Source: a virus (lineage: Duplodnaviria > Caudoviricetes). Taken from it: a DNA stretch of 26,497 bases. Numbering within the stretch: position 1 is the first letter of the stretch; each line of letters opens with the position of its first letter. The position numbers were made by a program, and so were the translations under genes. Shown piece by piece: positions 1 through 26,497 of this stretch. The notes beneath the pieces are model-generated. The model had not been told where the DNA came from. It saw only the letters and a list, made by a program, of their open reading frames with translations, and made no database searches. The stretch is from IMG/VR virus record IMGVR_UViG_3300037762_000035, positions 1 through 26,497 of that record; one strand, 5' to 3'.

Positions 1-63
1 GTGGACTCGAACCACCGCCGTCCGGTTAAAAGCCGGATGCATCTACCCTTCTGCCACGATCCC
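1..63 (-). tRNA. tRNA-Lys(TTT), 3' end cut off by window edge
   Basis: Minus strand GGGATCG...; anticodon arm TCCGG-CTTTTAA-CCGGA; T-loop GTTCGAGTC. Confidence 0.93.
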
Positions 64-70
64 GTTTAAA

Positions 71-156
71 TGGTGCGCTCGACAGGACTCGAACCTGTAC
101 GCCTCGCGGCAGCGGGGTTTGAGTCCGCCGTGTCTGCCTATTCCAACCACGAGCGC
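71..156 (-). tRNA. tRNA-Leu(CAA)
   Basis: Acceptor GCGCTCG/CGAGCGC-ACCA; loop CTCAAAC; long variable arm; GTTCGAGTC. Confidence 0.95.
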
Positions 157-157
157 A

Positions 158-235
158 TGGCAGGGGTGGAGAGATTCGAACTCACAAAGAACCCGCTTCA
201 AAGGCGGGTGCACATTCCCGTCGTGCGTCACCCCA
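158..235 (-). tRNA. tRNA-Gln(TTG), atypical (A8, U1-U72, T-stem mismatch)
   Basis: Anticodon arm CCCGC-CTTTGAA-GCGGG; G73-CCA; GTTCGAATC. Confidence 0.88.
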
Positions 236-240
236 ACAGA

Positions 241-363
241 TTACTTCGACCGCTGGTGACGCGCGAACTTACGCGTCTTGCGGCCACCAGCCTTGGTCCT
301 GCGCTGTCGCGCGGTCCACGGCCAGTCGGGGCGCTGCTTATCGGCTGTGCGTTTGAAGCTCAC
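241..363 (-). CDS. 40-aa basic peptide inside the tRNA array (MSFKRTADKQRPDWPWTARQRRTKAGGRKTRKFARHQRSK)
   Basis: GTG start preceded by SD AAGGAGG; fills the large gap between tRNA-Ser and tRNA-Gln; own candidate promoter upstream. Confidence 0.7.
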   Translation of the reverse strand: MSFKRTADKQRPDWPWTARQRRTKAGGRKTRKFARHQRSK

Positions 364-365
364 AA

Positions 366-401
366 TACCCTCCTTGGGTAGTATCGTACCCACTTTGGGT
401 A
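366..401. repeat. Two TACCC-N5-GGGTA palindromes, 21 bp apart
   Basis: 366-380 TACCCtccttGGGTA and 387-401 TACCCactttGGGTA (second extends to CGTACCCA-ctt-TGGGTACG). Confidence 0.8.
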
Positions 402-411
402 CGTCGTGCAA
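383..411 (-). promoter_or_regulatory. Internal sigma70-type promoter
   Basis: TTGCAC (411-406) -17 bp- TACGAT (388-383) on minus strand, just upstream of the SD of the 40-aa ORF. Confidence 0.6.
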
Positions 412-502
412 TGGCGGAGCGTGCATAGATTCGAACTCGCGTACCCCTTACGGGGCTGCCGGTTTTCAAGACCGGTGGTTTAGTCCACTCACCCAACGCT
501 CC
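412..502 (-). tRNA. tRNA-Ser(TGA)
   Basis: CCGGT-CTTGAAA-ACCGG; long variable arm; GGAGCGT/ACGCTCC-GCCA; bulged T-stem. Confidence 0.93.
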
Positions 503-507
503 AATGC

Positions 508-582
508 TGGTACGCCCGGATGGTTTCGAACCACCGACCCGCGGCTTGTAAGACCGCCGCTCTACCCCTGAGCTACAGGCGC
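508..582 (-). tRNA. tRNA-Val(TAC)
   Basis: GCGGT-CTTACAA-GCCGC; canonical cloverleaf, ACCA end. Confidence 0.96.
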
Positions 583-627
583 AAACTCTTTCTCGAAGTA
601 TTCGCAATTCGCGAATCCCGAATATAC

Positions 628-702
628 TGGCGACGCTGACGGGATTCGAACCCGTACCTTCACCCGTGACAGGGGTGCACTCTACCATTAAGCTACAACG
701 CC
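628..702 (-). tRNA. tRNA-Asp(GTC)
   Basis: CACCC-CTGTCAC-GGGTG; GCCA end. Confidence 0.96.
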
Positions 703-704
703 GT

Positions 705-780
705 TGGTGGCTCGGGCAGGGATCGAACCTGCGACGCGCAGCTTTTCAGGCTGCCGCTCTACCGACTGAGCTACCTCGCC
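705..780 (-). tRNA. tRNA-Phe(GAA)
   Basis: GCAGC-CTGAAAA-GCTGC; tandem G-A/A-G mismatches in acceptor stem. Confidence 0.94.
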
Positions 781-795
781 ATCGTACTACAAATC

Positions 796-871
796 TGGTG
801 TCCCGTGTGGGAATCGAACCCACTACGACGGAGTGAAGGTCCGCCCGCTAGCCACTTGCAGATTACGAGAC
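796..871 (-). tRNA. tRNA-Glu(TTC), atypical (C33, unusual D-arm)
   Basis: GCGGA-CCTTCAC-TCCGT; GTTCGATTC; ACCA end. Confidence 0.88.
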
Positions 872-872
872 T

Positions 873-946
873 TGGCGACCCGCGAGGGAATCGAACCCCC
901 GTATGGAGCTTTGGAGACCCCCGTTCTGCCACTGAACTAACAGGCC
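873..946 (-). tRNA. tRNA-Trp(CCA)
   Basis: GGGGT-CTCCAAA-GCTCC; GCCA end. Confidence 0.94.
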
Positions 947-954
947 GTTTAAAC

Positions 955-1029
955 TGGCTCCGGGGGATGGGATCGAACCACCGACCAACGCATTAACAGT
1001 GCGCCGCTCTGCCGCTGAGCTACTCCGGA
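955..1029 (-). tRNA. tRNA-Asn(GTT)
   Basis: Loop CTGTTAA; U1-A72, G73-CCA. Confidence 0.96.
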
Positions 1030-1034
1030 AATAC

Positions 1035-1121
1035 TGGTGGGCAATCACGGTAACGATCCGCGGCGGGCCGATGGCCGACAGGTTTACAGCCTGCCCCGCG
1101 TCCTTAGCGGTCTAATCACCC
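1035..1121 (-). tRNA. tRNA-Tyr(GTA)
   Basis: GCAGG-CTGTAAA-CCTGT; long variable arm; variant T-loop ATCGTTA. Confidence 0.92.
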
Positions 1122-1130
1122 ATTTAAATC

Positions 1131-1204
1131 TGGACACGCCGACAGGATTCGAACCTGTGTGAGGCGGGTTGCAGCCGCCTGCCTCGCCTCTCGGCCACGT
1201 CGTG
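1131..1204 (-). tRNA. tRNA-Cys(GCA)
   Basis: GGCGG-CTGCAAC-CCGCC; U73 discriminator. Confidence 0.95.
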
Positions 1205-1208
1205 ATAC

Positions 1209-1285
1209 TGGTGCTCCCGGCATGGGATCGAACCTGCGACATCCCGCTTACAAGGCGGGCACTCTGCCAACTGAGCTACGGGAGC
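1209..1285 (-). tRNA. tRNA-Thr(TGT)
   Basis: CCCGC-CTTGTAA-GCGGG; extra A bulged in T-stem. Confidence 0.95.
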
Positions 1286-1291
1286 TATCCT

Positions 1292-1377
1292 TGGTGCCCT
1301 GTGAGGGACTCGAACCCCCACGCCTTGCGGCACTTGGTTCTAAGCCAAGCGTGTCTGCCAATTCCATCCAACAGGGC
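1292..1377 (-). tRNA. tRNA-Leu(TAG)
   Basis: CTTGG-CTTAGAA-CCAAG; long variable arm; A73. Confidence 0.96.
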
Positions 1378-1383
1378 AACGTC

Positions 1384-1458
1384 TGGTTGCTGCGGGTGGG
1401 CTCGAACCACCGGCCTATCGATTATCGGTCGATTGCTCTGCCACTGAGCTACACAGCA
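1384..1458 (-). tRNA. tRNA-Ile(GAT), C33 variant
   Basis: ATCGA-CCGATAA-TCGAT; ACCA end. Confidence 0.93.
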
Positions 1459-1463
1459 AAATC

Positions 1464-1537
1464 TGGAGCGGACTGTGGGACTCGAACCCACTTAGAACAG
1501 CTTGGAAGGCTGTCGCACACCTATGTACCAAGCCCGC
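1464..1537 (-). tRNA. tRNA-Gly(TCC)
   Basis: ACAGC-CTTCCAA-GCTGT; U73; short D-loop. Confidence 0.93.
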
Positions 1538-1543
1538 TCTGTC

Positions 1544-1618
1544 TGGTAGCGGAGGTGGGGATCGAACCCACGGCCTCCGGCTTATGAGGCCGGCGATCTA
1601 CCACTGCTCTACTCCGCA
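1544..1618 (-). tRNA. tRNA-Met(CAT), initiator-like
   Basis: CCGGC-CTCATAA-GCCGG; unpaired 1:72 (U-U), A11-U24, A73. Confidence 0.9.
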
Positions 1619-1625
1619 ATCGTTC

Positions 1626-1701
1626 TGGCGCGCCCGGAAGGAATCGAACCTCCGGCTCCGTGGTTCGTAGCCACGCACTCTGTCCGCTGAGTTACGGGCG
1701 C
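1626..1701 (-). tRNA. tRNA-Arg(ACG)
   Basis: CGTGG-CTACGAA-CCACG; GCCA end. Confidence 0.96.
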
Positions 1702-1708
1702 GATGTTC

Positions 1709-1784
1709 TGGTGGAGAAGGCGGGGATCGAACCCGCGACATCCGCATTGCAAGTGCGGCGCTCTCCCATCTGAGCTACAACCCC
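1709..1784 (-). tRNA. tRNA-Ala(TGC)
   Basis: CCGCA-CTTGCAA-TGCGG; G3-U70 identity pair; two U-U mismatches in acceptor stem. Confidence 0.95.
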
Positions 1785-1785
1785 A

Positions 1786-1897
1786 TTTCGAAGGCGCTGT
1801 GCGGTCGGAGTGCTCGGGCAGGTCGTACCCGGGGACTCACTCGCCGCGGCGGGCACCGAATCCCCGTAGAGCCCGAGGGACCACAGCGCCTACGAAA
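1786..1897 (-). ncRNA. Unassigned ~112-nt rod-shaped structured RNA between tRNA-Pro and tRNA-Ala
   Basis: Nested helices TTTCG/CGAAA, AGGCGCTGT/ACAGCGCCT, GGTC/GACC, CTCGGGC/GCCCGAG, CGGGGATTC/GAGTCCCCG plus apical hairpin; a G-U pair favours the minus strand. Confidence 0.75.
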
Positions 1898-1975
1898 TGG
1901 TCAGGAGGGTGGGATTCGAACCCACGATCTCCCGGTTCCAAGCCGGGTGACTTGACCAGACTAGCCTACCCCCTG
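1898..1975 (-). tRNA. tRNA-Pro(TGG)
   Basis: CCCGG-CTTGGAA-CCGGG; C1-G72, A73. Confidence 0.96.
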
Positions 1976-2019
1976 ATGTAGGGTGGCTTGGGTCGCGGTC
2001 GTTTGCCGGCTTTGCTCAT
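1966..2019 (-). CDS. 17-aa Pro/Arg/Lys-rich micropeptide MSKAGKRPRPKPPYIRG
   Basis: ATG 9 nt after SD GAGGAG (2034-2029); TAG stop lies inside the first 10 nt of tRNA-Pro. Confidence 0.55.
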   Translation of the reverse strand: MSKAGKRPRPKPPYIRG

Positions 2020-2044
2020 GTCTCTGTTCTCCTCTGTTGATTAC

Positions 2045-2118
2045 TGGGGTGGCGCGGGGAATCGAACCCTCGCTTGCACGTTCACAGCGTGCCTTGCTAC
2101 CACTACACTAGCGTCACC
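2045..2118 (-). tRNA. tRNA-His(GTG)
   Basis: GCACG-CTGTGAA-CGTGC; encoded G-1 pairing with C73. Confidence 0.96.
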
Positions 2119-2130
2119 GTCGAACCCTGA

Positions 2131-2159
2131 ATCTTACTCGTCCCATCCGTCCATGTCAA
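2131..2159 (-). promoter_or_regulatory. sigma70-type promoter of the tRNA operon
   Basis: TTGACA (2159-2154) -17 bp- TAAGAT (2136-2131), 12 nt upstream of tRNA-His. Confidence 0.85.
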
Positions 2160-2362
2160 GCATCGCCCACGCCGTCAATGAACTTCTTCAGCCCGTCGGT
2201 CCATCCGTCACTGTCAACAAAAATCCCGTCGCCGCTCATGTGCACCTCCAGCACCCCGCAGATAAAAAGAACCGGCAGGGGCGCAGGGGGAGGGGAGCGG
2301 CGCTGCCGGGCCGCGGACGCAGAGGATGCGCGCGACAGGTCAATTGTCTCACAGATCAGCAT
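2156..2362 (-). CDS. Hypothetical protein (68 aa)
   Basis: Fills gap between Nudix gene and tRNA promoter; overlaps Nudix stop; weak SD. Confidence 0.4.
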   Translation of the reverse strand: MLICETIDLSRASSASAARQRRSPPPAPLPVLFICGVLEVHMSGDGIFVDSDGWTDGLKKFIDGVGDA

Positions 2363-2808
2363 GGCCGATCAAGTGGGTCCTTCCGGAGGAACGTCACCGC
2401 CTTGGGCACGAGGTACTCGATGTTCGGGCTCGTAGCAATGGGGCAGCCGAGGTGCGACAGCCAGTTCGTCGGGACCCACTTCAGCAGTTCCCCGACATCG
2501 TTGGCGTCCGGCATCTCCGTACCGTTGGGGACGTTGACGGCGTACCAGTAGACGTGACACTCCTCGGTTGTGAGGATGTTGAACCGCTGGTGCTCGATGG
2601 AGACCATGTCATCCTTCTGCACTACTATGCCGGCCTCCTCGTGTAGCTCGCGGATCGCCGCTCCGACCGGGGACTCACCGAGGTCGATCTTGCCGCCGAT
2701 CCCGTTCCACTTCCCGTGCAGGATCGCCGGCCCTCGGGTCTTGCGGACCATCGCCACCATGGACTGGTTGCGTTTAAATGCTAGCGTCGCCACGTAGAGT
2801 TGGGTCAT
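2356..2808 (-). CDS. Nudix hydrolase (MutT-like)
   Basis: Complete Nudix box GKIDLGESPVGAAIRELHEEAGI; WNGIGG motif; ATGA overlap sets start at 2808. Confidence 0.9.
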   Translation of the reverse strand: MTQLYVATLAFKRNQSMVAMVRKTRGPAILHGKWNGIGGKIDLGESPVGAAIRELHEEAGIVVQKDDMVSIEHQRFNILTTEECHVYWYAVNVPNGTEMPDANDVGELLKWVPTNWLSHLGCPIATSPNIEYLVPKAVTFLRKDPLDRPC

Positions 2809-2951
2809 CGGCGGATGTCCGCTTTCAGAGCGTCGAGCATGACCTCCAACTCGCACACCAAGTCTTCGAGCCCCTCGCGGGTCTTCGCTGGGCTGCGACT
2901 CGTATCGCTGAAGAATTTGTTAATCGCGTCCTTCACTTCTTTCAGGGTCAT
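2805..2951 (-). CDS. Hypothetical protein (48 aa, MTLKEVKDAINKFFSDTSRS...)
   Basis: SD GGAGGTG; ATGA overlap with Nudix start; below ORF-track cutoff. Confidence 0.7.
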   Translation of the reverse strand: MTLKEVKDAINKFFSDTSRSPAKTREGLEDLVCELEVMLDALKADIRR

Positions 2952-2960
2952 GTCACCTCC

Positions 2961-3149
2961 TTACAGGTAGATGCGTTGCTGTTCGCCGAGATTGTAAAGA
3001 TAGTAGGTCTGATCCCGGGCCCACGGGGGCGGTGGCACCTGAATCACAGGGATGTCACGGTCGTGGTAGAAGCTGTCGAGCACCGCTTGCATTATCACAC
3101 ACTCGGTCCGAGCCCAATAGGCATTAGCGGCTTCGATGATCCTGTTCAT
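2961..3149 (-). CDS. Hypothetical protein (62 aa)
   Basis: SD GGAGG, ATGA overlap with primase-helicase stop. Confidence 0.65.
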   Translation of the reverse strand: MNRIIEAANAYWARTECVIMQAVLDSFYHDRDIPVIQVPPPPWARDQTYYLYNLGEQQRIYL

Positions 3150-6061
3150 GCTGCCACCTCCGGGTCTCGTTCGAGAAGTTTGTCGATGCCATCGAGCGCC
3201 GCGTGCTTGGCGTTCACCTGCCACACGCGAGTCTGCCCGCCCTTGAACTGCGTGCCACGGCCCATCGTGACCTTGAAGTCGCGCGCACCGTGGTCGATCA
3301 GGATGCCCGCTTTCGTAAGCTCGGTCCTGATTTCGTGGGTGTTAAGCTGAGCCTTGCTGCACCAGTTCCGGATCGCGTTCTGGTCGATGTTGATGATCCC
3401 GGTTGTCTGGTTGTACTCGATCAGCAGCTTCCCGTGCGCGGCCGGCGGCTTGATCACGGCGACCATGCCCTTGCCCATCTCCGACACCACCAGCCGGTCG
3501 GCGAGGTGCGCGTTGAGGAACATCGAGAGGGCCTCGACCGACGAGAACTTATTGTCCGCCACGGCTGTGCGCTGGCGCATGATCTGCTCCGTGCACCACT
3601 TCCACATCCGCTGATAGGTCGCGTTCGCATTGGCGAACTTGAGCGCGCCCGAGCCGTCGGCCAGCCACAGGCCATAGAGCACGCAGGCGACGAGCGCGTA
3701 CCAGAATCTCTCCTTCCCCTCGAAGATGACCGACTTGCTGAAGTTCTCCGTCATCTCGCGCAGGCGCGCCTTCGTGTCGGGCTCCTCCAACTGCACCAGA
3801 TACTTGATGTACTTCTCCCCCGCGTGCCCGTAGTTCTGGTCGAGCACGTCGTAGATGCCCGGCATGTCGGCCTCGAACCACTTGTGCTTCGCCACGGTGT
3901 ACTCGAACAGTCGGACAAGCTCGGCCTCGGGGTCCACCTTCGCCTCCAGCAGCCGGCCCGCCATCGAGCGGTTGCCCGAGGTGAGCACGATGGTGCTCCA
4001 CTCCGCGGCCTCGCGCACGGTCGAGTCGCTGCGCAGGCGCGTGCGCCCGACGCCCTGACTGATCTGGTACATAAGTTCGCTCACGTCCTCGGCCTTGATG
4101 TTCGTCGTCTCGTCGAGGTACACCGGCAGATTCGACAGCATGCCGAGGCGCTCGATGCGTGCGTTGAAGGTGTCGGTCTTGCCCGCCTTGAACGGATCGA
4201 AGTTGCCGTAGATCGACGCCATCGCCCGGGCGCTCAGGGTCTTGCCGGCGTTGCTGTCCCCCAGCATCGCGGCGACTGCGCCACCGTGGCCGGTGAGCTT
4301 GAGGAGCGGTGCACCGAACCCGATCAGGATGCTGAACAGGTGGGCCTCCAGCCCCTCGCGGTCGAACAGCTTGATCGCGTCGCTCCATGCCTCGTGCGTC
4401 CCGCGAGTATGGTAGCTGTTCACGATCTTCGTGCTGACCGTGGACGACAGCCCTGCCGGGTGGGTGCCCTTGTTGGTGAACATCTTCGAGCCGAGCAGGA
4501 ACGAGTGATCCGGCAGCCACCCCATCTTCGTGTGAAGCTGCTTGATTTTCATCTTGTCCTGAAGCTCACGTAGGTACGCATCCATATAGGCCACCATGTA
4601 TTTTCCGTTCTCGGGGTTAACGAAGTTGTTCCGCATGGCCCCGAGGAACTCGCGCGGCGCTTCAATCGACGCCAACGCTAGGTTGAAATCGCGCCAGCCT
4701 TCACGCGGCAACCAGTGCCGCACGCCGACGCTCCCTTCCAGCTTCCCCGCGTCGTTAATGATGACGGTGGGATACAAATCGTAGGGGTAGAAACGGACCG
4801 GGACCCCTTGATCAATCTCGATGTAGAGCCCCGGCTGCTCGTCCGATCCCCGCTTGAACGGCCACGGCGGGTTCGGCAGTTCAACCTCGCGCTCCTCCCC
4901 ATCCACGATCTCCTTGACCTTCGGAGCCGGGGCCTCCTCCACGATCATGCCAAGCTGGAGCGGGGTGCTGATCTTACCAGCGAACGGGCAGTTCTTGCAA
5001 CCGTCCGGGTTCGCCGTGTTGAACGTCGAGCAGAGCGTCGGGCCCATGCCGCGAATCTGCGCGAGCTTGGCCTCGGTTGCCGGCTCGGTGTATTCCTTGT
5101 GCTTGGCGCTCCACTCGTGCGCGAGCTTCTCGCCCTCGATGGTGTGGGGCATGATCTGGATCGCGCGGTACCAGTGCGGCTCGCTTATGCCGCCCGTCTC
5201 GCGGAACAGCTTGATCTGGTTGCACCGCTCGGCGACCTTGATGGCTGAGACTTTCTGGAACCCGCCGACCGGGACGATCATGTCCTCGGGGTTAACCTTC
5301 AGCCCCTTGCTCTTGTCGGTGTCCAACTCCTCGACCTTGTTCGCCTTCATCGCCGCGAGGATCGTCGTGTGGAACACGCCGTACTCGACGACCGGGATGG
5401 GCTGGCCTTCGAGCGGCAGCAGGCAGCGCACCGGCATCGCGCCGGCCACGTCGTTCTTGATCTTGCGGTTCGTCGTGCCGACCGGGCGGAGCACGCTCGA
5501 CTCGTCGGCGGTGCGCGTGGAGTCAGCGAGTAGCCCGAGGCCGACTGTAAGCTCCTTCAACTGTAGAGCGGTCGCCCGCCATTGGCCCGGTAGTACGCTT
5601 GTCGTGAGCGGCCAGTACACGTGCACGCCGTAGCCCGACGAGATGATCATCGGGCGGGGCAGGCCGGTCTTCACGAGGAAGTCGTTTAAAGCAACGATGG
5701 CCGTGCGCTGATCCGGGTACTTCGCAGCCTTGCCGGCCTCGGCCGCACCCACGTCGAGGTCCAGCCAGAACGCTTTAACTAGCTTGACGTTCTCCTTGAT
5801 GCGGTGCTGCCGCTTGACCTTGGTCTCGCCGGTCGTGCGGTCCTGCACCGGGCGGTCCACGAACTCTGCTCGGAAGCCCGAGGTGGCGAAGTAGATATTC
5901 TGCGCCGTGTTCGCTTCGAGGTGCGCAATGCGATGCGCAAGCTCCTCGATGGAGGAACAGGAGGTGTGGCTAAAGCCCTTGCCTGATGGGGACGGGACAG
6001 CTACGAAATAAAAGCTGTCGTCCTCCGGCAGCACGGCCTTGAGGAAGTCGAGGAGTTGCAC
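3146..6061 (-). CDS. Primase-helicase (AEP/RepB-type primase + Cys-cluster domain + DUF927-type ATPase/helicase)
   Basis: WLDLD and SSGYGVHVYW primase motifs; C..GCKNC cluster; Walker A GDSNAGKT, Walker B VYLDE; 971 aa. Confidence 0.88.
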   Translation of the reverse strand: MQLLDFLKAVLPEDDSFYFVAVPSPSGKGFSHTSCSSIEELAHRIAHLEANTAQNIYFATSGFRAEFVDRPVQDRTTGETKVKRQHRIKENVKLVKAFWLDLDVGAAEAGKAAKYPDQRTAIVALNDFLVKTGLPRPMIISSGYGVHVYWPLTTSVLPGQWRATALQLKELTVGLGLLADSTRTADESSVLRPVGTTNRKIKNDVAGAMPVRCLLPLEGQPIPVVEYGVFHTTILAAMKANKVEELDTDKSKGLKVNPEDMIVPVGGFQKVSAIKVAERCNQIKLFRETGGISEPHWYRAIQIMPHTIEGEKLAHEWSAKHKEYTEPATEAKLAQIRGMGPTLCSTFNTANPDGCKNCPFAGKISTPLQLGMIVEEAPAPKVKEIVDGEEREVELPNPPWPFKRGSDEQPGLYIEIDQGVPVRFYPYDLYPTVIINDAGKLEGSVGVRHWLPREGWRDFNLALASIEAPREFLGAMRNNFVNPENGKYMVAYMDAYLRELQDKMKIKQLHTKMGWLPDHSFLLGSKMFTNKGTHPAGLSSTVSTKIVNSYHTRGTHEAWSDAIKLFDREGLEAHLFSILIGFGAPLLKLTGHGGAVAAMLGDSNAGKTLSARAMASIYGNFDPFKAGKTDTFNARIERLGMLSNLPVYLDETTNIKAEDVSELMYQISQGVGRTRLRSDSTVREAAEWSTIVLTSGNRSMAGRLLEAKVDPEAELVRLFEYTVAKHKWFEADMPGIYDVLDQNYGHAGEKYIKYLVQLEEPDTKARLREMTENFSKSVIFEGKERFWYALVACVLYGLWLADGSGALKFANANATYQRMWKWCTEQIMRQRTAVADNKFSSVEALSMFLNAHLADRLVVSEMGKGMVAVIKPPAAHGKLLIEYNQTTGIINIDQNAIRNWCSKAQLNTHEIRTELTKAGILIDHGARDFKVTMGRGTQFKGGQTRVWQVNAKHAALDGIDKLLERDPEVAA

Positions 6062-6068
6062 CGGCCCT

Positions 6069-6356
6069 CTACTTGGGGGCCGTGAGGGTGTGCAGGCGCT
6101 TCGCCATGGTGAGCAGGAACTCGGTCCGACGCTCCGGCGACACGGTCGCTGAGAACGGCAGCAGCCCCCTGCTCATGGCGGCGATAATCCCGTCGGTGTA
6201 CTTCTCGGCGCGCTCGGCGAGGGTCACCTGCCCCGGCGCGCGGTCGCACCAGAGGTACAGCGCCTGCCGGCTGACACCGAACAGCTTAGCAAGCTCGGCC
6301 TTCGTGAGCCCACTGTGGGCCATTACATGACTGAATTTTTTGCAATCGAACGCCAT
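6069..6356 (-). CDS. XRE/Cro-like HTH DNA-binding protein
   Basis: GLTKAELAKLFGVSRQALYLW; SD GGGAGG before ATG at 6356. Confidence 0.82.
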   Translation of the reverse strand: MAFDCKKFSHVMAHSGLTKAELAKLFGVSRQALYLWCDRAPGQVTLAERAEKYTDGIIAAMSRGLLPFSATVSPERRTEFLLTMAKRLHTLTAPK

Positions 6357-6366
6357 GATCCCTCCC

Positions 6367-6429
6367 AAGAAAAACCGACGGGTGCCCTCGGTCGTCAACC
6401 GAGGTAAAGGGTGACACAACACCCGTCGG
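6367..6429 (-). terminator. Terminator-like stem with internal hairpin, followed by U-tract
   Basis: CCGACGGGTG (6429-6420) pairs with CACCCGTCGG (6384-6375), then TTTTTCTT; inner hairpin CCTCGGT/ACCGAGG. Confidence 0.65.
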
Positions 6430-6461
6430 GGTGCCACGCGCGGCTACATCGGCCGCGCAGC

Positions 6462-7826
6462 TTACTTCGTCGGGACGCCCATCGCGCCGGCAAGCAGCGC
6501 GTCGAGGTCAGCACCCAGTCCGCCCTGTGCGGTAGCGGGTGGCGTTGCGAAGCTCGGGCCCGCAGGTGCGGCGGGTGCCGCGGCTTGCGGGGCGGGCGGC
6601 GTCGGAGCCGGCGGTGTCGCGCTCTTGCCAGCGGAGCGCGTCTTGCGCGCCGGCTTGGAGTCGGCCTGCGTACCGGGTGTGGTTGTGATCGTAGCGAGGG
6701 CCTTGTAAACCTGCATGCCAGCCGGGGTGCCGAGCCCGCCAGCGCCCTCGACCGCCATCTTCACGTGAGCCGGCTGGCCCTCGAAGGGGTCCACCGGTTT
6801 CGGTGCGGCGGGTGCCGGGGCTGTCGGTGCGTCCCTGCCCGTGAGGGCCTTGTAGACCGACTTGCCGACCTCATTGGTGAGCCCGCCTGCGCCCTCGACT
6901 GCGCCCTTCACGTGCGCCGGCAGGCCGGCGTAGGGGTCGAACACGGCGGGAGCCGGGGTCGGGGCAGGGGTGGGAGCCGGAGCGGGGGCTGCGGGCGCAG
7001 CAGGGGCCGCAGGAGCGGCGGGCGCTGCCGGGGCGGGTGCCGGGGCAGGCGTCGCTGCCGGTGCGGCAGGCGGCGTCACGGGACCCGTAGCGGTGCTCTG
7101 GCGGGGGCTGGTGATCAGGCGCACGTCGTCGCCCTTGGCACGGAGCGCCAGCGCGGCGATCTGCTCGGGCGTGAGGAACCCGCCGAACTTGAACATGAGC
7201 TTCGGGAAGTTGGCCGACGGGTCGAATTGTAGCTTGGTCACCACGGAGTCCACCGGGATGCCCTTGGCGTCGAGCGCGCGGACGAACTCGGCCCACGGCT
7301 TGAGCGAGGCGGGCTTGATGGTCAGGTCCAGCGCCTGCTCGTTGGCGATGTCGTGCACGGGGATGACGGCGATCCGCTTGTTGTCGGAGCACGCCTTCAC
7401 CTGCTTGCCCTGCTTCGTCACCTTCGAGCCCCACACGTTCTTCGGGCACTGGGCACAGTTGCTGTGCTGCGGCGCTGCGATGTGCGGGTCCGGCACGATG
7501 CCATTGTCGGACGAGCAGGTCGGCTCGTCGCTGTTGCCTTCCTCGAATTCACCCGGATAGAACTGCTTCGAGACCGCGGAGTTGAACCCCACGATGGCAA
7601 GCTGGAGTTCCATTGCCGGCAGGTCGGGCCGGTCGGCGTCGGTCAGTAGGACTTTCTCGCCGCCCTCCACCACGGAGAACTTCGAGCCCCCGATGCTGAG
7701 GCGGGGAAAGCTGCCGGCCTTGATGCCGCCGAGCGCGCCCTTGTTCTGCTCGCCGGCCTTCGCAGCCAGTTCGCGGATGTGCGCGGGGATATCGACGGGG
7801 ATTGCGAGTTGGGTATTGCTGGACAT
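6462..7826 (-). CDS. Putative ssDNA-binding/annealing replication protein with Cys-rich N-domain and Pro/Ala-rich repeat-bearing tail
   Basis: PTCSSDNG..CAQCPKNVWGS..KACS motif and position next to HTH and primase, typical of this phage gene order; SD AGGGAGG. Confidence 0.65.
   Translation of the reverse strand: MSSNTQLAIPVDIPAHIRELAAKAGEQNKGALGGIKAGSFPRLSIGGSKFSVVEGGEKVLLTDADRPDLPAMELQLAIVGFNSAVSKQFYPGEFEEGNSDEPTCSSDNGIVPDPHIAAPQHSNCAQCPKNVWGSKVTKQGKQVKACSDNKRIAVIPVHDIANEQALDLTIKPASLKPWAEFVRALDAKGIPVDSVVTKLQFDPSANFPKLMFKFGGFLTPEQIAALALRAKGDDVRLITSPRQSTATGPVTPPAAPAATPAPAPAPAAPAAPAAPAAPAAPAPAPTPAPTPAPAVFDPYAGLPAHVKGAVEGAGGLTNEVGKSVYKALTGRDAPTAPAPAAPKPVDPFEGQPAHVKMAVEGAGGLGTPAGMQVYKALATITTTPGTQADSKPARKTRSAGKSATPPAPTPPAPQAAAPAAPAGPSFATPPATAQGGLGADLDALLAGAMGVPTK
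6690..6938 (-). repeat. Two 34-aa intragenic repeats (6938-6837 and 6791-6690)
   Basis: DPYAGLPAHVKGAVEGAGGLTNEVGKSVYKALTG vs DPFEGQPAHVKMAVEGAGGLGTPAGMQVYKALAT. Confidence 0.9.
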
Positions 7827-7836
7827 GGTTCCCTCC

Positions 7837-8022
7837 CTAGTTGACGTTGAAACGAACAGTGCGCGTCTCGGTGATTACCCGGCGCTCCCTGACCTCGACT
7901 GCCTTCACGCGGCCGTTAAGCAGCGAGTCAGCGATGGTGGGGTCGCTGTACTGCGAAAGATGGATCGTGACAGCGTGCCCCGATTCAAGCTCAAACTGGA
8001 TTTCGATCCGGCGGTCCATCAC
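7837..8022 (-). CDS. Hypothetical protein (61 aa)
   Basis: GTGA overlap with upstream stop, SD AGGAGG, fills gap. Confidence 0.6.
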   Translation of the reverse strand: MMDRRIEIQFELESGHAVTIHLSQYSDPTIADSLLNGRVKAVEVRERRVITETRTVRFNVN

Positions 8023-8417
8023 TTCCTCCTGATCTGGATTTCTTTCATCGCCACCCAGTTGATTCCGGGCGGCGGCGTGCCGGCCTTCTCGATGTGCTCC
8101 CCCACGGCGGTCTTGTTCGCCGAGAGCGTCAGCAGGTGCCGGCGCTCGGTGGGGTTCTCCATGAGGTAGTTCCAGTACGCATCCTTGTCGGCGATGTTGC
8201 AGCCGGTCTTGGTCGCGATGAAGGCGGTGCCGTACTGGGTGCCGAACTTGGTCTGCCCGGTCTTGATCGCCACGTCCATCAGGTACGTCTCGATGGTCTT
8301 CATGGCGGCTTGCATCGGCGCGAGGCGATCCTTTAGTGCCTCGGTCTCGCGCGACACGGCGTCGCGCAGGTCAATGTACTTGCCGATGACGGCTTCGATG
8401 TTGGGGGTGTCGCTCAC
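8019..8417 (-). CDS. Phage replication-module hypothetical protein (132 aa)
   Basis: Coiled N-terminus KYIDLRD..., T.YGT and PPPGIN motifs; GTG start in GTGA overlap. Confidence 0.8.
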   Translation of the reverse strand: MSDTPNIEAVIGKYIDLRDAVSRETEALKDRLAPMQAAMKTIETYLMDVAIKTGQTKFGTQYGTAFIATKTGCNIADKDAYWNYLMENPTERRHLLTLSANKTAVGEHIEKAGTPPPGINWVAMKEIQIRRK

Positions 8418-8587
8418 GACTGCTTCCCGACCAGACCCGATAGGGCCATCAGGACGACGGACCCGAACCACCCGAACGCGATGATGGTCCAGCTTTTGGG
8501 TTCCACACCCCAGCCGTGAATCATCATCAGCGCGCTGACACCGAAGGATAGAAGGAACAGGAACAATGTCGCGAGAAAACTGGTCAT
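8414..8587 (-). CDS. Small two-TM membrane protein (57 aa, ...MIHGWGVEPKSWTIIAFGWFG...)
   Basis: First ORF after promoter 8618-8646; two hydrophobic segments; ends in GTGA overlap. Confidence 0.7.
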   Translation of the reverse strand: MTSFLATLFLFLLSFGVSALMMIHGWGVEPKSWTIIAFGWFGSVVLMALSGLVGKQS

Positions 8588-8617
8588 CGGGCCCCCGTGT
8601 ACGTTAATGATCTGCGC

Positions 8618-8646
8618 ATCTTACCGTGCGATTGTAGTCTTGTCAA
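8618..8646 (-). promoter_or_regulatory. sigma70-type promoter
   Basis: TTGACA (8646-8641) -17 bp- TAAGAT (8623-8618), same hexamers as the tRNA promoter. Confidence 0.82.
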
Positions 8647-8806
8647 GTTCTTTACCGACATCTTGCAGCCGCTGAAACACCATCACGGACAGGTGTGACG
8701 AGTCGTGCCGGTCGGGGTGGCATAGCTGAAGAAGCTGCCGCAGGAACTGCCTGTCGATCTCGGTCGGCTTGGCCGGGGCCGGAGCCCCCACTGTACGGCG
8801 TCTCAT
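8621..8806 (-). CDS. Minimal J-domain-like protein (61 aa)
   Basis: LRQLLQLCHPDRH...FQRL = helix II-HPD-helix III pattern; ATGA overlap with helicase stop. Confidence 0.65.
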   Translation of the reverse strand: MRRRTVGAPAPAKPTEIDRQFLRQLLQLCHPDRHDSSHLSVMVFQRLQDVGKELDKTTIAR

Positions 8807-10440
8807 AGCGCAATCCCCTTTCGCACCATGTCAAGAAGTATATCCTGAATTCTACCACGTTCACCCAGCCGGTCATAGAGTTTTCCCTCTCCCATGCTGG
8901 ACAGGTGGATGATGTGCTGGTTGTTCTTCTGGCCCGGCCGGGTGATCCGCCCGTTGGCCTGCGTGTAGGTGTCGTTGGATGTCTCCGGACCGTACCAGAC
9001 GATGGTGGCTGCCTCGGTGAGCGTGAGCCCGTGGGACATGGTGCCGGCGTCGGCGATCAGCACGCGCGGCTCCCGCAGGGTCTGGAAGTCGGCGAAGATC
9101 GTATCGCGCTTGCCCTTGCTCACGTCCCCGTGGACCACAGCACATTTAAACTCCTTCGATAGCTCGCGCTCCAGTAGGTTGAGCGGCGCTCGGAAGGGGA
9201 CGAAGATGATGACCTTGTGCTCGGTCTGCTCGATGATCTCGCGCACCGCGTCGATGCGCGGCTTCGCACCGATCTCACGGTGCACGCCCTCGTTGTCGTA
9301 CACCACGCCGCACGCGACTTGGATCAGCTTGCCCAGCTTCACGCCCTCGTTGACGGCGGTGATCTTACCCTCGCCGATCTCGGTGTAAAGCTGCTTGGCA
9401 AGCTCCTTGTAGTGGCGCTTCTGCTCGGCTGTAAGTTCCACCTCGCGGGTCGAGTAGGTGCACGGGGGCAGGTCGAAGCACTCGTCCCTCGTGAACCGGA
9501 TCGCCGGCTGCATGCACTCGTACACCGTGATCGGCGCTTCCTTCTTCGCGATCCAGATATAGTCCGTCATCTGCTGCATGACCATGTGTCGGAACTCGGT
9601 GAAGTAACGCGGCACCCGAGCCGGCGTGATCAGCTTCATCTCGGAGTAGGCATCGCTCGGCGCGTTGGGGATCGGCGTGCCCGTCATGCCCCACACCCAC
9701 ATCTTCGGGTCGAGCGTGAGGTCGAGCACCTTCCAGCGGTTCGTGGTCCCGTTGCGGTAGGCCCCAAGCTCGTCGATGATCACGAGGTCGATGTCATCGC
9801 GCAGGAGCTTCACCGTGTCGAGCACCTGCTGGTAGACCGGCTGACCTGTGGCCTTGTCGTTGCCCGCCTTCTTCTGCTTCCACTTAACCTCGGCGATGAT
9901 GTCGAGCGCGTCGTGGTTGATCACGTAGAAGTCGAACGCGTTGTTGGCGAATAGCTTGCGTCGCTTAGCGGCGGGACCGTAGAGTACGGCGAGGCTGCGC
10001 TCGCGCAGGTGGATGAACACCCCGTCCGCCCACACCCGCTCCAGCGTCGAGAGCGGCGAGAGGATCAGCGCCTTGCGGATCAGGCGCTCGCGCATCAGCC
10101 AGTCCGCGGCCCATAGCGCGGCGAGGGTCTTGCCGGTCCCGATCTCATTTAAACAGTACGCACGGTGGTTAAGCGTGAGGAACCCCGCGGTCTCAATCTG
10201 GTTGTGGAACGGCTGGGGCACCTGCGTGATCTCGCGCGGCCAGTCGTAGTACGTGCCGATGGGCGAGGGCACGAGGTAACCCATGGTGCGCAGGACCTGC
10301 GTCTCCCACGTGTTGTACGGCACCGCCCATAGGCGCTTGCCCTTGTAGTCGAGCGGACGGGCGGATGGAATGCGAACCGGGAGACTCTCGTCCCCCGGCA
10401 CAATGACCGCGCGCTGCTGTGGGTGGATCAGATAGTTCAG
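8803..10440 (-). CDS. SNF2-family (SF2) DNA helicase
   Basis: EIGTGKT, IIDE, MTGTP, HGLTLT, QANGRITRPGQ; frame open to CTG at 10440 (alternative GTG at 10401). Confidence 0.9.
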   Translation of the reverse strand: MNYLIHPQQRAVIVPGDESLPVRIPSARPLDYKGKRLWAVPYNTWETQVLRTMGYLVPSPIGTYYDWPREITQVPQPFHNQIETAGFLTLNHRAYCLNEIGTGKTLAALWAADWLMRERLIRKALILSPLSTLERVWADGVFIHLRERSLAVLYGPAAKRRKLFANNAFDFYVINHDALDIIAEVKWKQKKAGNDKATGQPVYQQVLDTVKLLRDDIDLVIIDELGAYRNGTTNRWKVLDLTLDPKMWVWGMTGTPIPNAPSDAYSEMKLITPARVPRYFTEFRHMVMQQMTDYIWIAKKEAPITVYECMQPAIRFTRDECFDLPPCTYSTREVELTAEQKRHYKELAKQLYTEIGEGKITAVNEGVKLGKLIQVACGVVYDNEGVHREIGAKPRIDAVREIIEQTEHKVIIFVPFRAPLNLLERELSKEFKCAVVHGDVSKGKRDTIFADFQTLREPRVLIADAGTMSHGLTLTEAATIVWYGPETSNDTYTQANGRITRPGQKNNQHIIHLSSMGEGKLYDRLGERGRIQDILLDMVRKGIAL

Positions 10441-10571
10441 CGGCTTCTCCAGTCATAGTACGCCGCCTCGGGTGTCCAGCCCGCGCCAACTTTCCAATGT
10501 CCACGATACACACCGGGGACGTAGCAAATCCATTTGCCCCATACCGGGGACCAGCGGATACGCGGCTTCAC
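10437..10571 (-). CDS. Hypothetical protein (44 aa, MKPRIRWSPVWGKWIC...)
   Basis: GTGA overlap upstream, CTGA overlap downstream. Confidence 0.6.
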   Translation of the reverse strand: MKPRIRWSPVWGKWICYVPGVYRGHWKVGAGWTPEAAYYDWRSR

Positions 10572-10738
10572 AGTCCCACCAGTCCAGCGATTCCGCCGAG
10601 GCAGAACACCACGCTCGCGACGGTAAAGCACCAGTGTGTCACCGTGGACTCACCGCGGACCTTCGCGCCCACTAGTCCGTAGACCGAGGCGAACGTCAGG
10701 ATCACGCTGCCCGTCAGGTACAGGGTGAAGGGGATCAT
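10568..10738 (-). CDS. Small two-TM membrane protein (56 aa)
   Basis: SD GAGGA, ATGA overlap, two hydrophobic segments. Confidence 0.65.
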   Translation of the reverse strand: MIPFTLYLTGSVILTFASVYGLVGAKVRGESTVTHWCFTVASVVFCLGGIAGLVGL

Positions 10739-10929
10739 CGCTTCCTCGGCAGGAACGCCATCTTGTCCATAGACGAGAACCACTCGCGTACCTCCGCATC
10801 GTTAGTCAGCGTGTCGAGGGCGTGCTTGTCGAACTCGTGGCCCTTGCGGGACAGCATCTCCTCGTAGTGAACCCCCATGCTGCCGAGCTTAATCAGCAGC
10901 GTGGGGCTGGGCTTCAGTGGGTCGGTCAT
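10735..10929 (-). CDS. Hypothetical protein (64 aa, MTDPLKPSPTLLIKLGS...)
   Basis: SD GGAGGAG, ATGA overlaps at both ends. Confidence 0.75.
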   Translation of the reverse strand: MTDPLKPSPTLLIKLGSMGVHYEEMLSRKGHEFDKHALDTLTNDAEVREWFSSMDKMAFLPRKR

Positions 10930-11174
10930 AGCTCCTCCGGTCGTCCGTTGCGTTGCATCGCGCGGTCCATCCGCTCCTTGAACTCCTGACACCCGACGCA
11001 GCGGATACGGCCCCAGCCGAGACGCTTGGCGGGAATCTCCTCCTCGCAGTCCACGCAGTGCCAGCCATCGAAGTCGGGGTGCGACTCTGGCCGCATCTTC
11101 GCCTGCTGGTTCTTTAACGACACCTCCTGATGGAGTTCGTTGTAGGCTTGTGCGTCGTCGATGATGTCAGCCAT
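10926..11174 (-). CDS. TraR/DksA-like C4 zinc-finger protein
   Basis: N-terminal DxxDxA (DIIDDA); CVDC-x17-CVGC; IPAKRL motif. Confidence 0.88.
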   Translation of the reverse strand: MADIIDDAQAYNELHQEVSLKNQQAKMRPESHPDFDGWHCVDCEEEIPAKRLGWGRIRCVGCQEFKERMDRAMQRNGRPEEL

Positions 11175-11583
11175 GTTCCCCGATCCTCCTCGTGAAAGCC
11201 GCATGCGCCTGATGGGACCCTCGTTGCAGCCAGCCTAGAACACTGCTAAGCAGACTCAGGTCCTCCTCCCCATCCGCGAGCGCACCGATCCCGTGCGCCT
11301 CGTTGATCTCCACCGCTTGGTTCTTCTGTGCGGGAGTCATCCCCCCGCGCTGCTCCCCCCGCCGGCCGGGCTTCTTCGCTTCGACCGCCACGAACACACC
11401 CACCGTCATGCCCACCATCTCGGGCGTGATCTTCACCGGCACGCAGCCGATCCGATCAGGGATGCCGTGCTCGCCCATGCCGGTCTGGATGGGCGCGTAA
11501 CTCCATGCACCACGCGCATCATACCACTTCTTCACGAGCTTCTTCACATCGTTTTCGCTCTGCTCGAACTTGAGGCGGGTCAT
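11167..11583 (-). CDS. VRR-NUC family nuclease (probable Holliday junction resolvase)
   Basis: SENDVK..GIPDRIGC..VAVEAKKPG..TPAQ. Confidence 0.88.
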   Translation of the reverse strand: MTRLKFEQSENDVKKLVKKWYDARGAWSYAPIQTGMGEHGIPDRIGCVPVKITPEMVGMTVGVFVAVEAKKPGRRGEQRGGMTPAQKNQAVEINEAHGIGALADGEEDLSLLSSVLGWLQRGSHQAHAAFTRRIGEHG

Positions 11584-11921
11584 TTCTTTTTCCTCACGGC
11601 TGGGTGGTACTTGCCGCCCGTGTAAACGTCCGGGCCATTGGGGGTCTGTACGAGGTACGCCCGATTCCCATTCGCCTTGATCACGCGCAGCGCGCGCACT
11701 GGACGGAAGCCCCGCTGCTCCAAGTCGCTGAGCAGCGTCTCGCTGTAGCGGTTGTAGAAGGTCCCCGTGATAGTGGTTTCGGTCTTCGAGATCACCTCCA
11801 TGTACTCGTGGCCTGAGACGAGGAGCACGACCGGCTCCCCGTTCTCCTTACGTGCAAGCTCGGCCGCTAGCTCCGCGTTCGAGACGGCGATGTCCTCCAT
11901 GTCGGCGGCGCTAAGTTCCAC
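11580..11921 (-). CDS. Hypothetical protein (113 aa)
   Basis: Contiguous with both neighbours on the coding strand. Confidence 0.65.
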   Translation of the reverse strand: MELSAADMEDIAVSNAELAAELARKENGEPVVLLVSGHEYMEVISKTETTITGTFYNRYSETLLSDLEQRGFRPVRALRVIKANGNRAYLVQTPNGPDVYTGGKYHPAVRKKK

Positions 11922-12612
11922 GATACTTCTCCGATGCCGAGGTGCACCGCCCTTGCTTGTTCACTCCGCACCACCCGCAGTGCCGGCCGGGACGCTCGGG
12001 CCAGTAGTCCCGGTTGCTGTACTCCTGCATGCGCGTCGGCTCCTGAAGAAGCTCCTGCCACATGCGCGGCAGGTCGGCTCGGTGATACGTCTCGGGGTCC
12101 AGCGTCTTCGTCTTCAGCCAGATGTAAGCCGTGACGATCTGCTCCAGCGAGGGGAAGAAGATGAACCCGATGGCGGCATTCAGCTTCAACTGGTACTGGT
12201 CGAAGTTCGGCTTGCCGGTCTTCCAGTCGCCCATGAACCCGCGCTGGTCGTTAATCTTCATCACGTCCACGATGATGCGACACCACGCGTCATCCGAGAA
12301 CCAGCCGGTAGGCTTGAAGTGCGCATTGATCGTCATCTTCTGCTCGGCCATCGTCCGGCCCGGCGCGCGCTCGATGGGGACCACCACGTCTTCGAGGTGG
12401 ATGTACTCGGTCGGGAGGGCGGCTTCGAGCTTGATGCGCTTGTCGAGCATCTTGTGTACCTTGTCGCCCTCCAACTGCTGCACGCTCTGGACGAACGGCA
12501 CGGTGCGCAGGTTCGCCTCCTCGTGGAACATGCGTGCGCACTTCTTGAACGTGTTAACCCGTGACGGGCTCCACGTGATCACCTGTCCTGCGGCGTAGGG
12601 TTTCCTAGCCAC
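11911..12612 (-). CDS. PD-(D/E)XK exonuclease, RecB/Cas4-like
   Basis: WSPSR..C, VD..DWKTGK, QL.L, C-terminal CGWC..C. Confidence 0.88.
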   Translation of the reverse strand: MARKPYAAGQVITWSPSRVNTFKKCARMFHEEANLRTVPFVQSVQQLEGDKVHKMLDKRIKLEAALPTEYIHLEDVVVPIERAPGRTMAEQKMTINAHFKPTGWFSDDAWCRIIVDVMKINDQRGFMGDWKTGKPNFDQYQLKLNAAIGFIFFPSLEQIVTAYIWLKTKTLDPETYHRADLPRMWQELLQEPTRMQEYSNRDYWPERPGRHCGWCGVNKQGRCTSASEKYRGT

Positions 12613-12784
12613 GCTGCCTCCGGCGCAGGTCGTAGAACGCTAGCTGTACGCCCTCGTCGAACCATTCGAACACGAGGCACTCGGCCTCGTAGTTGGCATG
12701 CGGCACGTCGGTGACGCCACCTTCGTTGTCCACGGGTAGCGTGCGCAGACCGAGGAAGGGCAGGATACCGCCGAAGATTCTCAT
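12605..12784 (-). CDS. Hypothetical protein (59 aa, MRIFGGILPFLGLRTLP...)
   Basis: SD GAGGA, ATGA overlap, fills gap; below ORF-track cutoff. Confidence 0.65.
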   Translation of the reverse strand: MRIFGGILPFLGLRTLPVDNEGGVTDVPHANYEAECLVFEWFDEGVQLAFYDLRRRQRG

Positions 12785-12990
12785 GCGATCCTCGGGGCCG
12801 GGGCCTGTTCCACCGGGGGCTGCTTGGGCTTGAGCAGGAACTGCTTTAGCTCCTCGACTGTGGTGCTGTCGATCTCGTCCAACCGCGCTTCGTCAGTTGC
12901 CCACACCCGGCGGTACGGGTTGCGGATGTACCTCGTCACGCGCGCCGGCAGCGGGCCACCGTCGATACAGAGGAGGGCTTGGTAGATCAC
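12781..12990 (-). CDS. Hypothetical protein (69 aa)
   Basis: GTGA/ATGA overlaps with neighbours. Confidence 0.6.
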   Translation of the reverse strand: MIYQALLCIDGGPLPARVTRYIRNPYRRVWATDEARLDEIDSTTVEELKQFLLKPKQPPVEQAPAPRIA

Positions 12991-14204
12991 TTGACCGCCA
13001 CCCACGGTGCCCGGCCCGGCCCGTCCTTGGACTTACTGCGCTCCACTTGCACCGGCATGCCGAACGTGATGCCGTACTTAGGGTGGTTGATCCACAGCGC
13101 CTGACGCGGAAGCTCGAAGCCGAAGTTGTTCGTGTACGCGTACTCGTCGTAGCCCTTGAGCGAGCCGTTGACGATCACGCGGGAGTGGTGGATGTACTGG
13201 TGCCAGTGACCGAGGATCATCGTGTCGTACTCCATGTCGATCTGCGCGTTGCGGCTGCGCTTCTTGTGGTCGCCCCGGATGATAGGCCCGAGGCAACCGA
13301 TCAGGCCGTCGCCGCCGCGGAACTGGTCGCCGTGCGTCAGCAGGAACCGGTGGTCATACACCTTGTAGTAGGCGTCGGGTCCGTCGGGGATCAGGAACGT
13401 CACACGCTTATCATTCTCGAAACGCAGCGCGAGCAGGTTGTAGATCAGCCAATCGAACGAGGTCGCGTGGCGATCCTTCGCCCATATCTTGTGCGTGTTG
13501 CGCCCGTGGTTGCCGGAGACGCACGGCAGGAAGACGCGAGGGAACACCTTCAATAACTCCTCGATCATCCACGTTAACTTGCTCAGGATGTCGAGGATCG
13601 TCGGCATGGTGTTGAACTGGTTCGTCGCCACAAGTTCGTCGTGGATGTTGCCCGAGATCATGTCGCCACCCAGCGGCACGACGATGCCGGGGTAGTCCAT
13701 CTTCGGTGAGATGATCTTGAGCAGGTAGATAGCGGTATCGACCAGCGCCTTTAAACGCTTGTGAGCGATCTCGCGGTTGAAGCTGTTCACGCCGCCGATC
13801 TGCTCGGCCTTGACCACCTCGTCCCAGTGCCAGTCGGAACAGAACAAGGTCGGCGTGCCGGGTGAGGAGTGCTGGGTCGGTAGAGCCGCCACCCAGTCGG
13901 GCACGGTGAGCGGTGCGCGGGCGAGGCCGATAATCTGGTCACGTACTTTGGCCTCCGTGATCAGCGCGTCGTTCATCAGACCCTCGGCGGTCTTCAGGCC
14001 CGCCTTCAGCCGGCTAATCTCGGCGCGAAGGAGCTTCGGGTCATCGCTGCTCGGGACGGTGGGCTTGAGCCCCATGGTCTTGCCGGCATCGCGCCGATCC
14101 TTGAGGGTGGTGATCGGGATGCCCAGCGCGCGGGCAGCCGCCGCCGCGCTCCCGTGCTGAGCCAAGGCGTTGAGTGTTTCGAGTGCAAGTTCCTTCTTTA
14201 CCAT
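12987..14204 (-). CDS. Calcineurin-like metallophosphoesterase with N-terminal HTH and coiled coil
   Basis: SDWH, GGDMISG, GNHG, THGD, GHWH; N-terminal SAAAAARALGIPITTLKDR. Confidence 0.88.
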   Translation of the reverse strand: MVKKELALETLNALAQHGSAAAAARALGIPITTLKDRRDAGKTMGLKPTVPSSDDPKLLRAEISRLKAGLKTAEGLMNDALITEAKVRDQIIGLARAPLTVPDWVAALPTQHSSPGTPTLFCSDWHWDEVVKAEQIGGVNSFNREIAHKRLKALVDTAIYLLKIISPKMDYPGIVVPLGGDMISGNIHDELVATNQFNTMPTILDILSKLTWMIEELLKVFPRVFLPCVSGNHGRNTHKIWAKDRHATSFDWLIYNLLALRFENDKRVTFLIPDGPDAYYKVYDHRFLLTHGDQFRGGDGLIGCLGPIIRGDHKKRSRNAQIDMEYDTMILGHWHQYIHHSRVIVNGSLKGYDEYAYTNNFGFELPRQALWINHPKYGITFGMPVQVERSKSKDGPGRAPWVAVK

Positions 14205-14213
14205 GGGGTCTCC

Positions 14214-14708
14214 TTAGATGGGGAAGGGCCGGTGCTTCAACGCGATGTACAGCGGGTGCCCGGGCGAACCGTCCTTGTTAATTCGAAGGGCGTGCGGTGC
14301 TGCGCCCGTGTTTCTCAGGTTCTTCAGTACGATTCTACCACGGTCGAGGTGCGCGCCGTGCCTGCCCCATGCGCATATCACCATATCGGCGAGATTACTG
14401 GCGGCTCGTATATGGTCGTCATTTAAATCGGGGACCGCCGGGTCGCTCACCGGGTCCGCGAAGAAGTCGTACAACTCCATAGGGTCGGTCGCGCGCAGCG
14501 CAAATAGGTTGACCACATCTAGTCCGCCCATCCCCATCTGCATCGCGCGCGCTCGGCAGCGTATGATCGTGGCGTCGTCCACCGTCTCGTCGGCCGTGCT
14601 CGGGTTGAGCATGATGAAGCATAGCCTCGGTGCAGCCTGCACCCACGTACGCTGAAGGTGGTAGCGGTACTTGCGGCACGGCGACAGGATGGCGGAAGCG
14701 GGGATCAC
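14214..14708 (-). CDS. DUF1643 family protein
   Basis: YRYHL.R.W, MLNPSTAD, VVNLFA.RATDP, CAWG, PGHPLY. Confidence 0.9.
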   Translation of the reverse strand: MIPASAILSPCRKYRYHLQRTWVQAAPRLCFIMLNPSTADETVDDATIIRCRARAMQMGMGGLDVVNLFALRATDPMELYDFFADPVSDPAVPDLNDDHIRAASNLADMVICAWGRHGAHLDRGRIVLKNLRNTGAAPHALRINKDGSPGHPLYIALKHRPFPI

Positions 14709-14953
14709 TCCGTGATGCCTTCGTAGTAAAAGATGTAGGCGATCTCGTCGGAGACGTACAAGCTCACATCCCCCTTATACTGGTAGAGGTGTTTCACTGG
14801 TGCGGGGGTCGTGAGTGCTTTGAACCGATCTTCGCCAAGAGGTAGCGGTCGTTCCTCTAACGCGACCCACGTCCGGCTGATGTTCGGCGAGAAGACCCGG
14901 CGCTTGGTCAGGTCCAGCGGGCCCCCGATAAAGTAGATAGCGTAGGACCTCAT
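14705..14953 (-). CDS. Hypothetical protein (82 aa)
   Basis: FIGGPLD motif; overlaps at both ends; SD AAGGAG. Confidence 0.7.
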   Translation of the reverse strand: MRSYAIYFIGGPLDLTKRRVFSPNISRTWVALEERPLPLGEDRFKALTTPAPVKHLYQYKGDVSLYVSDEIAYIFYYEGITE

Positions 14954-15960
14954 GCTCCTTCCCCGTGCTCGTAATGCGGCTGCCCGAAGCGGCGGTCGGC
15001 TTCCTCGGCTGCCGGGTCATAGATCACCGGCCCGATGGTGCAGCCGACCGGCGCGTCGTCCGGCTTGCTCGGACGGAACACCTTCCCGCCGCAGCGGTCG
15101 CAGCCCTCGTAGTCCTCCACGTGCGCGCCCTTCATGGTGGAGCCATAGTGCGCCTTCACCTCGTCGGTCTGCTGCACGTACCACGCATTGAACCGGTCCA
15201 CCTCGGCTTGCGCCTCGGCGCGCGTGTAGGCCATGTGGACCCAGCCGCACGTGACGCAGGTCACCTGCTCGGGGCCCTCCACGGCACACTTGATCTGGCT
15301 GCCGGCTTCGCTGCTGAGGAGCAGGTTCGCGGCGGTGCCAAGCTGCTCGACTGTGCCGTTGTTCAGCACCACCTTGTCGCGCGCCAGCACGTCCAGCCCC
15401 ATCTCGGCGACGTGCGCAGCGGCCCCCGACTGCATCCCCTTGCCCCAGTCGGGGCGCTGCACGTGCCACACCTCGCCGTTGAACATCTCGATGAAGGCGC
15501 GCTCGTTCGGGAAGCGCACGGAGCAGTTGACCAGCCCGCCCCGGTGGGTCTCGGGGTCATCCTTCGCGAGCGCGAGGTAGGCGCGCACGACGAGCCCGGC
15601 CTTAAAAATCCAGTACCCCGGGTTCTGCTTGCGACGGTACTCAGTGCCCCACCATTGGAGAATCTGCCGGGGCGAGTACCACCCGTCCATCGCGTAGTAG
15701 TGGCCGGCCGCGCGCGCCGCGTGGAACAGCACATTCCGGAAGACCTTGTCCTTGCAGTAGGCGTACTGCAACGCGGTCATCGGCTGCTCCTTGGTCTCGC
15801 GCACGTAGAGCACCGCCTTGTCGATGCCGAACGCCGCAGCCACCTCCTCGTACAGCGCGTCGCTGAACGAGAACTTTGTGAAGTTGTGGTGCTCCACGAG
15901 GTAGTCCGCGATGGTGTCCTTGCCCACTCCGGCGGGGCCTGCCAGTCCGATAAGTTTCAT
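14950..15960 (-). CDS. Deoxynucleoside monophosphate kinase with extra C-terminal Cys4 domain
   Basis: GLAGPAGVGKDT, SFSDAL, PRQILQWWGTEY.R, VRFPNE, NNGT; tail CVTCGWVH..CDRCG. Confidence 0.88.
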   Translation of the reverse strand: MKLIGLAGPAGVGKDTIADYLVEHHNFTKFSFSDALYEEVAAAFGIDKAVLYVRETKEQPMTALQYAYCKDKVFRNVLFHAARAAGHYYAMDGWYSPRQILQWWGTEYRRKQNPGYWIFKAGLVVRAYLALAKDDPETHRGGLVNCSVRFPNERAFIEMFNGEVWHVQRPDWGKGMQSGAAAHVAEMGLDVLARDKVVLNNGTVEQLGTAANLLLSSEAGSQIKCAVEGPEQVTCVTCGWVHMAYTRAEAQAEVDRFNAWYVQQTDEVKAHYGSTMKGAHVEDYEGCDRCGGKVFRPSKPDDAPVGCTIGPVIYDPAAEEADRRFGQPHYEHGEGA

Positions 15961-15972
15961 GCGTCCCTCCCT

Positions 15973-16428
15973 TCAGGCGACGGCGTTCTGCGCCGTCATG
16001 GATTTAGCGTAGTCCACCGCCGAAGGTTTCTTCTCGGGGTGGTGCGCCTCGAAGTGTTTAAATAAGCTGTCCCAGTTGGGGAAGATGCGGTCGGCCAAGA
16101 AGCAGAACACGTGGCCCTTCGTCATCGTGCCCTCGGGCGCGACCAGATAGATCAGCTTGTGGTTAGCTAGCGCGAAGCCGTACTCGACCATCTTACCCAT
16201 CGTCTTCGAGGGGTTCTCCAGATCGAGGATGAAGCAGTCAGCGTACATGATCTCGCGCAGGTCCTTCGCCGCCATCTTGCGGCCGAACTGCTCGTCGGTC
16301 ATCCCCTCGGGCTTGATCTGTTCCTCCAGCCACGTCGAGATGACCGAGTGCCCTAGCTGGAACAGGCGCTCCTTGTTATGACGGATGCGGTTCTGTTCCG
16401 AGAACGTCGCGGCGGTGTAGATTTTCAT
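15973..16428 (-). CDS. Nucleoside 2-deoxyribosyltransferase / nucleotide N-glycosidase-like protein
   Basis: KIYTAATF, DLREIMYAD, GKMVEYGFA (candidate catalytic Glu). Confidence 0.75.
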   Translation of the reverse strand: MKIYTAATFSEQNRIRHNKERLFQLGHSVISTWLEEQIKPEGMTDEQFGRKMAAKDLREIMYADCFILDLENPSKTMGKMVEYGFALANHKLIYLVAPEGTMTKGHVFCFLADRIFPNWDSLFKHFEAHHPEKKPSAVDYAKSMTAQNAVA

Positions 16429-16733
16429 GCCGCCCCCTCAGGGAGGTGGTCCTGCGGGAATGCGACGCTGGCCTTAGCGCGTTCCTCCTCCATGAGGCAG
16501 AGGTTCGTCACGAGGCCGGCCATCAGCATGAAGGATCGCAGAGGTACCGCCACCGTGACCGCATCCACCACAGCGGCGGGGGTCTTGTCGAACGGATAAG
16601 CCTGCTGGTAGATCGTCCCGACCTTCAGGATGGGCGGCAGCAGACGGCGCATCTCCGGCAGGAGGGCTCGGTTCTGCTCCTCGCGGTTCACCTTCGGCGT
16701 GTTGTCCTGCTCCGGTGCTTTCTGTTCGGTCAT
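16425..16733 (-). CDS. Hypothetical protein (102 aa)
   Basis: Starts 1 nt after polymerase stop; SD GGAGGGT; ATGA overlap downstream. Confidence 0.7.
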   Translation of the reverse strand: MTEQKAPEQDNTPKVNREEQNRALLPEMRRLLPPILKVGTIYQQAYPFDKTPAAVVDAVTVAVPLRSFMLMAGLVTNLCLMEEERAKASVAFPQDHLPEGAA

Positions 16734-16734
16734 C

Positions 16735-18741
16735 TCACCCTCCCATTGTGTCGTAGATTCCGCCCTCGGCTGCGAGCGGCAAGCCCGGAGCCCACGTCGG
16801 CGACGTTGAAATCGCGCGCATCATATCGTTGTAACACTCGCCTGCTCGATCTTCTTCGACGACGCACATCAGCGCGTCGTGCTCCATCTGCGCTACCTTG
16901 TACGGCTGGAGCCCTGCACGCTGGCGTCCCCATGTCAAGGCGCGCATAGCGTCCGCCACTATAACACGAGTTAGAGCCTGTGTATAGTTCTCCACCATGA
17001 ATCCCCCGTGGAACCGCTTACGCTGGCCCGTGTCGGCGAGGAAGCTGAAGCCGTTCTCCTTGCTGTACTCGATGTGCGGGTAACGCAGCACCAGTCCGTG
17101 CGGCATGAGCAGCCCATCCTCGACGAGGGTAAGCAGTCCGCGGTTGCCGACCTTAGCCCCCACGTACTGGCCCGAGGCCATCCACTTGATCACCTCGTCC
17201 CAGTATTCCCAGTTGCCGGCGATCTTGTCCATCTTACGGCGATAGGTCTGCACGAGGTAGTTCGTCACGGCGCAGTGGATCATGCGGTCGGCCTCGGGCA
17301 GGCGGCTGGGCATGTCCTTGATCTCCCGCACGATGCGCGGGTTCGAGAGAAACGCGGACGGGTCGATGCCGAAGCGGTCCATGTCGTCACGTTTAAACTG
17401 CACCTTCTCCGCCCCGCCTCGGCCCATCAGTAGCTCGCCTGCCAGTCGCAGGTACCCCATGCGGTAGCCGAGGCCGAGGATGCAAATCTTCCCGACCTGT
17501 CCGGGCAACTCGTCCTCGGCCACGTTCTTCCGGTCGATCTTGCGGCCGTACGCATCGCTGGCGAAGTAGTTGTACGCATCCTCACCGCTGGCGAACAGCG
17601 CCACGAGGTCGTCCTGCCCGCTCTCCCATGCGTTGAAGCGCGCCTCGACCTGCGACGCGTCGGCCTTGACGATCTTGTACCCGCTCGGTGCGCGAATGGA
17701 TTTGCGGATTATGCCCTTCTTCGGATTTTTCTTGTTCGTCTTCTCGTAGTTCTGCCAGTTAACTTTGTCACCCCCACTCCACCGCTTGGTCTGGCGCGCG
17801 CCCGAGAAGTTCAGATACACCGGCATCGGTCGCCCGTCCGCACCGAGGCGGAGAAGACGGGCAGTGCGGCTCTCGTTCAGGGTGGACTTGATGCCGACCC
17901 GGGCCTCAGCGAGCAGGCGCACGTCGTCGTCCTCGTGCTCCAGTAGCTCCTGCATCCCGGGATCGGTCTTAGCGAAGGCCCACACCCGCATGGGGGAGCC
18001 GTCCGCGTTCTTCCGCTTCGGGCTCGGCTTAGTCGGGGGCTCGACGTTGAACATCCGGAACAGTGCGGCCAGCTTGTCGCCGGAGCCCAGCACCTTCTTG
18101 TCCGCGCCGCACTCCAGCAGCAGCGTCTCCTTGCGCTTCACCTCGTCGGCATAATACTGGGCCATCATCGCTTGGTCCAGCACCAGCACAGGCTCAGTGA
18201 ACATACGCACGGTCGTGTCAATCAGGTCTAGCTCGGGACGCGGGAACACCTGCATCATCTTCTGGAAGATGCCGAGGGTCAGGTAGCAGTCATTTAAACA
18301 ATACCCCCCGTACGCCTGCCACTCGGCGGGCGTGAAGTCGGCGCGATGCTTGCCCTTGGCCTGCACCACCTCGGTCCCCTTCTCACCCACGTCGTAGTGC
18401 CTCGCCACCTTGCCGAGGCTGCCGCCCACGTTGACCCCATGCAGTGCTCTCGCCATGCTCAGCGTGTCGAGCCAGTACCCCGGCCGCACACCGTAGTGGT
18501 ACGAGGCGATCAACCCATCGAAGTGAGCGTGATGACAGAGCATGCCGACCTGTGACCAGTTCACTCGGCGGGCGAACTCACGCCACTGGTACTCCTCCAG
18601 CCACGCGCGGCGGTCACCGTAGCGGATGCCCACGCCGATCATCTCGAACCTCTGATCCATGACGTAGGCCGACGTGGACAGGTTGCTCAGCGTGTAGTTG
18701 TCGGCGTAATAGGTCTCGAAGTCGAGGGTCATTAACTGCAT
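16735..18741 (-). CDS. polA: DNA polymerase family A with 3'-5' exonuclease domain
   Basis: Exo DFETY, HHAHFD, YCLND; motif A DASQVEAR, motif B KICILGLGY, motif C EHDAL; ATG at 18741 with SD AAGGTG. Confidence 0.93.
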   Translation of the reverse strand: MQLMTLDFETYYADNYTLSNLSTSAYVMDQRFEMIGVGIRYGDRRAWLEEYQWREFARRVNWSQVGMLCHHAHFDGLIASYHYGVRPGYWLDTLSMARALHGVNVGGSLGKVARHYDVGEKGTEVVQAKGKHRADFTPAEWQAYGGYCLNDCYLTLGIFQKMMQVFPRPELDLIDTTVRMFTEPVLVLDQAMMAQYYADEVKRKETLLLECGADKKVLGSGDKLAALFRMFNVEPPTKPSPKRKNADGSPMRVWAFAKTDPGMQELLEHEDDDVRLLAEARVGIKSTLNESRTARLLRLGADGRPMPVYLNFSGARQTKRWSGGDKVNWQNYEKTNKKNPKKGIIRKSIRAPSGYKIVKADASQVEARFNAWESGQDDLVALFASGEDAYNYFASDAYGRKIDRKNVAEDELPGQVGKICILGLGYRMGYLRLAGELLMGRGGAEKVQFKRDDMDRFGIDPSAFLSNPRIVREIKDMPSRLPEADRMIHCAVTNYLVQTYRRKMDKIAGNWEYWDEVIKWMASGQYVGAKVGNRGLLTLVEDGLLMPHGLVLRYPHIEYSKENGFSFLADTGQRKRFHGGFMVENYTQALTRVIVADAMRALTWGRQRAGLQPYKVAQMEHDALMCVVEEDRAGECYNDMMRAISTSPTWAPGLPLAAEGGIYDTMGG

Positions 18742-18887
18742 GACTTCACCTTGATAACGATCTTCGCATCCTGCACCCGGGCAACGCACTCGTTGGCAAG
18801 AACGAACACTCGGTCGGCGTGGTCGCTCAGAGACACGAGCGTGAAGCTCTTATCGAGCGGCCGGCCGCAACAGTAGCACTGTAGCAT
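18732..18887 (-). CDS. Small Cys-containing hypothetical protein (51 aa, MLQCYCCGRPL...)
   Basis: Starts immediately after SPFH stop and overlaps polA start. Confidence 0.55.
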   Translation of the reverse strand: MLQCYCCGRPLDKSFTLVSLSDHADRVFVLANECVARVQDAKIVIKVKSCS

Positions 18888-19433
18888 TTAAACGCGCTGC
18901 GTCGTGTTAGCTTCGTGCACAGGGACCGGCTGGATCAGCCGAATGGAGTTAGCCTTCACCATGTCGGTGAAGGTGATCGCGTGAATCTTGAACCCGTACC
19001 GGTTCACCGACTTGCGCACGAGCGGAGTGATCACGTCCTCGGGCGGCGAGTCGAGCAGCGCCTGCCAGTCCATCTCACCTACGGCCTTGCGTACCGCGCC
19101 GGCCGTCACGTCCACCAGCACGTCAGCTTGGTCCCAGATCAGGGACACATACTTCTCCACGTCGCTGATCTGGTAGCGCACAATGCAGGCAACGACCACG
19201 TGCTTACCGTCCTTGGTGGTCAGGGATTGCGGAGGGATACGCTGCGTGGTCTCGCAGGTCAGCGCCTCGACCACGCGCTCGATGAAGGGCCACTTCCAGT
19301 GATACCCGGGCCCGAGCGTGCGGTGGTACTTGCCCAGCCGGAGCACGCCCCCGCCGGCATACACGTCGATGATCTCACCGGGAGCAGCGCGGTCCCAAAG
19401 GGAGATCAGCAGGTCTAACAGGCGCTCGAACAT
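18888..19433 (-). CDS. SPFH / band 7 (HflC/K-like) domain protein
   Basis: LRLGKYHRTLGPGYHWKWPFIE, QSLTTKDG, VRYQI; SD AGGAGG. Confidence 0.88.
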   Translation of the reverse strand: MFERLLDLLISLWDRAAPGEIIDVYAGGGVLRLGKYHRTLGPGYHWKWPFIERVVEALTCETTQRIPPQSLTTKDGKHVVVACIVRYQISDVEKYVSLIWDQADVLVDVTAGAVRKAVGEMDWQALLDSPPEDVITPLVRKSVNRYGFKIHAITFTDMVKANSIRLIQPVPVHEANTTQRV

Positions 19434-19447
19434 CGTCCCCTCCTATA

Positions 19448-19561
19448 TCAGAATCGGCAGGTGTAAGCGCCGAGCACCTCGTCATCCTCGGTGAACTCCA
19501 GTTCCCATCCGCAGGTCGCGCAACCGGCGAGCAGCAGAACAAGCGCGATAGTATACCTCAC
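19448..19561 (-). CDS. Small lipoprotein (37 aa, MRYTIALVLLLAGC-ATCGWELEFTEDDEVLGAYTCRF)
   Basis: Basic N-terminus, hydrophobic core, lipobox LAGC; GTGA overlap with hydrolase stop. Confidence 0.7.
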   Translation of the reverse strand: MRYTIALVLLLAGCATCGWELEFTEDDEVLGAYTCRF

Positions 19562-19947
19562 TTGCGGCGTGGGCGGTAGAAGATGTGGTCCCCCCACTGG
19601 CCCACTACTTCCAGCTTAGGCGTCACCCAGTGCGGCCTCGGGGAGAGCCCGACCACGTGGTAGTGATCGGCCCCGCCCGTGAAGTCCGCGGCATGGGAGA
19701 GTACGCGCGCGGCGACCTGCTTGGCCCTCTCCCACTCCGGGCCCTTCGGCAGGCGCTCCAGCTTCGAGGGGTGCAGCGTCCACGAGAACTGCTTGTAGCG
19801 GAACGCCTCCCAGCACACCCCCGTGCCGTTCTTCTTGTAGCGGTTGTGCAGCACGTGTGCGATGGCCTCCCGGCCCACGTAGGGCTCCCCCCGCCCCTCG
19901 TGGTACACAGTGAGGGCCATACACAGTGCGGCCTCAGCGAGTATCAG
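19558..19947 (-). CDS. SleB/Hydrolase_2-family cell wall hydrolase
   Basis: CMALTVYHEGRGE, VLHNR, QFSW, HYH, GDHIFYR; probable CTG start at 19947. Confidence 0.88.
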   Translation of the reverse strand: MILAEAALCMALTVYHEGRGEPYVGREAIAHVLHNRYKKNGTGVCWEAFRYKQFSWTLHPSKLERLPKGPEWERAKQVAARVLSHAADFTGGADHYHVVGLSPRPHWVTPKLEVVGQWGDHIFYRPRRK

Positions 19948-20771
19948 CGGAGGGCCTCGATCTCTCGGACCCACTCCTTGATCAACCGCTGAAGCTCAGC
20001 TAGGTCCTTGGCGAGTTGGTTCCACGTCTCGGCTTCGTCGTCACCCGGCTTAGTAAACGGCGGGATATTCTCGATGTTCTCCGGCTTGAGAGACCAGAGT
20101 TCGAGCGACGAACGTCCGTTCAGGAATGCCTTCATGGCGTCGAAGGATACCGCCGAGCCCAAGTGCGAGAGCATACTCTGTTCGTAGGGAAGAAACCGGG
20201 AGCGCAGGAGGGTCACCGTTACACCTTCGGCGATCCCCACCAGCGACCACCTCATGCCGTCCCACGCGAACACCCCGCCGCCGGAGTTACCCGGAGCCAA
20301 GGGAGTCGTGATCGCGGCAGATGGGGACTCGGCTTTGACACCCTGATACCTGCCCTCGGTCAGCACCTGTACCCCCAAGACGGTGTTCATCGGGTACCCG
20401 ATAGCGAGCAGGCGCTCGTCGATCTCGGGCTCGACCGCTGCGACACGGGCGCAGGGGCAGTCCATCGCCACGAGGAGGAGTGCGAGGTCTTTTTCCTTGT
20501 CCACCCGGAGCACCTTGGCCGGCGCGCGCAGCGCACCCACGAAGACGGGCCCATTGGTCATGCCGTGCGCCACCGTGAGCATCAGGCGTGGAGCGATCAT
20601 CACGCCGGAGCCTTGGCTCGATTTCGCCTCGGCCTCCCCATAGATCGCGTGCACGGTCGAGCGCGGGCCGGCGTAGTCGAACTGTCCGGTCTGCATGATG
20701 GCGTACATGAGCCCGATCACCAGCGCGCCGAGGATGGTAATGCTGCGCAGTCCTTTGAAGAACGATTTCAT
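19944..20771 (-). CDS. Membrane-anchored trypsin-like serine protease
   Basis: N-terminal TM; GSG, LTVAH (His), DLALL (Asp), PGNSGG (Ser); SD AAGGAGG before ATG 20771. Confidence 0.9.
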   Translation of the reverse strand: MKSFFKGLRSITILGALVIGLMYAIMQTGQFDYAGPRSTVHAIYGEAEAKSSQGSGVMIAPRLMLTVAHGMTNGPVFVGALRAPAKVLRVDKEKDLALLLVAMDCPCARVAAVEPEIDERLLAIGYPMNTVLGVQVLTEGRYQGVKAESPSAAITTPLAPGNSGGGVFAWDGMRWSLVGIAEGVTVTLLRSRFLPYEQSMLSHLGSAVSFDAMKAFLNGRSSLELWSLKPENIENIPPFTKPGDDEAETWNQLAKDLAELQRLIKEWVREIEALR

Positions 20772-21241
20772 GCCGGCACCTCCTTGAGTGAGTCGATGAT
20801 CGCCGCGCCGGTCTTCAGGAGCAGTCCCTTCCGGGCGAGACGCTTGAGCGCCCGGTACTTCGCCTTCGCGCACGCCGGGTCCAGTCGCGCCGGCTTCGTC
20901 ACCGGCACCAGTTGCTCCTTCGGCTGCACCACTGTGTACTTGTTGTACTCCGTCGGCTTGCCGTCGTCGCCGAAGGCCACCGGCAAGGTGCCGGGAGCAA
21001 ACGTCACCATCTCCACGATGGGCTTGCCCCAGCGGTCCACGACCATGTGCTTGACACGCGTGAGCACCTTCGTCGCCTTGTCCTCCATCGGCAGCCGCAC
21101 GTAGGAAGTCTTCGTCGTGACGCGCGTCGAGTACACCGGGTGCCGGTACATGCGCTGGATGCCCGGGAACGGCGTGATCCCCGGCGTGGCGGACTGATTG
21201 CGGTAGCCCGCCGCACCCCTTAGCTCCTTGGCGATCCTCAT
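20768..21241 (-). CDS. Hypothetical basic protein (157 aa)
   Basis: ATGA overlaps at both ends. Confidence 0.7.
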   Translation of the reverse strand: MRIAKELRGAAGYRNQSATPGITPFPGIQRMYRHPVYSTRVTTKTSYVRLPMEDKATKVLTRVKHMVVDRWGKPIVEMVTFAPGTLPVAFGDDGKPTEYNKYTVVQPKEQLVPVTKPARLDPACAKAKYRALKRLARKGLLLKTGAAIIDSLKEVPA

Positions 21242-21963
21242 TTGTACATCGCCGTCGTGCGGCCCGGGTTCGTGGACAGGTACCGCACGACCATCGTGAG
21301 GTCATCGAACTCGATCCCGTCGGTTCCATGGGGGAGCGACAGCCGCCCCTCCTCGATCAGTCGCTCCACGTGACGGGCGATAGCCGCCACGGTCAGGTGG
21401 GAGTTCTCGCTCAGCGCCTCGCCGTAGATGCGGCTCAGGCCGGCGTTCAGCGTGGCGCGTTTCGCGGCGGCGATGTCCAGCTTGATCGCGCCGAGGGGGT
21501 CAGCCGGTGCGCCCGATTGATAAGCGTCGGGTCTGCTGAGATTCTGCGGGTAGATGGCGAACCCCTGCCACGTACCTTTCTCCATCCCGGCAACCGCTGT
21601 TGACTTCCCGGCACGCTTGCCGCCTCCGAAGGTCTGGTAGAGGCCGACCCCTTTGAAGCCGGGGACGTTCCATGTCAGCGAGTGTGCGAGCGCCGCATTG
21701 TGCGTGCCGAGATACCGCCCGGTCGTGCTCCAGCGGGCGAGCCAGCAGACATCCGCGTTGTGGTCGTGCACCTCGCCCACGATGGGGAACGGGTGCCCGG
21801 AGTTCACGGTAAGGACGACCGCCTCGTCACCGTCGATGGTCTTGAGCGGCTGGTTCAGGTCGAAGCCGTTCAGCTTCGTGCGCTCGACGATGGCACCGTT
21901 CATAATCTTCCTCAGCCCCCGGATGGGGCGGCGGTTCAGAGCCCGCAGGTAATCATGGTCCAT
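21238..21963 (-). CDS. Hypothetical protein (241 aa)
   Basis: SD AAGGAG; coding-strand codon usage. Confidence 0.75.
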   Translation of the reverse strand: MDHDYLRALNRRPIRGLRKIMNGAIVERTKLNGFDLNQPLKTIDGDEAVVLTVNSGHPFPIVGEVHDHNADVCWLARWSTTGRYLGTHNAALAHSLTWNVPGFKGVGLYQTFGGGKRAGKSTAVAGMEKGTWQGFAIYPQNLSRPDAYQSGAPADPLGAIKLDIAAAKRATLNAGLSRIYGEALSENSHLTVAAIARHVERLIEEGRLSLPHGTDGIEFDDLTMVVRYLSTNPGRTTAMYK

Positions 21964-21988
21964 GTGATCTCCTTGTAAGTTGGTTGAT

Positions 21989-22444
21989 CTAGTCCAGTCG
22001 CCACTTCAACTGAAGCGCCAGCGCAGCCGGGGCGAACACCACGTTCACCCCGAAGCTACCGAAGTCTCTCGTCGCTATGCCGGTCAGCCATGGTGCCAGC
22101 CGGCCATCGTCATAACCACTGACGATGCCGAAGGTGGTACCGATGCGCCACGTAGCGATCTCCCACGGGGTGTACCCGCCGAACAGGTAGTTGGTCTGGC
22201 GGTTGAATGAGTTCTCGTAGAAGCCCGCGCTCACGGACCATGTGTCGGAGAGCCGGCGCTCCAGTCCGAATCCCCCGTTGTTCTCGTTGTACCCCCGACC
22301 CCCGTTCCGCTGATCGCTACGGTCGAAGTGGTAAGACGCGGTCGTGTAGACCACATAGTCCCGGGGCTCCTCGGCGTGTGCGTTGGTGACACACTGCACC
22401 AAGCCGAGGAGGACGAGCGCGAGGAATGCGCGGAGGACGGTCAT
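21989..22444 (-). CDS. Predicted outer-membrane beta-barrel protein, PagP-like
   Basis: Signal peptide ending AHA; SYHF, YNENNGGFGLE, GFYENS, GIVSGY; alternating beta-strands; C-terminal LQLKWRL. Confidence 0.7.
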   Translation of the reverse strand: MTVLRAFLALVLLGLVQCVTNAHAEEPRDYVVYTTASYHFDRSDQRNGGRGYNENNGGFGLERRLSDTWSVSAGFYENSFNRQTNYLFGGYTPWEIATWRIGTTFGIVSGYDDGRLAPWLTGIATRDFGSFGVNVVFAPAALALQLKWRLD

Positions 22445-22445
22445 G

Positions 22446-22622
22446 TTACCCGAGACGGCGCACCGTGGTCTGCGTCTTGCTGATGGACGACACCGCATAT
22501 TTGCCCTTGCCGAGAGCGCGGTGCGCGGTGACGGCGGCGACGTTGCGGTTCGCCTTGACGGTGATCGCGCGGCCCTTGCGGATACCGCTGATCTGCGCCC
22601 TGAGTGTCTTCTTGATGGTCAT
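22446..22622 (-). CDS. Small very basic protein (58 aa, no Asp/Glu)
   Basis: SD AGGAGG; first gene after promoter 22668-22697; MTIKKTLRAQISGIRKGRAITVKANRN... Confidence 0.78.
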   Translation of the reverse strand: MTIKKTLRAQISGIRKGRAITVKANRNVAAVTAHRALGKGKYAVSSISKTQTTVRRLG

Positions 22623-22667
22623 CGTGTCCTCCTATTCAGTTGAAAGGTTAAGAGTAATAACCCCGAG

Positions 22668-22697
22668 AGTGTAATGCTAAGGCTGTGAGGTTGTCAA
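22668..22697 (-). promoter_or_regulatory. sigma70-type promoter
   Basis: TTGACA (22697-22692) -18 bp- TACACT (22673-22668) in an AT-richer intergenic gap. Confidence 0.72.
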
Positions 22698-22705
22698 GCA
22701 GTGCT

Positions 22706-23074
22706 TTAAACGCCCCCTCCACACCCCGGGGCCGGGCAGTTCCCGCTGTTCCCGTGAGGGAAGCAGGCGCAAGGCCGGCCACGTGCAGGCGCGTCGGACA
22801 TGTCGTCCTCGAACTCGTCATTGCGCACCAGTTGATCGGAGTATTGGGCCCGCTCGTAGGCCCCCATCAGGTAGAAGGGCCCGAAGACCCCCAGCATGAC
22901 GACCGCCCCGATCCAGCCCCCGGCTAACGCGCCGAGGATGGACACCATGAGGAGGATGAACGTGCCCGGGTGATCCCCGAGATAAGGCAGCGCGCCGCAC
23001 CCTCGCATGGTCTGCCGCAGCACGTGGATCGCCCACCCTGCCCCCTCTACGAAGCCCTTGTCCCGCGTGGTCAT
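22706..23074 (-). CDS. Hypothetical membrane protein (122 aa)
   Basis: Two hydrophobic segments; ATGA overlap; Cys-containing tail. Confidence 0.65.
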   Translation of the reverse strand: MTTRDKGFVEGAGWAIHVLRQTMRGCGALPYLGDHPGTFILLMVSILGALAGGWIGAVVMLGVFGPFYLMGAYERAQYSDQLVRNDEFEDDMSDAPARGRPCACFPHGNSGNCPAPGCGGGV

Positions 23075-23313
23075 AGGCCCAGCACCTTACGCGGGTCCAC
23101 GCGCGAGCGCACCTTGTAGGCACGCTTCGTACACAGGACCAGCAGGTGCGGAAGGTCTTCGCCGAGGAACTCCCCACCCCTGACGATCTTGACCAGAGGG
23201 ACGCCCGGTGTCGGCTCCGGAGTGCAAGCAGTCACGCGGTACACCCCGTAACCGCCGGAGCGCGCGGGATTCTTGTGGTGCGGGTGAAACGTCAAGACGA
23301 GTCGATGGTTCAC
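23071..23313 (-). CDS. Hypothetical protein (80 aa)
   Basis: GTGA/ATGA overlaps with neighbours. Confidence 0.6.
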   Translation of the reverse strand: MNHRLVLTFHPHHKNPARSGGYGVYRVTACTPEPTPGVPLVKIVRGGEFLGEDLPHLLVLCTKRAYKVRSRVDPRKVLGL

Positions 23314-23543
23314 TCGGACCCCCGCTTCTCACGCAGCCGGCGCGGCAGCGGCTTGCGTTCGGCCTCCGGCTCCTCCTCGCGTTCGGCGCGACCGCAGAGG
23401 TACATGAATCCGCCGTCGTCCACCGCCGCCTGCCGGGCCTCGTTGTGCGTGCGACGGAAGCCATGCGTGGTGCGCCCGGCTGCGCTCACGTCGTAACGGA
23501 TGGTGCCGAGTGCGTTTACATCACGTGCAATTTCGATGTGCAT
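23310..23543 (-). CDS. Hypothetical protein (77 aa)
   Basis: SD GGGAGGA. Confidence 0.65.
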   Translation of the reverse strand: MHIEIARDVNALGTIRYDVSAAGRTTHGFRRTHNEARQAAVDDGGFMYLCGRAEREEEPEAERKPLPRRLREKRGSE

Positions 23544-23551
23544 GGTCCTCC

Positions 23552-23809
23552 CTAGAGGTAGTTAAGACGTTCGTCGAGCATGGCGTTGGCCCACACGAAA
23601 GGCCACTGTACCAGTCGAGCCTTCGTGCGGGCTTCGTCGTAGGCGCGGAGTTCAGCTTCGTTGGTGCAGAGGTCATCGTGTGGATACCCCCTTTTATGGA
23701 TGATAACCTCGGGCCGCTTCCCAATCCCTCGTAGCGGGAAGTCCCACAACGGGGCAGCCGGTGCGCGGGCGGCGTAGTAATCGAGCAACGTGACGTGTTC
23801 GGGTTTCAT
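23552..23809 (-). CDS. Hypothetical protein (85 aa)
   Basis: TLLDYYAARAP..WANAML motif resembling small phage proteins; contiguous. Confidence 0.72.
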   Translation of the reverse strand: MKPEHVTLLDYYAARAPAAPLWDFPLRGIGKRPEVIIHKRGYPHDDLCTNEAELRAYDEARTKARLVQWPFVWANAMLDERLNYL

Positions 23810-23812
23810 GGG

Positions 23813-24400
23813 TCAGCCGATGCTCAGGTCCACACCGCCCACTTCGTCGAGCACTGACTCCCAGTGCTCCTCGATGCGGCGGGCCTGCTCCTCCTCGTGC
23901 TCCTTGCGCTCGTCGGCAATACGCGTGTCGTGTTCCTCCTGAGTCTCGTCGGTCTGACGCTCGTCCGCCTCAAACTCCTCCGGCTCCGGCGCGTCGAGGT
24001 CGATGGCCTCTAGTTCGCTCGCCGCCGACTCGCAGGCGTCGATGCGCTCTTGCAGTAGCTCGCCGGTCGGCCCTTGTTGCAAGCCCTCGGGCATGTTGTC
24101 GAGACTCGACTGGCACTCCTCGCCAAGCTCCCGTACAGCCTCGGCGATGGATGGCACCTCGTCCGCGAGGGACTCGTTCGGCTCCAGCGCGTTGATCTGG
24201 TCCTGAAGGTCGGCCAGCGTGCCGTAGAACGCGGACTGCGTAAGCTGCGACGCCTTCGGCGGGGTCAGGCTGAAGTGCTTGCCTCCGCGCCGGAACTTCC
24301 ACCAGTAATACGACTGGCCCTTCTTGATCCCACCGTCGATGCCGGTCTCGTCCTCCGAGTAGCGGCGGCGTGCAGCCTTGACGTGAGTTGCGTGTGCCAT
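23813..24400 (-). CDS. Hypothetical protein with basic N-terminus and very acidic C-terminal half (195 aa)
   Basis: SD AGGAGG before ATG 24400; KKGQSYYWWKFR and NMPEGLQQGPTGELLQERID motifs. Confidence 0.8.
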   Translation of the reverse strand: MAHATHVKAARRRYSEDETGIDGGIKKGQSYYWWKFRRGGKHFSLTPPKASQLTQSAFYGTLADLQDQINALEPNESLADEVPSIAEAVRELGEECQSSLDNMPEGLQQGPTGELLQERIDACESAASELEAIDLDAPEPEEFEADERQTDETQEEHDTRIADERKEHEEEQARRIEEHWESVLDEVGGVDLSIG

Positions 24401-24747
24401 TAGGTCCTCCTGTTCAGTTCGTTCTCGAATGTGGTCAGCGCCGCTTTCATCCGGGCACACTCGTCTAGCTTGTCCTTGAGGTCACTCCGCAGCCGCTCCA
24501 TCAACCACGGGATAACGCCGAGCATGGCCTCCTCGCGCGAGGTCCAGCCCCCGACAGTGCAGAATGGCCCGCCGCTCACGAGTCGCCAGCCGCTGAAGCC
24601 GCTGCGGTCGTTCGGCTTGCCGCCGTAGTTCTTCACCGCCCAATGCGTGAGCCTCGCGCCCTCCGGCTGCACCAAGTCCCAGCACTCGTCGCCGCTGCGG
24701 TCGTCGCGCTTCCACTCGAACGGCCCTACCTTGATCTGCTGGTCCAT
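24400..24747 (-). CDS. Hypothetical protein (115 aa)
   Basis: SD GGGAGGA before ATG 24747; first gene after promoter. Confidence 0.72.
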   Translation of the reverse strand: MDQQIKVGPFEWKRDDRSGDECWDLVQPEGARLTHWAVKNYGGKPNDRSGFSGWRLVSGGPFCTVGGWTSREEAMLGVIPWLMERLRSDLKDKLDECARMKAALTTFENELNRRT

Positions 24748-24774
24748 CTGTCCTCCCTGTTCAGTTAACTGCGG

Positions 24775-24803
24775 ATGATGCGCCTTAACTGTGGGGGTGT
24801 CAA
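24775..24803 (-). promoter_or_regulatory. sigma70-type promoter with adjacent palindrome CAGTTAACTG (24762-24771)
   Basis: TTGACA (24803-24798) -17 bp- CATCAT (24780-24775), intergenic. Confidence 0.62.
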
Positions 24804-24806
24804 GCC

Positions 24807-25019
24807 CTACCAGTTCCACGCCCAGTTGTAAGGGAACGAGCGCCCGCTCGTGGCGTGGGCCCGCATGCGGCGCTCGTGCTTGATTCGGGCGAGGTGCCGC
24901 TCACGCACTGGCAGGCGTGCCCGGAGCTTCTGCGACTTAGTGCGCAGGGCAGCGTCCACCTTAGCGCGGCGGCGCGCTGCCCTGCGTTGGCGGCGAGGAC
25001 GTTTAAATGTCAATACCAT
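24807..25019 (-). CDS. Arg-rich hypothetical protein (70 aa)
   Basis: SD GGGAGGA before ATG 25019; MVLTFKRPRRQRRAARRR... Confidence 0.65.
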   Translation of the reverse strand: MVLTFKRPRRQRRAARRRAKVDAALRTKSQKLRARLPVRERHLARIKHERRMRAHATSGRSFPYNWAWNW

Positions 25020-25171
25020 TCCTCCCAACTCAGCCACCATCTGCGCGGCTGGGCCCACCAGAACCAGCCGCTCCACCATCCGCCTCCGCGCAGGAAGCAC
25101 CAGCGGGCGTAGAAGTGGCCCACCTGTGCCTCCCATGCGGTAGCGCCTCGCCGGGGCCAGATGAAGGTCAT
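25010..25171 (-). CDS. Trp-rich hypothetical protein (53 aa)
   Basis: ATGA overlap at start; 12 Trp in 53 aa; fills gap. Confidence 0.55.
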   Translation of the reverse strand: MTFIWPRRGATAWEAQVGHFYARWCFLRGGGWWSGWFWWAQPRRWWLSWEEWY

Positions 25172-25302
25172 CGCGCGTCGATCATCCGCAGCAGCGATGC
25201 CTTGTCGCCCGCGCACATGCCCACACCCCAGCGCCGGGCCCGCCACTGACCAGTGACAGGGTGCCCGGCGTGATAGGTGACGGTCCAGCCCCGGTGGGTC
25301 AT
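25168..25302 (-). CDS. Hypothetical protein (44 aa, MTHRGWTVTYHAGHPVTGQW...)
   Basis: ATGA overlaps at both ends. Confidence 0.62.
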   Translation of the reverse strand: MTHRGWTVTYHAGHPVTGQWRARRWGVGMCAGDKASLLRMIDAR

Positions 25303-25634
25303 AGCAGCCGCGCTTCCATGTCGGACACCCACACCCACGCCTGCACGTAGCGGCCCGCGTCGCCGCCGGGTGCCCGCTCGGATACGACCGCGCGGTCGTC
25401 CACCTCCACGCTCCCCTCCTCATGGTAAATGCGGCGCGCGGCGAGCCGGTACTGCTCCAGCGTGGGCCGCTTGGACCGGGAGGGGGCGGCCTCGGGCAAC
25501 GGCTTGTAGTCCTCGCCCAAGCTGGCCTCGCCGATCACGGTGAGCTTCGGACCGCCACCCATGTTATGGTGGTGCACTAGTATCCGCAGCGTTTCGAGCG
25601 CGGTACCCACGCCGCCAATGGTCAGGGCCCTCAT
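25299..25634 (-). CDS. Hypothetical protein (111 aa)
   Basis: ATGA overlap at 25634; EVDD.A.VS...YVQAWVWV motif. Confidence 0.7.
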   Translation of the reverse strand: MRALTIGGVGTALETLRILVHHHNMGGGPKLTVIGEASLGEDYKPLPEAAPSRSKRPTLEQYRLAARRIYHEEGSVEVDDRAVVSERAPGGDAGRYVQAWVWVSDMEARLL

Positions 25635-25987
25635 GCTGCCACCTTCTTCTCGCCGTGGTAGCCGCCCTTCGCCGCGTAGTGCGCCTTCGCGTCGGCGATG
25701 ACTTGCGGCAGCATGGCCTGCGCCTCGGCGTGCAGCGTGGTGACACCCTTCTCGGTCGCCTTCACGCCGGAGCGCAGAACCGTCTTGCCGTAGTCGTAAA
25801 AGAGTGCGAACGTCGTGAAGCCGTCCTTGTGCAGCGCCACGGTGGCGAACGTGCTGATGCCGCCTTGCTCGCACTTGCTGGTGTGCAGGCACAGCTTGCG
25901 GTCGCCGTCGAAGTCGTAGTACGTCTGCGCGTTCCAGCCGCTGCGGGGTTTCTTCTGGATGTAGGTCTGTCCGGTTTCCATGCTCAT
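25631..25987 (-). CDS. Hypothetical protein (118 aa)
   Basis: SD GAGGAG; first gene after promoter 26019-26048. Confidence 0.78.
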   Translation of the reverse strand: MSMETGQTYIQKKPRSGWNAQTYYDFDGDRKLCLHTSKCEQGGISTFATVALHKDGFTTFALFYDYGKTVLRSGVKATEKGVTTLHAEAQAMLPQVIADAKAHYAAKGGYHGEKKVAA

Positions 25988-26018
25988 GTCTCCTCTGTTA
26001 AGGAAAAGATGCGGCCCG

Positions 26019-26048
26019 AGTCTAGTCGCACCCGGGCCGCGTTGTCAA
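26019..26048 (-). promoter_or_regulatory. sigma70-type promoter with an inverted repeat enclosing the -10
   Basis: TTGACA (26048-26043) -18 bp- TAGACT (26024-26019); GCGGCCCG (26011-26018) / CGGGCCGC (26033-26040). Confidence 0.68.
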
Positions 26049-26497
26049 CTACTTCGGATCGTGCTGCATCTCGTCGCCGAATGCCTCGCAGTCTCCGTTC
26101 GGGCAGAGCGGCACGCCTACGTCGAGCCACTTCTTCGTAATGCGCGCCGTGTACTCGCAGGACGGGCACCACACCTTGAGCAGCCGCGTCGGCTGCTTCG
26201 GGCCCAGCGACGAGCGCCCGGTTAACATCGCGTGCGGGTACGGGCCCAGCTTGGCGAGCAGCGGCGCGCTGATGTCCACCTTACCCGCGTCGCTCCACTC
26301 CGTGGACTTCATCGGGCCTTCGAGCCCCATCGCGTGCGCCGCTGCCTTGAAGATGGGCCCGTGCTTAGCCTTGAGCCCCACCCCCGCGTGGACCAACTCG
26401 TGCACCGCGTCCCCCAGCACGTCCAGTGACTCGGCGCGCTTGGGAGAGATAAACACCTCGATGGTCTTGTCCGCGCTGTTGTTCGGGGACCAACACT
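26049..26497 (-). CDS. SprT-like zinc metallopeptidase, 5' part outside window
   Basis: HELVH..H (HExxH plus third His), C-terminal CPSC..CPNGDC zinc ribbon. Confidence 0.8.
   Translation of the reverse strand, partial: CWSPNNSADKTIEVFISPKRAESLDVLGDAVHELVHAGVGLKAKHGPIFKAAAHAMGLEGPMKSTEWSDAGKVDISAPLLAKLGPYPHAMLTGRSSLGPKQPTRLLKVWCPSCEYTARITKKWLDVGVPLCPNGDCEAFGDEMQHDPK

Follow-up and report, generated by a model that had tools for sequence, protein, structure and literature searches.

The stable non-tRNA RNAs encoded in the tRNA regions of phages T4 and T5 have had no known role for decades (PMC3014915, PMC9697503; T5 annotation). In T5 (GenBank AY543070.1), RNAIII (106 nt) and RNAIV (103 nt) are annotated as 'stable RNA with unknown functions', and in the folds of both, the two ends form a long stem that encloses a multibranched interior. 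The RNAIII stretch runs from the CCA of RNAI to tRNA-His; counted from the base after this CCA to the first G of tRNA-His it measures 112 nt, and its ends close with 16 of 16 pairs. The T4 cluster encodes RNA C (species 1 in the annotation, 139 nt) and RNA D (species 2, 119 nt).

Two other kinds of structure bear a likeness to the locus described here. Processing helices cut by RNase III, such as the stems of rRNA operons, keep a constant stem length with a variable sequence and bracket an insert in a polycistronic transcript, and the RNase III sites of the T7 early region are further helices of that kind. Y RNAs measure 80-130 nt and have a long end-to-end stem with variable loops (PMC4201824); their bacterial and phage forms (YrlA, YrlB and Yrn1) are about 100-130 nt long, with a stem formed from both ends.

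We analysed an entire virus contig of 26,497 bases (the window), whose ORFs include a primase/helicase, an SNF2-type helicase, a family A DNA polymerase and a NUDIX hydrolase. Its closest cultured matches are 61-64-kb Pseudomonas and Rhizobium phages (Rollin, KPP25 and RHph_TM27) at about 30% identity, so that a proteobacterial host is likely. Sediment metagenomes make up the majority of the sequencing runs that contain window DNA, with no RNA dataset among these 24 runs; in run X10 the stretch discussed below is unchanged within a single contig. A tRNA array of 19 genes (ARAGORN) extends across positions 1-2119 of the minus strand and is headed by a promoter-like site, one of three found in positions 1-2500 against 0.5 expected.

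Within this array an element of 112 nt (1786-1897, minus strand) has its first base next to the CCA of tRNA-Pro and stops 1 nt short of tRNA-Ala. Sequence and ARAGORN gene calls thus confirm the tRNA-sized slot that the original prediction had assigned to it, and the flush placement makes release by normal tRNA processing possible, as had been proposed. A motif scan agreed that the element is without an anticodon arm, an internal T-loop, a CCA end, a U-tract and an SRP motif, and comparison of the four elements described below gave no conserved ORF inside it. The coordinates are collected in the Table.

Table. Features of the element, its flanking operon and the comparable inserts of related phages
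Feature	Position	Strand	Remark
Sigma-70-type promoter-like site, TTGACA-17-TAAGAT	2131-2159	minus	head of the tRNA operon; 10/12 matches
tRNA-His(GUG), operon gene 1	2046-2119	minus	
tRNA-Pro(UGG)	1898-1975	minus	ARAGORN; starts with C; encoded CCA adjoins the element
5' arm of 16-bp clamp, element nt 1-16	1882-1897	minus	U-U mismatch at pair 6
Exchangeable, self-folding interior, 80 nt	1802-1881	minus	48% identity to G001 interior; replaced in X22/X23
Long interior hairpin, nt 32-68	1830-1866	minus	mostly kept in X18 and X19 (G-U and two-sided changes)
Small interior hairpin, nt 69-77	1821-1829	minus	weakly predicted
3' arm of 16-bp clamp	1786-1801	minus	
Lone U between clamp and next tRNA	1785	minus	position -1 of expected RNase P site; present in 4/4 phages
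tRNA-Ala(UGC)	1709-1784	minus	ARAGORN
G001 inserts	L127 3636-3722, 3890-3986, 3987-4079, 4327-4393		
G013 inserts	L149 9481-9563, 10065-10130, 10207-10313, 10641-10718, 11536-11603		

By build rather than by sequence, the closest architectural match is T5 RNAIII/RNAIV. The T5 RNAs and the element share their size, their site in a tRNA operon with flush tRNA ends, the end stem and the multibranched interior, and both are without an anticodon arm, a T-arm and a CCA. There is no sequence similarity between them (equal or better scores in 50 and 65 of 300 shuffles), and a BLASTn search of phage records with the window element returned no T5-like record among 12 weak matches. The window's group of ~64-kb phages differs from T5, and its RNA is predicted from DNA contigs, whereas the T5 RNAs are annotated as stable. 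Furthermore, all 283 matching phage records, which are close kin, carry T5 RNAIII at 95% identity or more, whereas the interior of the element is replaced between relatives. The comparison with the T4 tRNA cluster in the original prediction named the right class of RNA, but RNA C of T4 contains a T-arm, RNA D terminates in GCACC(A), and unlike the element neither closes end to end (9/16 and 7/16 pairs). An apparent likeness of one related element (G001, below) to RNA D was lost after dinucleotide shuffles and correction for multiple comparisons.

On the minus strand the element has a predicted minimum free energy (MFE) of -61.1 kcal/mol (z -3.95), which none of 200 dinucleotide shuffles equalled. 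The helices of the five-helix rod (5+9+4+7+9 bp) proposed earlier are similar to those of the MFE structure, which nevertheless is no plain rod: it branches at a three-way junction, and an additional small hairpin (idx 69-77) has pair probabilities of ~0.5-0.7. For the plus strand z is -2.78, and the sense strand has the lower z in all four phages that carry an element (-3.95 in the window; -4.12, -2.69 and -1.66 in the three relatives). The original prediction had argued for the transcribed strand from a single G-U pair. One such pair (G41-U59) is indeed present in the MFE structure and alone is weak strand evidence; the lower z of the sense strand in 4/4 phages, together with three changes in the close variant X19 that yield G-U pairs on the sense strand, is better.

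The same slot is occupied by a segment of 124-136 nt in three related IMG/VR phages. G001 (L127; complete, 64 kb, with most aligned gene regions 75-91% identical to the window) has the order Pro-[124 nt]-Ala. G002 (L001; primase 72% identical to that of the window) has a 132-nt segment ending one U before tRNA-Ala and encodes tRNAs for His, Ala and Thr only, and G013 (L149; complete, primase 41% identical) has the order Pro-[136 nt]-His. The promoter hexamers of the window also precede the arrays of G002 and G013. More widely, some primase-bearing relatives have few tRNA genes or none (5 of 37 records contain any, though many are fragments), which speaks against the functional reading given below, and a primase search of GTDB returned no prophage relative.

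All four elements start with UU and end with AA, followed by a U and the next tRNA. Of 16 possible end-to-end pairs, 15 form in the window, G001 and G002 and 12 in G013, counts that were reached by 1, 0, 1 and 69 of 5000 shuffles, respectively. The first 12 nt of the G001 element are identical to those of the window and pairs 13-16 (4/16) are altered on both sides; in G002, 6/16 pairs are altered on both sides and the mismatch sits at pair 7 instead of pair 6. A DNA inverted repeat can be co-corrected by a single template-switch event. Closure at 15/16 is reached by 7 of the 1,086,377 segments of 100-140 nt on the minus strand of the window contig, four of them nested versions of the element itself. 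When it is combined with the boundaries CA/UU...AA/UG, a rule derived from the elements themselves, only the elements of the window, G001 and G002 remain among 68 loci (1.82 Mb, both strands). Closure at 12/16 also arises by chance in coding DNA, so that the G013 element is taken as homologous by position only and is the weakest of the four cases. Closures of 13/16 in gut-phage relatives lie within coding DNA and were rejected as chance. The comparison covers four full sequences with unalignable interiors.

Judged from these sequences, what is conserved is the clamp of 16 bp at the ends, and the interior within it can be exchanged. The four interiors, though replaced, are still predicted to fold, with the z values given above. 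The rod does not hold as a conserved unit, as related phages share only the terminal clamp; because the close variants X18 and X19 break its helices and interiors are replaced between phages, it is best described as one allele's fold.

We hypothesize that this clamped module is likely released as a stable RNA of ~113 nt and that its most likely role is in trans, as a structured RNA that decoys host proteins which bind or cut RNA, a reading to which we give a probability of roughly 0.4. Transcription would start at the promoter at 2159-2131 and yield the element within the tRNA precursor. The 5' end of the element could then be made by RNase E cutting directly after the CCA of a C1-type tRNA-Pro, and its 3' end, with a 1-nt overhang, by RNase P cutting before the next tRNA. 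E. coli RNase E cleaves C1-bearing proline tRNAs directly after their CCA (PMC8860583), and the phage tRNA-Pro begins with C in all three phages that have this tRNA; processing of polycistronic tRNA operons by RNase P is described in PMC7049720. Since its ends are fully paired, the product may withstand both 5'-end-dependent and 3' exonucleolytic decay; access for the two enzymes may come from the weak U-A pairs at the outside and from the mismatch at pair 5-7. A paired 5' end together with a 3' overhang of 1 nt would make the RNA a poor decay substrate. The interior would be exchanged by recombination at the conserved ends, in the way in which whole tRNA alleles are exchanged in the array, and interiors swapped in this way would be in keeping with decoys adapted to particular hosts or defences. 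Of the whole scheme, function is the least secure step.

That the clamp serves its passenger is more likely than that it serves tRNA separation, for which it is not needed given that 15 of the 19 inter-gene gaps in the window array are at most 15 nt long. A trans role is favoured because the passenger was kept when G002 lost most of its tRNAs and was never shrunk in the versions seen. In G002, CAGTCTC, identical to the first 7 nt of the G013 tRNA-Pro, directly precedes the element and is probably the scar of a deleted tRNA-Pro; the element is thus retained despite the absence of this tRNA and of most others. Phage tRNA regions have been proposed to counter host tRNA nucleases (PMC10264068).

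The leading alternative, which we consider somewhat less probable than the decoy reading, is that the element is a neutral, self-folding filler, with a clamp that prevents mispairing with neighbouring tRNAs, an interior that is a relic or recombination product and a released RNA that is a by-product. Between the window and G001 the interior is 48% identical, exactly the shuffle mean (48), beside 95% for tRNA-Pro and 100% for tRNA-Ala, and such identity at shuffle level between close phages is what a filler would be expected to give. Among the four elements, none of the six interior pairs beats shuffles and no motif of at least 6 nt is common to all, although a decoy aimed at a single fixed protein ought to retain one. 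In X18 and X19, the listed differences are confined to nt 33-93, include indels and disrupt the 4-bp helix (16-19/92-95) and the equivalent of three pairs in the region of the 7-bp helix (pairs 21-85 and 23-83), as neutral filler would show. By analogy with T5, the replacement of the interior may also speak against a decoy, RNAIII being near-invariant. Furthermore, G001 and G013 carry other stem-closed non-tRNA inserts, mutually unlike and lacking in the window, a further point for the filler.

In contigs of runs X22 and X23 the interior is replaced, whereas the two 12-nt ends and the adjoining tRNA ends are retained. By record coordinates, 100 letters lie between the 12-nt ends in X22, 79 in X23 and 88 in the window, although a joint table gives 79 for both contigs. 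Several observations stand against the neutral explanation. None of the six versions seen is reduced to a short hairpin (the spacing between the 12-nt ends is 79-100 in four of them and the total length 103-136 nt), although deletion should be easy in an array where most gaps are so short, and the element persists in G002 though tRNA-Pro and most tRNAs are gone. In the long hairpin of X19, one two-sided change (G33-C67 to A-U) and three G-U-forming changes accompany one broken pair. Finally, allele swapping is general in the array, so that interior divergence alone is no proof of functionlessness: when the window is compared with G001, divergence exceeds 20% in 8 of 20 tRNAs (three of the G001 coordinates coming from a relaxed tRNA scan), and in X18 the body of tRNA-Ala is replaced by a different one.

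We regard as rather improbable a second alternative, in which the clamp is a cis-acting RNase III processing helix, extended into CCA/UGG to 19-21 bp and cut near the mismatch so as to separate the tRNAs, with the interior as a mere loop. The clamp can indeed be extended outward by 3, 3, 5 and 4 pairs (window, G001, G002 and G013), and it is stem length rather than stem sequence that is conserved. Only 16 bp lie inside the spacer, against the duplex of ~22 bp that the enzyme accommodates (PMC6212723), and the outward pairs would form at the expense of the following tRNA's acceptor stem. Complementarity between CCA and UGG is to be expected wherever two tRNAs adjoin, no such helix is needed elsewhere in the array, and a folded loop of 80-100 nt is unnecessary for a cut site.

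Very improbable, lastly, is a Y-RNA-like RNA, or an RNP with the basic protein encoded at 241-363 that would read the clamp while the interior tethers other factors: size, end stem and variable loops fit (PMC4201824) and G002, with its array of three tRNAs, has kept the basic ORF as well as the element, but the Ro-binding motif GNCGAAN0-1G (PMC4201824) or GGUCCGA occurs in 0/4 elements, the element has no Rfam YrlA match for T/D arms (a loose UUCGA occurs in G002 only), no Ro60/TROVE gene is found among the 45 ORFs of the window, itself a fragment, or in the complete G001 and G013, and the basic ORF is absent from G013. This ORF (40 aa, minus strand, inside the tRNA array) carries a PWTARQRR motif, is also kept in G001 and has 8 protein-database homologues, none with a Pfam domain; its product is possibly an RNA-binding peptide.

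We searched for the element and its relatives in catalogued families and sequence collections. As had been predicted, it is uncatalogued by Rfam, with no match on the window element at the gathering score or at E<=10, and none on the elements of G001, G002 and G013. Queried with BLASTn against 50,697 phage records, the four elements gave short chance pieces only, as did the window element against plasmids. A 14-mer scan of IMG/VR (120 loci) gave no tRNA-linked homologue. Two tRNA-His patterns returned G002 and an unrelated phage only from IMG/VR and nothing from metagenomes, and a pattern for the Ala junction returned four bacterial tRNA-Ala genes from metagenomes, in which the stem is missing. 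The three IMG/VR matches to the Pro-junction pattern are G001, G013 and one chance locus. The element is not a MITE- or REP-like DNA repeat, a possibility raised with the original prediction: it is single-copy in the window, and the 18 matches to an end-pattern search of GTDB genomes are scattered over phyla, with 0/18 adjoining a tRNA gene. No complementarity or source for the interior was detected in the phages' own genomes beyond chance.

Several known kinds of RNA were rejected. The suggestions of a 6S-like polymerase ligand and of an antitoxin mimic found no backing in an Rfam match, in repeats or in a conserved interior motif. SRP RNA and 6S RNA were set aside, as neither Rfam model matches and an SRP motif pattern is not found, and a retron msr-msd was set aside because the reverse transcriptase PF00078 occurs in 0/3 records, two of them complete. 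A tRNA or an RNA of the T4 RNA C/D type does not fit an element without a T-arm and without an acceptor stem plus CCA. The case is less clear for HDV-like theta ribozymes at tRNA 3' ends, nested double pseudoknots that start at the tRNA 3' end: the element has no Rfam ribozyme match, and its 5'-to-3' clamp mismatches that topology. Full-text literature searches returned no description of the element or of a function for T5 RNAIII. The three contig identifiers and a 12-nt end motif are not in the searchable supplements of the Fremin 2023 catalogue (PMC10690425), where a listing is possible. Collectively, these results indicate that the element is a real, uncatalogued variant of a long-known, unexplained kind of phage RNA and no sequence member of a catalogued family.

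A bolder form of the decoy reading, which we regard as speculative and improbable, is that the slot is an RNA expression cassette, with a constant, host-cut clamp and swappable folded cargoes of 70-105 nt that would each decoy a different RNA-sensing defence or nuclease. If true, the slot would be, in RNA form, the equivalent of the variable slots that hold anti-defence genes, and the stable RNAs of T5 and T4 would find an explanation in it. Natural variation in the window family dissects a non-tRNA RNA of the T4 and T5 kind by keeping the clamp and exchanging the interior. Should the interiors be decoys, a group of RNA factors for counter-defence is encoded in phage tRNA arrays. Should they be filler, the clamp remains a small scaffold, processed by the host, with which a tRNA operon can be made to yield an RNA of choice.

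The arrays hold further features. The inserts of G001 and G013 listed in the Table are non-tRNA, mostly stem-closed segments of 65-105 nt without an Rfam match and without significant mutual likeness (dinucleotide shuffles, 91 comparisons); one of them (L127 3893-3986) has an acceptor-like stem with CCA at its end. An apparent likeness of the window interior to the post-Gly insert of G001 was lost after dinucleotide shuffles and multiple comparisons. An HNH endonuclease gene lies in the G001 array between Met and Gly (L127 3251-3559; L139 ~5500-5800) and is a possible driver of array mosaicism.

In the window, a gene that resembles tRNA-Tyr(GUA) and whose variable arm is long lies at ~1036-1123 (minus strand); ARAGORN and Rfam gathering missed it, and G001 has a tRNA-Tyr in the matching slot. 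The acceptor stem of tRNA-Ala contains two non-standard pairs, yet the G001 copy is identical. The 45-nt gap between Asp and Val (583-627, minus strand) folds into a weak hairpin only (z -0.91).

Upstream of the array, at ~2260-2309 on the minus strand, lies a conserved non-coding motif composed of a C-rich tract followed by CCGG/GCGGG-TTCTTT. The motif is also present in L001, L127, L143, L148 and L149, between the replication genes and the tRNA promoter, and occurs even in a relative where no tRNA was found; it is probably a terminator variant.

Finally, the gap between tRNA-His and tRNA-Pro holds a 17-codon ORF (1966-2019, minus strand) rich in Lys, Arg and Pro, with a purine-rich leader and a stop codon that falls within the 5' end of tRNA-Pro. 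In G001 the ORF has 18 codons, and the changes at 2005 and 2008 (G001, X18 and X24) are at third codon positions. The peptide may resemble ribosome-binding proline-rich peptides.
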